From Acidobacteriota bacterium (GTDB lineage Bacteria > Acidobacteriota > UBA6911 > RPQK01 > JAJDTT01): a stretch of DNA of 64,000 nt. Position numbers and translations under genes: made by a program. Each line of letters starts with the position of its first letter. Position 1 is the stretch's first letter. Shown here in pieces: positions 1 to 64,000 of this stretch. The stretch covers positions 4,547,661 to 4,611,660 of the forward strand of contig OZ220706.1 in the NCBI GenBank assembly GCA_965116695.1, given 5' to 3'. The notes beneath the pieces were generated by a model. That model did not search any database. It was given only the letters and a program-made list of their open reading frames with translations, and had not been told where the DNA came from.

Positions 1-138
1 TACTCGGAGGCCATTCGGATCCGGCCCGGATATCCCGAGGCGCGGCGCAACCGGGAGCTGGTCCTGACGGAGTTGACGAGAAGGGGAGGTTGAGGCTGCC
101 ATAGGCTGATATCATGGGGATACGAGTTCAACCGTTTT

Positions 139-1788
139 GTGCGAAATGCCCGATCGAAGGGGAATAGACAGATGCCATCGAGCTTGAGATGGAGCGGCGT
201 TCCGGTTGCTTTTCTGGTCCTTCTGACCGGCGGCTTCCGGCCTGCGATGCCACAGGATCAGGATCAGCGGGCCAAGCAGGCGCAGGAGGAGCAGGACTAC
301 TTCAAGAAGTGGCTCGACGAAGACGTGGTCTACATCATCACCAAGGAGGAGCGGTCCGTCTTCGAGAAGCTGGTCGCGCCTGAGGAGAAGCAGCAGTTCA
401 TCGAGCAGTTCTGGGCCCGGCGCGACCCGTCCCAGGGGTCCGCCTACAACGAATTCAAAGAAGAGCATTACCGGCGGATCAAGTACTCCAACGAGCGTTT
501 CGCCGCGGGTTTCCCCGGCTGGATGTCGGATCGGGGGAAGATCTACATCAAGTTCGGTCCCCCCGACGAGATCCGGAGCAGCCCCAGCGGCGGGATCCAC
601 ACCCGGGAGTTCTACGAGGGAGGCGGCACGGCGGTCACCTTTCCGTTCGAGATCTGGTGGTACCGGTACATCGAGGGGATGGGACAGGACATCGAGATGG
701 AATTCGTGGACCGTCTCAACAGCGGCGAGTTCCGGCTGGCCATGGACCAATGGGAAAAGGAGGTCGGCTTCGAGATGGGGATCGGCCCCACCACCTTCGA
801 GCAGCTCGGGCTGGTGAGCCGGGCGGAAATGAACCGGGCGCGCTTCCTGGGCAATCCGGGCAACCCCTACATCCACAGCACGCGCATCCAGGACCAGCCC
901 TTGGAACGCCTGAGCCGTTACAGCCAGCTCATGAAACCGCCCACGATCCGGTTCGACGACCTGAGGACGGTAGTGGAGACCCGGGTCCGGTTCCAACAGA
1001 TTCCGGTTTCGTTGGTGGCTCACATCACCCCGGTTCACGAAAGCCTGAGCCTGGCGCTGGTGACGGCCAAGATCAAGGTCAGCCCGGAAAACTACGTTCA
1101 GACAGGAGAGGTCTGGCGTTCCGAAACCCATATCTACGGACGGATGACCGACCTCACCGGAAGGGTGGTCTACGAGTTCGACGACGACGTGGTGAGCACG
1201 CTTCGCACCGCGCCGTCGGGTCTCGGGATGGCCCAGCGCCTGTACCAGAGGAAGATTCCCGTCAAGCGGGGACGCTTCAAGCTCCAGTTCGTGGTACGGG
1301 AGGTGAAGTCGGAGAAGACCGGAACCTTGGACACCGTGGTCGTGGTGCCGGGTCCGACGGAGAAGCTCCGGGGAACCATCGTGTTGGCGGACCGGGCGGC
1401 CCCGGTCCGGCCGGGGGAATCTCTGGTCGATCCCTTCGTGGTGACCGAGGATCTGAAGGTCTACCCCAGCATCGACGGGCTGTTCGCTCCATCCGACCGG
1501 CTGGGGGTCTACCTGGAGGTTCACAATCTGGCCCAGGACATGGCGACCCAGACGGCGGACGTCAAGTTCCGTTACAGCGTGGTTTCCAAGGATGGAACGC
1601 TGGTCGACGATCTGGCCAAGGAGCTGGAGCCGCGGCGGGTCGAAAACAACTCGATGGTCAACGCCTTTTTCGCCTTTCCCCTTCAGACGCTGGCGGCCGG
1701 GGAGTACTCGTTCCAGATGGAGGTGACGGACCTGATCTCGGAAAACCGCCTGCTGCTCAAGGACAATTTCCGTATCGAAGCCAACTGA
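139..1788 (+). CDS. GWxTD domain-containing secreted protein
   Basis: Motif GWMSDRGKIYIKFGPPDEI, matching the GWxTD signature typical of Acidobacteria. N-terminal hydrophobic signal peptide. GTG start at 139, with an alternative ATG at 172. Confidence 0.75.
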   Translation: MRNARSKGNRQMPSSLRWSGVPVAFLVLLTGGFRPAMPQDQDQRAKQAQEEQDYFKKWLDEDVVYIITKEERSVFEKLVAPEEKQQFIEQFWARRDPSQGSAYNEFKEEHYRRIKYSNERFAAGFPGWMSDRGKIYIKFGPPDEIRSSPSGGIHTREFYEGGGTAVTFPFEIWWYRYIEGMGQDIEMEFVDRLNSGEFRLAMDQWEKEVGFEMGIGPTTFEQLGLVSRAEMNRARFLGNPGNPYIHSTRIQDQPLERLSRYSQLMKPPTIRFDDLRTVVETRVRFQQIPVSLVAHITPVHESLSLALVTAKIKVSPENYVQTGEVWRSETHIYGRMTDLTGRVVYEFDDDVVSTLRTAPSGLGMAQRLYQRKIPVKRGRFKLQFVVREVKSEKTGTLDTVVVVPGPTEKLRGTIVLADRAAPVRPGESLVDPFVVTEDLKVYPSIDGLFAPSDRLGVYLEVHNLAQDMATQTADVKFRYSVVSKDGTLVDDLAKELEPRRVENNSMVNAFFAFPLQTLAAGEYSFQMEVTDLISENRLLLKDNFRIEAN

Positions 1789-1818
1789 CCGGGCGGTCGA
1801 CCGGTCCCCCGCTCAAGC

Positions 1819-3714
1819 ATGCGCCCGTTCATCAACAGTTTGCCGGAGCGGATCTCCCGAGCCCCGGCGTGGGCGCTGACGCTGTTGCTGGCGAGCGCGG
1901 CCACTCTGGCGGCGCTGGAGCCGTGGTCCCGGCTCTCTGCCGGTCAGGGTCGTCCCGCCGCTCCCGCGGGCATCATTCTGATCACGGTGGACACGCTTCG
2001 GGCCGACCGTCTCGAAGCGTACGGGTACGCCGGGACGCCGAATCCGGCGGTCAACGCCCTGGCTGAGGACGGCGTCCTGTTCGAGCAGGTCATCGCCCAG
2101 TCGCCGCTCACGCTCCCGTCCCACTGCTCCATCCTGACCGGATCGTTTCCCTATCACACGGGAGTCCGGGACCAGGCGGGGTTCAGCCTGAAGCCGCATC
2201 ATCTGACTTTGGCCGAGCGGCTGCGTTCCGAGGGATATGGGACGGCGGCCTTCATCGGCTCCTCGGTCCTCAACGCCGGAACGGGGCTCGATCAGGGGTT
2301 CGACCTCTACTGGGATCTTCCGGAGCAGGGTCTTCCCGAGCGGCTGGGCGGTGAAGTGATGAGCCGGGCGCTGGATTGGCTGTCCTCGCGGGGTGACGGC
2401 AAGTTCTTCGCCTGGATTCATCTCTTCGATCCCCACGCCCCGTATGCGGCTCCCGAGCCCTTCGGAAGCCGTTACCGGAGTCGCCCCTACGACGGCGAGG
2501 TCGCCTACGTCGACTCACTGGTGGGCGATCTGGTCCGGCATCTGAAACGGCTTCGCCTCTACGATCGGACGCTCCTGGTCTTCACCAGCGATCACGGAGA
2601 GAGTCTGGGGGAGCACGGCGAGTCGAGTCACGGCATGTTCCTCTACGACGCCACCGTGCGCATTCCGCTCGTCATCAAGGCCGCCGGCTCCCCCTGGAAG
2701 GGCAGGAGGATCCGGGAACAGGTGAGGGGAGTGGACATCGCGCCGACCATCCTCCAACTGGCCGGTCTGCGGGTGGACGACGAGATCCAGGGAAGGGGTC
2801 TCCTCTCCCTGATCCGAGGGCGCTGGAACCAGCCGGAGTTGCCCGCCTACAGCGAGACCTACTATCCGTACTACCATTTTCAGTGGAGTCCGCTCTTCTC
2901 CATGCGGGCTCGCGGCTTCAAGTACATCGACGCGCCCAATCCGGAGCTCTATGACCTGGTTGCAGACGCCGGAGAGCGGCGGAACATCATCGGGGGACGC
3001 CCCTCCATGGCGGCTTACCTGAAGGAGAACCTGGAAGACGAGTACCGGAAGTTCTCCGCCGGCCGCGACGAGCCTCCCGAACCGGAGCAGATGGACCGGG
3101 CCACCATCGAGCGTCTCAAGAGCCTGGGCTACCTGGGTTTCGCCTCGGGGACGGCGAAACTCCCGTCCACCGAGGGACTTGCTGATCCCAAGGACCGGAT
3201 CGCGCTCTACGAACTGTTGCAGCAGGCGTTCCAGGATTCCGAGGAGGGGCGGTTCATCGAATCCAACAGCAAATTGCGGAAGGTCGTGGCCCAGGAGGAG
3301 GGTCTCATCGATGCCCACCTCTACCTGGGCCTGAACTCGGTCGAGATGGGGCAGTTCAGCGATGCCATCGAGGCCTTCCAGGCTGTGCTCCGCCGTGATC
3401 CGGGCAACCTGATGGCCCTCTACAACCTCGCCCTCTCCTATCTCAATCAGGGCCGCCCCGACGCGGCCGTTCCGGGACTGGAACGGACCGTGCAACTGGA
3501 CCCGGACGACGTGACGGCCCGGGTCGCCCTGGGAAGGGCCTACCAGTTGGCCGGCAGGCTCGATGACGCCATCGATGCCCTGGAGAAGGCGGTCGCCGCC
3601 CGCCCCGAATTTGCCGACGCCCTGGACTTCCTGAGCCAGGCGTATGGCCAAAAGGGATGGACCGCCAAAGCGGATTCGGCCCGCCGCCGCGCCGAAGCGG
3701 CCCGAAACCGCTGA
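1819..3714 (+). CDS. sulfatase/alkaline-phosphatase-superfamily protein with C-terminal TPR repeats
   Basis: N-terminal ITVDTLRADRL and SHCSILTGSFPYHTGVRD (sulfatase-like metal/active-site region), and a DHGESLGEHG motif. The C-terminal ~200 aa carry repeated TPR-like A/L-rich helices. Signal peptide present. Confidence 0.7.
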   Translation: MRPFINSLPERISRAPAWALTLLLASAATLAALEPWSRLSAGQGRPAAPAGIILITVDTLRADRLEAYGYAGTPNPAVNALAEDGVLFEQVIAQSPLTLPSHCSILTGSFPYHTGVRDQAGFSLKPHHLTLAERLRSEGYGTAAFIGSSVLNAGTGLDQGFDLYWDLPEQGLPERLGGEVMSRALDWLSSRGDGKFFAWIHLFDPHAPYAAPEPFGSRYRSRPYDGEVAYVDSLVGDLVRHLKRLRLYDRTLLVFTSDHGESLGEHGESSHGMFLYDATVRIPLVIKAAGSPWKGRRIREQVRGVDIAPTILQLAGLRVDDEIQGRGLLSLIRGRWNQPELPAYSETYYPYYHFQWSPLFSMRARGFKYIDAPNPELYDLVADAGERRNIIGGRPSMAAYLKENLEDEYRKFSAGRDEPPEPEQMDRATIERLKSLGYLGFASGTAKLPSTEGLADPKDRIALYELLQQAFQDSEEGRFIESNSKLRKVVAQEEGLIDAHLYLGLNSVEMGQFSDAIEAFQAVLRRDPGNLMALYNLALSYLNQGRPDAAVPGLERTVQLDPDDVTARVALGRAYQLAGRLDDAIDALEKAVAARPEFADALDFLSQAYGQKGWTAKADSARRRAEAARNR

Positions 3715-3874
3715 GCCCTGACAGCGGCAAATCCGCGATCCGGTTTTCTCTCGATCCTCATCATCGAGTTCTTGACCGGCAACCCTCCGGCGGCTACTCT
3801 TTGCGCGTTGAAATCGTGGCCGCGGCCGGTCCGTCCGCGAGCTTTCACCCTGTTCATGAGGAGGTAGGAATCGA

Positions 3875-4888
3875 ATGTATCTGACCAACGAGAAAGTCGC
3901 CGTTCTGGGCGCCGCCGGCGCCATTGGCTCCAACCTGGTGCAGTCGCTGCTGCAGACGGGAACCGCCAATCGGATCTCCATGTACGATCCGTTGGAGGGT
4001 CCGCTCAAGGGGTCGGCCGAAGAGATCTACCACTGTTCGTTTCCGGGAGCCCAGGTCACCTGGACCACCGACGAGGCGGAGGCCCTGGCGGACGCCGCCT
4101 ACATCATCACCGCGGGAGGCGCTCCCCGCCGCGCCGGCATGACCCGCGAGGACCTGCGCAAGGACAACTGCAAGATCGCCAGGAACCTGGGCCAACAGAT
4201 CAAGCAGCACTGCCCGGCCTGCAAGTTGGCCGTCGTCATCTTCAATCCCGCCGACATCACGGGCCTGACCACGCTGGTCCACTCGGGGCTGCCGGGATCG
4301 GCGGTCTCCACCCTGGCCGCGCTGGACAGCACGCGTCTCCAGAGCGCTCTGGCCCAACATTTCTCCGTCCCCCAGGACCAGGTGACCGGTTGCGCCACCT
4401 ACGGTGGCCACGGCGAGCAGATGGCCGTGTTCAAGGGCAGCATCTCCGTCGCCGGGACGCCTCTCGGTGGGATCCTCGATGGCGCCACCGTCGAGGGGCA
4501 GGGTCTGACCCCGGGCCAGTGGGCCCATCTGCAGCAGCAGGTCCGCGGGGGCGGCGCCGCCATCATCAAGCTGCGAGGGCGCTCCTCCTTCCAGTCGCCG
4601 GCGCACCTGAGCACCTCCATGCTCCGGGGCCGCCTGGGCGCCGACGAGTTCCCCTGGCCCTGCGGCACCTACGTCAACCGGGGCGAGTTCCGCCACATCA
4701 TGATGGCCATGGACACAAGCTTCGGACCGGACGGTCTGGAGTATTCAATGCCTCAGGGAGACGCGGAGGACATGGCCGCGCTCCGGAATTCCTACCGGCA
4801 CCTGACCAACCTGCGCGACCAGACCATCGCCGACGGCCTGCTACCGCCGTTGGACGAATGGAAGGACGTGAATCCGAACCTGGTGTGA
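3875..4888 (+). CDS. lactate/malate dehydrogenase family NAD-dependent oxidoreductase
   Basis: Rossmann motif VAVLGAAGAIGS at the N-terminus. A GGHGEQM stretch lies at the position of the catalytic His loop of LDH/MDH. Length 337 aa. Confidence 0.6.
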   Translation: MYLTNEKVAVLGAAGAIGSNLVQSLLQTGTANRISMYDPLEGPLKGSAEEIYHCSFPGAQVTWTTDEAEALADAAYIITAGGAPRRAGMTREDLRKDNCKIARNLGQQIKQHCPACKLAVVIFNPADITGLTTLVHSGLPGSAVSTLAALDSTRLQSALAQHFSVPQDQVTGCATYGGHGEQMAVFKGSISVAGTPLGGILDGATVEGQGLTPGQWAHLQQQVRGGGAAIIKLRGRSSFQSPAHLSTSMLRGRLGADEFPWPCGTYVNRGEFRHIMMAMDTSFGPDGLEYSMPQGDAEDMAALRNSYRHLTNLRDQTIADGLLPPLDEWKDVNPNLV

Positions 4889-5016
4889 AGGGTTACAGCC
4901 GCTCGATACCGGGCGATCCTGGCGCCGATATCCCGTCTATGGCGCTGCTCCGAGTTGGTGCAGGCGCAGCAGACAGAGCATCGTTCATTAACGGAACTTT
5001 GACAGCGTCACCTTGC

Positions 5017-5250
5017 TCATAAGTCCGCAAAGGCCTTGGTGTCCGCTTCCGATCGCCATTCCTCGAAGGTGCGGAACGGGTCATCCGTGGGGGCGTCCCG
5101 CCTCGCTTTGGTGAGAATTACTCGTCCATCAATGATCTCGTACAGGAGCTTGTCCCCGGGCTGCAACCCGAGCAAAGTGCGGATCGGAAGAGGGATGGTC
5201 GTCTGGGCCTTGGAAGTCAGCTTGCTGATGATCATGGACCCCATCTCCAC
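5017..5250 (-). CDS. AbrB/MazE/SpoVT-family DNA-binding protein (type II antitoxin-like), apparently orphan
   Basis: 77 aa. SKAQTTIPLPIRTLLGLQPGDKLLYEIIDGRVIL matches the swapped-hairpin SpoVT/AbrB fold, and the acidic C-terminal tail (DDPFRTFEEWRSE) is typical of antitoxins. No toxin ORF is adjacent. A palindromic operator lies upstream (see next feature). Confidence 0.6.
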   Translation of the reverse strand: MEMGSMIISKLTSKAQTTIPLPIRTLLGLQPGDKLLYEIIDGRVILTKARRDAPTDDPFRTFEEWRSEADTKAFADL

Positions 5251-5273
5251 CTGGCCTGTCTGACTTTGCCAAT

Positions 5274-5290
5274 GTAAGGAATTTCCTTAC
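5274..5290. promoter_or_regulatory. perfect palindrome GTAAGGAA-T-TTCCTTAC upstream of the AbrB-like gene (putative autoregulatory operator)
   Basis: 17-bp perfect inverted repeat 24 bp upstream of the start codon at 5250, in an AT-rich stretch. Confidence 0.5.
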
Positions 5291-5559
5291 TTGCTGTCAC
5301 CCCTCCAAGACATTAATTCTCACCGCGACTCGGACCCAGAGCGCTTTGGTCCTAGTCCTGCGAGGAGGCCGCTGCGAAGACCTCGGAAGAGGAAATCCGG
5401 AAGCCTGATCACCGGCGAGGGGAGTGCGGACTCAATAGCCTCACGGGGCATGGCTCGGTCGCGATAAAGTTCGTTCCCTCTGATGGTCTCGTCGTTAGAG
5501 AAGTGGGGAAATACGACGTGGGCCCGGAGGAAGGAGATGTTGGCACCATGAAGGGGTAA

Positions 5560-5823
5560 ATGAACGTGAGAGAAGTCGTAACCAAGGCAAAGGAAACCAT
5601 CATCACAGTTTTTGACGATGAAGATATCCGGGATCCCAGGCTGGAAGAGGTCGCCTTGAATAGTCGCCAGGGACCAGCTACCTGGAAAGTGACCATCAGT
5701 TTTGTTCGACCGTCGATTCTGATCCCTCTGAGCAACGAGCGCACTTTCAAGGTCGTTCATATCAATGACCTCACCGGAGAGGTTCTATCCGTGACTCATC
5801 GCACTCTGGCCGCCTCGAACTGA
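5560..5823 (+). CDS. hypothetical protein (87 aa)
   Basis: ORF in a lower-GC stretch with non-shadow-like amino-acid composition (I/K/E rich). No recognisable domain. Confidence 0.35.
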   Translation: MNVREVVTKAKETIITVFDDEDIRDPRLEEVALNSRQGPATWKVTISFVRPSILIPLSNERTFKVVHINDLTGEVLSVTHRTLAASN

Positions 5824-5885
5824 CGTGATGCGTCTCACCGAAGCCTTCATCGACGCGAATCTTCTGGTGCTGCGAGTGGTCAGGT

Positions 5886-6263
5886 TCAGTGGACCCGGCC
5901 GGGTGAGAAGGCTTTCTCCTCCTCGTACCCATGGACCAGGACGAAGAAATATGAAGGGCTCTGGCCCAGGTCCGACTCGACGACCAGCTCGAAGAGGTTC
6001 TCTTCGTTGGTCTCACCGGCCACCGCCTGGACGTAGCGAATCTCCTCGGACTTGATGAAGAGCTCTCCCAGAAGGAGCTTTCCCCGCAGGACCTGGACCA
6101 GCAGAGTGCCGTCCGGTTCGCTGGCGAAATGCCAGTGCAGGTCCTCGTCGTCGTAGAGGACGGCGTTCATGGTCCCCGCCCTCAAGATGCAGTTGGGATG
6201 AGCGTTGAGCCATCTCCAGAAAGCGTCGAACGTCATCGTGAAAGGAGCTTCCATGCGGCTCAT
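5886..6263 (-). CDS. hypothetical protein (125 aa)
   Basis: Clean ORF with ordinary composition. No recognisable motif. Confidence 0.4.
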   Translation of the reverse strand: MSRMEAPFTMTFDAFWRWLNAHPNCILRAGTMNAVLYDDEDLHWHFASEPDGTLLVQVLRGKLLLGELFIKSEEIRYVQAVAGETNEENLFELVVESDLGQSPSYFFVLVHGYEEEKAFSPGRVH

Positions 6264-6312
6264 GGTAACAGCCCGCAGCGAAAATCGTCACGGCATCCGG
6301 CCGCGTTTCCGG

Positions 6313-7557
6313 CTACCGCCGGAAGGCCGTTTCGACGCCCAGATATCCTGCCAGCAGGAAAAAAATAAGGATTGAAGCCAGCACTGCCGAGGTCCAGGGC
6401 CGGTTCCGGTAACGGCTGCCGATCCATCCGGCCCTGCCGTTCATGCGCAGCAACGCGGCCGCCAGCATGGGGACGAAGAGCACTCCCACGATGGCGTAGG
6501 TCTTCTGCATCCGGGCGAACCCGACCCACAGACCCACCATCGGAATCGTGGCCATGGCATACATGGCTCCCCGGTAGATCCGGGAGTCGGGATCTACTCG
6601 GCGGCGGCGACTTGTCCCCTTGGCGCCCATCAGGGAGGTCAGATCCGTGAACAGGTACGGAATCGCCTGCCAGGCCCCCAACAGGCTGCTGAAGATGGCC
6701 CCCCACGCTCCCAACAGGAACGCCCATCCTCCCACCGGCCCCAGGGAGTCGGTCAGGCGCTCCGCAAGGCGAATCAGCAGCGTGGCGCCGCCGCCCTGAA
6801 CCTCGACCTGGCTGCCGATGATCACCATGGCCAAGCCGAACAAAGCCGTCACGACGTAGGCGGCGGCCAGATCGAGGCGGCAGACTTTGAGATCCTCGAC
6901 GCCGCGTCGCCCCTCCTCCTGAATCCAGTAGCCGTAGCAGAGAATGGTGACCGTACCGCCCACGCCCCCCATGAGGGCCAACGTCCATCCCAGGCCCTGA
7001 CCGCTCGATTCGGGGATGGCGGGCCACACCAGGCCGGCGATGACCTCCCCCCAATCCGGTGCCAGACGGACGGCGGAAACCACGACCGTGCAGAACATCA
7101 GTCCGATGCAGACCCGCATGACCTTTTCGAAGAGCCGGTAGCCTCCCAAGCGGACCATCAGGACGCCGATCAGGCTCCAGGCGATCCCGTAGACGATCTT
7201 GCCTGTGGCCGGATCGGAATGAAGCGGCAGGAGGGCGTGGGAAGCCACGCCGCAGGCGCTCATCAGCGCCGCCGCCACCAGAAAGCTCCAGACCACCAGG
7301 TATCCCAGAAAGAGGTATTGGATGGGGCGCCCCAGGCGATCCACGGCGCCTTCCAGGAGGGTCTGCCCCGTGGCCAGTTGCCAGCGCGTGATCCCCTCAC
7401 TGAGGACATACTTGAAGAAACTGCCGGCCAGGACGGCCCAGAGGATGGCGACCCCCAGCTTCGATCCGGCGAAACCGGCGGTGGCCAGGTCTCCGGCGCC
7501 CACGCCGGTGGCCGCCACCAGTAATCCGGGTCCCATGATGGCAAGCGGATTTCTCAT
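6313..7557 (-). CDS. Nramp-family divalent metal cation transporter (MntH-like)
   Basis: N-terminal GPGLLVAATGVGAGDLATAGFAGSKLG resembles the Nramp GPG...DPGN...AG motif. Roughly 11 predicted TM segments over 414 aa. Confidence 0.6.
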   Translation of the reverse strand: MRNPLAIMGPGLLVAATGVGAGDLATAGFAGSKLGVAILWAVLAGSFFKYVLSEGITRWQLATGQTLLEGAVDRLGRPIQYLFLGYLVVWSFLVAAALMSACGVASHALLPLHSDPATGKIVYGIAWSLIGVLMVRLGGYRLFEKVMRVCIGLMFCTVVVSAVRLAPDWGEVIAGLVWPAIPESSGQGLGWTLALMGGVGGTVTILCYGYWIQEEGRRGVEDLKVCRLDLAAAYVVTALFGLAMVIIGSQVEVQGGGATLLIRLAERLTDSLGPVGGWAFLLGAWGAIFSSLLGAWQAIPYLFTDLTSLMGAKGTSRRRRVDPDSRIYRGAMYAMATIPMVGLWVGFARMQKTYAIVGVLFVPMLAAALLRMNGRAGWIGSRYRNRPWTSAVLASILIFFLLAGYLGVETAFRR

Positions 7558-7781
7558 CTTACGTCCCGCACCAGTCTGCTGGAGTCAGCCGCTGTTCGCT
7601 ACGTTACATCTCCAGCCAATCGGAAGGGGCTGCACGTGAATCCGTCAGCGGCACGAACCTTGTTGCTCGTTCTGCTATTCCGGCGATCCAGGAACCGTAT
7701 ACCCCCGACGGCGCCTATCATGGCGCCATTTTACCGGCCAAGCTACGCCGTGGCGGATTCGTCTCCTTCCAGGCCGACGCC

Positions 7782-8130
7782 GTGGAGGGAAACGTGGAGA
7801 CGCGGCCGATCCGATTTCAGGGATACCGACTCTTTTGCAACGTGGACGCCCGTGGGGGGGAACTGACGGTGGAAGTGGGCCGCCTCCAGAAGAAGAATCG
7901 AGTTGGGAGTGGGTTGGAAAGGGAACCCGGCCCATCCGGGGGATCGTCTGGAGGCGGAAGTGACGTGGGGGAGTCGGGACGACCTCCGGGATCTGAACGG
8001 GAAGGTCCTCCGTCTGCGCTTTCATCTCACGAACGCCGACCTCTACTCCTTCTGGTCGGAAACAGTGGAAGAGGTCTGCACTGGTGGCCCCAAGGGATGC
8101 CTTCCTGCGAAAATATTCTGCGAATCCTGA
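7782..8130 (+). pseudogene. degraded C-terminal remnant of a glycoside-hydrolase-like beta-sandwich protein
   Basis: Two overlapping frames carry ...VDARGGELTVEV... and then ...GKVLRLRFHLTNADLYSFW..., which resembles the conserved C-terminal strand of GH32/LamG-like domains. There is no N-terminal part and the frames are broken. Confidence 0.25.
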
Positions 8131-8163
8131 ATCGTGGTCCGGATGAGGAGTCCGCCCCGTGGA

Positions 8164-9390
8164 TCAGCGGCGGCCCAGGAACTGGGACAACTGGGCCATA
8201 GCCGGGTGAGTCGTCGATGCGGCAGACGGCATGTTTTCATACCGATCCAGCAGTTCCGACTCGGCAAATCGTTGTGGCCAGTCCAGGTTGGCGGCGATTC
8301 GTCCTTGGTCAAATACGATGGCGGAAAGTTCCAAAAGTCCGAACAGATCTCTCACCATTGCGCGGTCAGGATACTTGAGACCCAGGTAGAGCGCTCGTCC
8401 CCGAACGATTAGGTCGGGCGGTTTTGTTGGTCCGGCGTCCAGCAGAATCTCCAGGATTTGCAATTGCCGCTGGGCCAGCACGCGCCGGCGGGGACTGCGT
8501 AGTTTCCCAAATAGCGATCTGGCGAATTCCCGGAACAGCACTCGGCGATGGTTAGTGGCGATGGCCTCGGCAACCACGTTGCATCTCTCGGCCACCGCCG
8601 GCAGCGCAAACTTCAGAAACGGCGTCAGATCGTGTCCGTTTTCGCGGGTTTCGTACAGAGCGGTCAAGTATTCGTCTTTGTGTTCGTAGTAGTAGTTGGA
8701 GAGGCTGACCATGATCACGTCGTTGACCCCGGCCCGCCGCAGCATGAATGATTCCAGGGCGCGAGCGGTGCGGCCGTTTCCGTCGCCGAAGGGGTGCATC
8801 GCGCCGATGTGGTAGTGAGCGGCGATAGCCTGAATGAGACGGTCGTGACGCTGGAACTCTCCGGCGATGGCGGCGGCGAAGCCTTCGAAGGCCTCGCTGC
8901 ATTCACGGCCGCCCTCGGCACCCCGGCAGCGTGGCGTCCCGAAGGTGACGTTCCACGCGTCAGGACGTGTCCGGCCCGGTTCGCAATGATCATCGTCGCA
9001 TCCGGTCACGATGCGCCGGTGGATTTCCCGGATGAAATCGGCGCTGACCGGCTGTTCGGCAGGTCTTGAACGCAGCCAGCGGCAGGTGGCGTCAGCGGCG
9101 CGAAGTTGACGCTGGGAACGGGTCAAAATAGTCGTCGCAGTCAGGGTGGCAGCGAGAGCTTCGTCCTGTTCGCGTTGCGTGAACTCGGCGCCTTCAATGC
9201 GCGATGTGCCGGCCGCTTCCAATCGCAACTGCTCCGCGTGCGCCTCCTCAATCCAATGAGGCAGATATGGCATCTGATTCAGGACGCCGCCGCCGGTCTT
9301 GGCCTCGATCAGCAGGTGGAAGACGGCAGAGAAATCGTAGTGCACCCATCGCTGGGGGACCACATAGCGACTGACATTATCGGCAGTCAT
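8164..9390 (-). CDS. Fic family protein (AMPylase-type), class II with N-terminal inhibitory motif
   Basis: Canonical Fic motif HPFGDGNGRTARAL. An upstream TSRIEG fits the [ST]xxxE[GN] inhibitory-helix motif. 408 aa. Confidence 0.8.
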   Translation of the reverse strand: MTADNVSRYVVPQRWVHYDFSAVFHLLIEAKTGGGVLNQMPYLPHWIEEAHAEQLRLEAAGTSRIEGAEFTQREQDEALAATLTATTILTRSQRQLRAADATCRWLRSRPAEQPVSADFIREIHRRIVTGCDDDHCEPGRTRPDAWNVTFGTPRCRGAEGGRECSEAFEGFAAAIAGEFQRHDRLIQAIAAHYHIGAMHPFGDGNGRTARALESFMLRRAGVNDVIMVSLSNYYYEHKDEYLTALYETRENGHDLTPFLKFALPAVAERCNVVAEAIATNHRRVLFREFARSLFGKLRSPRRRVLAQRQLQILEILLDAGPTKPPDLIVRGRALYLGLKYPDRAMVRDLFGLLELSAIVFDQGRIAANLDWPQRFAESELLDRYENMPSAASTTHPAMAQLSQFLGRR

Positions 9391-9721
9391 TTCCGACTCA
9401 TTTCCAGTTCATTTCAAATGTATTTATTTGGATCATTATTATTATGAGTAATTTACACGTCTAAATCGTATATTCATTTCCATCTCATTTCCATCTCATT
9501 TCGCTCTCGTTTCCACGGTCTCTTCGGAATCGAGTCCGCATACCGGGCAATACCTTCCTGATGGCGATTCTGAGACCCTCGCGACATCGCGGGAAGACTC
9601 AGCAGTTGAACCGTCCCCATTCGATCCCAACTTGTGCGCAGTCTTCCTGCCGAAGGCCGAGGTTGGAGACCCTCGACGTTTCACCTTTCGACCAGTAATC
9701 TGACTTGCCAGGAGGTGCGCA
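9391..9721. promoter_or_regulatory. AT-rich divergent intergenic region with reiterated TCATTTCCA/CATCTCATTTC motifs
   Basis: Lies between the Fic gene (minus strand) and the esterase gene (plus strand). GC drops sharply here. There are at least 5 copies of the tcatttc(c/g) motif in 9400-9520. Confidence 0.4.
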
Positions 9722-11257
9722 GTGGTTTTCTCGCAATCATGGAGAGTTATTGGTTTCACGGTGGCGTTTTTGCTGGCCTCGACCGGGCCGGTTTCGGCCG
9801 AGGTCCGGTTGCCCGCCGTGATCTCGGAGCACATGCTCCTGCAGCAGGGCGTTCCGGTACGGATTTGGGGGTGGTCCGATCCGGGGGAGACTGTGAAGGT
9901 CCGGTTTCGGGACCGGAGTTACACGGCGGCCGCGCCGTTGCCGGGGGAATCGGGAGACTGGGAAGTGTTCCTGGCCCCCTCGGCGGCCGGCGGCCCCTTT
10001 CGCCTGGAGGTCCGCGGAAGCAATACGATCGTCCTTGAAGACGTCTTGGTGGGGGATGTCTGGGTGGCTTCGGGGCAGTCCAACATGGACTGGTCGGTCC
10101 GGCGTTCCAGGAATCCGGATCAGGAGATCGCTCAGGCCAACTTTCCCAGGATCCGGCTCTTCAAGGTTGCCCGCAACGTGGCCGACGAGCCGCTGGAGAA
10201 CGTGGAAGGGGCATGGCAGCCCTGTTCTCCCAAGTCGGTGGAGCATTTTTCGGCCGTCGGTTACTACTTTGCCCGCCATCTTCACCGGAAGCTGGGTCAT
10301 CCCGTCGGGGTGATTCAGACGGCGTGGGGCGGAACCCCGGCACAGGCCTGGGTCAGCCGGCCTCGCCTCGAGTCCGATCCCACTCTGACCCCCGCTTTGG
10401 AGAAGTGGGAAAAAGTGTTGGCCGAGTATCCGGAACGTCAGAAGGAGCATCTGGCGGAGGTCGCCCGCTGGGAACAGGAGGCCGCGGCCGCCAGGAAAAA
10501 CGGGGAACCGGTGCCCCGCCGGCCCCGGCGTCCGCTGGGTCCCGGCCATCCGTGGACGCCTGGAGGCCTCTTCAACGCCATGATTTCGCCGCTCGTGCCC
10601 TACGCCGTTCGCGGCGCCATCTGGTACCAGGGTGAGACCAACGCTCACCTGGCGGAGGCCCATCTCTACCGCTCTCTTTTCCCGGCGTTGATCCGAGACT
10701 GGAGAACGCACTGGAAAGTGGGGCCGTTCCCCTTCCTGTTCGTCCAGTTGGCCGATTTCCGCAAGACACCCGAAGTCAGCGAATGGCCCGAGCTCCGGGA
10801 AGCCCAGCTCATGACACTGAGCCTAAGGAACACGGCGATGGCGGTCACCGTCGATATCGGCAACCCGGAAGACATCCATCCCAAGAACAAGCAGGACGTG
10901 GGCAAGCGGCTGGCTCTGGCGGCGCGCGCGTTGGCCCACGGCCAGGACCTGGTCTACTCGGGACCGGTCTTTCGCCGGGTCACGCCGGAGGAATCCGGAC
11001 TGCGGATCTGGTTCGACCACGTGGGAGGCGGACTCGAGCGCCGGGGGGGCGATCTGACCGGCTTCGAGGTGGCCGGCGCCGACCGCCGCTTCGTGCCGGC
11101 TTCCGCCCGGATCGATTCCGGGACCGTCGTGGTTTCCAGCCCTGCAGTGGAGCGAGCCGTTGCCGTCCGCTACGGCTGGAGCGACAGCCCTGTCTGTAAT
11201 CTCTACAACGCCGGGGGACTTCCCGCCTCGCCCTTCCGCAGCGACGACTGGGAGTAG
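9722..11257 (+). CDS. sialate O-acetylesterase family (carbohydrate esterase, SGNH-like)
   Basis: Signal peptide. VWVASGQSNMDWSV matches the GQSNM catalytic-serine motif of the sialate 9-O-acetylesterase family. 511 aa. Confidence 0.75.
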   Translation: MVFSQSWRVIGFTVAFLLASTGPVSAEVRLPAVISEHMLLQQGVPVRIWGWSDPGETVKVRFRDRSYTAAAPLPGESGDWEVFLAPSAAGGPFRLEVRGSNTIVLEDVLVGDVWVASGQSNMDWSVRRSRNPDQEIAQANFPRIRLFKVARNVADEPLENVEGAWQPCSPKSVEHFSAVGYYFARHLHRKLGHPVGVIQTAWGGTPAQAWVSRPRLESDPTLTPALEKWEKVLAEYPERQKEHLAEVARWEQEAAAARKNGEPVPRRPRRPLGPGHPWTPGGLFNAMISPLVPYAVRGAIWYQGETNAHLAEAHLYRSLFPALIRDWRTHWKVGPFPFLFVQLADFRKTPEVSEWPELREAQLMTLSLRNTAMAVTVDIGNPEDIHPKNKQDVGKRLALAARALAHGQDLVYSGPVFRRVTPEESGLRIWFDHVGGGLERRGGDLTGFEVAGADRRFVPASARIDSGTVVVSSPAVERAVAVRYGWSDSPVCNLYNAGGLPASPFRSDDWE

Positions 11258-11278
11258 TCCGGTCCGGGCAACGGCGGA

Positions 11279-12304
11279 TCAACCGCTCGAGAAGGCGGGC
11301 ATGACCCGGGTCGCGAAGAGTTCCATGGATTCCAGCATCTCCCGCTGCGGGACCCCCTGGTGCTGGCAGTGGTAAACGAGGGTGTCGGCGCCCATGTCGC
11401 GATAGAAGGCCACCTGCTCGATGCACTCCTCGGGAGTCCCCAGGATGAGCCGGTCCCGGAAATCGTCCAGCCTCCCGTACCTGTAGCGTGCTCCCTCCGG
11501 CGTGTCTTTCATCCAGCCGGAGTAGCGCCGGTACTGCGCCAGCAGCGGTTTCTCCACCAGAGCCCGGGCCCGGGCCCGGCTCCTGGCCACGAACCCCAGG
11601 CGGGCCACCACCAGAGATCCCTGCTTGCCGAACTCGTCCAGGGCGTTTCGATAAACCTGGACCTTTTGCCGGAGTTCCCGCCGGCCGAGGCTGGCGCTGG
11701 GCAACCAGCCGTCCGCCAGCCGCGCCGAACGGCGGACCACCACGTCGGCCGTCCCGCCGATCCAGATGGGCGGACGGGGTTTCCGGACCGGCAGCGGACC
11801 GATGCGGACGTCTCGACAGCGGAAGAACTTCCCCTGGAAAGTGACCGACTCGCCGGCCCAGAGCCGGGAGATCACCTCCAGGTTCTCCAGGAACCGGCCC
11901 CGCCGTTGGCGCGGCAGCACGTCTGAAATGGCCAGCTCCTCCTCCCGGTAACCCAGAACCAGGCCGAAGATGAGCCGCCCGCCCGAAATCACGTCCACAT
12001 GCGCCGCCTGCTCGGCCAGCAGGATCGGGTTGTAGATGGGGAGGATGAATCCGCTGGAGCAGAGCTGGATCCGCCTGGTGACCGGCGCCAGGGCGGCCAG
12101 GGTGGTGAGCATCTCGTGGAATCCGGAAGGCCAGAGGTGCCGGTCGCCCAGGCAGACCAGGTCGAAGCCCAGTTCCTCCGCCACCTGCACCCTCTCCCGA
12201 AGCTGGTCGAAACTGGCCTGTCCGGTGTCGGTGAAGGTCTGCCCGAGAATGATGCCGAAGTTCATACCCGCCCCGTTCGCCGGCTGTGCTCTCCGCACCG
12301 GCAT
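11279..12304 (-). CDS. LLM-class (luciferase-like) flavin-dependent oxidoreductase
   Basis: MNFGIILGQTF...FDLVCLGDRHLW... fits the pattern of F420/FMN-dependent LLM monooxygenases. 341 aa. Confidence 0.65.
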   Translation of the reverse strand: MPVRRAQPANGAGMNFGIILGQTFTDTGQASFDQLRERVQVAEELGFDLVCLGDRHLWPSGFHEMLTTLAALAPVTRRIQLCSSGFILPIYNPILLAEQAAHVDVISGGRLIFGLVLGYREEELAISDVLPRQRRGRFLENLEVISRLWAGESVTFQGKFFRCRDVRIGPLPVRKPRPPIWIGGTADVVVRRSARLADGWLPSASLGRRELRQKVQVYRNALDEFGKQGSLVVARLGFVARSRARARALVEKPLLAQYRRYSGWMKDTPEGARYRYGRLDDFRDRLILGTPEECIEQVAFYRDMGADTLVYHCQHQGVPQREMLESMELFATRVMPAFSSG

Positions 12305-12422
12305 CCGGGATGCCGGTGGAGCAATGGGCCGCTATTCTACTGAAGGGGAGGACGGGAGGGTATCCTGGCGGCCTGGGACTCCGTTGGTCCGGGGTGCTTA
12401 ACCGAGGGGCACGAGGCAAAGA

Positions 12423-14258
12423 GTGACGGCGATACTGGGAATCTCGGCGTTTTACCACGACTCGGCCGCGGCTCTGGTCCGGGACGGCGAGATCGTGGCG
12501 GCGGCCCAGGAGGAGCGTTTCAGCCGGAAGAAGCATGACGCCTCCTTCCCCGCACAGGCCATCGAGTACTGCCTGGAGGAAGCCGGTCTCACGGCGGGCG
12601 AGCTGGACTACGTGGGCTTTTACGACAAGCCCCTGATGAAGTTCGAAAGGTTGCTGGAGACCTACCTCGCCTATGCTCCCAGGGGATTCTCCTCGTTCGT
12701 GAAGGCGATGCCGGTCTGGCTCCGGGAGAAGCTTCACCTCCCGGGACAGATGACCCGGGGGCTCGGCGGAGCCTACCGCAAGCGGTTCGTCTTCACCGAG
12801 CATCACGAATCCCACGCGGCCAGCGCCTTCTTCCCCTCACCCTTCCGGGACGCCGCCATCCTGACCGTAGACGGGGTGGGGGAGTGGGCCACCGCCGCGT
12901 ACGGCACCGGAGAAGACAACCGGATCCGGCTGACCCACGAGCTTCGCTTTCCCCATTCTCCCGGTCTTCTCTATTCCGCCTTCACCTACTTCTGCGGGTT
13001 CCGGGTGAATTCGGGGGAGTACAAGCTCATGGGGTTGGCGCCCTATGGGGAGCCCCGGTACGTGGATCTGATTCTGACGCGTCTCGTCGACCTGAAGGAG
13101 GACGGCTCCTTCCGCATGGACATGTCCTACTTCAACTACTGCCAGGGCCTGACCATGACTTCCCGCAGGTTCGAGCGCCTCTTCGGCGGAGCGCCCCGTC
13201 AGCCCGAGTCGCCGCTGACGCAGCGGGAGATGGACCTGGCCGCCTCCATCCAGCGGGTCATGGAGGAGATCCTGCTGCGGATGGCCCGCCACGTCCACGC
13301 CCGGACCGGGCTGTCGCACCTCTGCCTGGCCGGCGGCGTCGCCCTCAACTGCGTGGCGAACGGCCGCATTCTCCGTGAAGGACCCTTCAACGAGATCTGG
13401 GTCCAGCCAGCGGCCGGAGACGCCGGCGGCGCCCTGGGCACGGCCCTTTTCATCTGGCACCAGTTGCTGGGGAACCGGCGCGACGCGCGGACGCCCGACG
13501 GCCAGGAGGGCTCGCTTCTGGGTCCCTCCTATGCGGATGCGGAGATCCGGTCCTTTCTGGACTCGGCGGGCGCCGACTACGACCAGGTCGACGACCCCGA
13601 CGAGCTGGTGCGGCGGGTGGCCCAGGCCATGGCCGATCAGAAGGTGGTGGGGTGGATGCAGGGGCGCATGGAATTCGGACCCCGCGCCCTGGGATCCCGG
13701 AGCATCCTGGGAGACGCCAGGAGCAGCCGGATGCAATCGGTGATGAACCTCAAGATCAAGTTTCGGGAGTCATTCCGGCCCTTCGCTCCGTCGGTCATGC
13801 GCGAGCGCGTGGACGAGTATTTCCAGATGCGGCCCAAAGAAGACAGTCCCTACATGCTGTTGGTGGCGCCGGTGCAGGATTCCAAGAGGGTCGCCTCCGA
13901 TGGAAAGATCAAGTTGACCGGACTGGACAAGCTGAACGTGGCCCGCTCCGTCGTCCCGGCCATCACCCACGTGGACCACTCGGCCCGGGTGCAGACCGTC
14001 GACTCGGAGAGGCACGGGGCCTACTACCGGCTGCTGCGGGAGTTCGAACGGATGACCGGATGTCCGGTGGTCATCAACACCAGCTTCAACGTCCGGGGCG
14101 AGCCCATCGTCTGTTCGCCGGAGCAGGCCTACCGCTGTTTCATGTCCACCAACATGGACGTGCTGGTCATGGAGAATTTCATCCTGCTCAAGGAGAGGCA
14201 GCCACAGGCCCGCGAATACGAAGTGGGCGCCTATCTGGCCCAGTTCGAACTGGACTAG
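12423..14258 (+). CDS. carbamoyltransferase (NodU/CmcH family)
   Basis: N-terminal ILGISAFYHDSAAALVRDGEIVAAAQEERFSRKKHD is diagnostic of NodU/HypF-type carbamoyltransferases. 611 aa. GTG start. Confidence 0.85.
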   Translation: MTAILGISAFYHDSAAALVRDGEIVAAAQEERFSRKKHDASFPAQAIEYCLEEAGLTAGELDYVGFYDKPLMKFERLLETYLAYAPRGFSSFVKAMPVWLREKLHLPGQMTRGLGGAYRKRFVFTEHHESHAASAFFPSPFRDAAILTVDGVGEWATAAYGTGEDNRIRLTHELRFPHSPGLLYSAFTYFCGFRVNSGEYKLMGLAPYGEPRYVDLILTRLVDLKEDGSFRMDMSYFNYCQGLTMTSRRFERLFGGAPRQPESPLTQREMDLAASIQRVMEEILLRMARHVHARTGLSHLCLAGGVALNCVANGRILREGPFNEIWVQPAAGDAGGALGTALFIWHQLLGNRRDARTPDGQEGSLLGPSYADAEIRSFLDSAGADYDQVDDPDELVRRVAQAMADQKVVGWMQGRMEFGPRALGSRSILGDARSSRMQSVMNLKIKFRESFRPFAPSVMRERVDEYFQMRPKEDSPYMLLVAPVQDSKRVASDGKIKLTGLDKLNVARSVVPAITHVDHSARVQTVDSERHGAYYRLLREFERMTGCPVVINTSFNVRGEPIVCSPEQAYRCFMSTNMDVLVMENFILLKERQPQAREYEVGAYLAQFELD

Positions 14259-14338
14259 CCATTCCCTCGCGTGGTCAGGCCTTGCACTGAACTGTGTCTC
14301 CGCCATGAATCCTCCGGACCTTATCGGCTCTGATCGAC

Positions 14339-14788
14339 CTAAGCGGATCTGATCCAAACACGATTCAGGTGATCGAAGTCTTTGTCGGTCGACAGGAGCA
14401 TGGCCCTGGTTTCATGCGCAGTCGCTGCAATCCAAAGATCATTTTGTGTCATTGGGATTGCCGGTCGTGGTGGAGGGGTCTGGATGGAAGTGGCGACAGG
14501 CTTCCCGTGGGTCCAGGCATCAATCAGGGCATACGCACTCAATATGCCTCTGTTGCTAATGTCGACCGTAGGAAAATCCTCCAGAACTTGCTCTAGCTGT
14601 AACCGTTTGTTCCTACCCCAGCCATTCTTTTCGGCAAGCGCAAGAAGCTCACCCCGGCAGATGATGGAAGTAAAGACCATCGTTTCCCTGTCCCTCAGGT
14701 CGAACATCTGACGGGCCCGAATTGCCCATGGCGCTTCCCGAACGAAACCTAGCAACATGCCCGTATCCAGCAGATATCGTCGTGCCAT
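14339..14788 (-). CDS. PIN-domain ribonuclease (VapC-like toxin)
   Basis: YLLDTGMLLGF near the N-terminus, plus NDLWIAATAHE and LLSTDKDFDHL, carry the conserved acidic residues of PIN. Its start overlaps the upstream gene by 10 nt. Confidence 0.8.
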   Translation of the reverse strand: MARRYLLDTGMLLGFVREAPWAIRARQMFDLRDRETMVFTSIICRGELLALAEKNGWGRNKRLQLEQVLEDFPTVDISNRGILSAYALIDAWTHGKPVATSIQTPPPRPAIPMTQNDLWIAATAHETRAMLLSTDKDFDHLNRVWIRSA

Positions 14789-14796
14789 CTACTGGA

Positions 14797-15750
14797 TCAA
14801 TCGAGTTGGGCCAGAAGTTCTTCGATGGGCTCGTCGCCCGGCCACGCCCCCGCGAGCAACATGGGATCGGTGGATCGAAAACGGCGTTTTCGCTGAACCG
14901 TAACAGGGGCAAGCGTCTCCTCGCCTTCCGCTGTTGGGATTTCTTCGAACACTTTGTCTCCTTCAGCACGGCCAATAATTCGACGCGCCTCAATCCATCG
15001 CGCCTGTCCGTTCGCTTTGAAGTGAACCAGCCCCTCTACGGTAGTCGGATTTCCCCAAAGCGGGCGCAGGACCTCGGTGTCCAGCAAGTCTGGGTGCAAC
15101 CTTCCAATGAGGTGATCGTTCCGGCCGAGCAATAGGCGAAAACGGCCACCGGCGTATTTAATCTCGTCCAGTCTGCCGCTCACAATGTATGACCTGGGTG
15201 GCGGGATGCTCCTTAACCGCTCGGATACCTGTGTACAGACGTGCTCATCCAACACGAATCCCGAGCCTGTCGATCCCTGCGGACTCAACTCGTAACGGAT
15301 TCCCGGGGTGCCCGCGACTGTTTTGAACCTGAGAATTGCTTTCAAGACGTTGGCGTCAAAATGGTCGCCCGGGGATTCGGCCGACGTGGCTTCTTCAATC
15401 GCGCGTGCCGCAATGTCGAGCGACGTATCGTCGAGACTCGGCTTGTCTTGCCATAGCTCCTGTTGCGCAATCTCGCCATACGCCGTCTCACGAAATCGGG
15501 GCGCCTCGATTTCGAGAATCGTCGAGCCGGAGTTCAATCCAGTGACCGTGAAGTTGACGCTTGCTTGAAGCCATTTGGGTTTCCGGCCCTTCCCGCCGCT
15601 CTGCCCGGTGACGGTCAAACGCGTGGCTCGTTCTCCCATCTGCATTAAAGCATCCAGAATACGGCACAGGCTTGCCGCCTTGATCTGCCCGTTGGGTTCT
15701 GGGAGGCCGCTGAGGCGCAATTGATACTGTTGCGTGTTCACTGCAAGCAC
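14797..15750 (-). CDS. unknown 317-aa protein, translationally coupled to the PIN toxin; C-terminus is antitoxin-like
   Basis: No recognisable domain in the N-terminal ~270 aa. The C-terminal tail ...LLAGAWPGDEPIEELLAQLD resembles the toxin-binding tails of VapB/MazE-type antitoxins. Its stop overlaps the PIN start. Confidence 0.45.
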   Translation of the reverse strand: MLAVNTQQYQLRLSGLPEPNGQIKAASLCRILDALMQMGERATRLTVTGQSGGKGRKPKWLQASVNFTVTGLNSGSTILEIEAPRFRETAYGEIAQQELWQDKPSLDDTSLDIAARAIEEATSAESPGDHFDANVLKAILRFKTVAGTPGIRYELSPQGSTGSGFVLDEHVCTQVSERLRSIPPPRSYIVSGRLDEIKYAGGRFRLLLGRNDHLIGRLHPDLLDTEVLRPLWGNPTTVEGLVHFKANGQARWIEARRIIGRAEGDKVFEEIPTAEGEETLAPVTVQRKRRFRSTDPMLLAGAWPGDEPIEELLAQLD

Positions 15751-15851
15751 TCCTTTCCCTGATGCGTTGGATTTTGGACTAGTATAACTTCGACTTGGCG
15801 CTGCTGCCGGCGGTCAAGCAGGGAGCCAGGGCTTCCGTATCCAGCAGCGAT

Positions 15852-16103
15852 TCACGCGCGATTCCGAAGAGATTCCAGGATGTACTCTCGGTGTCGTGTC
15901 GCCAAGTCGGGGATTCCGGAGTCGAGAGAACCCAAAAGGTCGCTGACCTGTTGGGCCGAATAGAGGACTCCGGGGTCGGTATGGAGGAATTGGCGTAGCG
16001 CTGACCTTACTGATTCCGAGGGGCTGAGACCCAGCTTTTGGGAAGCAAGTGCTATTCCTTCACTCAGATCGGCGGGAAAACGCACGGTCACTCGTCGCGG
16101 CAT
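15852..16103 (-). CDS. ribbon-helix-helix (CopG/Arc-like) DNA-binding protein
   Basis: RVTVRFPADLSEGIALASQKLGLSPSESVRSALRQFL matches the beta-strand plus two helices of an RHH domain. 83 aa. Confidence 0.65.
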   Translation of the reverse strand: MPRRVTVRFPADLSEGIALASQKLGLSPSESVRSALRQFLHTDPGVLYSAQQVSDLLGSLDSGIPDLATRHREYILESLRNRA

Positions 16104-16245
16104 GCGTTACATTGTAAGGCACGACGCGGGAGAAGAACTCAACGGTGATTGGCGTCATCGCTCGTTTCTCTTGCAACCAACTCCCATGCGAGTCTTCGTT
16201 CGGGAATGGGTCGGGTCTGGAGAGGATCATTCGGAAGGGAGAATC

Positions 16246-17358
16246 ATGAGAGTCAACAGAAGGAACTTCGTCCGGGCGGCTGCGGCTGCCGGGGTGCTGC
16301 AGAAGGCGGGAGTGGAGCGAACTGTCTCGGCGGAAACCGGGACCCGGCGAATGCGGGTCACCGCCTTTCCGCGCGCTGTCGGGAGGGACCCTTCGCCGTT
16401 GTCGAAGGCGGCCCTGCGCCACGTGCGGCAGATGGGGGTCCGGGACATTCGGATCGTCTCCTCCTGGGTACCGGCCTACAACCGGGACGGCGAGATGGAC
16501 CTGGACGAGCTGCTGCGGGTCAAACGGCGCGCCGAGAGCGTGGGACTCAAGATCGGCGCCGTCTATCTCCGCAAGGTGGACACCGCCAACCTGCTCCTGG
16601 GCCGCCCCGGATGGAAGCAGGAGCTGGAGAAGATCTCCCGGACCATCGAGACCATGGGGAAGGCGGGGATTCCGATTCTGGAACACAGTCTCCTGCTCTC
16701 CCGGGTCACCCGGGATGTCTTCAATCTTCCGCTGCCCGGCTATCGGCACGTTCTCGAAGGGAGGGGCGGATACCTGATGTACCGGTTCGACGGGACGGGG
16801 ACCGAGGAGCATGGCCGGCCCGCCGGCTCCATCTCCTCCGATCAGTTGTGGGAGCGGATCACCCGCTTTCAGGAACACTGCATCCCGGTGGCTTCCGAAG
16901 CCCGTGTCCACGTGGCCTGCCACCCCGACGATCCGCCGTCGGCCCGTTACTGGGGAGTCACTCAGGCGCTCAACAGCAAGGAGGGCCTGGACCGTCTCAT
17001 CAACATCGTTCCCAGCAAGTACAACGGCATCCTCCTCTGCCTGGGGACGATGCAGGAGTCCGGGGCCGACGTCATCGACCTGATCCGCTATTTCGGAGGC
17101 AAGAAAAAGATCTTCGACATCGATTTCCGGGCCGTCCGGGGGACCGTCCCCAACTACGACGAGGTCTTCCTGGATGAAGGGGATCTGGACATGTGGAAGG
17201 TGGTCCAGGTGCTCCGGGACGTAGGCTACGAGTGGACTCTGGAGCCGGACCACGTCCCCGGTTTCACTGCCGAAAAAAAGGGCGACCTGGCCTCCTATGC
17301 CTGGGCCATCGCCTACATCAAGGCTCTGATCGCCGCCGCCTACGGCGAGAGGGTGTGA
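16246..17358 (+). CDS. uxuA: mannonate dehydratase-like TIM-barrel protein with Tat signal
   Basis: Twin-arginine signal MRVNRRNFVRAAAAAG. The C-terminal LEPDHVPG and overall length fit the UxuA/xylose-isomerase-like fold. The frame is open from 16102, but the ATG at 16246 is the more likely start. Confidence 0.5.
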   Translation: MRVNRRNFVRAAAAAGVLQKAGVERTVSAETGTRRMRVTAFPRAVGRDPSPLSKAALRHVRQMGVRDIRIVSSWVPAYNRDGEMDLDELLRVKRRAESVGLKIGAVYLRKVDTANLLLGRPGWKQELEKISRTIETMGKAGIPILEHSLLLSRVTRDVFNLPLPGYRHVLEGRGGYLMYRFDGTGTEEHGRPAGSISSDQLWERITRFQEHCIPVASEARVHVACHPDDPPSARYWGVTQALNSKEGLDRLINIVPSKYNGILLCLGTMQESGADVIDLIRYFGGKKKIFDIDFRAVRGTVPNYDEVFLDEGDLDMWKVVQVLRDVGYEWTLEPDHVPGFTAEKKGDLASYAWAIAYIKALIAAAYGERV

Positions 17359-17400
17359 GAGCCGGATCCGAGTTTGGGTCGTCGACCCGACGGCGGCAGG

Positions 17401-18478
17401 TCAATCCTTTTCCACGACCCAGATGTTTCGATAACGAACCGGGTTGCCGTGGTCCTGCAAGTAGATGGGTCCCGGTTCGCCTTCCTCGAATCTGAGCCCG
17501 TCCGATTCGGGGGGCAGCCGCGGCAGCACGACCCGGTCGTGGATCAGGACTCCGTTGTGACGAACCGTCATCGTCGCCGGGGAGATCTTCTTTCCCGCCG
17601 GGTCGAACCTGACCCGGGTGAACTCGATGTCGTAGGTCTGCCAGGAGAGCGGCGGGAACGACATATTGATCCGGGGCCCCACCATTTCGTGGATGCCTCC
17701 GGCGCGGCCGAACTTGGACAGCCGCTCGAACTTGCGGTTCTCGTGGTGCCAACCGAAGGAATCGACGATCTGCACCTCCCATTCCCGCTTGACGTAGACT
17801 CCGCTGTTGCCCCGCTTCATGCCCCGCGCCGTCGGCATGAAGGGGCAGCGGAACTCCAGGTGGATCCGGACGCTGCCGAACTTCCGCTTGGAAGTGGTCC
17901 CCGCGTCCAGCAGTCCATCCTCGACGAGGCGGCCGTCTTCCCACTCCCCGATCCCTGAACCGTCGAACAGCACGAGGGCACCGGCGGGCGGCTCGGCGCC
18001 CAGCGTCGGGGATTCTCGAATCACCTTCTCCAGACGGAATTCAACACTGTCCGCGCGCCCGTGAAAGGTGTGAGCCTCGCCGGTGAAGACGCCGTCCCGG
18101 ATGGAGCCCCGGAAGTTGGAACTGGCGAACTTGAGGCGTTCGCCGTGAATGCCGTGGAAGACGGTGCGGCCGTCCTCCCGGGTCTTGCCCCCGATGTGGG
18201 AGACGGTGCTCTCGTCCCAGCCGGCTCCCGGAAGGCCCCCGGCAAAGACGACTCCCTGGAATTCGTGGTTCCCCAGGGCGATCACCTGAATGCCGATCGG
18301 GAAGCCGGAGCCCACGTTGCCGGCGTATTCACCTTGGACCTGGAAGTCGGGTCCCGCCTCGGCCGGATCCGTGAACGTGGGGAGTTCCGCCGCCAAGCCA
18401 GTCGAGGAATGATTGCCGGAAGTTGTCCAGGCGATCACCAGGACCAGTCCGACCAGGAGGGGGCGCCGTATCCGCACG
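17401..18478 (-). CDS. DUF1080 (3-keto-disaccharide hydrolase-like) secreted protein
   Basis: C-terminal IYLQDHGNPVRYRNIWV is the hallmark of DUF1080 LamG-like hydrolases. An internal signal peptide fits a GTG start near 18478; the longer ORF runs into the neighbouring gene. Confidence 0.7.
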
Positions 18479-18494
18479 ATCCGCGTTCCGGTCG

Positions 18495-18929
18495 TCAGCG
18501 CATCAGCTCCTCGGCCCGCCGGGCCAGCTCCTCGGGAGTCAGATCCTCCTGGTGAGTGGCGATGCACCAAGTGTTGCCGGCCGGGTCTTTGACCACGGCA
18601 TTGCGGTCTCCGTAGAACATGTCCGTCGGTTCCTGCACGGACTTCGCCCCGGCCTCCAGCGCCTGTGTGTAGGTGGCGTCGGTGTCCGGCACATAGAGGT
18701 AGATCATGCAGAGGGTGACGGGCCACCCCTGGTGCGCGCTTCCCGTCATCACATGCGAATCGCCGATAAGGACCTCGGCGTGCGCCGTCTGTCCGTCCTG
18801 GCCGGGCATCCGTTCCTTCTCCGTAGCGCCGAATGCCGCCTTGAGGAAATCGAGGAACTCGTCGACGTCGGCGACGACGATGTATGGCGTCACCGTGTGG
18901 TAACCATCGGGAACGGGTTTCACGGTCAT
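18495..18929 (-). CDS. VOC/glyoxalase-family protein (PhnB-like)
   Basis: MTVKPVPDGYHTVTPYIVV...GNTWCIATH fits the glyoxalase/bleomycin-resistance fold. The start is taken at the internal Met. Confidence 0.65.
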   Translation of the reverse strand: MTVKPVPDGYHTVTPYIVVADVDEFLDFLKAAFGATEKERMPGQDGQTAHAEVLIGDSHVMTGSAHQGWPVTLCMIYLYVPDTDATYTQALEAGAKSVQEPTDMFYGDRNAVVKDPAGNTWCIATHQEDLTPEELARRAEELMR

Positions 18930-19106
18930 GGAAACGTTCTCCTGTTCACGGCTGTTGCAGTTCGGTATCGACAGGGCACTGAGATTATCCGACCCTTTAC
19001 ATTCCAACAAGGGAGTGTCCGGCATCGCCAGCAACCTCGACATTTCAAGGAGCTACCGCTAGCCGGCTCACGGTCAGGCCGTATTCGTCATATACTCGAC
19101 GACTCC

Positions 19107-22100
19107 GTGCGAAATTCCAGCTTGGTTGTCCTGCTCCTGATCAGCGTCTTCTGGACGCCTGAATCGGCCGTATCCCAGAGTCAGGTCGCGGTTTTGGAGG
19201 GGACTGTCCGGGAGCTCGACGGCGCACCTCTGGCGGGGGTCGAGATCCAGGCCCGGCGGACGGAAACCAACGAACTGTATGTCCGCGAGACCGACACCTC
19301 CGGCGTCTACGGCTGGGACGGCCTGCCGGTGGGAATCTACGAGGTCCTGGCCTCCAGGAACCGCTTCGATTCCCAGAGCCGACAGCCGGTCCGGCTCCAG
19401 GTCGGACAGCGGGTTCGCCTCGACTTTCGCCTCCGCCGCACCTCCCCGGGGGAGTCGTCCAAGATATCGGAGGACCTCTCCCAACTCACCGTCGAGCGGG
19501 ACGACGTGGGACAGCTCATAGATCGCAAGCAACTGCGCAACATGCCCTCCAAGGAACGCAACTTCCGGGATCTGGTCTCGCTGGCTCCGGGGGCAGTCTC
19601 CCAGGGGACGCGTCGCATTCAGGTCCTGGGGATGAGCTGGCGGGACAACCTGACCTATTTCGACGGGACCCTGATCACCGGTGGTAACGGATCCAGCAGC
19701 CTGACTCCCTCGTCGGAAGCGATCCGGGAATTCGACGTCAAGACCGGCCTCTATTCGGCGCAGTACGGCATTCGCTCCGGCGGGCAGGTGTTGCTGGTGA
19801 CCCGGCACGGCGGAAACCGCTTCCGTGGCGGCCTCTTCTGGTTTCACCGCAACGACAATCTGGATGCGAGAAACTACTTCGAGCAGCGGAAGGCGGAATT
19901 CAAGCGGAACCAGATGGGGGGCACTCTGGGAGGTCCCCTGATCCTGCCCGGTCTGAACCGGGACCGGGACCGCGCCTGGTTCTTTCTCTCCTATTTGCAC
20001 TACACCATCCGGGAGACCCTTCCCTTGACGGCCGTGGTGCCCACGCCGGAAGAGCGTGAAGGGAGGTTCTCCGGCTCCATTCTGGATCCGTTGAACGGGA
20101 AACCGTTCCCCGGGAATCGGATACCGGCCCATCGAATCGACCCGGTGGCCCGCCAACTGCTCAGTTTCTATCCCCTTCCCAACACGGTGGGCCCGCTCAA
20201 CTTCACGAGTCCCGATTCCAGGCGGCCGCACGACAATCGCCAACTCATCGCCCGCGTCGACCTGCGGACTTCCGCGTCCAGCAGTTGGGCATTCCGTTTC
20301 TCCGGTGATCGGCGGCCCTACTTCCGGGCCGGTGTTTTCAGCGTGTTCTCAACCCGGATGCCCCTCAAGACCTACAGCCAAGCCATCACCAACACCCGGA
20401 GGCTCTCCGCAGGTTCGGTCAACTATTTCGGCCTGCACTGGTACCGGCGACCCTACACGGCCGCGGTGGCCCGGCCCAAGACCGACGCCGTGCGGCGGTT
20501 GGGAATCCCTCAACTGCTGGAGACGGAGATCGACCGCGACGGCATTCCCCTGGTGTCGATCCAGGGATATACGGGCTTCGGGGACCTCCAGAGGATCGGA
20601 CCCGTCCACATCGGCAACTGGCAGGTGAAGGACGATCTGACGCTTCAGCGCGGACACCACTCGATCCAGATGGGCGTGGAGTTCCGCCAGAATTACAACT
20701 TCTTCGGGCTGCAGGGACGGTCCCAAATCGATTTCTACGATCGCTACACCGGAAACGGGTTTGCCGACTTCCTGTTGGGTTACCCTTCCAGGACCCTGCT
20801 GGGAGGCGAGGAACGCCGGGGCAGCTATCATCAGAACAGCATCTACAGCTACCTCCAGGACCGCTGGCGCATCACGCCCGATCTCTCACTGACCCTGGGC
20901 CTCCGGCACGAGTGGAGATACCCGTGGCGGGACAAGCGGGGTTTCATGGGCAACTTCGACCCCGTCTCAGGGGAACTCATCCCTCCTCTGCTGGACCTGG
21001 AGCTGGCGCCGTGGGAGACGGGCCGTTTCCGCCCCAATTATCCCCTGGTCGAATGGCGGCCCTGGGAGGGCCTGCTTCCCCGGCTGGCAATGGCTCTCCG
21101 GCTGGGAGGGTCCTCGGTGCTCCATCTGGGCCTCGGGCTCTATTCCAATGAGACCGATCTCTCGATGATTCAGGGAATGGGGAAGAACCCCCGGCCCGGA
21201 TCCCGGCTTCTGATCTTCAACGGCCCGCTGGAGAGTCCCGGGTTGTCCCTCTCCAATCCCTTTCCCGCCGCGTTGGCCAGCTCAGCCGTTCCCCTTCTGA
21301 CGGGGCACGAGACACCCACGGCGTTGACCCGGACCCGCACCTGGGGATTGTCGCTGCAACACCGATGGACCCCCGAGCTGATACTGGACGTGGGCTACCA
21401 GAACTCGCGAACCGGCGGACGGTTGGAAACGGTCTCCTTCAACGACGCGGCGCCCGGCAGCGGTGACCGGCAGACCCGGCGCCCCTTTCCCGAACTGCAA
21501 ACGGTCCTGTTCACGGGAGCCTTCGCCGACGCCTGGTATCACAGCTCCTTTCTCCAGTTGGAAAAGAGGCCGGGTCCCGACGGGCTCAGATTGCAGGGGG
21601 CATTTTCCTGGTCGAGCCTGATGGACACGGGGGGAGGAGACCAGGGGAACCAGAGCAACCTCCTGCTGCGGTCCATCAACCTGTCGCCGGAACTGAATCG
21701 AGGGGTGGCGAACTCCCAGATCAAGAAGCGTCTCCTCTTGTCCGGCAGCTACGACCTCCCCTTCGGTCCCAGGAGGCAATTCGTGCGGACCGGATGGGCG
21801 GGACGACTCCTGGGCGGCTGGTCGCTCCAGGGCATCTCCACCTTCCAGGACGGACCCTGGTTCACCGTCTATCTGCCCGGCGATCCGCTCGACACCGGGT
21901 CGCAATACTCCCAGTGGCCCGATCGCCTCCGCGAAGCCAATCTGCCATCGTTGCAGAGGCACCCCCAGCGCTGGTTCGACACCTCCGCCTTCGTCCGGCC
22001 GAAAGGGTTTCGCTACGGAAACGGGGGGCGCAACACCATCGAAGGTCCCGGGGTCATCAACTTGGACGTCTCCCTCCGGCGCGTCCTCCAGGTTCGGGAC

Positions 22101-22268
22101 GAGGAGACTCTCGAGGTGAGGCTGGAGGCGTTCAACGCTCTCAACCGGGCCAACTTCAACCCCCGGTCCCGGGACGGAATCACCCAGTTCGGAACCCCCG
22201 AATTCGGAGTCGTCGGCCGCGCCCTCGCCGGCCGTCAACTCCAGTTGGCGCTCAAGTATTCCTTTTAG
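19107..22268 (+). CDS. TonB-dependent receptor with N-terminal carboxypeptidase-regulatory-like domain
   Basis: Signal peptide. Carboxypeptidase-regulatory-like segment (GTVRELDGAPLAGVEIQARR...). Plug region NMPSKERNFRDLVSLAPG. Long beta-barrel ending ...LALKYSF with a terminal aromatic residue. The start is approximate (GTG/TTG near 19107-19118). Confidence 0.8.
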   Translation: MRNSSLVVLLLISVFWTPESAVSQSQVAVLEGTVRELDGAPLAGVEIQARRTETNELYVRETDTSGVYGWDGLPVGIYEVLASRNRFDSQSRQPVRLQVGQRVRLDFRLRRTSPGESSKISEDLSQLTVERDDVGQLIDRKQLRNMPSKERNFRDLVSLAPGAVSQGTRRIQVLGMSWRDNLTYFDGTLITGGNGSSSLTPSSEAIREFDVKTGLYSAQYGIRSGGQVLLVTRHGGNRFRGGLFWFHRNDNLDARNYFEQRKAEFKRNQMGGTLGGPLILPGLNRDRDRAWFFLSYLHYTIRETLPLTAVVPTPEEREGRFSGSILDPLNGKPFPGNRIPAHRIDPVARQLLSFYPLPNTVGPLNFTSPDSRRPHDNRQLIARVDLRTSASSSWAFRFSGDRRPYFRAGVFSVFSTRMPLKTYSQAITNTRRLSAGSVNYFGLHWYRRPYTAAVARPKTDAVRRLGIPQLLETEIDRDGIPLVSIQGYTGFGDLQRIGPVHIGNWQVKDDLTLQRGHHSIQMGVEFRQNYNFFGLQGRSQIDFYDRYTGNGFADFLLGYPSRTLLGGEERRGSYHQNSIYSYLQDRWRITPDLSLTLGLRHEWRYPWRDKRGFMGNFDPVSGELIPPLLDLELAPWETGRFRPNYPLVEWRPWEGLLPRLAMALRLGGSSVLHLGLGLYSNETDLSMIQGMGKNPRPGSRLLIFNGPLESPGLSLSNPFPAALASSAVPLLTGHETPTALTRTRTWGLSLQHRWTPELILDVGYQNSRTGGRLETVSFNDAAPGSGDRQTRRPFPELQTVLFTGAFADAWYHSSFLQLEKRPGPDGLRLQGAFSWSSLMDTGGGDQGNQSNLLLRSINLSPELNRGVANSQIKKRLLLSGSYDLPFGPRRQFVRTGWAGRLLGGWSLQGISTFQDGPWFTVYLPGDPLDTGSQYSQWPDRLREANLPSLQRHPQRWFDTSAFVRPKGFRYGNGGRNTIEGPGVINLDVSLRRVLQVRDEETLEVRLEAFNALNRANFNPRSRDGITQFGTPEFGVVGRALAGRQLQLALKYSF

Positions 22269-22382
22269 TTCCTTACGCTCAAAATCTTGTGCAATTGGGC
22301 GAAGAATTTTTGTACCTTGTGGGCGCCCGGACAGAGCGTGATCAGGCGTCCGTTGATGACGTTTTGATTACCCCCCGGCGCA

Positions 22383-22404
22383 GGGCAACCACAAGGGTTG
22401 CCCC
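22383..22404. repeat. REP-like hairpin GGGCAACC-ACAA-GGGTTGCCCC
   Basis: Inverted repeat with an ACAA loop immediately downstream of the TonB receptor. Related copies occur at 38967..38989 and 58916..58960. Confidence 0.6.
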
Positions 22405-22425
22405 TACAGTCGAAAACAGGGTGCA

Positions 22426-22870
22426 TCATGCCGACGCAGCGGTACTGGTAGGGGTGCCGTTGTGTGTGGGCGCCCTCTTCGGTCCAAACCGAACCAAGAC
22501 GTGGCCAATTGAAGGTCCAAGAGTTGGAATGCCGCCGGCCAAGAAGTCTTGGTTCCGGCTACGCCGGGTTGGGAGGGGGGACTTTCCTGTCCCCCCTTCT
22601 TCGCTCATTCGGTGTAGGGAGCTCGGCGGTTGGTTGCCACGCGACAACCTCTTTGATTGCCTGCGTTTGAGCTTCATCGAACGTGCCTTCTTCTCTGAGA
22701 AAATCATCAAGCCTCGATCCCAAGTGTTTCTCGCTCATTGCGTCGATTCTTTCTGACCCTTGTGCGCCGTGACCAGAACGGCTTTCGGCGAGGCCCATGT
22801 TTTCCTTGGTTTCTCGAAAATCCTGTCCGTCCAGTGCCAACTTGACGCAAAGGGTACCACGAGAATTCAC
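22426..22870 (-). pseudogene. HigA-like (XRE-family) antitoxin remnant, frameshifted
   Basis: Frame A carries MSEKHLGSRLDDFLREEGTFDEAQTQAIKEVVAWQ, an HigA-type N-terminal region. Frame B (22426..22710) carries the HTH-like continuation MKLKRRQSKRLSRGNQPPSSLHRMSEEG. The two pieces sit in different frames and overlap; no toxin partner was found. Confidence 0.4.
22575..22596. repeat. hairpin repeat GGGGGGACTTTCCTGTCCCCCC (copy 1 of 2)
   Basis: Near-perfect inverted repeat GGGGGAC/GTCCCCC. A second copy lies at 44886..44908, directly after the uxaC-like stop. Confidence 0.6.
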
Positions 22871-23064
22871 CCCGCCGGGTGGTCGGCTGAGCTTCCGCTT
22901 TTCGATTGCATGCGCTATGCTCGCCGTTCGCTTGAACTGCCCCCTTTGGAGTCGTTTTCGAGGATCTTTCGATCGACTCCGGAAGCACCACCAATAGCTG
23001 GGATTTCAGGGGTATCCAGGCGCTGCGATCCAACTGCCTCGGCTGCTTCGGAGACCAGCGAAAC

Positions 23065-23484
23065 GTGGCCGTCTTACAGATCAACAGGCACCCTTCGAAC
23101 CGTGAGCTCCGCCAGTTCGCTGCCATCGGATTGCCCATCTTCTGCGCCATCCTGGGGGCCTGGAGGGTCTACGGTTCCGGCGAATGGACTCTGGCCGGAA
23201 TCCTCTTTTCGTTGGGTGTTTTGGGAGCCGTCGTGGGATGGCTCCGGCCGGCCTGGGTGCGGCCTGTATACGTGGGCTGGCTCTATGCCGTGTTCCCCAT
23301 CGGTTGGACCATCTCGCACCTGATCCTGGCCGTCATCTACTTCCTCATCCTCACTCCCATCGGACTCGTGGTACGCTGGTTCCGGCCCGACCCGCTGGGG
23401 TTGAACCTGGACCGGAACCGGGACACCTATTGGGTTCGCCATGATCCCGGCCACGATCCGAAGCGTTACTTTCGACAGTTCTGA
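23065..23484 (+). CDS. SxtJ-like small membrane protein (two TM helices)
   Basis: 139 aa with two long hydrophobic helices. Its position directly upstream of a DUF5989 gene matches the conserved SxtJ/DUF5989 pairing. Confidence 0.5.
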   Translation: MAVLQINRHPSNRELRQFAAIGLPIFCAILGAWRVYGSGEWTLAGILFSLGVLGAVVGWLRPAWVRPVYVGWLYAVFPIGWTISHLILAVIYFLILTPIGLVVRWFRPDPLGLNLDRNRDTYWVRHDPGHDPKRYFRQF

Positions 23485-23506
23485 CGGAGGTTCCGGAAGC
23501 GATCCC

Positions 23507-23713
23507 ATGACCGACGAAGGCTCGTCTGAGGTTTCGCGATTCCGCCAGGACGCCGAGCGGCCCCGGACCGGAATCGTCCGGGAATTCTGGGACTTCCTGC
23601 GCCACAACAAGAAGTGGTGGCTGACCCCCATCATCGTCGTGCTCTTGCTGTTGGGGATTCTGATCGTGCTGTCGGGATCGGCGGCGGCGCCATTCATCTA
23701 CACTCTTTTCTAA
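23507..23713 (+). CDS. DUF5989 family small membrane protein
   Basis: REFWDFLRHNKKWWLTPIIVVLLLLGILIVLSGSAAAPFIYTLF matches the DUF5989 signature (KKWWL...APFIYTLF). Start taken at the internal ATG (MTDEGS). Confidence 0.75.
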   Translation: MTDEGSSEVSRFRQDAERPRTGIVREFWDFLRHNKKWWLTPIIVVLLLLGILIVLSGSAAAPFIYTLF

Positions 23714-23725
23714 CGGGGCCGAGAC

Positions 23726-24769
23726 ATGAACAACTATCCGAAGCTTCACAACGCCGGCTGGCCGGGAGTCGTGGGGAAGGGACCCGACGCCGAGGAGCCC
23801 TTCATCGCTCTGGACACCATGCTGGATTGGACGGCCGCGGCCGAGGTGGGCGGCGTCCGGTTCGACGGGGTGGACCTCTTCCTGAGCGCTCCCCACGTGG
23901 ACATCGACTCCACCGACGACGACCTGAAGCGATTGGCCGAGAAGGTCCAGGCGCTGGGTCTGGTCATCGGCAGCGTGGTGGCTCCCGTGTGGCCTCCCAC
24001 CGGCGGCGGATCGGCCATGGGAGACGAGGCCGAACGGGGGCGGTTCCTGAGCATGGTCGAGAAGGCCTGCGCCATTGCCCGGCGGCTCCGGGAATTGGAA
24101 GTGCGTCCCTACGGCGTGGTCCGCATCGATTCCTCGGTGGACCCCGGGACCTGGGCGGCCGACCCGGAGGCAAACACCAGGCGCATCGCCGACACCTTTC
24201 GGGAAGCGTGCGCCCGGGCCGGGGACCAGGGCGAGCTCCTGGCGGCCGAGGGAGAGGTCTGCTGGGGCGGCATGCACAGTTGGAAGGAGATGCTGAAGCT
24301 CCTGGAACTGGTGGACCGGCCGGAGATCCTGGGCTTCCAGGCGGACATGGCTCACACGTTGCTCTATCTGCTGGGCGTCAACGCGGCGAGCGACGCGATC
24401 CTGCCGGCGGACTTCGACTGGGACGACCAGGAGACTTTCGAGCAGGCCTACCGGACGCTGACCGACAGCCTCCGGCCCTGGACCATCGATTTCCACGTGG
24501 CCCAGAACGACGCCACGGTCAAGGGATCCGGGTCCCACGACAAGACGGGCCGCCACTGCCTGCCCTCAGATCCCGGCGGGAAGCTGGACATCGTCCGGGC
24601 GGCCGGGCACTGGCTTCGGGACTCCGGGGGTGAAGTCACGCGAACCTGCCGGCACATCTGCTGGGACGGCTGCATGTTCCCCAATTCGGTCATGGCCGAT
24701 CCCGGAACCTGGAATCAGATTCTCTCCAGCATGATCCAGGTTCGCGATGCCCACGGTTGGCAGGAGTGA
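23726..24769 (+). CDS. xylose-isomerase-like TIM-barrel protein (sugar phosphate isomerase/epimerase family)
   Basis: 347 aa with alternating hydrophobic beta/alpha segments and conserved acidic/His metal ligands ([18 protein letters not shown]). Confidence 0.55.
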
Positions 24770-24787
24770 GCCGGACTCGGGAGTGAA

Positions 24788-25762
24788 ATGGCTCGAGACG
24801 GGTTCCTGCTGCCTTCGGCCGTAGAGGCCATCGGCGAGACGCCCCTGGTCGAGTTGTCGCGGATCGCCCGCGATGTCGATGGCCGGATCCTGGCCAAGCT
24901 GGACCACCTCAATCCGGGTTTTTCCAAGAAGGACCGGATCGCGCGGCAGATCATCGAAGATGCCGAAGCCGGCGGCGAGATCCGCCCGGGTCAGACGGTG
25001 ATCGAGCTCACCAGCGGGAACACGGGGACCGGTCTGGCCATCGTCTGCGGCCTCAAGGGCTATCCCTTCGTGGCGGTCATGTCCAAGGGCAACTCGGGAG
25101 AGCGGGCGCGCATGATGAGGTCGCTGGGAGCCGAAGTCGTCCTGGTGGATCAGTTGCCCGATTCGGTTTCGGGACAGGTGTCGGGTGGAGATCTTGAGCT
25201 TGTGGAGCAGGCCACTCGGGAGCTGGTGCGGGAGCGCCGGGCGTTTCGCGCCGATCAGTTCCTGCACCGGGGCAACTTCCGGGCCCACTACCTGCATACC
25301 GGCCCCGAGTTCCTGCGGCAGTCGGACCATTCGATCCAGGCCTTCTGCGATTTCGTGGGAAGCGGAGGCACTTTTGCCGGTTGTGCGGCGGCGTTCAAGG
25401 AGCACGACCCCGGGATCCGGTGCCATGTGGTGGAGCCGGAAGGGGCTGCGGTCCTGGCCGGGGAGGAGGCCGGCCGTCCCGGACACAGGATCCAGGGAGG
25501 CGGCTACTCCATGGCCGACCTGGCCTGCATCGATCGCGCCCACGTGGACGGTTATCTGCAGGTCGCGGACGACGAGGCGATCCGGATGGCCCGCCGCCTG
25601 GCTCGGGAGGAGGGCATCTTCGCCGGTTTCTCCAGCGGCGCCAATCTGGCCGGCGCACTGCAGCTCCTGGCCGGGCCTTGCGCCGGGAAGACGGTGGCCA
25701 TCATGATCTGTGATTCGGGATTGAAATACCTGAGCACGGATCTTTGGGAAGGTGAGAAATAA
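24788..25762 (+). CDS. PLP-dependent cysteine synthase/CBS-family enzyme
   Basis: PLVEL...LAKLDHLNPGFSKKDRIA carries the PLP-lysine motif S-K-K-DR. TSGNTGTGLA matches the glycine loop of fold-type II PLP enzymes. Confidence 0.8.
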   Translation: MARDGFLLPSAVEAIGETPLVELSRIARDVDGRILAKLDHLNPGFSKKDRIARQIIEDAEAGGEIRPGQTVIELTSGNTGTGLAIVCGLKGYPFVAVMSKGNSGERARMMRSLGAEVVLVDQLPDSVSGQVSGGDLELVEQATRELVRERRAFRADQFLHRGNFRAHYLHTGPEFLRQSDHSIQAFCDFVGSGGTFAGCAAAFKEHDPGIRCHVVEPEGAAVLAGEEAGRPGHRIQGGGYSMADLACIDRAHVDGYLQVADDEAIRMARRLAREEGIFAGFSSGANLAGALQLLAGPCAGKTVAIMICDSGLKYLSTDLWEGEK

Positions 25763-25771
25763 GGAGGGGAG

Positions 25772-26608
25772 ATGAGAACATCCAGGCGCGGACTCTTCAG
25801 GCTCGGTGTGGCGGCGTCAGCGGGGATCTTCGCAGGCCGGACTCAGGTGGCGCACGCGAAGAAGCGGGCGTTGAAGTTGGGCGTGGCCAGCTACTCGCTA
25901 CGGAACATCCCCCGTCCCGGGGCCATCGAAATGGTGCGGGCGCTGGGGACGCCTTACGTCAACATCAAGTCGTTTCACCTTCCGTACGAGACTTCGAAGG
26001 CGGAGCGGGCGCGGGCGCGGGCTCAGTTCGAAAAGTCCGGTCTCCGGATCGTCGGCGGAGGGGTCGTCCCTTTCAAGGAGGACACGGACGACGCGGTAGA
26101 ATTTTTCTTCGAGTACGCCAAACAGTGCGGCATGCCTCTGATGGCGATCGCTCCCACGGCCGAGGTCATGCCGCGGGTGGAGAAATTCGTCAAGCGTTAC
26201 GGCATCGCCGTGGCCATCCACAATCACGGCCCCGAGGACCAGCATTTCCCGGCGCCCTCCGACGGGCTCAAGGTGATCAAGGGAATGGACCCCCGGGTGG
26301 GATTGTGCGTCGACGTGGGCCACACGGCCCGCACCGGCGTCGACGTTGTGGAAGCAGTCCGGGAAGCGGGCGGCCGAATGCTGGACATGCACATGAAGGA
26401 CCTGCGGGATTACACGGACCACAGGAGCCAGTGCGCCATCGGTGAGGGCAGGATGCCGGTGGCCGACATCTTCCGGGAGTTGATCCGAATGGGCTATGCG
26501 GGCCACGTCAACCTGGAATACGAGATCGAACCGGACAACCCCCTTCCGGGCATGAAGCAGTCCTTCGCCTATATGCGGGGGGTCCTGGACGGTCTGGCCG
26601 GGTCCTGA
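25772..26608 (+). CDS. Tat-secreted sugar phosphate isomerase/epimerase (xylose-isomerase-like TIM barrel)
   Basis: Twin-arginine signal (RRGLFRLGVAASAG). AIHNHGPED and HVNLEYEIE match the TIM-barrel metal-binding motifs of this family. Confidence 0.6.
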   Translation: MRTSRRGLFRLGVAASAGIFAGRTQVAHAKKRALKLGVASYSLRNIPRPGAIEMVRALGTPYVNIKSFHLPYETSKAERARARAQFEKSGLRIVGGGVVPFKEDTDDAVEFFFEYAKQCGMPLMAIAPTAEVMPRVEKFVKRYGIAVAIHNHGPEDQHFPAPSDGLKVIKGMDPRVGLCVDVGHTARTGVDVVEAVREAGGRMLDMHMKDLRDYTDHRSQCAIGEGRMPVADIFRELIRMGYAGHVNLEYEIEPDNPLPGMKQSFAYMRGVLDGLAGS

Positions 26609-26635
26609 CGGGCTCTTGAGCCGGATCGGCGAAGT

Positions 26636-27753
26636 TCAGTCGATCCGGGCGAAGATTCCGACGAAGGTGGGTTTCTCGCTGGTGGGTACCGGATCCCCGA
26701 TCCGGGCCAGGCGGCCGTCGGAGCCGATCCGGAAGATGAGGATGGAATCGGCGTCCTGATTCGCCACCAGCAGCAGTCGTCCGCTGGAATTGATGTCGAA
26801 GTTTCGCGGAATCCGGATCAGTCCGCCCGCTTGCTCCCAGCCGATCCGCTCCAGCCGCCCGGAGTCGGAATCCACGCGGAACATGACGATGCTGTTGTGT
26901 CCCCGGTTCGACGCATAGACGAAATCTCCCGACGGGGAAACCAGGATGTGGGCGCCGGTGTTACCGCTCCGGTCGAACCCGGCGGGGAGGGAGTCCACGG
27001 TCTCCCGGCCGGAGAGCCGGCCCGTGGCCGCGTCGTAGCGCCAGGAGTGGACCGTGCTGTTGGTCTCGTTGACGGCGTAGGCGAAGCGGCCGCTGGGATG
27101 AAACGCCATATGCCGGGGACCGGCGCCCTCGTCCGTCGGAGCCACCGCCGGATCGTTCGGTTCCAGCCGGCCCGATTCGGCGTCGAAGCGGAACTGGGCA
27201 ATGAAATCGGAGTTGGTGCAGGGCACGAAATAGTAGTTGCCGCCGGGGTCCGCCTGGACCATGTGGGTCTTTTCCCCTACTTCACGCGTCTTGACGGGAT
27301 TTCCCGCAGCGCCGTCGGGACCCAGGGGCAGGACCGAGACGTAGCCGGCTCCGGGATGATAGTGAACCACCAGGAGCCAGCGCCCCGAGGGATGCACGTG
27401 GAGGTGAGGAGGCGATCCCGGACCGACGGGGGTCCGTGAAATCCGCCGCAGGCCGCGGGCCCCGTCCTCGATGGCCAGAGCGACCACGTGAGGGGGTTCC
27501 AACCGGTCCAGGGCATACAGGAATTTCCCGTTGGGATGCCGCGCCACGTAGGGAAAGCTGCCCGATTCGTCCGTGGGCCGCAGGGACCCGGAGCCCCGCT
27601 TCTCCAGGATGCCCCGATTCAGGTCCAAAGTGTGGATATCGATCCGGCTGCTCCCGCCGGCCACGTAGACGATCGGGTCCGGGTTTCGAGCCATCCCCGC
27701 ATGAGTCAAGGCAAGGACCATGAGGCAGTATCCGAGGTGTTTTTTAACCATCT
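26636..27753 (-). CDS. lactonase, 7-bladed beta-propeller family (6-phosphogluconolactonase-like)
   Basis: Repeating blades with HPSGRF/YV...N motifs (HPNGKFLYAL, HPSGRWLLVV, HPSGRFAYAV, SPSGDFVYAS, NSSGRLLLVAN). Signal peptide at the internal ATG (MVKKHLGYCLMVLAL). The longer ORF upstream is an overlap artifact. Confidence 0.75.
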
Positions 27754-27824
27754 GTGTGCCTGCGGCGGCCCATGATAGCATGCCTTTCCTCGGATCCCGG
27801 GAAGTCAACCAGGGGGGGGTGTCC

Positions 27825-29336
27825 ATGTCCCGACCGATCGATCGTCGCCAGTTCCAGAAACGGTTTTCAGCCGCCTTGGCCACCACCGCGGTCCTGCCGC
27901 TGGGATGCAGCACACAGGGTCCGGCTTCAGAGACTCCCGCTTCGTCCGGAGAGGAAACAGCCGAGGCGGGCGCCGGAATCCTGAGCGTGACCCGCGGAGG
28001 TCCCGTCCTGACGGTGCCGGAGGTCATGCCGGCAGGGGCGCGCTGGCGCTACGGTCTGATACTCCCCTTCCAGGCCGGACCCTCCACCGGGGGCGCCTTC
28101 GTCAACGTGCGAATCCGCAACGGGGTCATGGGCCACAGGATCGGACACGGCGACTACGAGGCGGGAAACGACGTGGTGCTCTTCGATTCCGTCGATGGGA
28201 TTCGTCCCGGCTCGACCCTGAATCTCCACCGCAATCACGACGAGAGGAATCCCCATTCCGATCCACCGGGGCAGACTTCCATCATGGTCAAGTACCCCAT
28301 GCGGGGTGGCTTCGTTCCTCTGGGAGCCAAAACCGCCTCGGGAGCGGATCACCCGGGCGCGGGGACGGGTTTCGGCATCAGCCTAGCGCTGGCGCGGCGC
28401 AAGAAGGGGGCGGACCACCCCGACGGCGCCGGCTTCGGCCTGGAGGAGAACTACCAGTACTTCGAGGTGTTCCAACTGGCCTTCGACGGCGAACGGATGC
28501 GGCAGACCGCCGTGCAGAGGTTCCGGCCGGAATCCATGGTCGAGGGCTGGTCGATCTACAACGGCGGTCTCGCCAATGCCATCCCCTCGGGCGATGATCT
28601 CCTGCTGTGCGTGTCCGCGGCGGCCCGCAAGGGCGGTGCCGGCTACGACCCCCGAGTACCGGGCGGCTCCGGTGTCCTGCGGTGGAGCCGGCAGGGAGGC
28701 CGGTGGCAACCCGAGTCGTTCGTCATGGTGACCGGCGCCGACTCCTCCAGCGAGGCCAGCCTGATCCGGGATCCGGACGGATCGCTCCTCTTCGCGGCCC
28801 GCCCCGGCCCGCAGGACTTCCACTCGATCCGGGTCTGGCGGTCACGGGACGAGGGGCAGACCTGGAAGAAGGTCATCGATGTCCGGGGGGTCATCTCCAT
28901 CGCGCCCATCACCCTGAACAGGGCTGTGGACGGGACTCCGTACATCGCGTCCAACATCTATCTGGTGCCGACCCATCCCATCGACAAGCGCTTCCGGGTT
29001 ATTCGGGACCGCCAGGGCCGCGTGATGGGAGGCGGTTGGACCCGGCAGAAGCTCTACCTCTGGCCGTTGAACCAGGAACGCACCGGGTTGGAGGCGCCCA
29101 TTCCGGCCCGTGACTGCCGGGCCGAGTTCGGGCCGCCGCCGGGGGAATCCATGTGGCGGGTGGACCACCCCTTTGCCGCCAACCTCCGGCTGGCGGACGG
29201 AAATTGGCACAACGTCATGGGCTACCGGATCCATGAGGACGTGGAGGACCACGACGCCGTCCTGCCCCCCGAAACCGGCTCCTACCTGGAAGAGGTCGTC
29301 TCCGCCGGAACTCCGATTCCTGCCTGGAGTTTCTGA
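27825..29336 (+). CDS. BNR/Asp-box repeat glycosyl hydrolase (sialidase-like), Tat signal
   Basis: Twin-arginine N-terminus MSRPIDRRQFQKRFSAALATTAV. Asp-box SRDEGQTW. About 500 aa. Confidence 0.55.
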   Translation: MSRPIDRRQFQKRFSAALATTAVLPLGCSTQGPASETPASSGEETAEAGAGILSVTRGGPVLTVPEVMPAGARWRYGLILPFQAGPSTGGAFVNVRIRNGVMGHRIGHGDYEAGNDVVLFDSVDGIRPGSTLNLHRNHDERNPHSDPPGQTSIMVKYPMRGGFVPLGAKTASGADHPGAGTGFGISLALARRKKGADHPDGAGFGLEENYQYFEVFQLAFDGERMRQTAVQRFRPESMVEGWSIYNGGLANAIPSGDDLLLCVSAAARKGGAGYDPRVPGGSGVLRWSRQGGRWQPESFVMVTGADSSSEASLIRDPDGSLLFAARPGPQDFHSIRVWRSRDEGQTWKKVIDVRGVISIAPITLNRAVDGTPYIASNIYLVPTHPIDKRFRVIRDRQGRVMGGGWTRQKLYLWPLNQERTGLEAPIPARDCRAEFGPPPGESMWRVDHPFAANLRLADGNWHNVMGYRIHEDVEDHDAVLPPETGSYLEEVVSAGTPIPAWSF

Positions 29337-29433
29337 GAAAACCATGGGGGCGCCTTGGGAGTGGGGCCGGAGCGGGGACAGTCTCGTCCCCCGTTTCTTC
29401 TGAACCTTGAGCTCAACCGGAGGGACCGGCCGC

Positions 29434-30594
29434 ATGAGTAACGGCAGCAAGCTCCGCTGGACCGGCGGCGGTTGGGTGTTGTCCGGCGCCGCCGGCGGCA
29501 CGCCGGTCGTCGATGCGCACTACCACATCTTCCCGCGTCTCGGATCGCAGCCCAAAGGGATCCCTCCCGCGTTGCGCCTGAAGTTCTGGCAGTACCACTC
29601 GCGCGAGTGGATCGACTTCTGGCGGACCGACACCGGCGAGCACGTGGGCGAGCGCCTCCTGGAGTTCGGTTCGCAATCCATCGCCGATATGCCGGACGTG
29701 GGTTTTCACCTGACCGGCCACGGGCAGGCCGAGATCACCGTCGACGGCGTCAACTATCGGATGCAGATCTATCCGCCCAGTCTGACCAACAACGAAGCCA
29801 CCCCGGAGCGGATGGTGGCGGAGATGGACCTGGCCGGCGTGGACGCGGGCGTGCTGCAGTCGGACCACGTCTACGGCGACCTCAACGAGTATTACGCGGA
29901 GGCGGCCGCGCGGTATCCGGGACGGTTCATCCCGCTGGCTCAGATCTGGGAGCCGGAAGCCGACGACGCCGGCCGTTTGGCCCGCCTGCGGGAGGGGTTC
30001 GATGAGCTGGGCATGCGCGGCCTCTATTTCAGCGTCGAGCCCCTTTCGGTCATGCAGGTCGACCGCTCGCTGAACGATCCCACGTTCGATGCCCTCTGGC
30101 GGCTGGTGGCGGAGCGGGGTCTGCCGGTGTTCTGGTTTCTGGACGACCGTGCTCTCGACCGGGTGGGCCTGTTCATGCGCCGGGTCGCGGAGCTGGACGA
30201 GTGGACGCAACGCCACCCGGACGTGCCGTGCGTGATCACCCACGGCCTGGTGCCGGCGGCGATCATCCACCGGATCGGTGTGCCGGAGGAGCTGCTGCGG
30301 GTGCTGGAACGGCCGCAGGTGCACGCTGAGCTGCTGATGCCGGCCAAGTGGCCCGACTACCCGTATCCCGAGGGGCAGAAGCTGCTGCGCGAACTGCGCA
30401 ACCGCGTCGGTGCCGAGTCGCTGCTGTGGGGGAGCGACAGCCCCTATGGGATGTCGCAGTGGTGCACCTACCGGCAGTCGCTCGACTTCATCCGCGTCCA
30501 CTGCGACTTCCTGTCGGCGGCGGAGAAGGCGTCGATCCTGGGGGGCAATGCCATCCGGCTGTTCGGCTTGGAGGCAGCGGCGCTGCGAAGCTGA
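29434..30594 (+). CDS. amidohydrolase-2 family metal-dependent hydrolase
   Basis: VVDAHYHIFP (the HxH metal-binding start of amidohydrolase_2). C-terminal ...LWGSDSPY and AIRLFGL are typical of the family. Confidence 0.65.
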   Translation: MSNGSKLRWTGGGWVLSGAAGGTPVVDAHYHIFPRLGSQPKGIPPALRLKFWQYHSREWIDFWRTDTGEHVGERLLEFGSQSIADMPDVGFHLTGHGQAEITVDGVNYRMQIYPPSLTNNEATPERMVAEMDLAGVDAGVLQSDHVYGDLNEYYAEAAARYPGRFIPLAQIWEPEADDAGRLARLREGFDELGMRGLYFSVEPLSVMQVDRSLNDPTFDALWRLVAERGLPVFWFLDDRALDRVGLFMRRVAELDEWTQRHPDVPCVITHGLVPAAIIHRIGVPEELLRVLERPQVHAELLMPAKWPDYPYPEGQKLLRELRNRVGAESLLWGSDSPYGMSQWCTYRQSLDFIRVHCDFLSAAEKASILGGNAIRLFGLEAAALRS

Positions 30595-30604
30595 AGCCGC
30601 CGGG

Positions 30605-31006
30605 TCACGCTCGCTCGTAGACCAGGGCCGCAGCGAGTCCGCAGGCGACGACCTGGACTGTCCCGTAGACGAACCAAGCCATGGCCAGCGAGAGAGTGAT
30701 GGGCTGCACGGCGTAGGTGCCGAACGCCGCCGGGACGCAGATCAGGAGGCCGACCAGCAGACCGTACCGGATCCCTTCCATGGGCCCCTTGCCTTCATAG
30801 CCTATGGTGAAGATGTAGGTGAAGAGCAGGGACCAGACGAGCCCGACCATATAGACCAAGGCCATGTTGATCTCCTCCGGCATGCGCCACAACGAGTACG
30901 TCTCTTGGTAGTAGGGTGTCAAGAGCACCGCATGGATGACGTATCCCAGGACCTCATGTACGACGAAGACCGCCAAGGCGGTCAAAAGGAATCTCTTTAT
31001 GTTCAC
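30605..31006 (-). CDS. hypothetical membrane protein (4 TM helices, 133 aa)
   Basis: Strongly hydrophobic helices; no soluble domain. Confidence 0.45.
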   Translation of the reverse strand: MNIKRFLLTALAVFVVHEVLGYVIHAVLLTPYYQETYSLWRMPEEINMALVYMVGLVWSLLFTYIFTIGYEGKGPMEGIRYGLLVGLLICVPAAFGTYAVQPITLSLAMAWFVYGTVQVVACGLAAALVYERA

Positions 31007-31080
31007 TTCATTTCCTCCCCTGGATAGGAATTTGCATTCGGAATGCTATGGCGCAATCCGAAGGCTTCCTACCGACTCTA

Positions 31081-31533
31081 CTACGACAGCTCTTTCCTGA
31101 TCCACGCGGACGACAGTTGCGCGTCCAGCCGCGAGAGTTCGTCCGCCAGAGCCTCCATGCCGATCGCTTCCAGGCCGTTTCCCGTGGGGTAGCGATCCTC
31201 GCCGGAGTGGACCAGAAATGCCTTGTCCGGTTCCAGATCCGCTAGTGCGACCCGCAATCCCCGCTCCACCTTGGGGGCGAGTTCGCGCTTGATCTCGATG
31301 GCCCAGAGGCGGTTGCCGGGCAATTCCAGGATCAGATCGACCCCCACGCCGGTCGCAGTGCGGTAGAAGCTGACACGGGTGCGTTCGGGGGCCGCCCGGA
31401 TCACGGTTTCCAGGACGAATCCCTCCCAACTCTTGCCGGCGACAGGGTGGCCGAGGACGCTCTCCTCATCATCGAGCCGCAGCAACGTGTGGACGATACC
31501 GCTGTCACGGACGTAGAGCCTGGGAGATTTCAC
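31081..31533 (-). pseudogene. C-terminal DUF4143 fragment of an AAA-ATPase (N-terminal ATPase domain missing)
   Basis: KSPRLYVRDSGIVHTLLRL...GKSWEGFVLET matches the DUF4143 C-terminal domain found after AAA_14 ATPase domains. Only 150 aa remain and no upstream coding sequence is present. Confidence 0.5.
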
Positions 31534-31632
31534 GAGACGCTTCCGAACGTTGCAATCAGGGATCTGATCTCCAGGAATGCAAGTTTAATCGAGGAAATGA
31601 GGGGTCCCGAGGTGAAATTTCCGTTTGACACT

Positions 31633-31659
31633 AGGTGTACTATGTGAAATAGTACACCT
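31633..31659. promoter_or_regulatory. perfect 11-bp inverted repeat AGGTGTACTAT-N5-ATAGTACACCT (putative GntR/YtrA operator)
   Basis: Ends 1 bp before the gntR ATG at 31660. Contains the GT..AC core typical of GntR-family operators. Confidence 0.6.
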
Positions 31660-32070
31660 ATGCTTCCCTTCACGGTCCGGCTGCGAACCGGACTCTCCGT
31701 CTACCGGCAACTGGTCTATGCGGTTCAGAAGGCGGTGGTCTCGGGACAGTTGCTTCCGGACGACCGGTTTCCTTCCGTCCGCAAATTGAGCCAGGAGCTC
31801 CGGATCAACCCCAACACGGCACAGAAGGTGGTGAGACGGCTGGTGGATCAAGGGCTCCTGGAGGTCCAGCCGGGCATCGGCACCATCGTCGGCCAACTGC
31901 CGGAGGCGACTCCACGAGAACGCTCGGCGCTGCTGGAGGACGAGGTCGAGCAGGTGGTGGTGGAGGCACGAAGGTTGTCCCTGACTCGGGAACAGCTCGT
32001 TCGAGCTGTGGAGGACCAATGGGAACGACTCTCGGAAGCCGGGAATCAGAGGAAGCAGAAGGAGGGCTGA
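31660..32070 (+). CDS. GntR-family transcriptional regulator, YtrA-like short subfamily
   Basis: LPDDRFPSVRKLSQELRINPNTAQKVVRRLVDQGLL is a GntR winged HTH. Only 136 aa, with a short C-terminal helical domain as in YtrA. Followed directly by an ABC ATPase. Confidence 0.8.
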   Translation: MLPFTVRLRTGLSVYRQLVYAVQKAVVSGQLLPDDRFPSVRKLSQELRINPNTAQKVVRRLVDQGLLEVQPGIGTIVGQLPEATPRERSALLEDEVEQVVVEARRLSLTREQLVRAVEDQWERLSEAGNQRKQKEG

Positions 32071-32071
32071 C

Positions 32072-32985
<914 letters not shown>

Positions 32986-32989
<4 letters not shown>

Positions 32990-34662
32990 ATCTGACCTGG
33001 CACATCGCTCGCAAGGACTTTCGGCACCTGCGGTTCTATCTGGCTGGATGGTTGGGTCTCATGGTTACCATGCAAGTCCTGTCTGGAATCGATCCGTTAC
33101 CGGAAGGGCCAATAGATATAATGCTTTACTTTTGGAGTGGCCTCCTAAAGGTCGTAAAGATATTCTTATTATCGTTGATTGTTTCAAGATTAGTTCACGC
33201 CGACCCGCCAGTTGGCAACACGGCATTCTGGCTGAGCCGTCCCTTATCCGGCCGGAAACTGCTGCTCGGCAAGTCGTTGTTTATCGTAGTGTTCCTGATA
33301 CTACCGACGCTGTTGGTCGAGTTCCTGTTCCTGCGTGTTTACGGAGTGACCGCATACGATATCTTGCGCTCCGTTCCGCAACTCCTTTTCTGGCAACTTC
33401 TGTACATATCGATTCTCATGATGCTGGCGGCATTGACAAGAAGCCTTCCTCGAATGATCGTGCTGGGTCTCTTCGTCTTTGTCGCTATTCCTTGGGTCTG
33501 CATGACGTTGCCCATGGTGCTCCGCCATTTGGTCTTTAGACCCGAACTTCTGCCGCCTCTGACCCTCTCGACTTCGAAATGGATCGGTTTCAGTCTCGGT
33601 TTGCTCTCGGTCGCCGGAATCGTCGTCTGGCAGCAATACATAACTCGACGGACAGTGATCAGCGGGATCTTTCTTGTTGCAGCAGTGTTCGTTTCCTGCG
33701 CACTGCCTTGGATATGGAGTTGGGACTTCGTAGGTCGACTACAAGAGGTATACGGAGACGTCTTGGATGTCGAACAGGTGGCGACACGGATCGACGAACA
33801 GAGCTTGACCTTAGATCGAGATGGTCAAGGAAGACGACTAATGGACGGCCAGATGATCCTCCAAGGAAGACTTGTTCTGGGGAATATTCCTTACGATCTG
33901 GTCGTGGTACCGGAACGAGTCATCTCGACTCCATATTTTCGGGAAAAAAGCCGATTCATAGATGAACATCGCAATCCTTATGTTCCCATAGAAGTTCCTG
34001 AGTGGGAAAGTACGCGTACAAAGCCTCCAGTACACCAAGAGAGGCTTGAGTCTATGTCAACCGCCGTCGGTGGGGCACGTTTTTTGGACGCCGAACGCAA
34101 CGTACACGCCAAGTATCTGCCGGACCTATTGAGCATTAGCGATGAAAATTATCAACGTTACGGAGGAAGGGCTACGGACTTGGTCATGGACGTGGACTTT
34201 CTGGTCCAGAAGGACCAATTCGCTACGATCCAATTGGTGAAAGGAGAGCGCTACAATGGTGGCTCCGACCACGCGAGAATCCTCGAAGTAGAGTTCGGAA
34301 AGCGTAACGTAAGTATTGAATTGGAGGAGTCACGACATCGGTTGGTGCACGATCACATAAAAAGCCGTCAGTACTTTCTGCACAATAAGGCGAGGCGCGA
34401 AGCGCTGTTGGGAGAAGAATCCGATTTCTCGCTTGGCGGCTTTTTCTTTGATTCCTTCTTGCCCCCAATGTCGTACTTTCCGGTGATGTTGAAAATAACG
34501 CGGACAACACTGTCGTTTGAATTGCCTTCAGAAAGTGTTCCGGCCCAACAGGATTGGTTCCAAGACGCTGAGTTGGTGCGAGTCGGAACCGAAACGCTCG
34601 GACGATTCTCGAGATTAGTTCGATTGGATGACGTCGTGTTTCAGAGAATTCCACGATCGTGA
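32986..34662 (+). CDS. large membrane protein, paralog A (N-terminal ~6-TM domain + ~300-aa extracytoplasmic C-terminal domain), putative ABC-2-type permease component
   Basis: ATGA overlap with the ATPase stop. N-terminus MNLTWHIARKDFRHLRFYLAGW followed by multiple TM helices. Markedly lower GC (~48-50%) than its surroundings. Confidence 0.6.
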
Positions 34663-34717
34663 CTCGATCGGTATTTCGCAATTGTCCGACCAGGTGGTTC
34701 TACGAGGAGAAGGAAGG

Positions 34718-36379
34718 ATGAACCTGGTACTGCATATCGTTCGCAAAGACTTAAGGAACCTGCGTTTTTACCTGGCAGGATGGTTTGGCGTGGTGGTTCT
34801 TCGCGCCACAGTGATCGGATACGGGCCGCTTGACTCCGGCAGATGGGATTTCAATTCGTTTTTCTACTACGAACTGTTGGCCTGGTTTCCGCAGATCTGT
34901 TTGCTGGCAATCATGATCGCGCGCCTGGTGCAGGACGACTCCCTGGCCGGCAGCACGGCGTCCTGGTTGAGCCGGCCGATTTCCGGCGGACAGCTTCTGG
35001 CGAGCAAGTCCCTGTTTCTGGTCCTTACCGTGATTTCCCCGCTCTTCATTGTCGAGCTCCTGCTCCTGGGCATCCACGGCGTGACTCTACGCGATGTCTT
35101 GCGCACTATTCCGCAGATTCTGGCCTATCAACTCCTTCTGACTTCCGTTCTATTGCTGCTTGCTGCGGTGACACGGAAATTGGCACACACGGCATTGTTG
35201 GGTTTGCTTGGCGTGGTCGGTTGGATGTGGTTCTACAATTTTTCCCGCAGTCTCTTCTTCAAACAGGTTGACCTCGGCGACACTTTCGGCATCACGCTGG
35301 CGACATCACGGGAAGTCGCATTCATGCTGAGCCACCTTGCCGTCGCCGGAATCGTGGTCGGTCACCAGTATCTGACTCGGCAGACCGGGAAGAGCACGAC
35401 CTTGGCCTGCTCCGGTCTCCTGGTCATCGGCCTGTTCATGGGGGTCTGGAGTTGGGATTTCGTGGCATCGGCCCAACGGCTGGATCGGACCGTCGTCGAA
35501 CCGCAACACTTGACAGCGCAGATCGAGGAGGAAACCCTGCGTTTCTTTCGACGCGTCCGGTCCAAGCCCTTGAAACGAAGTATGGTCCTGAATGGAAACA
35601 TTGCGCTGGAGGGCTTGCCGGCGGGTGTGTTCGCGCTTCCCGAACAGGTCATTTCACGGGTTTCGTTCGGGTCAACCGACGAATCGCTCTCCAGCAGACA
35701 TGGCCATCCCTACGCTTATGAAGGCGACGGCTTCTGGTGGCGAATCAATCATCTGCCCAGGTTGCATGACGAGAGGGCAACAACCCTCGCAGCGGCTCTC
35801 GGCGGCGTCGCTTTTCTGCACGGCGGTACGAGCCCGATACTCGAATACGTCCCTGAGCTGCTGGAAATCAATGAGGAGTCCTACGATCTCCATGGCGGGT
35901 CTCTCTCCGACTTAAGCGCCAATGTCGTCTTTCTGGTCCAAAGGAACGAAATCGCGACTTTTCCGCTGGAACATGGAGCCCGGTATGACAGGGGATCGGA
36001 CCATGCCGAGATCGTCAGAGTAACTACGGCCAAGGACAGCCTGAGAATCGAACTGAGAGAGTCGCGTCACCGCGTGATCCAGGACCGGATGAAGAGCCGG
36101 TGGTACCTGCTGCGTAACCAATCTACGCGGCAGGCGCTGTTGAGCGAGGGATCTCTTGCCTACGCCGTCTTCACTCCCCAAGCGGCGCCTCTGTCGTTTC
36201 CAATGCTGGGAGTCAGCCATTCGAGTCTGTATTTTTCATTGCCCTCCACCGATCCTCCCGTCGATCCCCACTGGTTTGAGGACGCCGAGCTGGTCCGAAT
36301 CGAGACCAGGAATCTCGGCCGCTTCTCCAAGACGATCCGAATCGAGAACCTCGTACTCAAAGACATTCCCGGTCCCTGA
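34718..36379 (+). CDS. large membrane protein, paralog B (same architecture as paralog A)
   Basis: N-terminus MNLVLHIVRKDLRNLRFYLAGW. Collinear similarity to paralog A along the whole length, including the C-terminal ...WF(Q/E)DAELVR(V/I).T..LGRFS... GC is near the genome average. Confidence 0.6.
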   Translation: MNLVLHIVRKDLRNLRFYLAGWFGVVVLRATVIGYGPLDSGRWDFNSFFYYELLAWFPQICLLAIMIARLVQDDSLAGSTASWLSRPISGGQLLASKSLFLVLTVISPLFIVELLLLGIHGVTLRDVLRTIPQILAYQLLLTSVLLLLAAVTRKLAHTALLGLLGVVGWMWFYNFSRSLFFKQVDLGDTFGITLATSREVAFMLSHLAVAGIVVGHQYLTRQTGKSTTLACSGLLVIGLFMGVWSWDFVASAQRLDRTVVEPQHLTAQIEEETLRFFRRVRSKPLKRSMVLNGNIALEGLPAGVFALPEQVISRVSFGSTDESLSSRHGHPYAYEGDGFWWRINHLPRLHDERATTLAAALGGVAFLHGGTSPILEYVPELLEINEESYDLHGGSLSDLSANVVFLVQRNEIATFPLEHGARYDRGSDHAEIVRVTTAKDSLRIELRESRHRVIQDRMKSRWYLLRNQSTRQALLSEGSLAYAVFTPQAAPLSFPMLGVSHSSLYFSLPSTDPPVDPHWFEDAELVRIETRNLGRFSKTIRIENLVLKDIPGP

Positions 36380-36441
36380 CCGGTTCCGTTGTTGATTCCG
36401 GGGTATCCGGCTGCTATCAATCTCGCAGGGAGGGAGCACCG

Positions 36442-37998
36442 ATGAAGCCCGGATCACGCAAGACGAACCTGAACGCTCAGTTGGACCGGCGCCGATTCAT
36501 CCAGGGAAGCGCCGCCTCCACCCTGGCCGCCGCCGCTGCCTGCGCCGGACCCGGCGGCGAATCCACAGGCCGTGAGACGGCAATCGAGCTGGAGAACCGC
36601 AAGCCGGGCACCCGGGACTGGCAATTGACCCGGGTCTGGGTCGACCGCGGGAAATACCGCAGCGCCCGCATCGAGGGGTACTGCTCCCACCAGTCCATCG
36701 AGGCCGGCGACACCCTCTCCCTCTACGTCAGCACCGAACCTGCCAGCCCCTTCCGCGTGGACTTCTACCGGTTGGGCTACTATGGCGGCCACGGCGGACG
36801 CCTGATGAATTCGGCGGGGCCTTTGGAAGGGAAACCCCAGCCGCTTCCCGAGGTCGGTCCCAACCGTCTGCGCGAGTGCCGGTGGGAACCGAGCCTCGAG
36901 TTCACGATTCCCGAGGACTGGACCAGCGGAGTCTACCTGGGCAAGCTCACCACGCTCCCGGCGGGCAACCAGCCCTACTGGCAGAGCTACGTGATCTTCA
37001 TCGTGCGGGATCGCCGTCCCGCGCACCTTCTCTTCCAGTGCTCCGACAACACCTGGCAGGCCTACAACCGCTGGCCCGACGACTACTCCCTCTACACTCA
37101 CCCCGAGGGAGCCCATCATCCCGGCGTCGCGGGCAGCTTCGACCGGCCCTACGCCAAGTTCTCCATGTTCGCGGACTTCCCCCTGTCGGTGGGCACGGGG
37201 GAGTTCCTGCTCTGGGAGTATCCCCTCTGCTTCTGGCTGGAACGGGAGGGGCTGGACGTCACCTATTGCAGCAACGCCGACGTGCTCGACTCCTCATTCG
37301 TGACCCGGTGCCGGGCCTTCGTCAGCGTCGGACACGACGAGTACTGGGATATTCGCCAGTACCGGGCCATCGAGGCCGCCATCGGAGAAGGGGTCAACGT
37401 CCTCTGGCTCAGTGCCAACGACGTCTACATGGTGAGTCCTTTCACTCCTTCCTCGACCGGCGTTCCCAACCGGATCATCACCCGGCTCCACAGCTACGGC
37501 CCCTTGCGTCCCGAGGAGATCGAGCGGTATTCGGAGATCCTGGGTCCCTTCGAGGGCGCCGGCCCCGATGAGCGGAACATCATCGGCGCCCGTACCGTGG
37601 TTCCCTTCAACGGTTCGGGCGACTGGATCTGCACGGCTCCCGATCACTGGATCTTCGAGGGGACCGGCATGGCCAAGGGGGACTTCATTCCCGGCCTGGT
37701 GGGCTGGGAGTTTCACGGCGACCCCGACCTGGAGCGGGAGGGCCTGGAAGTGGTGGCCCAGGGAACCGTCTGGACCCATGGGGTCACTCCCGGCGAGTGG
37801 GCCGCCACCATCTTCCCCGGCCCCAAGGGGAACTTCGTCTTCAACGCCTCCACCATCTTCTGGGCCCAGGGACTGGAATCTCCCCCGGGGCACACCGTGC
37901 CCTGGACCCACTTCACCCGGCCTCTCGGCCCCGACCCGAGGGTGCAGCGCATCACCCGCAACCTCATCGCCAGAGCCGCCGCTCCCAACCCGGCCTGA
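36442..37998 (+). CDS. Tat-secreted protein related to the N,N-dimethylformamidase large-subunit family (function unknown here)
   Basis: Twin-arginine signal RRRFIQGSAASTLAAAAA. Conserved TWQAYNRW... region. 518 aa. Family assignment is from memory only. Confidence 0.4.
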   Translation: MKPGSRKTNLNAQLDRRRFIQGSAASTLAAAAACAGPGGESTGRETAIELENRKPGTRDWQLTRVWVDRGKYRSARIEGYCSHQSIEAGDTLSLYVSTEPASPFRVDFYRLGYYGGHGGRLMNSAGPLEGKPQPLPEVGPNRLRECRWEPSLEFTIPEDWTSGVYLGKLTTLPAGNQPYWQSYVIFIVRDRRPAHLLFQCSDNTWQAYNRWPDDYSLYTHPEGAHHPGVAGSFDRPYAKFSMFADFPLSVGTGEFLLWEYPLCFWLEREGLDVTYCSNADVLDSSFVTRCRAFVSVGHDEYWDIRQYRAIEAAIGEGVNVLWLSANDVYMVSPFTPSSTGVPNRIITRLHSYGPLRPEEIERYSEILGPFEGAGPDERNIIGARTVVPFNGSGDWICTAPDHWIFEGTGMAKGDFIPGLVGWEFHGDPDLEREGLEVVAQGTVWTHGVTPGEWAATIFPGPKGNFVFNASTIFWAQGLESPPGHTVPWTHFTRPLGPDPRVQRITRNLIARAAAPNPA

Positions 37999-38015
37999 GG
38001 GAACCACCCGTCGCC

Positions 38016-38924
38016 ATGAGCCTGACGTTGCTGGTGCTGGCTGCGGGGATGGGCAGCCGCTACGGGGGCCTCAAGCAGATCGACCCGGTGGGGCCCGGCG
38101 GGGAGACTCTGCTGGACTACTCCGTCCATGACGCCGTCCGCGCCGGTTTCGACCGCGTGGTCTTCATCGTGCGCGGGGACATGGAGGCGGATTTCCGGGA
38201 TGCGGTGGGGAGGCGGATCGAGCGGCGCGTCGCCGTGGAATACTGCCGCCAGGAGTTGGAAATGGTTCCCGGATGGTTCTCCATTCCGCCTGAGCGCCCC
38301 AAGCCCTGGGGCACGGGACACGCCGTGTTGGCGGCCCGGGATGCCATCGGCGGGAACTTCGCCGCCGTCAACGCCGACGACTTCTACGGCGCCGGCTCCT
38401 ACCGGAAGCTGGCGGGACACCTCCGGCAGGCGGCGGACAGCGGCCGGGGGGACTACGGCATGGTGGGATTCCGCCTGCGCGAGACGCTCTCGGATCACGG
38501 CACGGTGGCCCGGGGGGTCTGCCGCAGCCGCCAGGGACTCTTGGAGCAGGTCGTCGAGTTGACCCGTATCGCGAAGAGCGGCGAGGGAGCCGTTCATTCC
38601 GATCCGCGGGGTCCGGACCACAACCTCTCCGGAGACGAACTGGTCTCCATGAACATGTGGGGTTTCACTCCCAGCATCTTCGACCACCTTGACCGGGCCT
38701 TCGCCCGCTTCCTGCGAGAGCGGGGCGGGGAACACGGGGCCGAGTTCATGATCCCCACCCTGGTCAACGAACTCGTCGCCGCCGGCCGGGTGAAGGTCCG
38801 GGTGCTCCGGTCCGCCGATTCCTGGTTCGGGGTCACCTACCGGAAGGACCGCCACCGGGTGACGAGCCGGATCCGGGAACTGGTACGCGGCGGGGCATAT
38901 CCGGAACGGCTCTGGGCATCGTAG
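38016..38924 (+). CDS. sugar-phosphate nucleotidyltransferase (NTP-transferase family)
   Basis: LVLAAGMGSRYGGLKQ is the G-rich N-terminal nucleotide-binding loop of RmlA/GlmU-type transferases. 303 aa. Confidence 0.7.
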   Translation: MSLTLLVLAAGMGSRYGGLKQIDPVGPGGETLLDYSVHDAVRAGFDRVVFIVRGDMEADFRDAVGRRIERRVAVEYCRQELEMVPGWFSIPPERPKPWGTGHAVLAARDAIGGNFAAVNADDFYGAGSYRKLAGHLRQAADSGRGDYGMVGFRLRETLSDHGTVARGVCRSRQGLLEQVVELTRIAKSGEGAVHSDPRGPDHNLSGDELVSMNMWGFTPSIFDHLDRAFARFLRERGGEHGAEFMIPTLVNELVAAGRVKVRVLRSADSWFGVTYRKDRHRVTSRIRELVRGGAYPERLWAS

Positions 38925-38966
38925 GGGCGACCGTGTCGCCCTCTTCCTGGCGGGATGAAGCGGGAT

Positions 38967-38989
38967 GAAACGAAGAGGGCACCCACAAG
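38967..38989. repeat. REP-like hairpin GGGCACCC-ACAA-GGGTTGCCCCC
   Basis: Same family as the hairpin at 22383; located in the intergenic region upstream of the DUF1501 gene. Confidence 0.55.
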
Positions 38990-39115
38990 GGTTGCCCCCA
39001 AATCCCTGGTTCCCCCGAACCTCCAGAGAAATGGGGAAGGTCCTGCGGCGCGGCGCTTGACACGGATTCGGCTTCAGGGGTAGTTTCGAAATATATCTAC
39101 CCCGGCGGTGATCCC

Positions 39116-40594
39116 ATGAACTTACCTGAAGGTCTCCGGTTTCCGGGACCCAATTCCATTTCCCGGCGGCAGCTTCTGGCCCGGTCCGGACTCGGATTCG
39201 GCAGCATCGCCCTGACCGGCCTCCTGGATTCCGAGAACCTCCTGGGAACTCCGGCGCTGGACAAGCCTGGGCGGCCCTACATGGACCTCAAGCCGCGGAA
39301 AGGCCACTTTCCGGGTCCGGCCAAGGCGGTGATCCAACTGGTCCAGAACGGCGGGCCCAGCCAGATGGATCTGTTCGACCCCAAGCCGGAGCTCACCAGG
39401 AGAGCCGGCCAGCCCCATCCCGACGGCGTCGAGATCCACCAGCCCAACAACCTGAACATCCTCATGCCCTGCCCCTACGAGTTCAAGAAACACGGGCAGT
39501 CGGGCATGGAGATTTCGGAGGTGCTGCCCCACCTGAGCGGCATGGCCGACGAACTCTGCATGGTCCGGTCCATGTACTCGGTGCACAACAACCATCCCGA
39601 GGGGCTCAACAACCTCCTTACCTCGCAGATCTTTCCGGGCCGGCCGGTGATGGGCTCCTGGATCAGCTACGCCCTGGGAACCGAGAACCAGAACCTTCCT
39701 GCCTATGTCGTGCTCCGGGCCCCGGAGGGGTACAGCGTCAGCGGCAAGATCCTCTGGTCCAGCGGCTGGCTCCCGGCCCTCTACCAGGGGGTCGAGTTCA
39801 GCTCCATCGGAACCCCCGTGCATCACCTCCAGCAGGAGGTCCCCCTGCCGCCGGGGGTGCAGCGGCAGAGCCTCGATCTGCTGTCGAAGCTGAACAACCG
39901 GCACCTTCTGCATCACCCCGAGACGTCGGAGCTGGAGGCCCGAATCCAGAATTACGAGCTGGCAGCGCGGATGCAGTTGGCGGCGGCCGACGTCCTGGAT
40001 CTTTCCCGGGAGTCGGAAGCCACCCGGAAGATGTACGGCCTGGACAACCCCATGACCGCTCCGTATGCGACCCGCTGCCTCATGGCCCGGCGCCTGGTGG
40101 AATCGGGAGTGCGGTTCGTGCAGGTCTTCTCGGGCAAGGGCCAACCCTGGGACAGCCACGACAACCTCAAGACCAACCTGGCCAGGATCTGCGCAAAGAC
40201 GGACCAGCCGACGGCCGCGCTGATCAAGGACCTCAAGAGCCGGGGCCTGCTCGAGAGCACCGTCATCATGTGGGCCGGCGAGTTCGGCCGGCTTCCCACC
40301 ACGCAGAACTCGGACGGGCGGGACCACAACCGCAACGCCTTCACCATCCTGTTCGCCGGTGGGGGCTTCAAGCCCGGCCTGACCTACGGCGCCACCGACG
40401 AGTTCGCTTACAAGGCGGTGGAGAACCGGGTCAGTTGCCCCGACATGCAGGCCACCTTGTACCGGTTGCTGGGGATCGACCACAGCCGGTTGACCTACCG
40501 CCACGGCGGCCGGGAGGAGACGCCCACCAACCTGGCCATCACCGGCGCCAAGGTGGTGAACGACCTCATCGAGCACCCCCTTCCCGGAGCCTGA
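39116..40594 (+). CDS. DUF1501 domain protein (sulfatase-like, Tat signal)
   Basis: Tat-type N-terminus (SRRQLLARSGLGFGSIALTGL). Conserved DLFDPKPEL and ...VMWAGEFGR...DGRDHN... motifs of DUF1501. Precedes a DUF1549/DUF1553 gene, as is typical. Confidence 0.75.
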   Translation: MNLPEGLRFPGPNSISRRQLLARSGLGFGSIALTGLLDSENLLGTPALDKPGRPYMDLKPRKGHFPGPAKAVIQLVQNGGPSQMDLFDPKPELTRRAGQPHPDGVEIHQPNNLNILMPCPYEFKKHGQSGMEISEVLPHLSGMADELCMVRSMYSVHNNHPEGLNNLLTSQIFPGRPVMGSWISYALGTENQNLPAYVVLRAPEGYSVSGKILWSSGWLPALYQGVEFSSIGTPVHHLQQEVPLPPGVQRQSLDLLSKLNNRHLLHHPETSELEARIQNYELAARMQLAAADVLDLSRESEATRKMYGLDNPMTAPYATRCLMARRLVESGVRFVQVFSGKGQPWDSHDNLKTNLARICAKTDQPTAALIKDLKSRGLLESTVIMWAGEFGRLPTTQNSDGRDHNRNAFTILFAGGGFKPGLTYGATDEFAYKAVENRVSCPDMQATLYRLLGIDHSRLTYRHGGREETPTNLAITGAKVVNDLIEHPLPGA

Positions 40595-40599
40595 CCTCC

Positions 40600-43521
40600 A
40601 TGAGATCCGGACCGGGACTGCTGCGAGCGTTGCCGCTGCTTTTTTCCACCGTTCTGGCCGCCGCGCCGGGGCCCACCTTCGAAAAGGACGTGCTCCCCAT
40701 CTTCACGGCCCATTGCTTCGCCTGCCACGGCGGCACCTCCATGATCGGCCTGGACCTGCGCACGGCCCAGTCGGTGCTCAAGGGCTCCCACAACGGCACG
40801 GTCCTGGTGGAGGGGGACTCGGCCAAGAGTCTTCTGTACCAGAAGGTCTCGGCAAGGGAAATGCCCCCCAAGGCCTTCAACCTGGACCTGTCCCCAGCCC
40901 AGATCGACACCATAAAGAACTGGATCGAGGCGGGCGCGCCTCACGAGAAGGTCCAGCCCCTCCTGACTGCGGAACAGGTGGAGCGGTTCAATCACCAGGC
41001 GCTGCCCGTCTTCCAAGCCAAGTGCCTCGCCTGCCACGGTCAGGATCCCCCACCCGGAGGCCTGGATCTGAGGACGCTGGAGGCCACCCTCAAGGGGAGT
41101 GAAAACGGGCCCGTCGTGGTGGAGGGAGCGTCCGAGCTGAGCATCCTGATCCGCATGGTTTCCGCCGGGAGCATGCCCCCTCCGGGAGTCGGTTCCCCCC
41201 TCACCGAAGGGGAGATCGACACTCTTCGGGCCTGGATCGATTCCTCCCGCTTCGGACCCGATCTCATCACTGAGGAGCGGGAGGCCTTCAGCGTCGCGGA
41301 AGCGCCTCCCATCACCGAGGAGGACCGGAGTTTCTGGGCCTTCCGCAAGCCGGAGGCCGCTCCGGTTCCTGACGTCCAGGGGCAGGATCGGGTGCGCACT
41401 CCCATCGACGCCTTCGTCCTGGCCAAGCTGGAAGCCAAGGGTCTGGGCCTCTCGCCTGGCCAGTCGCGGCCGACCCTGATGCGGCGCGCCTACTTCGATC
41501 TCACCGGCCTGCCTCCGACTCCGGCGGAGATGGAGAAGTTCCTTTCGGACACCCGGCCGGACGCTTACGAAAGGCTGGTGAACCGGCTCCTGGAGTCGCC
41601 CCACTACGGGGAGCGCTGGGGCCGCCACTGGCTGGACCTGATGGGCTACACCGACATCACCGGATTCGACAACGATCTTCACACCACCAACCTCTTCGAG
41701 GGGATCTGGCGGTACCGGGACTGGGTGGTGGAGGCCCTCAATCAGGACAAGCCGTATGACCGTTTCCTGACCGAGCAACTGGCCGGTGACGAGCTGGTCG
41801 ATTGGCGGACCGCCCGGCAGTACACGCCGGAGACGGTCCGGCTCCTGACCGCCACCGGCTACATGCGCAGCAGCATGGACCGGACCGACTCGGACATCGT
41901 CAATCTTCCGGGCGAACGATACTCGGTCATTTTCGATCTGGTGGAGCGGGTCTCCACCGGGTTGTTGGGTCTCACCGCCGGCTGCGCCCGTTGCCATTCC
42001 CACAAGTTCGATCCCATTCCCCAGCGCGACTACTACCGGTTGATGGCCGTTTTCACCCCCGCCTTCAATCCCATGCGCTGGAAGCAGCCCAAGGACCGCT
42101 TCCTTCCCGACGTCTCCCGCGCCGAGCAGGAGGCCATCGAGCGGCACAACGCCGAGATCGACGCCCCCCAGACGAAGCTGAAGGAAAAGCTGGACGCCCT
42201 GCGCAGGCCTTACGAGGAGATGCTGCTGGACCGGAAGTTGGAACCGATCTCCGGTGAGATCCGCTCCGACGTGAAGACGGCGTGGCAGACCCCCGAAGAA
42301 AAGCGCAACGAGATTCAGAAATACCTGGCGGAGAAGTTCGCGAAACTGCTGGAGGTGAAGCCGGAGGAGGTCGACAAGAGCCTCTCGGAGGAGCACAAGG
42401 CGGAAGCGGCCGGATTACGCCAGAAGCTCGATACCCTCGAGGGGTATCGGCGCAGCTTCAACAAGATCCAGGCGCTGTTCGACGTCGGGCCTCCCCCGGT
42501 GACCCGTCTGCTGCAGCGCGGGGACATCGAGTCTCCGGGACCCCGGGTCACGCCGGCCGGCTTTGCGGTCCTGAGCCCGCCCGGCCAGGAATCGATCCGC
42601 AAACCCGGGGAGGCCCAGGGAGAAACCAGCGGTTACCGCCTGGGATTTGCCAAGTGGTTGACCAGCCGCGACCATCCCCTGACGGCCCGGGTCATGGTCA
42701 ACCGGGTGTGGCACCACCTGATGGGACGGGGGATCGTCGCCACTCCCGGGAACTTCGGCCGCAACGGTTCGCCTCCCACCCATCCCGAGTTGCTGGACTG
42801 GCTGGCGGTGGACTTCATGGAAAACGGCTGGTCCGTGAAGCGGCTGATCCGAACCATCATGACTTCCAGCGTCTACCGGCAGGCGCTGCGGCAACCGGAC
42901 GGCGCGCCCGGCGAGAGGGTCGATCCGCAGAACCTGCTCCTCTGGCGCATGAACCTGAAGCGCCTGGAGGCAGAAACGATCCGCGACGCCATCCTGGCGG
43001 CCAGCGGAAGATTGGACCGGAGTCGGGGCGGGACGCCGGCGTTGCTGGAGTTCGATGCGTCGGGACTGCAGACCGTGGCGGATGAGGAACCGGACACCCG
43101 GAACCCGTTGCGCCGCAGCCTCTACATTCTGGCGCGGCGAAACTACCCCCTCAATTTCCTGGAGGCCTTCGACTACCCCAAGATCACGGTCAACTGCACC
43201 CGCCGGGTGAACTCGGTGACGCCGATCCAGTCGCTGACCCTCATGAACGATCCGTTTCTGGTGGAGGAGGCGGGCCATCTGGCCCGGAGGGTCCGTGACC
43301 TGGCCGGCGAAAGTCCCGACGAGAGGGTCCGGATGGCCTATCTCCTGACTCTCTCACGTCAACCCGAGCCGGAGGAGGTCCGAATCGGCCGGGATCATCT
43401 CCGGGAGCAGGAGCGGAATTACCGTTTCGCCAATGCCACTCCGGAGAAGGCATCCGAGGCGGCGTTGTCCAACCTCTGCCAGACGCTGCTTGCCACCAAC
43501 GAATTTCTCTACCTGGAATAA
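40600..43521 (+). CDS. PSCyt/DUF1549/DUF1553 domain protein (Planctomycete-type cytochrome-C-like + PSD1)
   Basis: Duplicated FxxHCxxCHG segments (FTAHCFACHGG and FQAKCLACHGQ) match PSCyt domains. The central ...RLLESPHYGERWGRHWLDL... fits DUF1549 and a C-terminal DUF1553-like region follows. The ATG at 40600 follows a signal peptide. Confidence 0.75.
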   Translation: MRSGPGLLRALPLLFSTVLAAAPGPTFEKDVLPIFTAHCFACHGGTSMIGLDLRTAQSVLKGSHNGTVLVEGDSAKSLLYQKVSAREMPPKAFNLDLSPAQIDTIKNWIEAGAPHEKVQPLLTAEQVERFNHQALPVFQAKCLACHGQDPPPGGLDLRTLEATLKGSENGPVVVEGASELSILIRMVSAGSMPPPGVGSPLTEGEIDTLRAWIDSSRFGPDLITEEREAFSVAEAPPITEEDRSFWAFRKPEAAPVPDVQGQDRVRTPIDAFVLAKLEAKGLGLSPGQSRPTLMRRAYFDLTGLPPTPAEMEKFLSDTRPDAYERLVNRLLESPHYGERWGRHWLDLMGYTDITGFDNDLHTTNLFEGIWRYRDWVVEALNQDKPYDRFLTEQLAGDELVDWRTARQYTPETVRLLTATGYMRSSMDRTDSDIVNLPGERYSVIFDLVERVSTGLLGLTAGCARCHSHKFDPIPQRDYYRLMAVFTPAFNPMRWKQPKDRFLPDVSRAEQEAIERHNAEIDAPQTKLKEKLDALRRPYEEMLLDRKLEPISGEIRSDVKTAWQTPEEKRNEIQKYLAEKFAKLLEVKPEEVDKSLSEEHKAEAAGLRQKLDTLEGYRRSFNKIQALFDVGPPPVTRLLQRGDIESPGPRVTPAGFAVLSPPGQESIRKPGEAQGETSGYRLGFAKWLTSRDHPLTARVMVNRVWHHLMGRGIVATPGNFGRNGSPPTHPELLDWLAVDFMENGWSVKRLIRTIMTSSVYRQALRQPDGAPGERVDPQNLLLWRMNLKRLEAETIRDAILAASGRLDRSRGGTPALLEFDASGLQTVADEEPDTRNPLRRSLYILARRNYPLNFLEAFDYPKITVNCTRRVNSVTPIQSLTLMNDPFLVEEAGHLARRVRDLAGESPDERVRMAYLLTLSRQPEPEEVRIGRDHLREQERNYRFANATPEKASEAALSNLCQTLLATNEFLYLE

Positions 43522-43602
43522 CGGGTGACCGTCCCTTCCGGCTGACCTTCACCGCTGCCTGTCGAGCGGGTCGGGAAAGCGCCCTGGCCGAGTCGAACCA
43601 TC

Positions 43603-44886
43603 ATGTCCCTGGAACTGCGAAACCGGATCTTTCAGCAATTGGACTCGGTGTGGCTCATCGATCCCCACACCCACATCGACCCTCACCGGCCCGCCGCCGA
43701 GACGCTGGCCGACATCCTGGGATACCACTACTACACGGAGCTGGCGCACTCCGCCGGCATGCCCCGGGAGGAGATCGAAGAGCCGGGGACTGGTCCCAGG
43801 GAAAAGACCAGGCGGCTGATCGCCAATCTGGGGCCCGTGGAAAACACGGTCCAGTACAGTTGGCTGGTGGAGATGGCCCAGTCGCTGTTCGGCTTCGACG
43901 GCGACCGGATCACGCCGGACAACTGGGAGGCGCTCTACGATACGTCCAAGCGCCTCATGTCCTCGCCGACCTGGGAACAGGACGTGCTCCGGAGGAGCCG
44001 GCTCCGGCGCGTGTTCCTGACCAGCGACTTCGACGATCCCCTGGAGGGGTTCGACACGGAGTTGTACATTCCCTGTCTGAGGACCGACGACCTGGTGTTC
44101 GGCCTCGCCGATCCTGCCGTGCGGGGGCGCCTGGAAAAAGCGTCCCGGATCTCCGTCCACGACCCCGCAGCCTTGCGGAGAGCCCTTGGCTCCCTCTTCC
44201 AGCACTTCGTCTCCCGCAACGCCCGCGCCGCCGCGATCTCGCTGCCGCCCGATTTCACTCCTGCGAAAGTCTCCGGGCGAGAGGCCGCGGCCGCTCTGGA
44301 CAGCATTCTGCTGGGCGGAGAAGGGGGCGGACTCCGCGCGCGCCAATCGTTGTCCCATTTCGTTTTCTGGACTCTGGCCGAGTTCTGCGCCGAGTTCCGG
44401 CTGCCCTTCGACCTGATGATCGGTGTCAACCGGGGCGTTTACGAGGCGGGGGTCTTCCAGGGGCAGGACCTGTATGACAGCCGCGTCTCCCTGATCCAGT
44501 ACCGCGAACTGTTCAACGCCTTTCCCCGTGTGACTTTTCCCGTCTCGGTGCTGGCCAGCGTCACGAATCAGGAGCTGACCAGCTACGCCTGGATCTTCCC
44601 CAACGTGGTGACCCACGGGCATTGGTGGTACTCCAACGCCCCGGCCTTCCTGGAAGGAGATCTGGCGGCCCGGCTGGAGACCGTGCCGGCGACCAAGCAG
44701 ATCGGGTACTACAGCGACATGTACAAACTGGAGTTCGCCCTGCCCAAGTTCGCCATTTACAAGCGGACCCTGGCCAAGGTGCTGGCCGAGCGGTTCGTCA
44801 TCGATCGCGGTTGGTCGGAAGTTCGAGCCTTGGAACTGGGACGGCAGGTGTTGCGCGGCAACGTCGACGCCATCTTCGGACTGTAG
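43603..44886 (+). CDS. uxaC: glucuronate (uronate) isomerase-like protein
   Basis: N-terminal LIDPHTHIDPH is similar to the UxaC DYHCHL region. C-terminal THGHWWYSN resembles the UxaC GSGWWFND motif. 427 aa. Confidence 0.55.
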   Translation: MSLELRNRIFQQLDSVWLIDPHTHIDPHRPAAETLADILGYHYYTELAHSAGMPREEIEEPGTGPREKTRRLIANLGPVENTVQYSWLVEMAQSLFGFDGDRITPDNWEALYDTSKRLMSSPTWEQDVLRRSRLRRVFLTSDFDDPLEGFDTELYIPCLRTDDLVFGLADPAVRGRLEKASRISVHDPAALRRALGSLFQHFVSRNARAAAISLPPDFTPAKVSGREAAAALDSILLGGEGGGLRARQSLSHFVFWTLAEFCAEFRLPFDLMIGVNRGVYEAGVFQGQDLYDSRVSLIQYRELFNAFPRVTFPVSVLASVTNQELTSYAWIFPNVVTHGHWWYSNAPAFLEGDLAARLETVPATKQIGYYSDMYKLEFALPKFAIYKRTLAKVLAERFVIDRGWSEVRALELGRQVLRGNVDAIFGL

Positions 44887-44908
44887 GAGGGGACTTTCCT
44901 GTCCCCCC
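44886..44908. repeat. hairpin repeat AGGAGGGGACTTTCCTGTCCCCCC (copy 2)
   Basis: Follows the uxaC-like stop immediately. A copy of the 22575..22596 element; it may also act as a terminator hairpin. Confidence 0.6.
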
Positions 44909-44921
44909 TGTTCACCGCCGA

Positions 44922-45970
44922 CTAATAGCCCACAGCCTCCACCGGCTCCGGTTTCGGGAGGTCCACCTTGGCCAGGTAGACGCTCGTCTTTCCCTCGTGG
45001 GTCGAGTAATAGCTCATCCAGAGCAGCCCCTCGTGCCACACCATCCCGGGATAGCTGGTATCGCCGCCGGAGGGGAGCCGAAGCAGCTCGGACACGGTCC
45101 CGGTCTCGAGGTCCACCGACCAGAGGAGGGTTCTTCTGTCCCCGTCGGGCAGATAGAGCCGTCCCGCGGCCACCAGGCGCCCGTCGGGGAGGGAGATCAG
45201 GTTGGGCCCGCCGATGCGCTGCCCCGAATCCTTCCAGTTCCACAGTGTGTAGGGCGGTTCCGAAACGCCGATCTGGGCCGAATTGTCAGGCTTTCCATCC
45301 CGCCGCAACAGGCAGACCGCCGTCCCGTCCTCAAGAAAGACGATGGCCGACTCGTTGGGGTAGCCGCGGGCAAAAAAGACGTTCACGTGGGTCTCGTACC
45401 GGACCCCGTCCTGGGTCTTGTAGAGCCGGGCGAATTCCTGCTGGCTGTTGCGATGGCTGTAGGCTTCTCTCGTCGTGTAGCCGACGCCGTAGCCCGTTCC
45501 CTCACGCCAGGACACCCTCCAGAGCCAGAAATCCGGTTCACCCACCGGCTCGCGGGGAGTCCACTCATTCCGTCCCTGGAAAAGGAGACCCAGGGATTGT
45601 AGTTCTCCTGGTCGCCGCCCAACGACTTCCGCTCCGCGGCCAGCAGCATCAGCCTTCCGTCGGGTGTGACGACGAGCTTGGGATCCCTCAGATCGTTTCC
45701 CGGTTCAGGCGGCATGTGGACGGCGGAAGACCAGTTCTCCCCGTCGGCGGAGGTGATCACGCGGACGGAACCGTCATGGGAGGTGTGATCCTGCCCTTCG
45801 CGAAAGGTGCAGTACCACTGGTCCTGGAATCGGACCAGGTCGGTGAAGGCGCTGTGGGGAGCCTGGTCCCAGATCTTCTGGACCGAAACCAGCTTGGCGC
45901 CGGAAGGTCCGCACCCCGCCGCGGCGGCCAGCACCAGCAGCAATCGACAGCAACGGCTCCAACCTGACAT
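44922..45970 (-). pseudogene. BNR/Asp-box lipoprotein (sialidase-like), disrupted by a frameshift near 45540-45600
   Basis: N-terminal part (45970->45383) has a lipoprotein signal LLLVLAAAAGC and an Asp-box SADGENWS. The C-terminal part (45545->44922) continues in another frame. At the junction, the alternate frame reads FSRDG-NEWTPREPVGEPDFW, a second Asp-box, implying a single-nucleotide indel. Confidence 0.55.
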
Positions 45971-46037
45971 TTCGTCTCCTCTTCTCCGGTCCGAGTTGAT
46001 CCAAGACCCCGCGGCCGCAGCAACCCATTGAAAGCAG

Positions 46038-46112
46038 TGGAGCCGGCGAAGGGAATTGAACCCCCAACCTACGCATTACGAATGCGCCGCTCTACCGTTG
46101 AGCTACGCCGGC
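46038..46112 (-). tRNA. tRNA-Thr (anticodon CGU)
   Basis: Reverse complement folds as a cloverleaf: acceptor GCCGGCG/CGCCGGC, D-arm GCTC-AACGGTA-GAGC, anticodon stem GCGCA/TGCGT with loop TTCGTAA (CGT), T-loop TTCAATT, and CCA encoded. Confidence 0.8.
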
Positions 46113-46221
46113 TCCGAATGGAGGAAAGGACACATTATAGGAACAAGTCCCCGGGACTGCCAACGAACCTGAGCCGATCTCCGGTCGGATATCGCATTCC
46201 TCCGTGAAAGGAGGTATCGCG

Positions 46222-46716
46222 ATGTTGAGCTTAAGGATGGAATCGTATCGGACCCAGGTCGTCGCAATGGTTCTGGTGGGGCTCATCGCCCTGCCACTGC
46301 GTGCGGGAGTAATTCCTGGACGTTGGGAGAAGGTCTCGGCTTTGCGCGTGGCATCCCCCATCACCGTGGAACTGAAGGACGGGGATCGAGTCAAGGGTCA
46401 TTACGAAGACCTTTCCGACACGGACGTCATACTCGTGACCCATTTCTCCCGGGCGGTGATTCCCAAGGAGGATATCGAGACGATCACGACTCAACCGGAG
46501 GACCCCCTGTCCAACGGAACCTTGATCGGTGGCGCGGTTGGAGCCGGGGTCATGGGTGTCTGGACCGCCGCAGCATATTCCAAATCGTATTCGCGCGTGA
46601 ATCCATTGGGTGTCTTGATGATGGCCGGCATCGGCTTCGGAATCGGAGCCGGGCTGGGTGCGGCAGGCGACGCCGTCGCGAAGCCTGTGCCAATCGTCCT
46701 CTACGAAGCTCCGTGA
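46222..46716 (+). CDS. small secreted glycine-zipper protein, paralog 1 of 3
   Basis: RBS AAGGAGG 8 nt upstream of the ATG. Signal peptide, conserved VIPGRWEKVS...PITVELKDGDR.KGH...RAVIPKEDIETIT domain, Gly/Ala-rich hydrophobic segment, and C-terminal IVLYEAP. Confidence 0.65.
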   Translation: MLSLRMESYRTQVVAMVLVGLIALPLRAGVIPGRWEKVSALRVASPITVELKDGDRVKGHYEDLSDTDVILVTHFSRAVIPKEDIETITTQPEDPLSNGTLIGGAVGAGVMGVWTAAAYSKSYSRVNPLGVLMMAGIGFGIGAGLGAAGDAVAKPVPIVLYEAP

Positions 46717-46812
46717 AAACCGGGACTACTTCCTGGCCCGGAATTGGACTGCCTTTGCTGGTGAGCCAATTGCCGCCTAGAAATCGCATCTCTCTATGAA
46801 GAAGGAGGAGTT

Positions 46813-47313
46813 GTGATGATGAATTCGAGGATGAAGCCGTACCGGATCCAGGCAATCTCTTTGGCCCTCGCGGCATTGATCTCCCTTCCGTTGCGAGCGG
46901 ACGTCATTCCTGGACGATGGGAAAAGATATCGACTCTGTCGGTGACATCTCCGATTACCGTGAAACTGAAGGACGGTGATCGAATCAAGGGCCATTTCGA
47001 AGGCCTTTCCGCCACCGACGTCTTGGTCGTGACCCACTTCTCCCGCGCGGTGATACCGAAAGAGGACATCGAGACCATTACGATTCGGCCGGAAGACGGT
47101 ATAGGCGATGGTGCCGGTATCGGGGCGGGTGTCGGATTCGGGCTCGGGTCGGCGATCGCCTTGGGTTTGATTCTGAAGCATGGGGGTGGAGACGGTTCAT
47201 TGGCAGCACTCCTAGTGCTCAGTGGACTCGGGGCAGGTGTCGGGGCTGGACTCGGAGCAGCGGGCGACGCTGCGACGAGACCTCTGGAGATCGTGCTGTA
47301 CGAAGCTCCCTGA
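46813..47313 (+). CDS. small secreted glycine-zipper protein, paralog 2 of 3
   Basis: Same architecture as paralog 1; RBS AAGGAGG upstream. Confidence 0.65.
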   Translation: MMMNSRMKPYRIQAISLALAALISLPLRADVIPGRWEKISTLSVTSPITVKLKDGDRIKGHFEGLSATDVLVVTHFSRAVIPKEDIETITIRPEDGIGDGAGIGAGVGFGLGSAIALGLILKHGGGDGSLAALLVLSGLGAGVGAGLGAAGDAATRPLEIVLYEAP

Positions 47314-47366
47314 CCACAGGGAACATTTCTCGCGTGGGCGCCGTTTGGCGCAAGAGAGGTGTTGCG

Positions 47367-47867
47367 ATGATGCGCTCAGAACTGAACTCGATCCGAACCC
47401 TGACAATCTCCGCGACGCTGACAGCAATGTTGTCAGGATTGGCCGGAGCGGAGGTTGTTCCAGGGCGTTGGGAGAAGGTCTCCAATCTGGCTGTGGCGTG
47501 GCCGATCACCGTTGAATTGAAAAACGGCGATCGAATCAAAGGGAACTTCAGCGGCCTGTCCGATTTGAACCTCAAACTCGCGACCTACTCCGCACGGGCA
47601 GTGATTCCAAAAGAGGACATTCAAACCGTTACCATCCGCCCCAGAGATGGCGTGGGCAACGGCGCCAGGACGGGGGCTGCAGTCGGGGCCGGGTTTGTTT
47701 GCGCGATTGCTGCCGCGTACGTGATTGCAGATCGACGTGCGAAACCTCTGTGGGTGTTGTCGCTGACGCCCATCGGGGCGGCAGTGGGAGCCGGGATCGG
47801 TGTGGCTGTCGACGCGGGCATGAACGCGCCGCCAATCGTGCTCTACGAAGCGCCCGAAACTCGCTGA
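47367..47867 (+). CDS. small secreted glycine-zipper protein, paralog 3 of 3
   Basis: Same architecture as paralogs 1 and 2. The start was chosen at the internal ATG after a purine-rich RBS; the ORF is open from 47334. Confidence 0.6.
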   Translation: MMRSELNSIRTLTISATLTAMLSGLAGAEVVPGRWEKVSNLAVAWPITVELKNGDRIKGNFSGLSDLNLKLATYSARAVIPKEDIQTVTIRPRDGVGNGARTGAAVGAGFVCAIAAAYVIADRRAKPLWVLSLTPIGAAVGAGIGVAVDAGMNAPPIVLYEAPETR

Positions 47868-47908
47868 GATGGGTCCGAACGGGGTTTTCCGATCTATATT
47901 CCGGAAAT

Positions 47909-48232
47909 TCAGGACTGGGCTTGCTTGAGTGCGGCCGCCTGGGCCTTGGCGCCCATGTCCTCGGCTTCCTGGATCCAGCCTTTCGCGTGGTAGAACATGG
48001 ACAAGCTGGTGTAGGCCAACGGGTTGTCCGGCTCCACGTCCCGGTAGCGCAGGCCGTACTTGAGGGCCCGTTCCAGGTCCTTGTTGTGGTAGCAGCACAT
48101 GGCCGCGGCGTGCAGGGCGTCGCCGTAGTGGGCGTCCTCTTCCAGCGCCTGGTCGAAGGCGGCGACCGCTTCGTCCATGCGGTCATCGGCGAAAAGGTCC
48201 ATCCCCTTCAGGTAGTGGTCTTCCTTGGACAT
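47909..48232 (-). CDS. small TPR-like helical protein (107 aa)
   Basis: The C-terminal portion of a long GC-shadow ORF has real-protein composition, and paired helices (...AVAAFDQALEEDAHYGDALH...LERALKYGLRY...) resemble TPR. Start at ATG 48232. Confidence 0.4.
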   Translation of the reverse strand: MSKEDHYLKGMDLFADDRMDEAVAAFDQALEEDAHYGDALHAAAMCCYHNKDLERALKYGLRYRDVEPDNPLAYTSLSMFYHAKGWIQEAEDMGAKAQAAALKQAQS

Positions 48233-48375
48233 CGGCACCTCGAAAACATGGTCCTTCACGCCCGGCGTCCAGTCAAGGCGCCGGACCGGGAGCCGCGGCA
48301 TTCCAGCCGCCGAATCTCCCGCCGGCCGCATCCGGCTCCGGTACGGATCGAGGAGGGCCCCCACCAGGGGTGCTC

Positions 48376-49728
48376 CTACAGCCGATTCCCGTCCGTGTCG
48401 TAGACGGATACGGGGCCCAAACCTGCCAGGTCCGCCTCGACCTGGGAACGGTCCGCCACCACCGTGATGACGGTCCGCTCCGGATCCAGATAGGTTCGAG
48501 CCGTTTCCCGGATCGTCTCCGGAGCCGCCTGCCGCAGCCGCTGGACATAGTCCCGGTAGTGGTCTTCCGGGAGGCGGTCCAGACGGCGGCTGACCTCGAG
48601 ATCCGCCACCGAATCGGAAGTCTCCAGGTAGCGGATGAACCGGCCGGTCAGTTCCGCCCGGCAACGGTGCAACTCCCGGGAACCGGGCGGCTCCCGTCGC
48701 AGGCGCTCCATCTCCTTCAGGCATTCCTGCAACGACTCGGCCGCCACGTCGCTGCGCACGTCGGCGCCCATGAGGACGACCCCGTCGCGCCGGTACCACT
48801 TCATGACGCTGTAGGCGCCATAGGTGTATCCCTTGTCCTCCCGCAGGTTCAGGAAGAGACGGGAGCTGGCGCTGCCCCCCAGGACCTGGTTGGCCAGGAA
48901 CAGGGGCGTCCCATCCCGGTGGCCCCGGGGCAGTCCGCGGCTGGCCACGACGATCCGGGCCTGGACCGAATGAGGCCGGTGAACCAGCATCACCCGCCGT
49001 GATTCCGGGGCCGGAGGCAGCGGGGACCGGTCCCGCTCGGAAGCCTCGCCCGTCCAGCATCCCAGGTAACGGTCGGCCAGGCGTACGGCCCGGTCCGGTG
49101 TCACGGCTCCCGAGAAGGCGAGCAGAGCTCCGTGCGGCGTCAACAGCCGCCGGTGCACTCCACGCAACGCGTCGCGGTCCGCGGCTTCCACGTGCGACAC
49201 GGGGAACGAGACTCGCGAATAGGGGTGGCTGCGGTAGAGGGCGGCATGGCTCCGCTCCCGGGCCAGGAATACCGGTTGGGATCGCTGCGACAGAAGGTGG
49301 CTTCTCCACCGGCTCCGGGCCTTCTCCAATTCCATTTCGGGGAATGCCGGGCGCAGCACCAGGTCCGCCAACAGTTCGAGGGCCGGCTCCAGGTACCGGG
49401 CCAGCACCGTCAGGGTGAGCCGGCTCTGCTCCATTCGGACCTGGGTGCCGTAGTGAATGGCCAACTGGTCCATGAGGTCCGAGATCTGACGGGAGTCACG
49501 GGTCTCGGTCCCCTCTTCCAAAAGCTCGACGGCCAGGCTCGTGAGGGCCAGGTTTCCGGTGGAATCGGAGGTGCGGCCGGTGGGCCAGGCCAGGCAGAGG
49601 GAAACCTTGGGAAGGGCGGAATCGTCGACCGTCAGAACTCGAAGCCCGTTCCCCAGGACGGCATCCGGAATTTTTGGATAGCCGGGTGTCGGCAACGGTG
49701 CTGTCGGTGGGGGCTGATCCGTCTTCAT
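48376..49728 (-). CDS. M16 (pitrilysin) family peptidase, non-catalytic partner subunit
   Basis: M16 fold similarity, but the HxxEH zinc motif is absent. Adjacent to the catalytic M16 gene. Start at the internal Met (MKTDQPPPT). Confidence 0.65.
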   Translation of the reverse strand: MKTDQPPPTAPLPTPGYPKIPDAVLGNGLRVLTVDDSALPKVSLCLAWPTGRTSDSTGNLALTSLAVELLEEGTETRDSRQISDLMDQLAIHYGTQVRMEQSRLTLTVLARYLEPALELLADLVLRPAFPEMELEKARSRWRSHLLSQRSQPVFLARERSHAALYRSHPYSRVSFPVSHVEAADRDALRGVHRRLLTPHGALLAFSGAVTPDRAVRLADRYLGCWTGEASERDRSPLPPAPESRRVMLVHRPHSVQARIVVASRGLPRGHRDGTPLFLANQVLGGSASSRLFLNLREDKGYTYGAYSVMKWYRRDGVVLMGADVRSDVAAESLQECLKEMERLRREPPGSRELHRCRAELTGRFIRYLETSDSVADLEVSRRLDRLPEDHYRDYVQRLRQAAPETIRETARTYLDPERTVITVVADRSQVEADLAGLGPVSVYDTDGNRL

Positions 49729-49777
49729 GGCCTGTGATTCACGCGTCTCCCGGGCCGGGCTTTGGACCAACTCCGAT

Positions 49778-51082
49778 TCAACCCTGTTCCGCCTGTCCCG
49801 GCTCCACCAGCAGCAGGGTGCGGTTCTCCGGACGGAAGGTCTCGGCGGCCACTTGCAGAATATCCTCGGAAGTCGTCTCGGCGTACCGGGACCACTCCCG
49901 GTTGATTTCCCCGGCGTCGCCGTAGAACACGGCGTGGTGGGCCAGGATCTCTCCCACGTCCGACACCTTCTCCAGCCGGCGGACGAAACGAAACGCCACC
50001 TGATTGCGCGCCTTTTCCAGCTCCTCCGGAGTCGCCGCCTCCCGGCCCAGCCGGCCCAGCTCGCCCTCGACCAGGTCCAGGACCGGGGCGACCGGGACGC
50101 CGTCCTGAATCTGCAGGAAGATGCCGAACATGCCCGGGCCGCGGTACTGGTTGGGTCCGGACGACAGTCCGGCGACCCAGTTGCGTTCGTAGACCAGTTG
50201 GCGGTAGAGGCGGGAGGAGGAGCCGTCCGTCAGCAGCAGGGCGAGGATGCTCAGGGCGTAGTACTCGGGACTGCCCACGGGCGGCATGTGGTAGCCCATG
50301 ATGACCAGGGGGAGCACGGCCAGGGGGTCCCGGATCGTCTCCCGTTTCTCCTCCTGTTGAGACGGCTCCCGGAATTCCGGCCGTATGGATCGTGTCCGAT
50401 CCGGAATCGGGCCGAAGTAACGGTGGACCGATTCCAGCGCGGCGGCCTCCTCCAGGTCTCCCGAGAGGACCAGCACGGCGTTTCCCGGTCCGTAGTGCGT
50501 CCGGTGAAACTCCCTGGCGTCGGCCAGGGTCGCCCGTTGCAGGTCTTCGACGGCGCCGATGATGGGATGGGCATATTCCCAACTCTCGTAGGCCAGGTCG
50601 TCCAGCCTCAGAAAGGCTCGGCCGTAGGGCCGGTTGTCGTAACTCTGCTTTTTCTCCTCGATGACCGTCTGCCTCTGGTTCTCGAAATTCTCCGCCGTCA
50701 CCTCCAGGGAACTCATGCGGTCCGCCTCCAGCCACAGCCCCAGGTCCAGGCAATTCGACGGCAGCGTTTCGTGGTAGGCGGTGCGGTCCTTGCTGGTGGT
50801 GGCGTTCCAACGTCCTCCCGCCTCGTCCACGTATCGGCCGTGCTCGTTCTTGGCCACGTTTCGGGATCCCTGGAACATCATGTGTTCGAAGAGGTGGGCG
50901 AGGCCCGAAAGTCCCGGAATTTCGTAGGAGGAGCCGACCCGGTAGTGGAGGCTGATATGCACCAGGGGAACGCGGCGGCGGGGCCGCAGGATGACCTGGA
51001 GGCCGTTGGACAGGGTTTCCTGCCGGAACCGGACGTTTGGAATATCCAGGCGTTCCCCGGCCGGGTCGGGATCCGTTTTCAT
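49778..51082 (-). CDS. M16 family zinc metallopeptidase (catalytic subunit)
   Basis: Inverted zinc-binding motif HLFEHMMFQGS (HxxEH) near the N-terminus, and a downstream ...E...YH... region typical of pitrilysins. Confidence 0.85.
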   Translation of the reverse strand: MKTDPDPAGERLDIPNVRFRQETLSNGLQVILRPRRRVPLVHISLHYRVGSSYEIPGLSGLAHLFEHMMFQGSRNVAKNEHGRYVDEAGGRWNATTSKDRTAYHETLPSNCLDLGLWLEADRMSSLEVTAENFENQRQTVIEEKKQSYDNRPYGRAFLRLDDLAYESWEYAHPIIGAVEDLQRATLADAREFHRTHYGPGNAVLVLSGDLEEAAALESVHRYFGPIPDRTRSIRPEFREPSQQEEKRETIRDPLAVLPLVIMGYHMPPVGSPEYYALSILALLLTDGSSSRLYRQLVYERNWVAGLSSGPNQYRGPGMFGIFLQIQDGVPVAPVLDLVEGELGRLGREAATPEELEKARNQVAFRFVRRLEKVSDVGEILAHHAVFYGDAGEINREWSRYAETTSEDILQVAAETFRPENRTLLLVEPGQAEQG

Positions 51083-51119
51083 GCGGGGATTCTACCGTCT
51101 GGGGCCCGGTCTCGGCGAA

Positions 51120-51728
51120 CTATCGAATCTCGAATTCGAAGAAGACCAGCGGTTCCTTGGCCGAAAAATTGAAGACGTCGGGGAGGTAGAAGCGGCTCTT
51201 GGAAAGCTTCCATCCGTCCCACGGGATTTCGTAGAAGACCACGCCGAAGTCCTTGGTGTACGGCGCTATGAGTTTTTCGCCGAAGGCTTTCTGCTCGAAG
51301 TCGGCGAGCATCTCCTCGCTGGCGACCTTTATCTTCCGGGACCCGCGGCGGCCGGGGCCGCGGGGCGGAAAATCCGAGATCGGGGGCCGCCGCTTGTTGT
51401 TCAGGTCCGCCAGCACGTCCAGGTAGTGCATCGGACGGTGCTGGGTCCCGGCGTCGTCGATCAGGAAAATGGCCCCCCCGTCCAGGCTCACCACGAAATC
51501 GTTGTTGTTCTCCACCACGATGAGCACCGGGAGGATCCGCTTCTTGGCGAACTTGTCGGTGTCGAACAACTGGCGGGCCTTGCGGCGGCTGTCGCAGGGG
51601 TATGCGGCAATGACCAGGTTCTGGGATTCCTGGTGGGCGGCGTACTCTTTGGCTTCCTTCGTGCGGATCTCCACGGATTCGTAGCCTGGAACCAGGGAAA
51701 CCGCCAGCAGAAAGAAAATCCCAGTCAT
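51120..51728 (-). CDS. hypothetical secreted protein (202 aa)
   Basis: N-terminal signal peptide; no recognisable domain. Confidence 0.4.
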   Translation of the reverse strand: MTGIFFLLAVSLVPGYESVEIRTKEAKEYAAHQESQNLVIAAYPCDSRRKARQLFDTDKFAKKRILPVLIVVENNNDFVVSLDGGAIFLIDDAGTQHRPMHYLDVLADLNNKRRPPISDFPPRGPGRRGSRKIKVASEEMLADFEQKAFGEKLIAPYTKDFGVVFYEIPWDGWKLSKSRFYLPDVFNFSAKEPLVFFEFEIR

Positions 51729-51792
51729 TGATATTCGAACCCCATTGTAAACCGTGAGCGCCGCATCGCGCCGGGCCGCGGCATCTTCCCGG

Positions 51793-52350
51793 TCAAACCT
51801 GGTTCGCTCGCGATGCCCGGACCAGGATTCGGTCCACGCGCCGGAGGACCTCGCCGTGCAGAACCGACCGGTTCTTCCGGGTCAGCTTCACCAGATGCAC
51901 ATCCTCCCGGTCCCGAATTCGCTTCAGGACGCCGGCCCCGTGCAGCGAGATGGTGCCCAGGACCGGACAAGGCGAATCCAGGACCTCGAGTATCGCCTTC
52001 CGCAAGGGCCGCGAGAGGAGTTCCATCTTGGCGATCTCGTCCACCACCACCAGGTCCGGCCGCTTCCGCTTCCAGTCCAGATGGGGCAGGATCAGGTTCT
52101 CCAGCATCCCGGGGTGGACACCGTAGGGTCCCAGCCGGTACCGGGAGGTGGTCTGGTAGTCCCGGTGCGCGAACACTCCCGAAGTCCCGTTCAGGGCCAC
52201 CGCCCGGAATCCCACGCGCCGGCCCCGGGCTCGGATCTCTTCGGTGTAGAAGCCGCTCAGTGCCAGGTTTCCGAGCCGTTTGACGAGCCGCTTGACGAGA
52301 GTGGTCTTCCCGATTCCCGGATGTCCCGTGAGCAGCAGGTTCTTGGTCAT
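51793..52350 (-). CDS. nucleoside-triphosphatase (THEP1/KAP-like small NTPase)
   Basis: Walker A LTGHPGIGKTTL at the N-terminus, Walker B LVVVDEIAKME. About 185 aa. Confidence 0.65.
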   Translation of the reverse strand: MTKNLLLTGHPGIGKTTLVKRLVKRLGNLALSGFYTEEIRARGRRVGFRAVALNGTSGVFAHRDYQTTSRYRLGPYGVHPGMLENLILPHLDWKRKRPDLVVVDEIAKMELLSRPLRKAILEVLDSPCPVLGTISLHGAGVLKRIRDREDVHLVKLTRKNRSVLHGEVLRRVDRILVRASRANQV

Positions 52351-53363
52351 TGGCGGCGCCCCAGATGGCGATGCAGGTAGCGGATGATGTGCCATCCGTC
52401 CATGTAGATGAAGGGGAACCGGGCCGTCGTGTAGTGGCCGCAAGGGAGTTCGATCCGATCGAACGGGATTTCATGCTCCCCGTATCTCAGAAAGACCTGT
52501 TGCGAGAGTTCCGGGGTGAAGGTCAGATCGTAGCGGGCGGTGATCAGGAGATGGGGACGGCGGGATTCCCGGAGCCGGGGAATGAAGTACCAGGGACTGA
52601 TGGGTGACCAGCAGTGCTCCAGGTCGTCCCGGGCGATGTAGCCTTCCAGGCCCCACCGAACGTACCGCGTGGCCAGTCCGGTCCAGACGACCTGGGCGAA
52701 GGAGGAGGAGACGTGGTTGAACACGCCGGTCTCGATGAGCGGGTCATGGACGAAGGCCAGGAACGTGACGCAGGAGCCGATGCTGGTTCCCACGACGCCC
52801 ACGTGTTCGTAGCCTTCGTCACGGAGCCAGCGGGCGGTCTGCTGCACTTCCAGCACGGCTTGGCGCGTGGCCTGAAGGGTCCTGCCGATGTTGGGGCTGA
52901 CCATGTGTTCGGCCCGGACTTCCCCCGGAGGCAGCCGCCGTTCATGGTAGGGCAGCGACAGGCGAACGGCCGTGATGCCCAGGTGTTTCAAGAGCCGGCA
53001 AAGTCCCACGTGGCTGGTGGAGTCGGCGTTCCACTGGGGCACCACGATGACGGCCCGTCGCCGATCCGGACCCGGAAAGATCCGGGCATAGACCGTATTG
53101 TTCACCGGGTAGGCGCTCTCGACCGGGGTCCGGAAAGTGAGACGGTCGCCGGAACGCCGGGGATTTTGCGGGGGCGAGCTCTCGTAGAAGTGGTGGTCCG
53201 CCAATGCCGACTTGGCATACCGCTTCACCTGGGAGAGGGGGTCGTCGCCGCCTGTTTGGCCGAGGCACTCCAAGCCCCATCCGAAGGGCAGGATCCGGCG
53301 GCTCGTATCGCGAAGCGTCAGGATTCTTTCGCGGCGCAGGATCCAGCGGCCGTAGGCGTTCAT
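52347..53363 (-). CDS. alpha/beta-hydrolase fold esterase
   Basis: GxSxG nucleophile elbow VVGTSIGS. Start taken at MNAYGRW, since the longer ORF overlaps the upstream transporter. Confidence 0.6.
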   Translation of the reverse strand: MNAYGRWILRRERILTLRDTSRRILPFGWGLECLGQTGGDDPLSQVKRYAKSALADHHFYESSPPQNPRRSGDRLTFRTPVESAYPVNNTVYARIFPGPDRRRAVIVVPQWNADSTSHVGLCRLLKHLGITAVRLSLPYHERRLPPGEVRAEHMVSPNIGRTLQATRQAVLEVQQTARWLRDEGYEHVGVVGTSIGSCVTFLAFVHDPLIETGVFNHVSSSFAQVVWTGLATRYVRWGLEGYIARDDLEHCWSPISPWYFIPRLRESRRPHLLITARYDLTFTPELSQQVFLRYGEHEIPFDRIELPCGHYTTARFPFIYMDGWHIIRYLHRHLGRRQ

Positions 53364-54454
53364 TCGGACGGCCGATCGGTCGCGCGCTGTCCGAACTCGA
53401 GTTGGAAGAGCTCCAAAAACGACAGTCCGAGGGCCACCAGGATGGGACCGAAGATGAGGCCCGGCAAACCCAGGTAGGAGACTCCTCCCATCAGGGAAAA
53501 GAAGACCAGCAGGCTGTGCATCTTCACTCTGCCTTCGATGAAGAAGGGCCGGACCACGTTGTCGAGAAGCCCGACCAGGAGGAAGAGGCCGATGAACACG
53601 AAGCCGCTGGCGCCCGAGACGGTGCTCAGGAGATAGATCGCCCACGGAACCCAGACGATCGCCGTTCCCACGACGGGAACCAGGGAGAAGAAGGCCGTGA
53701 GCGTGCCCCAGAAAATCGCCTGGTCGATCCCCACGATCCAGAAGACCAGTCCTCCTGCAATGCCTTGAACCACCGCCGTGACCAGGCTCCCCACCACAGT
53801 GGCCGAGGCGACCTGGCGAAACGTGGACATGATCTGGCGCTGATACTCGTCCGAGAGGGGTGACAGATGCCTGAAATCCCGGGTCAGGCGGGCGCTGTCC
53901 CGGAAGAGGAAGAACATGGTGATCAGCATGATCAGGAAACTGGTGACGAAACTCAGCAGGCCGGTCACCAGTTCCGAGCTGTGTTCCAGGAGGAAGAGGC
54001 TGAGTTTTTCAAGCAGCGTGGCCAATCCCTCCCCCAGGTCGAGTTGACCCAATCCGACCCGGTCCAGGTCGACGTACCGTTCAACGAATTGCTGCAATCG
54101 ATCGGGGATCATGCCTTCACGCAATTGCCAGAAGGGGCCCTGCCACTCCCCTTGGTCCAGAGCGGCCTGGAACTTGTCGTAGATCTCCTTTGCCTGGGTC
54201 GTCACCTGGGTCAGGATCAGGGCGAAGGGCAGCAGGATGAGAGCCGTCATTCCCAGGCAGGTGACCAGCGCCGCCAATCCGCTGCGGCCTTTCAGCCTCC
54301 CGCGGATCCAGTCGAAGGCGGGATAGCAAAGGCTCACCAGCACCGCGGCCAACGCCACCGGAAGCAGAAACGGCCGGAAGATCTGCACCACGTAGTAGAA
54401 GACGGGCAGGGAAAAGAGCAGCAGAACCAGTCGCGCGTAGCGTCCCCGATACAT
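53360..54454 (-). CDS. AI-2E family transporter (PerM/TqsA-like)
   Basis: 364 aa with about 8 TM helices. The hydrophobic loop ...RDSARLTRDF... is characteristic of the UPF0118/AI-2E family. Confidence 0.7.
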   Translation of the reverse strand: MYRGRYARLVLLLFSLPVFYYVVQIFRPFLLPVALAAVLVSLCYPAFDWIRGRLKGRSGLAALVTCLGMTALILLPFALILTQVTTQAKEIYDKFQAALDQGEWQGPFWQLREGMIPDRLQQFVERYVDLDRVGLGQLDLGEGLATLLEKLSLFLLEHSSELVTGLLSFVTSFLIMLITMFFLFRDSARLTRDFRHLSPLSDEYQRQIMSTFRQVASATVVGSLVTAVVQGIAGGLVFWIVGIDQAIFWGTLTAFFSLVPVVGTAIVWVPWAIYLLSTVSGASGFVFIGLFLLVGLLDNVVRPFFIEGRVKMHSLLVFFSLMGGVSYLGLPGLIFGPILVALGLSFLELFQLEFGQRATDRPSE

Positions 54455-54617
54455 CAGCCTGAATGATACACTGAAAACCGCTTCCGCAGTCCGTGGTGAG
54501 AGTCCCGCGAAACAGCGACAATACAGTGATCACCAGGTCATGGCGGCGTCTTGGCCGTCCGGTGCGCGGCTTAGGTCCGGTGGTGTGACGGATACGGTAA
54601 CCAGCCGGAAAATCTCC

Positions 54618-55580
54618 ATGGATCCCTGTCCCATCTGTCGAGGGCGCGGCTGGGATCACTTCTGCGCCGTTCCGGACCGCCTTCGGAAGATCACGGAACA
54701 GAGCTGGGAAATCCTCCGTTGCCGTTCCTGCGGTCTCGGCCGGACCGACCCCGCGCCGGGTGAGCGGGACCTCATGGCGTACTACCCGCCCGGGTACTGG
54801 GGGGACGTGGTCAAAACGGTGGAGCAGTTCCAATCCGGACAACTGGTGTCGGCCCGCTCCTGGCGCCAGGAGGCCGAAAAGGTCCGCTTGCTGGAACGCT
54901 ACCTGCGGGAAGGGTCCCTGCTGGATGTGGGTTGCGGGGACGGCAAGTTCCTTTGGGGTCTGGATTCCGGCCGCTGGCGGCGGACCGGGGTCGAACCTTC
55001 GCGGCGAGTGGTCCAACTGGTGCGGGAGCGGATTCCGGACATCGATTTCGTGATCGGGGACCTGTACTCGACTCGGCTGCGGCCGGGTTCCTTCGACGCC
55101 ATGACGTTCTGGCACGTGCTGGAGCACCTTCCGGACCCGAGGCGAGTGATGCGCCGGGTCCGGGATCTGCTGCGGCCGGGGGGCTGGCTCATCATCTCCC
55201 TGCCCAATATGAGCAGTTTGCAGGCCCGGGTTTTTCGCCGGCACTGGTATGCGTTCGATGACGTGCCCCGGCACCTGTTCCACTATTCTCCGCGCTCCCT
55301 GGCGCTGCTTCTGGAACAGGAGGGTTTCCAGGTCAGGGATCAACTCGGTTTTTCCAGGATCATCGGTTTTCACTGCCTGAAGCACAGCCTGGTCAACTGG
55401 TCGGAAAGCCTTTTCGGTTCCCGGGCGCCCTACTATTCGCTCAAGCCCATCCTGCCCCTGTGCGCTCTGCTGGAGCGAGTGGTGCGGCGCTCCGGCATCG
55501 TTACCCTGGTGGCCCGGAAGCCTGGCCGGCCGCGGCCGGAACCCGAAGTGAAACAGAGCCCCGAACGGTACGTACCGTAG
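54618..55580 (+). CDS. class I SAM-dependent methyltransferase with N-terminal zinc-ribbon
   Basis: CPICRG...CRSCG zinc ribbon. SAM-binding motif I LLDVGCGDGKF and motif post-I IGDLYSTRL. Confidence 0.75.
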   Translation: MDPCPICRGRGWDHFCAVPDRLRKITEQSWEILRCRSCGLGRTDPAPGERDLMAYYPPGYWGDVVKTVEQFQSGQLVSARSWRQEAEKVRLLERYLREGSLLDVGCGDGKFLWGLDSGRWRRTGVEPSRRVVQLVRERIPDIDFVIGDLYSTRLRPGSFDAMTFWHVLEHLPDPRRVMRRVRDLLRPGGWLIISLPNMSSLQARVFRRHWYAFDDVPRHLFHYSPRSLALLLEQEGFQVRDQLGFSRIIGFHCLKHSLVNWSESLFGSRAPYYSLKPILPLCALLERVVRRSGIVTLVARKPGRPRPEPEVKQSPERYVP

Positions 55581-55588
55581 GTTGGAGG

Positions 55589-56185
55589 ATGGAGAAGACC
55601 GATGCCGAGTTGGTCATCGCGAGCCTCGAGGGCGCGCCATATGCGTTCGAGCAGATCGTCCAGCGTTACGAGCGGCTGGTCTTCAGCATCATCTACCATC
55701 AGTTGGGCCGGCGGCAGGAAGTGGAGGACGTGGCTCAGGAAGTCTTCCTCAAGGTTTTCAACTCCCTCGGCCGATTTGATCGGCGCCGCCCGTTGAAGGC
55801 CTGGATCGCCAAGATCACGGTCAACCAATGCCGCGACGTATTGAGAAAGCGACGGAGTTCCAGGGTGGAGGCGTTCTCCAACTTCACCGAGGAAGAAGAG
55901 AGGAGAATCCGGTCGCTGCACGACGTTTCCGCCGGCACCGCCGCCATGACGGAGGCGCAATCCAGAGCCTGCCTCAAGCTCCTGGACCAGCTCGTGCGCC
56001 GCTTGTCCCACAAGGATCGAACCGCTTTCGTGCTCAGGGAGGTGGAGGGATTCGGATATGATGAGGTGTCCAAGGCCCTGGGAAGCAGCCAGGTGGCGGC
56101 TCGAATCCGAGTCAGCCGCACCCGCAAGCGTCTGCTTGCGGCGCTGTCTCAAGTCCTTTCCGGCGGAGAAACGTTGAAACCATGA
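55589..56185 (+). CDS. ECF-subfamily RNA polymerase sigma-70 factor
   Basis: Region 2 (VEDVAQEVFLKVF) and region 4 (FVLREVEGFGYDEVSKALGSSQVAARIRVSRTRKRL) are both present. Confidence 0.85.
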   Translation: MEKTDAELVIASLEGAPYAFEQIVQRYERLVFSIIYHQLGRRQEVEDVAQEVFLKVFNSLGRFDRRRPLKAWIAKITVNQCRDVLRKRRSSRVEAFSNFTEEEERRIRSLHDVSAGTAAMTEAQSRACLKLLDQLVRRLSHKDRTAFVLREVEGFGYDEVSKALGSSQVAARIRVSRTRKRLLAALSQVLSGGETLKP

Positions 56186-56604
56186 TTCGGAAACACATTC
56201 GGTTTGAAGACCTGGAGCCGAACGAGGTCCCGGACGAGGAACATCTGAAGTCATGCGGGCGGTGCCGCCGGGAATTGCGCGCGTACCGCCTGTTTCGATT
56301 TCACCTGGAGCACTTGCCCCAAATCGAGCCTCCGGCCCATTTTGCCCGGACCGTGGCCCGGCTGGCCGAGGAAAGGCGGGTTGTGCCGTTCGCCCTGTTC
56401 CTGGAACGGGCCGCCCGGCAATTGGCGCCCGGTTTGATCGTCCTGATGGGGGCCGTCTCCGTCCTGCTCTATCTGGTTTCACAGCCGGTCGACGTGGGTT
56501 TGGCTCCGTTGGAGAGCCTGCCCGAGGAGGCCTCCCTGGAATACACCGTCGATTCCTTGAGGGCGTCGTCGGAAGGGGGTTGGATCATTGACGAATCGAA
56601 CTAA
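56182..56604 (+). CDS. anti-sigma factor (zinc-finger + single TM helix)
   Basis: Overlaps the sigma-factor stop. HxxxCxxC-like CGRCRREL, followed by a TM helix. Confidence 0.6.
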   Translation: MIRKHIRFEDLEPNEVPDEEHLKSCGRCRRELRAYRLFRFHLEHLPQIEPPAHFARTVARLAEERRVVPFALFLERAARQLAPGLIVLMGAVSVLLYLVSQPVDVGLAPLESLPEEASLEYTVDSLRASSEGGWIIDESN

Positions 56605-57028
56605 GGCCGTCTTCTGGATCATCTTCGTCTTCCTCTCGGGCAGCTTCGTCGGTGGCGTCCTGACCCATGTCCTGATCCGGCCGGCGCACTTTTATGCCGG
56701 AGGCGGGCCCGATCGGCGGCCGCCGGCGCGAGAGCCGGGACAGCCTCGCCGCAACGTGTCGCGGTTCCTCCAACGCCTGGATCAGGCTCTGGATCTGGAC
56801 CCGGACCAGGAAGCCGAGGTTCGCCGGATCGTGGAGACGACTCGGAAGAGGTTTCGCGGGGCGGCCGAAGAAGCCTCCCGGATGCACAGGGAGATTCGTA
56901 AACAGGCCCGGAATCAGATTCGCACTCTCCTCAGGCCGGAGCAGGTGGAGAAATTCGACGAGATGACCCGGCGGAAGGATCGAAGGTTCCGCGAGGGAAG
57001 ACGCCGCGGCCCGGGCGCTTGCCAATAG
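56588..57028 (+). CDS. Spy/CpxP-like periplasmic protein (LTxxQ-motif family)
   Basis: Signal/TM anchor, then a basic helical region with LDLDPDQ...RRIVETTRKRF... and LLRPEQVEKFDEM repeats, as in Spy/CpxP family members. Confidence 0.55.
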   Translation: MTNRTKAVFWIIFVFLSGSFVGGVLTHVLIRPAHFYAGGGPDRRPPAREPGQPRRNVSRFLQRLDQALDLDPDQEAEVRRIVETTRKRFRGAAEEASRMHREIRKQARNQIRTLLRPEQVEKFDEMTRRKDRRFREGRRRGPGACQ

Positions 57029-57073
57029 TTCAGTTCGCCTTTCGAGGCGGTCCCTGCATCTTCCTGTAATAGA

Positions 57074-57937
57074 ATGACGGCCTTTGCACATTCGCGGCGG
57101 GAGCCGCCGCGGGATTCGACCGACGTTGTCTCCAGACGGGCGCCGGGCATTTGCGTGAGAAGAACGGAACCTCCGGTCAGTCTGACACCAACGTCTTCCC
57201 CGCATTCCGTTCCGTTGACCCGTTTCTCTTTCCTCGGCAAGTGTTGCCTCGCACTGGTCCTGGCGGGCGGCATCGCCAAGCCGGTCCGGGGTCAGGCCGC
57301 AGCCGATTCCCATCCCAGGAAATGGGAGTTCTCATTCCTGGCCGGCGCAGGATATCTGTCCGACAGGACTTTTGGGCCGGCGGCGTCCGGGAATGGTTCT
57401 CCCCTGGTCGGGCTCGACTACAATGCCGGTTACTCGCTCGCAATCGGTGTGACCGAAAACCTGGCCGACAAGTTCGGCGCCGAGATGCGCTACGGCGTCG
57501 GCAGCCTTCCGTTGGCGGCCGGCACCCTGACGGAGGGGGCGACGGTGCCGGAGCAGGCCCATCATGTCCATGGGCTCATCTACAGCCTGGTCGTCTACCC
57601 TCAGGGCTGGCGGCGGGGCCGGCTCGTTCCGTATGCGTTGGCGGGGCTCGGAGCGTCGCTGTTCCAGCCGTCCGGAGACGCCGATGCGGCCTCCCCGGGC
57701 CTGGTCCTCAAGAACCGCTGGAAGTTGGCGGGCGAGATGGGCGGTGGCGTCAAGCTCTACCTGAATCCGCCCTGGAGCCTCCGTTTCGAGGTTCGGGACC
57801 GGATTACGGGAGTCCCCGACTACGGTCTTCCTCGAGCGGCTTCCCAGGGGGACGGCGCCGGCGGAGGGCTTCCGGCGAGCGGCCGGCTGCACCACTGGCA
57901 GTTCCAGGCCGGCTTCAGCTACAACTTCGCCCCCTGA
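57074..57937 (+). CDS. outer-membrane beta-barrel protein
   Basis: Alternating amphipathic strands and a C-terminal FSYNF(AP) aromatic signature. The real start is probably a TTG/GTG near 57220, before the signal peptide. Confidence 0.5.
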   Translation: MTAFAHSRREPPRDSTDVVSRRAPGICVRRTEPPVSLTPTSSPHSVPLTRFSFLGKCCLALVLAGGIAKPVRGQAAADSHPRKWEFSFLAGAGYLSDRTFGPAASGNGSPLVGLDYNAGYSLAIGVTENLADKFGAEMRYGVGSLPLAAGTLTEGATVPEQAHHVHGLIYSLVVYPQGWRRGRLVPYALAGLGASLFQPSGDADAASPGLVLKNRWKLAGEMGGGVKLYLNPPWSLRFEVRDRITGVPDYGLPRAASQGDGAGGGLPASGRLHHWQFQAGFSYNFAP

Positions 57938-58033
57938 TCGTCCTCTCCGAAGACTCGATTCGCGAATGAGGCCGGGAAACCGGCGGGACGGCCACCGGGC
58001 GCCGCCCGACTCGCTCCTCGCGTCTTACCGGCC

Positions 58034-58822
58034 TCAGTGGGTCATGGCATAGACGATGTAGTTGATTCCCAACTGAAACGCCAGATTGGCGTATTTCCGA
58101 GGGTATTCTTCCACTTCGGCCCACTCCCACGCATCTCCGAGATCCACGTTGTGGTTGATCATCACCATGAGGCGTCCCCGCTCATTCATGACCCCCATGT
58201 AACGCGCGTCGTATCCGCCCTTCTCCCAGGTTTTTCCGTAGAACAGGTACTGGATTCCCGGAATCTGGATCAACTCGTCGATGTCGTAATAGCAATGGAA
58301 GACCGGGTGAGACAGAGGAAGGTCCACCGGCTCGTATTCCGGGAAGACCTTCTTGATCTGCAGGTAGAAGTTGTTCCACTCCCAGGGGCCGTGGAAGTCG
58401 TCCACCACGAGAAAACCGCCCCGCAAAAGGTATTCCCTGAGTTTCGACGCTTCCTGGTCGGAGAGATGCATCCTCCCGACCTCCACGGCGTAGAGAAAGG
58501 GATAGTCGAACACCTCCGAGTCCAGAATGGAGAGGGCCTTGTTGCCGGAAGAGACGAAGGTGAAGTCGCTCAATTTCTCCAGGCCGTACAGGAACTGGAG
58601 GTCGGCCTTCGGGTAGTCGGTCTGCCAACTCCAGCCCCACCCTCGGCGCGCCCAGCCGGGACCCGAGTAGATGAGGCGCAAAAAGGTGAATTCCGAGTCC
58701 TGCCGGCCATCCGCTTCGGGCCCATGGTGGTCGCCGCCGGAAGCCACGGCCAACCAGGCCGCCGGCGCCGCTGCGATCAGCAGCCACATCATCGCGAATG
58801 CCGGTTTCCTGAACACGGTCAA
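58034..58822 (-). CDS. DUF4159 domain-containing secreted protein
   Basis: EFTFLRLIYSG...WQTDYPKADLQFL is the conserved DUF4159 N-terminal block. Signal peptide present. Confidence 0.65.
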   Translation of the reverse strand: MTVFRKPAFAMMWLLIAAAPAAWLAVASGGDHHGPEADGRQDSEFTFLRLIYSGPGWARRGWGWSWQTDYPKADLQFLYGLEKLSDFTFVSSGNKALSILDSEVFDYPFLYAVEVGRMHLSDQEASKLREYLLRGGFLVVDDFHGPWEWNNFYLQIKKVFPEYEPVDLPLSHPVFHCYYDIDELIQIPGIQYLFYGKTWEKGGYDARYMGVMNERGRLMVMINHNVDLGDAWEWAEVEEYPRKYANLAFQLGINYIVYAMTH

Positions 58823-58915
58823 CGGCCTCGTTGCGGATAAACGGGAGCGTTCATATGAGATGCGTTCTCAATGTAAGGGACCCGGGCTTCCGAGACAACT
58901 CGAAGGATGGCAGTA

Positions 58916-58960
58916 GGGGCGACCCTTGTGGTCGCCCTCCCCGGACCCTTGTGGTCGCCC
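58916..58960. repeat. two tandem REP-like hairpins GGCGACC-CTTGT-GGTCGCC (reverse orientation of the ACAA-loop family)
   Basis: GGGGCGACCCTTGTGGTCGCCC and GGACCCTTGTGGTCGCCC lie within a 330-bp non-coding gap. A related GGGCACCCACGAGGGGCGCCCC sits at 58995..59016. Confidence 0.55.
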
Positions 58961-59155
58961 TTCCCGGACCGTCGATTGATGCGGGAACGAAATCGGGCAC
59001 CCACGAGGGGCGCCCCTGCTCCATCCGGTGAACCGTTCCCCATCCCGCGGCCTCCTCGTCTTCGTTCCCACCCTCGTGTATACTCCTTCTCCAGTTGCAA
59101 TAGGCCACGGTTGTCTTTTTCTCCTTTCATTTGAAGCGTACATGGGCGAGGACAT

Positions 59156-60469
59156 TTGATGCAGTGGATCACGCCGATCGGCCGTAGCGGACGAGGGAAT
59201 GACGGGGTGACGGTGGTCTTCGCCAAGGGCAAGTTGGCGATTCTGCTGCTTTCGGCGCTGGTGGTCGGCTACGGGCTGGTGGGCGGATCCATGGACCGGG
59301 TCGCGGCCCGGGATGCGTCATACCAGGAAATCGGCCTCTTCATGTCGGTCTTCAGACGGGTCCAGAGCGACTATGTCGAAGAACCTGTGATGAAGGACGC
59401 CCTGTTGGGGGCCCTCCACGGAATGGTCGAGGCGGTGGACCCCTACTCGAGCTACGTTCCCCAGGCGAGTTACGCGCAAGTTCAAGCGCAGACCGAAGCC
59501 CAGGCCTCACCCGGGATCTACATTTCCAAGCGTTACGGGTACGCCTACGTGGTCGCAGTGGTGCGCGGCAGCCCGGCCGAGCGGGAAGGAGTGCGCACCG
59601 GTGATTGGATCGAGTCCATCGACGTCCGGAAAACGACGCAGATGAGCCGTTGGGAGGCGCAGTACATGCTCCAGGGAGCGCCCGGCACCGAGGTGAAGCT
59701 CCGGCTGATCCGGGCGCGCCGGCCGCCCACCGAAATCCGGCTGGTGCGGGAGGCCCCCGTCCCCGAGAAGGTCAAGGCGGAGGTCGTGGAGACCGGGTTG
59801 GGCCAGCTCCGGGTTCCGAGCCTTCAGACCGGCACTGCCGGCCAGGTGCGCAAGGGATTGCGGATGCTGCGGTCCGCCGATGTGAAGGGACTCCTGCTGG
59901 ACCTTCGAGGCGTGGCCGAGGGGGAGGTGGCGGAGGCCGTCGAGATCGCGGGACTCCTGCTGCCCAAGGGGAGCGAGGTGCTCACCGTCAAGGATCGTCA
60001 GGGTCGTTCCGTGGTGCACGCCACGACCGCCGAGCCCCTGCTGGCGGGCGTTCCCGCGGTGGTGCTGGCCGACGGGGGAACCAGCGGGGCCGCGGAGGTA
60101 CTTGTGGCGGCGCTGAAGGATCACAAGGTCGCCACGGTCGTGGGTTTGAAGACGGATGGCAGAGGATCGGGACAAGAGATCTTCCACCTCGGAGACGGAT
60201 CGGTTCTGTATCTCGCGACCAGGATCTACTATCGTCCCAACGGCAGCGCGATTCAGAATAAAAAGCTCAAGGATTCGGGAATTTCCCCCGATGTTCGAGC
60301 TCCGGACGAGGATTTCGTCTCCAGCTTTTACTTGGAGAACGTCTCGGACGACCCCGATGCGGAGTTGGGAGTGGATTTTTACAAGGGCTTGGAAGAAGCT
60401 GTCCGCGAGAGGCAGTTCCAGCAGGGACTGGACAAACTGCGAGGCCGCCTGGCCGAGAAAGCTGCATGA
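59156..60469 (+). CDS. S41-family C-terminal processing peptidase with PDZ domain
   Basis: PDZ-like YVVAVVRGSPAEREGVRTGDWIESID. Catalytic-serine motif ADGGTSGAAEVL (GxSxSAAE-like) and an LLLDLRG-type region. Confidence 0.75.
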   Translation: MMQWITPIGRSGRGNDGVTVVFAKGKLAILLLSALVVGYGLVGGSMDRVAARDASYQEIGLFMSVFRRVQSDYVEEPVMKDALLGALHGMVEAVDPYSSYVPQASYAQVQAQTEAQASPGIYISKRYGYAYVVAVVRGSPAEREGVRTGDWIESIDVRKTTQMSRWEAQYMLQGAPGTEVKLRLIRARRPPTEIRLVREAPVPEKVKAEVVETGLGQLRVPSLQTGTAGQVRKGLRMLRSADVKGLLLDLRGVAEGEVAEAVEIAGLLLPKGSEVLTVKDRQGRSVVHATTAEPLLAGVPAVVLADGGTSGAAEVLVAALKDHKVATVVGLKTDGRGSGQEIFHLGDGSVLYLATRIYYRPNGSAIQNKKLKDSGISPDVRAPDEDFVSSFYLENVSDDPDAELGVDFYKGLEEAVRERQFQQGLDKLRGRLAEKAA

Positions 60470-60523
60470 GCGTGGGTCATTGGAAGGAACATATGATCGA
60501 TCGGTACGAAAGGAGAACCGGGA

Positions 60524-60796
60524 ATGAACAAAGCTGAGTTGATCGTGTCGATCGCCAGGAAGGCGAACCTCAGCAGAAGCGATGCCCGAGCCGCGGTGGA
60601 GGCCGTCGTGTCCACCATCGAGGCGGCCATGAAAAACGGCGACAAGGTTTCCCTCGTGGGGTTCGGCACCTTTTCGGCTCCCACCCGCCCCGCCCGGCCA
60701 GGGCGCAACCCTCAGACCGGAGAAGCAATTCAGATTCCCGCCAGAAAGGTTCCCAAGTTTACGCCCGGCAGGTCATTGAGGGACTCGATTCAGTAG
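60524..60796 (+). CDS. hup: HU-family nucleoid DNA-binding protein
   Basis: MNKAELIVSIA...VSLVGFGTF...RNPQTGEAIQIPARKVPKFTPG matches the canonical HU arm. Confidence 0.9.
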   Translation: MNKAELIVSIARKANLSRSDARAAVEAVVSTIEAAMKNGDKVSLVGFGTFSAPTRPARPGRNPQTGEAIQIPARKVPKFTPGRSLRDSIQ

Positions 60797-60878
60797 CGGT
60801 CGAGTCCGCCTGAAGTGTCGGCGCCATCGGGGACTGGTCCCGCTGGGACCCGGAAATCGTGTGTTATGATCCCCTCGT

Positions 60879-60953
60879 AGGTGCGTAGCTCAGGGGGAGA
60901 GCACTTCCTTGACGCGGAAGGGGTCAGCGGTTCAAATCCGCTCGCACCTACCA
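60879..60953 (+). tRNA. tRNA-Val (anticodon GAC)
   Basis: AGGTGCG-TA-GCTC-AGGGGGA-GAGC-A-CTTCC-TTGACGC-GGAAG-GGGTC-AGCGG-TTCAAAT-CCGCT-CGCACCT-A-CCA. A T7 run follows. Confidence 0.8.
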
Positions 60954-60998
60954 TTTTTTTACCTTGCGGTTGGCGTTGGTATCCGGGGTTCGATCGAA

Positions 60999-62801
60999 AT
61001 GGCCGGACAGAGCCTTATGAAGACCATCCACCGGGATGGGACCGTTCATGACGTCTTCGATCCCGAGGAAGCCCTGGAAACCCTGCGCCATTCGACGTCT
61101 CACCTGATGGCCCTGGCGGTCAGCCACCTCTTTTCGGAAGTGAGTCTGGGCATCGGTCCTCCTACTGGAGAAGGCTTCTACTACGATTTCCAGATGCCGC
61201 ACCGGTTGACGGAGGACGATCTGCCCCGGATCGAAGCCAAGATGGAAGAGCTCAAGGCGGAAAATCTGGATTTCGAGCCGTCCATCCTGGAACTGTCCGA
61301 AGCGCTGGATTTCTTTCGCAGTCACGGCGAGGAATTGAAGACCGAGTTGATCGAAGAGCGGAAAGGAGAGGTGCTTTCTTCCTACCGCCTGGGAGACCTG
61401 GTGGATTTCTGCACCGGGCCGCACGTGCTCTCCACGGCTCAGCTCGGCTCGTTCCGGCTGCTTTCCGTTGCCGGCTCCTATTGGAGGGGCGACGAACACC
61501 GGGAACAGTTGCAAAGGATTTACGGAACGGCGTTTTTCTCGTCCCGGGAACTGGATGACTACCTCCAGCGGCTGGAGGAAGCCAGGAACCGCGACCATCG
61601 GAAGCTGGGCCGGGAACTGGATCTCTTCTCGGTTCCCGAGGGCGTCGCTCCGGGTCTCATTTTCTGGCATCCGAAGGGAGCCAAGGTTCGGGAGAAGATC
61701 GAAGAGTTCCTGCGCGAAGAGCATGAAGCGCGCGGTTACCAGTTCGTCTACACGCCCCATATCGCCAAGTGCGACCTCTGGAAGACCTCCGGCCACTACG
61801 AGTTTTTCCGGGAGAACATGTACACGCTGCCCGTGGACGACGAAGAGTACGTGCTCAAGCCCATGAACTGTCCCGGACACATCCTCATCTACAAGTCGAG
61901 GAAACGCAGTTACCGCGAACTGCCCATCCGGCTGGCCGAGTTCGGGACGGTCTACCGGTACGAGAAGTCGGGAACGCTCCACGGGATGCTTCGGGTTCGG
62001 GGATTCACCCAGGACGACGCACATATTTTCTGCCGCCCGGACCAGGTTTTTTCTGAAGTGGTTGCCACCTTGGACCTTGCCGAGCATCTTCTCAGCACAT
62101 TCGGCTTTCAGGGCCATGAGATCATGTTGGCCGTCTGGGATTCGGAACACACCGAGCACTACGCCGGGAATCGTGAAGATTGGGAAAGGGCCGAGTCGGT
62201 TCTGATCCAGGCGTTGGAGGACAAGGGTTGGCCGTACCGCCGCCAGCCGGGCGAGGCTGCTTTCTACGGTCCCAAGATCGACATCAGTCTGATCGATGCA
62301 TTGGGGCGAACCTGGCAGGTCACCACCTTGCAGTTCGATTTCAACCTGCCGGCCCGCTTCAACATTACCTATGCCGATTCCGAATCCCGCGAACAGCACG
62401 TCATCATGTTGCATCGGGCTCTGCTGGGTTCCATGGAGCGGTTCATGGGGATTCTGGTCGAACACTATGGGGGCGCGTTTCCGCCCTGGCTGTCGCCGGA
62501 GCAGGCATCGGTGGTCCCGGTGAGCGAACGGCACCATGAATACGCGGTCGAGGTTCGCGACCGGCTCCGGGGGACGGGCTTGCGTGTCGAGGCGGACTTG
62601 AGAAACGAGAAGTTGGGCTACAAGATCAGGAGCGCCCAGATGAGCAAGGTGCCATACATGCTCGTCGTGGGTGATCGAGAGGTGCAGGGCCGTACCGTTT
62701 CGGTGCGGGATCGCCGGCGGGGCAATCAGGGGGCATGCTCGTTGGACGATTTTTCCCGGATGCTTGGTCGACGGGTGGCGCAGAGGTCGCTGGACGTCTG
62801 A
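60999..62801 (+). CDS. thrS: threonyl-tRNA synthetase (short form lacking N-terminal TGS domain)
   Basis: HSTSHLMALAV editing/second-additional-domain motif. Class II motifs (FRRE-like ...YRYEKSGTLHGMLRVRGFTQDDAHIF) and a C-terminal anticodon-binding domain. The upstream part of the ORF overlaps the tRNA, so the start is taken at MAGQS. Confidence 0.85.
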   Translation: MAGQSLMKTIHRDGTVHDVFDPEEALETLRHSTSHLMALAVSHLFSEVSLGIGPPTGEGFYYDFQMPHRLTEDDLPRIEAKMEELKAENLDFEPSILELSEALDFFRSHGEELKTELIEERKGEVLSSYRLGDLVDFCTGPHVLSTAQLGSFRLLSVAGSYWRGDEHREQLQRIYGTAFFSSRELDDYLQRLEEARNRDHRKLGRELDLFSVPEGVAPGLIFWHPKGAKVREKIEEFLREEHEARGYQFVYTPHIAKCDLWKTSGHYEFFRENMYTLPVDDEEYVLKPMNCPGHILIYKSRKRSYRELPIRLAEFGTVYRYEKSGTLHGMLRVRGFTQDDAHIFCRPDQVFSEVVATLDLAEHLLSTFGFQGHEIMLAVWDSEHTEHYAGNREDWERAESVLIQALEDKGWPYRRQPGEAAFYGPKIDISLIDALGRTWQVTTLQFDFNLPARFNITYADSESREQHVIMLHRALLGSMERFMGILVEHYGGAFPPWLSPEQASVVPVSERHHEYAVEVRDRLRGTGLRVEADLRNEKLGYKIRSAQMSKVPYMLVVGDREVQGRTVSVRDRRRGNQGACSLDDFSRMLGRRVAQRSLDV

Positions 62802-62846
62802 CCATGATTTGAGGCATTGTGATCACTTGTCCCCGTTGATTCCAAG

Positions 62847-63392
62847 TTGATTCGAAGAAGAAGAAGAGGAGTCGATTCTATTCAGAGAGCACGAGTCAAT
62901 CATCGGATAAGAGCCAGGGAAATTCGGGTCATCGACGAGAATGGGAGCCAGTTGGGCATCATGGCTCCGCCCGAGGCAAGGCGGTTGGCTCAGGAGAGGT
63001 CCCTCGACCTGGTCGAGGTCGCTCCCACCGCCAGGCCTCCGGTTTGTCGAATCATGGACTACGGGAAGTACCTCTACCAGCAACGAAAGAAGGCTCAGGA
63101 GGCGCGAAAGCACCAGAAAGTCATTCAGGTCAAGGAGGTCAAGTTCAGGCCCAAGATCGACCAGCATGACTATGAGTTCAAGAAGAAACACATTCTGCGT
63201 TTCTTGAAGGACGAAAACAGGGTCAAGGCCACGGTCATCTTCAGGGGTCGGGAGATCACTCACTCCGAACTGGGTGAGGAGATCTTGAACCAACTCCGCG
63301 GCGAGCTGACCGAGGTGGCGGAGGTCGAGCGGCGGCCCCGATTGGAGGGCCACACCATGACCATGATTCTGGTGCCCAGAAAACAGCCCTGA
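62847..63392 (+). CDS. infC: translation initiation factor IF-3
   Basis: [22 protein letters not shown]...LDLVEVAP... is canonical IF-3. The true start is probably an AUU at about 62880, 7 nt after GAGGAG; the ORF track begins at a TTG at 62847. Confidence 0.85.
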
Positions 63393-63495
63393 ATTCACTT
63401 GGATTTCCGGTTCAGACCCGGTTCTTTCGACGGCCGGGCCCGGTTTTCGTCTTGCTGGGCAGGAACGACTCGGGTACAAAGCGAGGAAAACGGCG

Positions 63496-63687
63496 ATGCG
63501 ATTGAAGACCAAGCGCGCGGCAGCCAAGCGATTCAAGATCACGGGGTCGGGCAAGATCAGCCGGCGGCACAGCCATCACAGCCACATCCTGACCAAGAAG
63601 AGTCGCAAGCGGAAGCGAAATTTGAAGGACTGGGCCGGCGTGTCCTCTGCCGACAAGAAGCGGGTTCGGAAGATGCTGCATATTTAG
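63496..63687 (+). CDS. rpmI: 50S ribosomal protein L35
   Basis: [21 protein letters not shown]... is canonical L35. 63 aa. Confidence 0.9.
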
Positions 63688-63724
63688 CAGCCGCGGGATT
63701 TTCGCGGGTGCTGGAGGTTCCATC

Positions 63725-64000
63725 ATGTCGAGGGTAACGAGAGGGGTTAAGCGAAAGCGGAGACGCAAGAAGATCCTGCGCCTGGCCAAGGGTTACTGGG
63801 GCGCCAAGGGTCGGCTTCACCAGGCAGCGAAGGAACAGGTAAACCGTTCTCTGGCCTACTCCTATCGGGACCGGCGGCAGAAGAAGCGGAACTTCCGGAG
63901 GCTCTGGATCATCCGGGTCAACGCGGCCGCGCGGCAGCACAGCCTTTCCTACAGCCAGTTCATGTACGGTCTGAAGAAGGCCGGCCTGGATCTGAGCCGA
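63725..64000 (+). CDS. rplT: 50S ribosomal protein L20 (3'-truncated by the window end)
   Basis: [31 protein letters not shown]... is canonical L20. Runs off the window end. Confidence 0.9.

Follow-up and report, generated by a model that had tools for sequence, protein, structure and literature searches.

The window, that is, the whole 64,000-nt stretch analysed here, which comes from an uncultured Acidobacteriota genome of soil type, carries three successive plus-strand open reading frames, g1, g2 and g3 (Table 1), at the position given by the initial annotation, which had described three tandem paralogs of about 160 aa, each with a ribosome-binding site. Gene boundaries set by ribosome-binding site and start codon agree with that description, giving products of 164, 165 and 166 aa with a ribosome-binding site 7 nt before each ATG. 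The proteins are 50–59% identical in pairwise comparison (alignment A1), and the DNA contains a repeat of 296 nt in three copies across the array, spaced at 594 and 551 nt. The shared motifs that had been quoted, VIPGRWEK, PITVxLKxGDRIKG, RAVIPKEDI and an invariant IVLYEAP, were all found in the sequence, g3 having three additional residues (ETR). The g1 product is identical in sequence to the database protein P0019. An Rfam scan of the spacers found no regulatory RNA, and no intrinsic terminators were predicted in them.

The array adjoins a tRNA-Thr(CGU) gene, as had been noted, and lies downstream of it in window coordinates only: the tRNA gene occupies the minus strand, the array stands on its 5' (promoter) side, and the two are transcribed divergently. 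The 109-nt spacer between the tRNA and g1 contains a sigma-70-like promoter, which would most simply be the promoter of the tRNA gene. When family loci were scanned for tRNAs, tRNA-Thr was next to a family gene only in the syntenic loci L001–L006, and this neighbour is incidental synteny without a functional link to the array.

Table 1. Features of the array and its tRNA neighbour, in window coordinates (protein parts are predicted)
Feature	Position	Strand	Details
tRNA-Thr(CGU), anticodon CGT	46038-46112	-	ARAGORN; Rfam RF00005, 69.6 bits
Sigma-70-like promoter, TTGGCA-18 nt-TATAAT	46134-46163	-	consensus scan, pattern match only; 11/12 consensus matches
RBS of g1, GGAGG	46210-46214	+	sequence; upstream regions of g1–g3 aligned; 7 nt to ATG at 46222
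g1	46222-46716	+	164 aa; RBS and ATG
g1 signal peptide	46222-46305	+	
g1 Sm-like barrel	46306-46506	+	
g1 glycine-zipper hairpin	46507-46680	+	
g1 C-terminal strand segment	46681-46713	+	
RBS of g2, GGAGG	46804-46808	+	sequence and upstream-region alignment; 7 nt to ATG at 46816
g2	46816-47313	+	165 aa; RBS and ATG
g2 signal peptide	46816-46899	+	
g2 Sm-like barrel	46900-47100	+	
g2 glycine-zipper hairpin	47101-47274	+	
g2 C-terminal strand segment	47275-47310	+	
RBS of g3, GAGAGG	47354-47359	+	sequence and upstream-region alignment; 7 nt to ATG at 47367
g3	47367-47867	+	166 aa; RBS and ATG
g3 signal peptide	47367-47450	+	
g3 Sm-like barrel	47451-47651	+	
g3 glycine-zipper hairpin	47652-47819	+	
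g3 C-terminal segment	47820-47864	+	

The predicted architecture of all three proteins consists of a cleavable signal peptide, a small Sm/Hfq-like beta-barrel, a two-helix GxxxG hairpin and a short C-terminal beta-strand. The N-termini resemble Sec/SPase I signal peptides, comprising a basic n-region, an h-region of 15–17 residues and then a cleavage-site-like motif without Cys (predicted among g1–g3 as LRA↓G, LRA↓D or AGA↓E). Across 265 family members, 89% have Ala immediately before the cleavage site (position -1). These features bear out the earlier reading of the products as small secreted proteins sharing a signal peptide. A regular-expression scan of 307 family sequences for a lipobox gave two matches, both in the h-region upstream of the AxA site and neither genuine. 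A PEP-CTERM-like sorting signal (PED plus a hydrophobic segment) was considered and rejected, the motif not being C-terminal and no NCBIfam PEP-CTERM model matching.

The module that had been noted as beta-rich is confidently predicted to fold as an Sm/Hfq-like small barrel, in which a short N-terminal helix with an invariant Trp is followed by the five strongly bent antiparallel strands of the Sm fold. In fold comparisons it is closest to Hfq, Lsm and Rof and also matches other small barrels (SH3-like, RimP C-terminal domain, spore-coat CgeA and GerQ), and a Foldseek search of the PDB gave Hfq matches that were marginal only. In the AF2 model, the hairpin is formed by helices 98–123 and 128–154, which carry GxxxG repeats of the PF05433 type. 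An alignment of 63 members (A2) identified W36, G104, G108, G144, G148 and Y163 as invariant, and these positions are 94–100% conserved across 265 members (97–100% for the four Gly), in line with the glycine-zipper or 2-TM-like stretch and conserved C-terminus of the initial annotation. The C-terminal motif, (I/V)(V/L)LYEAP with its conserved Tyr, contains the segment VLYEAP, which is assigned as a beta-strand in the model (DSSP). Because the barrel holds the model's only other strands, this strand probably pairs with it, and the hairpin would therefore be an insertion in the beta domain. The proposed pairing rests on the DSSP assignment and on two natural hairpin-less variants, P0296 and P0300, in which both the barrel and the Y-E-A strand at the C-terminus are retained. 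Fragments and these two variants were all that a search with the barrel alone (A6) returned when other domain architectures were sought. In tandem two-module relatives the entire unit is repeated, as expected if each unit crosses the membrane an even number of times; the model of one such fusion, P0243 (pLDDT 66 overall, about 55 in the hairpins), is confident for the barrels only. Some two-module relatives end in ...VRF or ...LGF, resembling the beta-signal of outer-membrane proteins.

Kyte-Doolittle means of the hairpin are 1.45–2.04 and additive Hessa sums 1.0–3.4 kcal/mol, about within the range of the ATP synthase c-subunit helices (-0.53 and 3.26); the zipper helix of SlyB (4.4) is less hydrophobic. 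The window paralogs have basic inter-helix loops (SKSYSR, KH, DRRAK) and acidic flanks, charges that fit an inner-membrane N-out/C-out two-TM topology. Family-wide, the loop is acidic on average (K+R 0.88, D+E 1.95), with basic flanks, a pattern that in distant subfamilies argues against a cytoplasmic loop and makes outer-membrane or peripheral association possible. Packing inside the hairpin alone can account for the conserved Gly faces, and oligomerisation is not required.

The family comprises 13,345 clusters at 50% identity and E<=1e-3, and 3,707 at E<=1e-10. All 60 of the genome loci recovered are in Acidobacteriota MAGs, a taxonomic picture that applies to the VIPGRWEK subfamily only, as the loci were found with the closer alignment A3; two genomes hold at least 12 copies each. 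No family could be assigned to the array at first reading, and g1–g3 indeed have no Pfam or NCBIfam match above cut-off; HMM searches placed them neither in a named, characterised lipoprotein family nor in Gly-zipper_Omp, either of which would have overturned that reading. The window proteins match none of Gly-zipper_Omp (PF13488), Gly-zipper_YMGG (PF13441) and PF05433 at E<=10 (0/3 for the first two), and relatives have only sub-threshold matches: among 63 members, 12 weakly match Gly-zipper_YMGG and 11 Gly-zipper_Omp (best E 1e-5 to 2.5e-5), with best scores of 25.1 bits against a cut-off of 28.9 and 24.6 against 25, respectively, while three match the SlyB-type Rick_17kDa model (PF05433; E<=0.01, best 20.9 bits against 24.2). 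Pfam LSM is matched by 1/63 (E 0.005) and SM-ATX by 5/63 at E<=0.01, all below cut-off, and among PDB sequences the family profile matches the Edc3 LSm domain at E 2.4e-5, across just 30 residues. PADLOC and PHROGs scans of g1–g3 gave nothing at threshold, the PADLOC match of g3 to BilD being weak (E 0.015). Relatives are named 'hypothetical protein', apart from one JGI record reading 'snRNP-like protein'. One relative, P0057, carries a precomputed database tag, PF25913.1, that was not reproduced by the Pfam scan here. The literature search found no paper joining Acidobacteria with glycine zippers and no description of this architecture. By these sequence comparisons, the proteins belong to a very large unnamed family with a conserved architecture.

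Among known systems, the closest parallels are SlyB, YfgH, OsmB, Pcp and the Rickettsia 17-kDa antigen (PF05433, 'Glycine zipper 2TM domain'; PDB 7OJF/7OJG), which are likewise small exported envelope proteins, often multi-paralog, with a two-helix GxxxG hairpin between the strands of a small beta domain and a presumed membrane-embedded, non-enzymatic role. They differ in being lipoproteins with a lipobox Cys, in having the hairpin after the first strands rather than before the last one, and in a beta domain that is not Sm-like; alignment A2 reaches an hhalign probability of just 3.4% against SlyB, with no HMM match at threshold. Gly-zipper_YMGG and Gly-zipper_Omp share a GxxxGxxxG-type repeat with the family, but their models span the zipper only, without barrel or C-terminal strand. 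The exported domain is distinguished from the Sm/LSm/Hfq/Rof small barrels by its signal peptide, membrane hairpin and sixth strand, and the family does not reach sequence membership of Sm/LSm/Hfq (Pfam LSM/SM-ATX at threshold). The F-type ATP synthase c subunit, by analogy only, is likewise a two-helix membrane hairpin rich in Gly and Ala, with comparable hydrophobicity; however, the family profile matches it very weakly and non-significantly (E 2–4), there is no carboxylate-binding site pattern, the context differs, and the family has an additional beta domain. NCBIfam NF047433 (Lepto_7_Nterm, the N-terminal domain of Leptospira LA_0442/LA_0875), likewise describing a paralogous exported family, weakly matches the barrels of g2 (E 0.026) and g3 (E 0.0021), at 14–18 bits against a cut-off of 43.

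Comparison with orthologs gave dN/dS of 0.145–0.153 for g1 and 0.203–0.282 for g3 (0.15–0.28 over the array), against 0.13–0.27 for flanking genes, and g1–g3 are under purifying selection. Since each paralog has orthologs elsewhere that are maintained in this way, the array consists of real genes and is not a chance feature. Orthology groups follow the paralogs and are 80–86% identical. The Gly-rich segment had been singled out as the most divergent, and this is the case between paralogs, with 39% identity in the hairpin against 70% in the barrel; between orthologs, the hairpin is 84% identical. The triplication therefore shows diversification, as proposed, that is old and maintained rather than ongoing, and ongoing diversifying selection was rejected on the dN/dS values. 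The comparison of relatives suggested for the tRNA-Thr locus revealed variation in copy number, with one copy in L006, three in the window, L001, L002 and L005, and four in L003 and L004. By sequence, g1–g3 are probably old tandem duplicates. Across more than 55 loci, conserved gene neighbours included no recurrent functional partner and no pointer to a pathway. A few unrelated open reading frames recur near the dispersed loci (GFO_IDH_MocA, SWM_repeat/fn3), and synteny is otherwise confined to L001–L006.

The tRNA-proximal position had been regarded as a classic integration hot spot, and an array that adjoins a tRNA, has a GC content of 57.5–61% against 64–68% in the flanks and a GC3 of 0.65–0.70 against 0.82–0.88, and varies in copy number among close relatives (L006 lacks g2 and g3) might be the cargo of a genomic island inserted at tRNA-Thr. 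The hot-spot reading does not hold, and such an origin is extremely improbable: tRNA-targeting integrases insert at the tRNA 3' end, whereas the array flanks the 5' end of a tRNA on the opposite strand; the gene table of contig L001, which is 99.9% identical to the window, lists no integrase over about 6 kb to each side, in agreement with the initial annotation; and a repeat search found neither direct repeats derived from the tRNA sequence nor att-like repeats. Plasmid, phage and viral (IMG/VR) homologs were not found, nor was a patchy presence with mobile-element relatives; instead, at least five genomes keep the synteny and orthology, and dS resembles that of flanking genes. Low GC3 is common to the family (50/56 loci) and hence not locus-specific, and only copy number varies, a change explained by unequal recombination between tandem paralogs. 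Low GC3 and a tandem array of variable copy number would also suit a diversifying arsenal of pore-forming toxins or bacteriocins (cf. CdzC/CdzD and T6SS/T7SS effectors), as membrane-depolarising toxins typically carry glycine zippers (PMC5380434, PMC10240207, PMC12744356). This is very unlikely given purifying selection equal to that on housekeeping neighbours, paralog-specific hairpins kept between orthologs, and an ordinary Sec signal peptide with a folded Sm-like domain. Neither a small gene of immunity type nor a secretion system or LXG/PAAR/Rhs carrier was found nearby, the neighbourhoods of more than 55 loci show no recurrent partner, the dispersed copies of the two multi-copy genomes lie in ordinary chromosomal contexts, and the g3–BilD match is the exception to an absence of PADLOC, PHROGs, plasmid and phage matches.

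The fold matches to Hfq, Lsm and Rof and the 'snRNP-like' record would be expected of RNA-binding proteins of the Sm/Hfq type that reside in the cytoplasm and carry a membrane tail, but the Sec features of the N-terminus, including the Ala at -1, would put the barrel beyond the cytoplasm, in a place without expected RNA substrates. The single LSM match among the 63 members and the occurrence of the small-barrel fold in many non-RNA-binding proteins, such as those matched above, also count against this reading, which is scarcely credible here. An outer-membrane reading deserves more weight, although it too is unlikely: the proteins may be 'nanodomain' proteins like SlyB and YfgH, whose rings have been described (bioRxiv 10.64898/2025.12.22.696046), with the hairpin in the outer membrane and with rings that would corral lipids or outer-membrane proteins under envelope stress. 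The weak zipper and Rick_17kDa matches of relatives, the position of the SlyB hairpin between beta-strands (checked against the 7ojf_A sequence), the acidic inter-helix loop of the family, atypical for a cytoplasmic loop, and the beta-signal-like C-terminal Phe of some two-module relatives all point in this direction.

On balance, g1–g3 are somewhat favoured to be old tandem duplicates encoding Sec-exported envelope proteins, built of a barrel and a glycine-zipper hairpin, whose role is most likely structural. This role is suggested by analogy with the glycine-zipper envelope proteins SlyB, YfgH and OsmB, an analogy based, at the hhalign probability given above, on motif type. Catalysis is unlikely, since conservation is confined to Gly, Trp, Tyr and hydrophobic core residues. 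The hairpin would be embedded in the membrane, keeping the barrel and C-terminus on the periplasmic side, and its Gly faces may pack inside the hairpin and possibly also between subunits. Paralog-specific hairpins that are conserved between orthologs may give each paralog its own packing partner or membrane niche, by subfunctionalisation or within a hetero-oligomer. The proteins could thereby organise or stabilise the cell envelope or membrane, or tether a periplasmic binding module.

An extension of this structural role, itself distinctly unlikely, is that the exported Sm-like barrels form a periplasmic ring, much as cytoplasmic Sm and Hfq domains form rings, over a c-ring-like or SlyB-like ring of hairpins, producing a pore or a belt that corrals lipids or proteins. 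The proteins would in that case be the first members of a new class of envelope assembly. The three paralogs would then be distinct subunits of a hetero-oligomer, comparable to those of the eukaryotic hetero-heptameric Sm rings.

The present value of these results is descriptive, with function inferred from sequence and predicted fold, and the notable element is the joining of two well-known parts, an Sm-like small barrel and a glycine-zipper membrane hairpin, in an arrangement not found described in the literature. The family merits a Pfam/DUF entry, and its conserved architecture readily defines constructs for structural studies. Acidobacteriota rank among the most abundant bacteria in soil and, to our knowledge, their cell envelope is almost unstudied. 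If g1–g3 act like SlyB and YfgH, glycine-zipper membrane organisers would reach beyond lipoproteins and beyond Proteobacteria; if rings do form, they would be the first exported Sm-type assemblies and a major, phylum-wide and so far unrecognised component of the Acidobacteriota envelope.

The initial annotation described three consecutive genes beside a tRNA-Thr encoding small exported glycine-zipper proteins, and this observation was confirmed, with all of its quoted motifs found in the tandem paralogs g1, g2 and g3. Gene starts were chosen by ribosome-binding site (GGAGG or GAGAGG, 7 nt 5' of each start) and ATG; the g1 protein exactly matches P0019 in the database, and gene calling on L001, the syntenic locus on a 99.9% identical contig, agrees. 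The three proteins share 50-59% pairwise identity, and a 296-nt DNA unit occurs three times across the array, with spacings of 594 and 551 nt. The non-coding regions upstream of g1 (46113-46221) and g2 (46717-46815) have common blocks (GGACTGCC...TGAGCC.AT..CCG...ATCGCAT), indicating that the duplication unit took in the 5' leader or promoter. The spacer before g3 is only 53 nt. No Rfam family matched, and no terminators were predicted between the genes.

Features of the tRNA-Thr locus, in window coordinates
Feature	Position	Strand	Length	Remarks
BNR_2/sialidase-like gene	44922-45971	minus		two frames (ORFs 45970-45383 and 45545-44922)
tRNA-Thr, anticodon CGT	46038-46112	minus		
Sigma-70-like site, strong	46163-46134	minus		most simply the tRNA promoter
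g1	46222-46716	plus	164 aa	ORF with ribosome-binding site
g2	46816-47313	plus	165 aa	ORF with ribosome-binding site
g3	47367-47867	plus	166 aa	ORF with ribosome-binding site

The BNR_2/sialidase-like gene adjoining the tRNA is one 349-aa gene on L001 (metagenomic contig, 99.92% identical); nine mismatches and one 1-nt gap separate the two sequences. The indel lies near 45566 and is due either to assembly or to recent pseudogene formation.

Each paralog has separate orthologs in related Acidobacteriota genomes (80-86% amino-acid identity), and dN/dS for g1-g3 (0.145-0.282; Nei-Gojobori, against the syntenic loci L003-L005) is like that of the flanking genes (0.134-0.266; M16 peptidases, a TPR protein and a 427-aa protein without a Pfam match). 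All three genes are under purifying selection, and these findings together rule out ORF artefacts. The same dN/dS values rule out ongoing diversifying selection. The paralogs differ chiefly in the Gly-rich two-helix hairpin, which is 39% identical between paralogs and 84% identical between orthologs, indicating that the paralog differences are old and maintained; the corresponding values for the Sm/Hfq-like small beta-barrel are 70% and 90%.

All three proteins share an export-type N-terminus together with a barrel (Sm-like), a GxxxG hairpin and a C-terminal strand, each of them conserved. The N-termini have the sequence features of a Sec/SPase I signal peptide, with a basic n-region, a 15-17 residue h-region and a predicted cleavage site at LRA|G, LRA|D or AGA|E, and Ala is present at -1 in 89% of 265 relatives. 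In an AlphaFold2 model of g2 built from a 63-sequence alignment (mean pLDDT 84), the signal helix is followed by a short helix at residues 37-40, immediately preceded by an invariant Trp (W36, 100%), by five strands at residues 47-91 (pLDDT 94-97), by long helices at 98-123 and 128-154 (pLDDT about 80) and by a C-terminal strand at 160-164 within a final ten-residue block of pLDDT 92. GxxxG repeats are present in both hairpin helices, where G104, G108, G144 and G148 are 97-100% conserved, and Y163 in the last strand is 94% conserved. The natural variants P0296 and P0300 have no hairpin and retain both barrel and C-terminal strand (...YETVYEA), which supports viewing the hairpin as inserted in the beta domain after strand 5 and before a sixth strand; this sixth strand probably pairs with the barrel.

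No Pfam or NCBIfam model matched the g1-g3 proteins at threshold. Among 63 relatives, sub-threshold matches were to Gly-zipper_YMGG (12), Gly-zipper_Omp (11), the RimP SH3 domain (7), SM-ATX (5) and Rick_17kDa_Anti (3), none reaching the Pfam gathering score, and relatives are named 'hypothetical protein' in databases, with 'snRNP-like protein' used once. The relative P0057 carries a precomputed Pfam tag (PF25913.1), which was not reproduced in our Pfam scan; a newer Pfam release may already hold a model touching its family. An HMM was run exhaustively against 1.84 billion cluster representatives and gave 13,345 proteins at E<=1e-3 (3,707 passing E<=1e-10 and 98 passing E<=1e-30), almost all of them 150-180 aa and matched over their full length, with tandem two-module fusions accounting for 13 of the top 150 matches. 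Pattern scanning of GTDB species genomes, which reached only the VIPGRWEK subfamily, found 60 loci, all in Acidobacteriota MAGs (one labelled Aminicenantes), and more distant members with a taxon name belong to Pyrinomonadaceae. Two complete-scale genomes encode at least 12 copies each at six to eight dispersed loci. Across the family, dispersed copies occupy unrelated chromosomal contexts, often as singletons or tandem pairs, and no recurrent partner gene was found beside them. Three family proteins (P0040, P0045 and P0052) have an N-terminal extension (MGWTIELD...DL.KFD.P.ARRVLA), which resembles the final part of a RelE/ParE-type toxin gene that reads through into the family gene; some dispersed copies may thus adjoin toxin-antitoxin modules. 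At locus L063, a tandem pair has a DUF3368/UPF0175 pair about 1 kb upstream of it.

The initial interpretation is upheld in part, but its hint of an integration hot spot at the tRNA is not supported, and an origin of the array as island cargo is contradicted by several tests. Because tRNA-Thr lies on the opposite strand, the array is on its 5' side and divergently transcribed, and searches found no integrase within about 6 kb on either side, no tRNA-derived direct repeat and no plasmid, phage or IMG/VR relatives of g1-g3. Of the loci scanned, only the syntenic set L001-L006 has this tRNA beside the array. Within this syntenic set, copy number varies from three (the window, L001, L002 and L005) to four in L003 and L004, with an additional copy between the tRNA and g1, and to one in L006, whose flanks match the window at 89-93% identity but which lacks the equivalent of 46725-47912. 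The sole L006 copy (6001-6480, OZ241897.1) has 65% amino-acid identity and a dS of 0.76 to g1, and is more diverged than the flanking genes (92-94% identical, dS 0.21-0.37), which suggests that paralogs have undergone turnover, replacement or recombination, and that g2 and g3 were not simply lost. GC3 is 0.65-0.70 in g1-g3 versus 0.82-0.88 in all neighbouring genes (flanks 43603-51082); in a crude comparison, family genes also fall below nearby long ORFs at 50 of 56 loci in other genomes, so that low GC3 looks like a family trait and not like evidence that the array came here recently, and could reflect codon preference tied to expression or to the Gly-rich repeats. GC content in the window is lowest at 33-36 kb (0.51-0.57), in a stretch unrelated to g1-g3 (32072-36379) that contains a gene for an ABC transporter ATPase and, after it, large ORFs of 567 and 583 aa, of which one has a weak match to ABC-2 permeases.

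The hairpin would embed in a membrane and display the barrel in the periplasm, with the Gly faces allowing tight helix packing inside the hairpin and possibly also between subunits. Kyte-Doolittle means for its helices are 1.45-2.04, and their additive Hessa sums, 1.0-3.4 kcal/mol, fall inside the span of the two ATP-synthase c-subunit helices (-0.53 and 3.26). The SlyB zipper helix (4.4) is less hydrophobic. The inter-helix loops of g1-g3 are basic (SKSYSR, KH, DRRAK) and their flanks acidic, a charge pattern that would fit an inner-membrane topology in which TM1 leads from a periplasmic barrel to a cytoplasmic loop and TM2 returns to a periplasmic C-terminus. The family-wide average is the opposite, with an acidic loop and basic flanks, and some two-module members in the family alignment (P0243, P0241, P0253 and P0247) have an extra C-terminal tail with an OMP beta-signal-like end (...SVRISVRF, ...VSLQL, ...VRLSLGF, ...VAVRVAF), which hints that at least this subfamily is outer-membrane-associated. 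For the family as a whole, the target may therefore be either membrane.

Conservation falls on structural residues (Gly, Trp, Tyr and core hydrophobics), which makes a binding or organising role more likely than catalysis; several tests speak against a role as toxin or bacteriocin, and several against cytoplasmic RNA binding. The nearest functional analogy is to the glycine-zipper envelope proteins of the SlyB/YfgH/OsmB class, which have a stabilising effect on the outer membrane, SlyB forming rings (bioRxiv 10.64898/2025.12.22.696046). Membership of that class fails, however, because the g1-g3 family lacks a lipobox, has no HMM match to it at threshold, differs in domain order and has an hhalign probability of only 3.4% against sequence-verified SlyB. 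Any function given to g1-g3 is thus by analogy; they are probably non-lipoprotein glycine-zipper envelope proteins built on an exported Sm-like barrel, and they represent a very large unnamed family, centred on Acidobacteriota so far as tested. These results show no unexpected mechanism; what is noteworthy is the family's architecture and scale, which merit family definition and structural work.
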